From Naegleria gruberi (lineage: Eukaryota): a DNA stretch of 1,820 nt. The DNA lies in the NCBI GenBank assembly GCA_000004985.1, contig GG739324.1; one strand, written 5' to 3'. The notes under the pieces were generated by a model. The model was given only the letters and a program-made list of their open reading frames with translations, did not search any database and had not been told where the DNA came from. The translations under genes were made by a program, and so were the position numbers. Each line of letters begins with the position of its first letter. The first letter of the stretch is position 1. Below are positions 1 through 1,820 of this stretch, piece after piece.

Positions 1-169
1 GTTTCTCTCTTTTCACGTAACAGTAAGCATTGGCACGATCATTTAATTGTTCAATTCTATTCAAAACATCGAGAATTACATCTTTTGGAGAGAGGGAAAG
101 TGAACGAAACCTTTCTAACATTTCTGATGCTGTTAGAAAGCACAATCTCTTATCTGTTGGTTGAGACAT
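1..169 (-). CDS. 5' exon of an amidase-signature family enzyme (fatty-acid amide hydrolase / Glu-tRNA amidotransferase A-like). Partial: it continues beyond the window start.
   Basis: The reverse complement of 169..2 reads ATG TCT CAA CCA ... with no stop. It translates to MSQPTDKRLCFLTASEMLERFRSLSLSPKDVILDVLNRIEQLNDRANAYCYVKREK. The stretch T-A-x-E-L..(F/I)R.G.LSP.DV......RI...N...NA(Y/F) fits the conserved N-terminal helix region of amidase-signature proteins (Pfam Amidase family). ATG 169..167 is the first Met after an in-frame upstream stop at 226..224. The start context aataataaaaaaATG is A-rich and has no SD. The ORF track omits it because it is only 56 codons in the window and has no stop. 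Confidence 0.6.
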   Translation of the reverse strand, partial: MSQPTDKRLCFLTASEMLERFRSLSLSPKDVILDVLNRIEQLNDRANAYCYVKREK

Positions 170-341
170 TTTTTTATTATTGTGAAATATCCTGCCAGAC
201 AGGCGGGGGGAGACAACCTGGCTTCAGCTACCACTAGGGAGGGTCATTTCCCGCCTTTCCTTTTTTGTCATATGATCAACAACTAAATATTCAAATAAAA
301 ACATCAGATTACCAACAACCAACAACAAAACACACCAAACC
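170..341. promoter_or_regulatory. Divergent intergenic/promoter region between the minus-strand amidase gene and the plus-strand ORFs. It contains two inverted GC-box-like hexamers.
   Basis: This is the only GC-rich patch in the window, 197-260. It reads agacaGGCGGGgggagacaacctggcttcagctaccactagggagggtcatttCCCGCCtttcc. GGCGGG at 205-210 and CCCGCC at 250-255 are reverse complements, and together form an aggcggg / cccgcct 7-bp inverted repeat (203-209 / 250-256). A T-run (170-176) and a T/C-run (257-267) flank it. Any function is inferred only. Confidence 0.3.
311..341 (+). repeat. CA-rich (CAA/CCAA)n-like low-complexity tract immediately 5' of ATG 342.
   Basis: The sequence accaacaaccaacaacaaaacacaccaaacc has no G or T over 31 nt. 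It abuts catgatcc. Confidence 0.7.
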
Positions 342-524
342 ATGATCCTCTCCGCAGTTACTGAACATCTAACTCATGTTCGATTCATATTTTGGTTGTT
401 CGAGTATTTGTTGGAACTGAATCAACGTTAAAAACAATTCAAAGTTGAAATAAATAAAAATTGTTTGGGGATTACTGATTATGATAAATTCGATATATTA
501 TTGGATGTTGAAAAGAACAAAGTA

Positions 525-1082
525 ATGGATGGAAGTGGGAAAATAGCTGGCACTATTGTAAATAAATGTTTACGTTCTATTGACTGCACAAAAATTCACA
601 ACAAAAACAGAAAATCTGACTCGTGCGTGAAGTGTTGTGATTTGAAAAGCAAGCTAGATACAAATCTCCAAAAAGTTCATAAAATTCTAGAAAATCCAAA
701 TACTCTTCCTCCTTATTCATCCATAATACCATATCCTCAAGTCATGTATCAACTATTACGTGAAACTACGAAAGCTTTGGGAAAGTGTGAGCCCAGTAAC
801 TTTGAAACAAAAATAATAGAATCATTAAGGAAGGCCAAAGCACAATATGAGATTAATTCAAGTCTTAAATCAAAACATATTAAAATGAACAAAGATCCAA
901 CAATTGAAAATAAGCAATGTGAGCAAGAATTACTTGAAAATGAGCAAGAATTAATTGAAAATGAGCAAGAATTCATTGAAAAAGATACTGATCAATCCAA
1001 ACAATCCAAAAAAACTGATAGATACACACACGTTCCACCTCAAAAACAAAATGGGAGACAGGTGAAATGTTTAAAAATCTAA
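525..1082 (+). CDS. Lys/Glu-rich orphan protein with an N-terminal Cys cluster and a C-terminal heptad-repeat (coiled-coil-like) segment. It may be a single exon.
   Basis: The 618-nt open frame at 465..1082 has p of roughly 1e-5 for this AT content. The track start at 465 is a TTG, a prokaryotic start rule. The first in-frame ATG is 525..527 (gtaATGg) and the stop TAA is 1080..1082. The in-frame stop upstream is 429..431. The frame keeps the 21-bp repeats as exact 7-codon units. I recognise no homology. The product is lysine-rich and probably disordered. Its C-terminus is basic (KQSKKTDRYTHVPPQKQNGRQVKCLKI). Confidence 0.5.
   Translation: MDGSGKIAGTIVNKCLRSIDCTKIHNKNRKSDSCVKCCDLKSKLDTNLQKVHKILENPNTLPPYSSIIPYPQVMYQLLRETTKALGKCEPSNFETKIIESLRKAKAQYEINSSLKSKHIKMNKDPTIENKQCEQELLENEQELIENEQEFIEKDTDQSKQSKKTDRYTHVPPQKQNGRQVKCLKI
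921..983 (+). repeat. Three tandem 21-bp repeats, in frame (7 codons each). An upstream degenerate fourth copy lies at about 900-920.
   Basis: The units are gagcaagaattacttgaaaat (921-941), gagcaagaattaattgaaaat (942-962) and gagcaagaattcattgaaaaa (963-983). They differ at only 1-3 positions. They encode EQELLEN / EQELIEN / EQEFIEK. The sequence 900-920 (caattgaaaataagcaatgt) resembles the unit's 3' half plus its 5' half. Confidence 0.9.
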
Positions 1083-1260
1083 AGTTTACAATGTGAAAGG
1101 TTCGTTTTTGATGTCAGTGAAGTTTTGAATAACTTTTTACATTATGGAAATTTTACCAATTTGCTTTTTACCCAGCATTATTGTAACATTTAAGGTCTCG
1201 AACTACAGTAAAGCTGTGGACGAATGGTTTCGAATAATAGTCAACATGACTTTGACAATC

Positions 1261-1309
1261 TAAAAAAGGCAACCAAAAAAAATTAAAAACCAAAAAACAG
1301 TTAAAAGAA
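1261..1309 (+). promoter_or_regulatory. A-rich leader (5'UTR / proximal promoter) directly upstream of ATG 1310.
   Basis: The sequence taaaaaaggcaaccaaaaaaaattaaaaaccaaaaaacagttaaaagaa is over 75% A. It ends in an A-rich start context, with no SD-like GGAGG. The only AG before the ATG (aaaacag, 1294-1300) lacks a polypyrimidine tract, so a splice acceptor is not supported. Confidence 0.3.
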
Positions 1310-1820
1310 ATGACAACACTCCATCTCTCTGACTTTCTACCTCTGCAACCAATGCTTAGAGATAAATTATCTTCAAATCAACGAAATAGAATTTCATTTT
1401 CTGCAAATTTCGAACAAATTCATTCTTTAGGTCAAGAAGATTCGGATTCTTATAGATTTTCTTATCCGAAAGATGTGAAAATTTCATATCGGATGGGAAT
1501 TGTGTTTGTGAGTGATTTTGGAAATCGAAAAATTGCACTTTTCAATTTATTTACAAAAATGTTTCTCTATTCGATAGAGTTGGACGAAAGTCCACAATGC
1601 CTAGCTGTGGATGAAGACGATTTTGACAACTTGTTCATCACTTTGAGTTTTACAAAAGTGTGCAAATTGAGAATTTGGCTCATGTTAGATGATGTAAAAT
1701 ATACGAAAGTATGGGAAAGAGGAGAAAAGGCAAAGAACTTTCGTCAAGTGAGACAAGAATTGAATTTGGACGAAATAGATCTTGCTTCTGATGTGGAAAC
1801 TGCCATTCAACAACCTTCAC
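1310..1820 (+). CDS. 5' part of a protein with NHL-repeat-like / six-bladed beta-propeller-like motifs. 3'-partial: it continues past the window end.
   Basis: Frame 2 is open from the stop 1253..1255 to the window end. ATG 1310..1312 sits in the context aaaagaaATGa. A second in-frame ATG is at 1352. There are 170 codons in the window and no stop. At least 6 out-of-frame TAG/TAA triplets are avoided. The translation is MTTLHLSDFLPLQPMLRDKLSSNQRNRISFSANFEQIHSLGQEDSDSYRFSYPKDVKISYRMGIVFVSDFGNRKIALFNLFTKMFLYSIELDESPQCLAVDEDDFDNLFITLSFTKVCKLRIWLMLDDVKYTKVWERGEKAKNFRQVRQELNLDEIDLASDVETAIQQPS. The segment PKDVKISYRMGIVFVSDFGNRKIALF fits the NHL consensus P.G(V/I)A(V/I)D..G.(I/L)(Y/F)V(A/S)D..N.R(I/V)..F. 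A second, weaker copy is PQCLAVDEDDFDNLFIT. The antisense strand is closed by stops: minus frames at the right edge stop within 26 codons. The ORF track omits it because it has no stop in the window. Confidence 0.55.
   Translation, partial: MTTLHLSDFLPLQPMLRDKLSSNQRNRISFSANFEQIHSLGQEDSDSYRFSYPKDVKISYRMGIVFVSDFGNRKIALFNLFTKMFLYSIELDESPQCLAVDEDDFDNLFITLSFTKVCKLRIWLMLDDVKYTKVWERGEKAKNFRQVRQELNLDEIDLASDVETAIQQPS

What the first reader, a model, noticed from the sequence alone, without database searches (positions are those of the whole stretch)
1310..1820. Untracked edge ORF of at least 170 codons with NHL-like propeller motifs
The longest statistically supported coding signal in the 3' third of the window is missing from the six-frame track. 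The track lists only ORFs closed by a stop inside the window. Only the antisense artefact at 1356-1538 was listed there. The frame is open for 565 nt from the stop at 1253 to the window end, in DNA where stops occur about every 16-20 codons by chance. It carries two motifs matching the NHL repeat core (FVSDFGNRKIALF; LAVDEDDFDNLFIT). NHL propellers are RNA/protein-interaction modules, for example in TRIM-NHL proteins. I see no RING/B-box upstream in this window, so this would be an N-terminal or stand-alone NHL architecture, or the first exon of something larger.
Basis: partly seen in the sequence, partly recalled or inferred. Interest (0 to 1): 0.55.

Follow-up and report, generated by a model that had tools for sequence, protein, structure and literature searches.

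The report
Partial Naegleria NHL propeller gene
The open frame at the right edge of the window is real: it is the first 170 codons of an uncharacterised 401-codon Naegleria gruberi gene for a stand-alone six-bladed NHL beta-propeller, cut off because the 1820-base scaffold ends there.

Summary
The frame is open for 188 codons (1256-1820) in DNA where a stop is expected about every 13 codons, and 0 of 2000 shuffles reach that length. The 170 aa from ATG 1310 are 168/170 identical to residues 1-170 of N. gruberi NAEGRDRAFT_70981 (XP_002674006.1, "predicted protein", 401 aa). A related metagenome contig carries the same gene as one uninterrupted 401-codon ORF. The window is very probably a whole 1820-nt N. 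gruberi scaffold, not nematode DNA, so the ORF is cut by the assembly.

The window encodes an N-terminal extension, the predicted closing strand, blades 1 and 2, and the start of an acidic disordered insert. There is no RING, B-box or coiled coil, so it is a stand-alone propeller, one of a Naegleria multigene family. Its ligand is unknown. This is an ordinary, already catalogued gene with low interest.

The parts
1253..1255 (+). Upstream in-frame stop (TGA) that bounds the open frame. The A-rich non-coding leader runs from 1256 to 1309.
   Evidence: Translation. The region further upstream of the ATG has 9-nt and 5-nt indels relative to L001, as expected for non-coding DNA.
1310..1820 (+). Partial CDS: codons 1-170 (plus 1 nt) of a 401-codon stand-alone NHL-propeller gene, an allelic or haplotig copy of NAEGRDRAFT_70981. 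It is truncated by the end of the scaffold.
   Evidence: 168/170 identity to P0151 residues 1-170. Same start and length in P0001 on L001. Substitution pattern of 7/8 at third codon positions.
1310..1399 (+). N-terminal extension, residues 1-30. Includes a short hydrophobic h-h-L-x-D-F-like motif (LHLSDFL) and the LRDKL helix shared with Naegleria paralogues.
   Evidence: Family alignment A1. The AF2 model gives helices 6-9 and 13-20 at low pLDDT of 44-73. Three window-vs-L001 differences at 1337, 1343 and 1346 are all synonymous in this frame, which favours ATG 1310 over ATG 1352.
1415..1429 (+). Strand 36-40 (QIHSL, followed by G41). Predicted to be the outer strand of blade 6, the 'velcro' closure of the propeller.
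   Evidence: DSSP strand E36-40 in the model. It matches the conserved FSxxFExxxxxG family motif. Its spatial role is inferred from the NHL repeat register, because model coordinates were not inspected.
1457..1579 (+). Blade 1, residues 50-90, a canonical NHL repeat: FSYPKDVKISYRMGIVFVSDFGNRKIALFNL.
   Evidence: Pfam NHL sub-threshold hit at residues 50-72. Profile A2 positions 25-63 align to all six blades of TRIM71. Strands 53-59, 64-69, 74-79 and 85-90 at pLDDT ~95.
1592..1720 (+). Blade 2, residues 95-137, a degenerate NHL blade.
   Evidence: Strands 95-101, 107-112, 116-124 and 129-137 at pLDDT 85-96. W is invariant in A2. There is no separate Pfam NHL hit for this blade.
1727..1820 (+). 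Start of an acidic, predicted-disordered insert between blades 2 and 3 (residues ~140-185 of the full protein). The window ends inside it.
   Evidence: pLDDT 44-50 for residues 140-180. The loop has pI 4.1 and net charge -6. The insert is long only in this orthologue group.

Best explanation
Window 1310-1820 is the 5' 42% of an intronless protein-coding gene of Naegleria gruberi. It is an allelic or haplotig copy of NAEGRDRAFT_70981 and is truncated only because the 1820-nt scaffold ends. The complete 401-aa product is a soluble, acidic protein (pI 4.9) consisting essentially of one six-bladed NHL beta-propeller. It has a ~50-residue N-terminal lead-in, and strand 36-40 of that lead-in is predicted to close the ring against blade 6. 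A ~45-residue acidic disordered insert sits between blades 2 and 3. The protein belongs to a multigene family of stand-alone 300-450-aa NHL propellers found in N. gruberi, N. fowleri and N. lovaniensis. What is shown: the frame is coding, the gene's identity, its NHL family membership, and the predicted propeller fold. What is inferred: like other NHL propellers without an attached catalytic domain, it most likely acts as a rigid binding platform that holds a partner (protein, or possibly RNA) on one face of the ring. The partner is unknown.
Confidence: 0.9

Rival explanations
1. It is an enzymatic six-bladed propeller (PAL-like lyase, SMP-30/gluconolactonase-like lactonase or strictosidine-synthase-like) rather than a binding module.
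Against: For this protein, Pfam gives only NHL above threshold. SGL and Str_synth give no hit, and Arylesterase reaches 12.8 bits against a cut-off of 21.3. The best sequence and fold matches are non-catalytic TRIM-NHL domains. The catalytic metal ligands were not examined.
Confidence: 0.12
2. It works like the NHL domain of TRIM-NHL proteins (Brat, LIN-41/TRIM71): a sequence- or structure-specific RNA-binding module acting in post-transcriptional control, here without the TRIM part.
For: The closest sequence and structure relatives are TRIM71, Thin/TRIM32, TRIM2/3 and Brat NHL domains.
Against: No RING, B-box, coiled coil or filamin domain is present. The protein begins ~50 residues before blade 1, with an in-frame stop at 1253. 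It has net charge -15 and pI 4.9. The RNA-contacting residues were not compared.
Confidence: 0.2
3. The copy in this window is a dead fragment (a truncated duplicate next to a transposon remnant), not an allele of a functional gene.
For: The window also carries a truncated 5' piece of a transposase-like gene at 438-1052. The scaffold is tiny and unplaced. Two amino-acid differences separate it from the reference protein.
Against: There is no stop or frameshift in 170 codons. Differences from L001 are mostly synonymous. Such small scaffolds are typical of unmerged haplotypes (established knowledge about heterozygous assemblies, not tested here).
Confidence: 0.1
4. It is a chance open frame in AT-rich non-coding DNA.
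For: None beyond the fact that the ORF is unclosed.
Against: P ~2e-7, 0 of 2000 shuffles. 449 database relatives at E<=1e-3, one of them at 4.7e-106.
Confidence: 0.005

Closest known systems
NAEGRDRAFT_70981 (XP_002674006.1 / EFC41262.1 / UniProt D2VPT6), 'predicted protein' of Naegleria gruberi, 401 aa
   Same: 168/170 identical over the whole window ORF, with the same start Met. It is the same gene as an allele or haplotype.
   Different: Two substitutions (R61Q, V134L). The window copy is cut at codon 170 by the scaffold end. The database entry carries no functional name.
Naegleria stand-alone NHL-propeller paralogue family (e.g. N. fowleri FDP41_013699, N. lovaniensis C9374_009501, N. gruberi NAEGRDRAFT_73362)
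   Same: Same architecture: a short N-terminal lead-in with L-x-x-K and FSxxFE motifs, a DVKISY blade 1, an invariant Trp after blade 2, and six blades ending in RIxIF at the C-terminus.
   Different: Identity is only 24-40%. The long acidic insert between blades 2 and 3 is particular to this orthologue group.
NHL domains of TRIM-NHL proteins (TRIM71/LIN-41, Thin/TRIM32, TRIM2/3, Brat, Mei-P26)
   Different: No RING, B-box, coiled-coil or filamin part. The protein is acidic overall. It is a protist protein of unknown ligand, with only 13-24% identity.
Other NHL-type propellers fused to other domains or secreted, in eukaryotes and bacteria (NHLRC2, SOQ1 lumenal domain, PknD sensor domain, PAL)
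   Different: Those are fused to thioredoxin-like, kinase or monooxygenase domains, or are secreted. This protein has no other domain and no signal-like hydrophobic segment.

Membership tests
NHL repeat beta-propeller (Pfam PF01436) | Pfam NHL HMM score above the gathering threshold (20 bits) | tested here: met
   The window fragment alone reaches 13.9 bits and E 0.057, which is below threshold. The full-length allele P0151 scores 74.3 bits and P0001 scores 71.1 bits. Membership therefore holds for the gene, not for the fragment taken alone.
NHL repeat beta-propeller (Pfam PF01436) | The part encoded in the window is itself NHL repeat sequence | tested here: met
   A profile of residues 20-140 from 24 family members hits TRIM71 at 6.7e-30, Thin at 1.1e-28 and TRIM2/3 at ~1e-18. 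It aligns blade 1 to each of TRIM71's six blades. 8 of 24 members' N-terminal segments hit Pfam NHL on their own.
NHL repeat beta-propeller (Pfam PF01436) | Six-bladed propeller fold with four-stranded blades | tested here: met
TRIM-NHL proteins | RING, B-box and coiled coil N-terminal to the NHL domain | tested here: not met
   Only ~50 residues precede blade 1, and an in-frame stop lies at 1253. Pfam finds no RING, B-box or filamin domain in the fragment or the full-length protein.
TRIM-NHL proteins | Electropositive RNA-binding top surface | not testable with these tools
The whole protein has pI 4.9 and net charge -15, which does not favour this feature but does not exclude a local basic patch.
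SMP-30/gluconolactonase/LRE-like (PF08450) and strictosidine synthase (PF03088) | Pfam HMM hit above threshold | tested here: not met
   Neither family appears even at E<=10 for P0151 or for the window fragment.
Peptidyl-alpha-hydroxyglycine alpha-amidating lyase (PAL)-type NHL enzymes | Zn-binding His triad, Ca site and catalytic Tyr/Arg in the central cavity | not tested

The most novel reading that the evidence does not exclude
The Naegleria family of stand-alone NHL propellers has at least ~25 clusters at 50% identity among the hits, a shared N-terminal lead-in motif and an invariant Trp. It could be a lineage-specific set of adaptor or RNA-binding proteins that do the job of TRIM-NHL regulators without a ubiquitin-ligase part in a deeply branching eukaryote. 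The searched library held no paper describing it.
Probability: 0.2. Interest if true: 0.35.

Novelty: new member of a known kind. Interest (0 to 1): 0.12.

Why it matters
It matters little beyond annotation. The result shows that the unlisted edge ORF is a genuine gene fragment, fixes the organism (Naegleria, not a nematode), the likely start codon and the domain class, and explains why the ORF is unclosed (the scaffold ends). A mildly useful by-product is that Naegleria species carry an unstudied expansion of stand-alone NHL propellers, including in the pathogen N. fowleri, whose ligands are unknown.

Tried and rejected
- The word-indexed protein search with the 170-aa fragment found nothing. 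Only the exhaustive HMMER scan found relatives.
- Exact-pattern DNA scans of viral and metagenome contigs gave no match. blastn against phage records gave no match.
- Rfam at E<=1 and ARAGORN found no RNA gene in the window.
- Exact look-ups of the window's 205-aa and 185-aa ORF and of P0151 and P0153 in the contig index found nothing. The N. gruberi reference scaffold could therefore not be fetched, and the haplotig reading could not be checked at the DNA level.
- Literature searches for Naegleria plus 'NHL repeat' and for the locus tags and accessions found nothing; the whole-word search for Naegleria plus 'NHL' returned four papers, none on this subject.
- I suspected from memory that the minus-strand frame at 169-2 is the N-terminus of an amidase. 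Neither Pfam nor PDB sequence search supports this at 56 aa, so the claim is dropped.
- The GC-rich island at ~198-257 was folded as RNA on both strands and is not more stable than shuffles (z -1.09 and +0.14).
- Pairwise BLASTP against the longer N. fowleri model starts only at residue 16. It therefore does not decide ATG 1310 versus ATG 1352.

Full report
**Observation**

The frame that starts after the TGA at 1253-1255 stays open to the last base of the window: 565 nt, or 188 codons. It has ATG codons at 1310 and 1352.

From the window's composition (37% A, 30% T), a stop is expected about every 12.8 codons. The chance that a given frame stays open for 188 codons is ~2e-7. None of 2000 shuffled windows reached that length in any frame (maximum 166). 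The other five frames carry 8-15 stops each across the same stretch.

The mechanical ORF list omits the frame only because it runs off the end. Both quoted motifs are present, at residues 66-78 (nt 1505-1543) and 98-111 (nt 1601-1642).

**What it is**

- Scanned alone, the 170-aa product gives only a sub-threshold Pfam NHL hit (13.9 bits against a cut-off of 20; residues 50-72).
- The word-indexed protein search found nothing.
- The exhaustive HMMER scan of 1.84 billion representatives found 449 relatives at E<=1e-3. The best is P0001 (401 aa, E 4.7e-106), aligned 1-170 to 1-170.
- P0001's 90% cluster contains XP_002674006.1 / EFC41262.1, 'predicted protein' NAEGRDRAFT_70981 of Naegleria gruberi, on a 508-kb scaffold.
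- The window product is 168/170 identical to that protein over residues 1-170.
- P0001 is encoded on a 1346-nt metagenome contig (L001) as one uninterrupted 401-codon ORF. The gene is therefore intronless, and the window holds its first 42%.

The window and L001 differ at 8 of 510 coding positions. Seven differences are at third codon positions and six are synonymous, with no indels. The DNA further upstream of the ATG carries a 9-nt and a 5-nt indel. This pattern indicates purifying selection on exactly this frame.

**Where the window comes from**

The other long ORF of the window (465-1082) is 100% identical to NAEGRDRAFT_76989, an N. gruberi 'predicted protein' whose contig is recorded as 1820 nt long. 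That is exactly the window length.

The window is therefore very probably an entire small unplaced scaffold of the N. gruberi assembly. The NHL ORF is unclosed because the scaffold ends. I could not fetch the 508-kb reference scaffold. 'Alternative haplotype' rather than 'recent duplicate' is thus an inference.

**Family and fold**

- The full-length alleles pass Pfam NHL clearly (71.1 and 74.3 bits). Nothing else is above threshold.
- A profile of 28 family members hits the NHL domain of Drosophila Thin at 1.3e-82, followed by TRIM71, TRIM3, TRIM2 and Brat.
- That signal is dominated by the C-terminal blades, so I cut the alignment to the part encoded in the window (residues 20-140) and searched again. 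That profile still hits TRIM71 (6.7e-30), Thin (1.1e-28) and TRIM2/3 (~1e-18).
- An AlphaFold2 model of the 401-aa protein has mean pLDDT 80.2 and pTM 0.83.
- Foldseek's top ten PDB hits are all NHL domains.

**Anatomy of the window part** (model strands, family motifs)

| Residues | nt | Feature |
|---|---|---|
| 1-30 | 1310-1399 | Low-confidence lead-in with a short hydrophobic motif (LHLSDFL) and an LRDKL helix, both recurring in paralogues |
| 36-40 | 1415-1429 | Strand within the conserved FSxxFExxxxxG motif. By the NHL repeat register it should be the fourth strand of blade 6, closing the ring (inferred) |
| 50-90 | 1457-1579 | Blade 1, a canonical NHL repeat |
| 95-137 | 1592-1720 | Blade 2, degenerate in sequence but confidently modelled, ending at the family-invariant Trp135 |
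| from ~140 | from 1727 | Acidic insert of ~45 residues with pLDDT below 50. The window ends inside it |

**Start codon**

ATG 1310 is favoured, for four reasons:
- It is the first ATG after the stop.
- Both independent gene calls use it.
- Paralogues have N-terminal extensions with a similar hydrophobic motif.
- The three window-vs-L001 differences that fall between 1310 and 1352 are all synonymous third-position changes.

Pairwise BLASTP to the N. fowleri orthologue begins only at residue 16. The point is therefore likely but not proven.

**How it probably works**

The protein has no second domain, no hydrophobic segment (maximum KD19 1.41) and is acidic (pI 4.9, net charge -15). It belongs to a family of stand-alone 300-450-aa NHL propellers. 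All ten named relatives that I looked up, beyond the N. gruberi reference protein itself, come from N. gruberi, N. fowleri or N. lovaniensis.

By analogy with NHL propellers that lack a catalytic partner domain, the most likely mechanism is a rigid binding platform for a protein or RNA ligand. This is inference. The acidic charge argues weakly against a TRIM-NHL-like basic RNA-binding face. An enzymatic propeller (PAL-like or lactonase-like) is not excluded, because the catalytic residues were not compared.

**Novelty**

The gene is already in GenBank and UniProt as an unnamed predicted protein, and its cluster has a precomputed Pfam NHL hit. The searched literature holds no paper on NHL proteins in Naegleria or on these locus tags. 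It is an uncharacterised new member of a well-known domain family, and the 'missing ORF' is an edge effect of the ORF track and of the assembly. Interest is low.

**Seen in passing**

- Window 438-1052 is 99.5% identical to residues 6-210 of NAEGRDRAFT_54887, a 1135-aa protein. That protein has an RNase_T exonuclease domain and a near-threshold THAP9/P-element-transposase-like RNase H domain. The remaining 925 residues are absent from the window. The annotated 185-aa 'gene' NAEGRDRAFT_76989 therefore looks like a truncated 5' remnant of a transposase-like gene.
- A 56-codon frame starting at ATG 169 runs off the left edge on the minus strand. It has no detectable family.
- A GC-rich island at ~198-257 shows no significant RNA structure.

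Noticed in passing
window 438-1052 (+), within ORF 465-1082: This stretch is 99.5% identical to residues 6-210 of NAEGRDRAFT_54887. That is a 1135-aa protein on a 4214-nt N. gruberi contig, with an RNase_T exonuclease domain and a near-threshold THAP9/P-element-transposase-like RNase H domain. The other 925 residues are absent from the window, where the frame ends 9 codons after the homology stops. The annotated 185-aa 'predicted protein' NAEGRDRAFT_76989 is probably a truncated transposase-gene remnant, or an exon followed by an unrecognised intron.
   Followed up: partly
window 2-169 (-): A 56-codon open frame begins at the ATG at 169 (MSQPTDKRLCFLTASEMLERF...) and runs off the left edge of the window. 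It is possibly the 5' end of a divergently transcribed neighbouring gene. It has no Pfam or PDB sequence match at this length, so its identity is unknown.
   Followed up: partly
window ~198-257: A GC-rich island (GGCGGGGGG...CCCGCC) sits in otherwise ~31% GC DNA, in the gap between the minus-strand ATG at 169 and the transposase-like fragment. Its predicted RNA hairpin is not more stable than shuffled controls (z -1.09 on the + strand, +0.14 on the - strand), and Rfam finds nothing.
   Followed up: yes
whole window: The window length (1820) equals the recorded contig length for NAEGRDRAFT_76989, so the window appears to be a complete small unplaced N. gruberi scaffold. It probably represents an unmerged haplotype of the NAEGRDRAFT_70981 locus.
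   Followed up: partly
relatives P0004 / P0152 (N. fowleri FDP41_013699): The NCBI model of the N. fowleri orthologue (389 aa) starts at MERCESPQ, inside the region homologous to window residues ~40-47. A 456-aa call from other assemblies extends upstream and aligns with window residues 16-40. The NCBI model therefore probably lacks the true N-terminus, including the ring-closing strand.
   Followed up: partly
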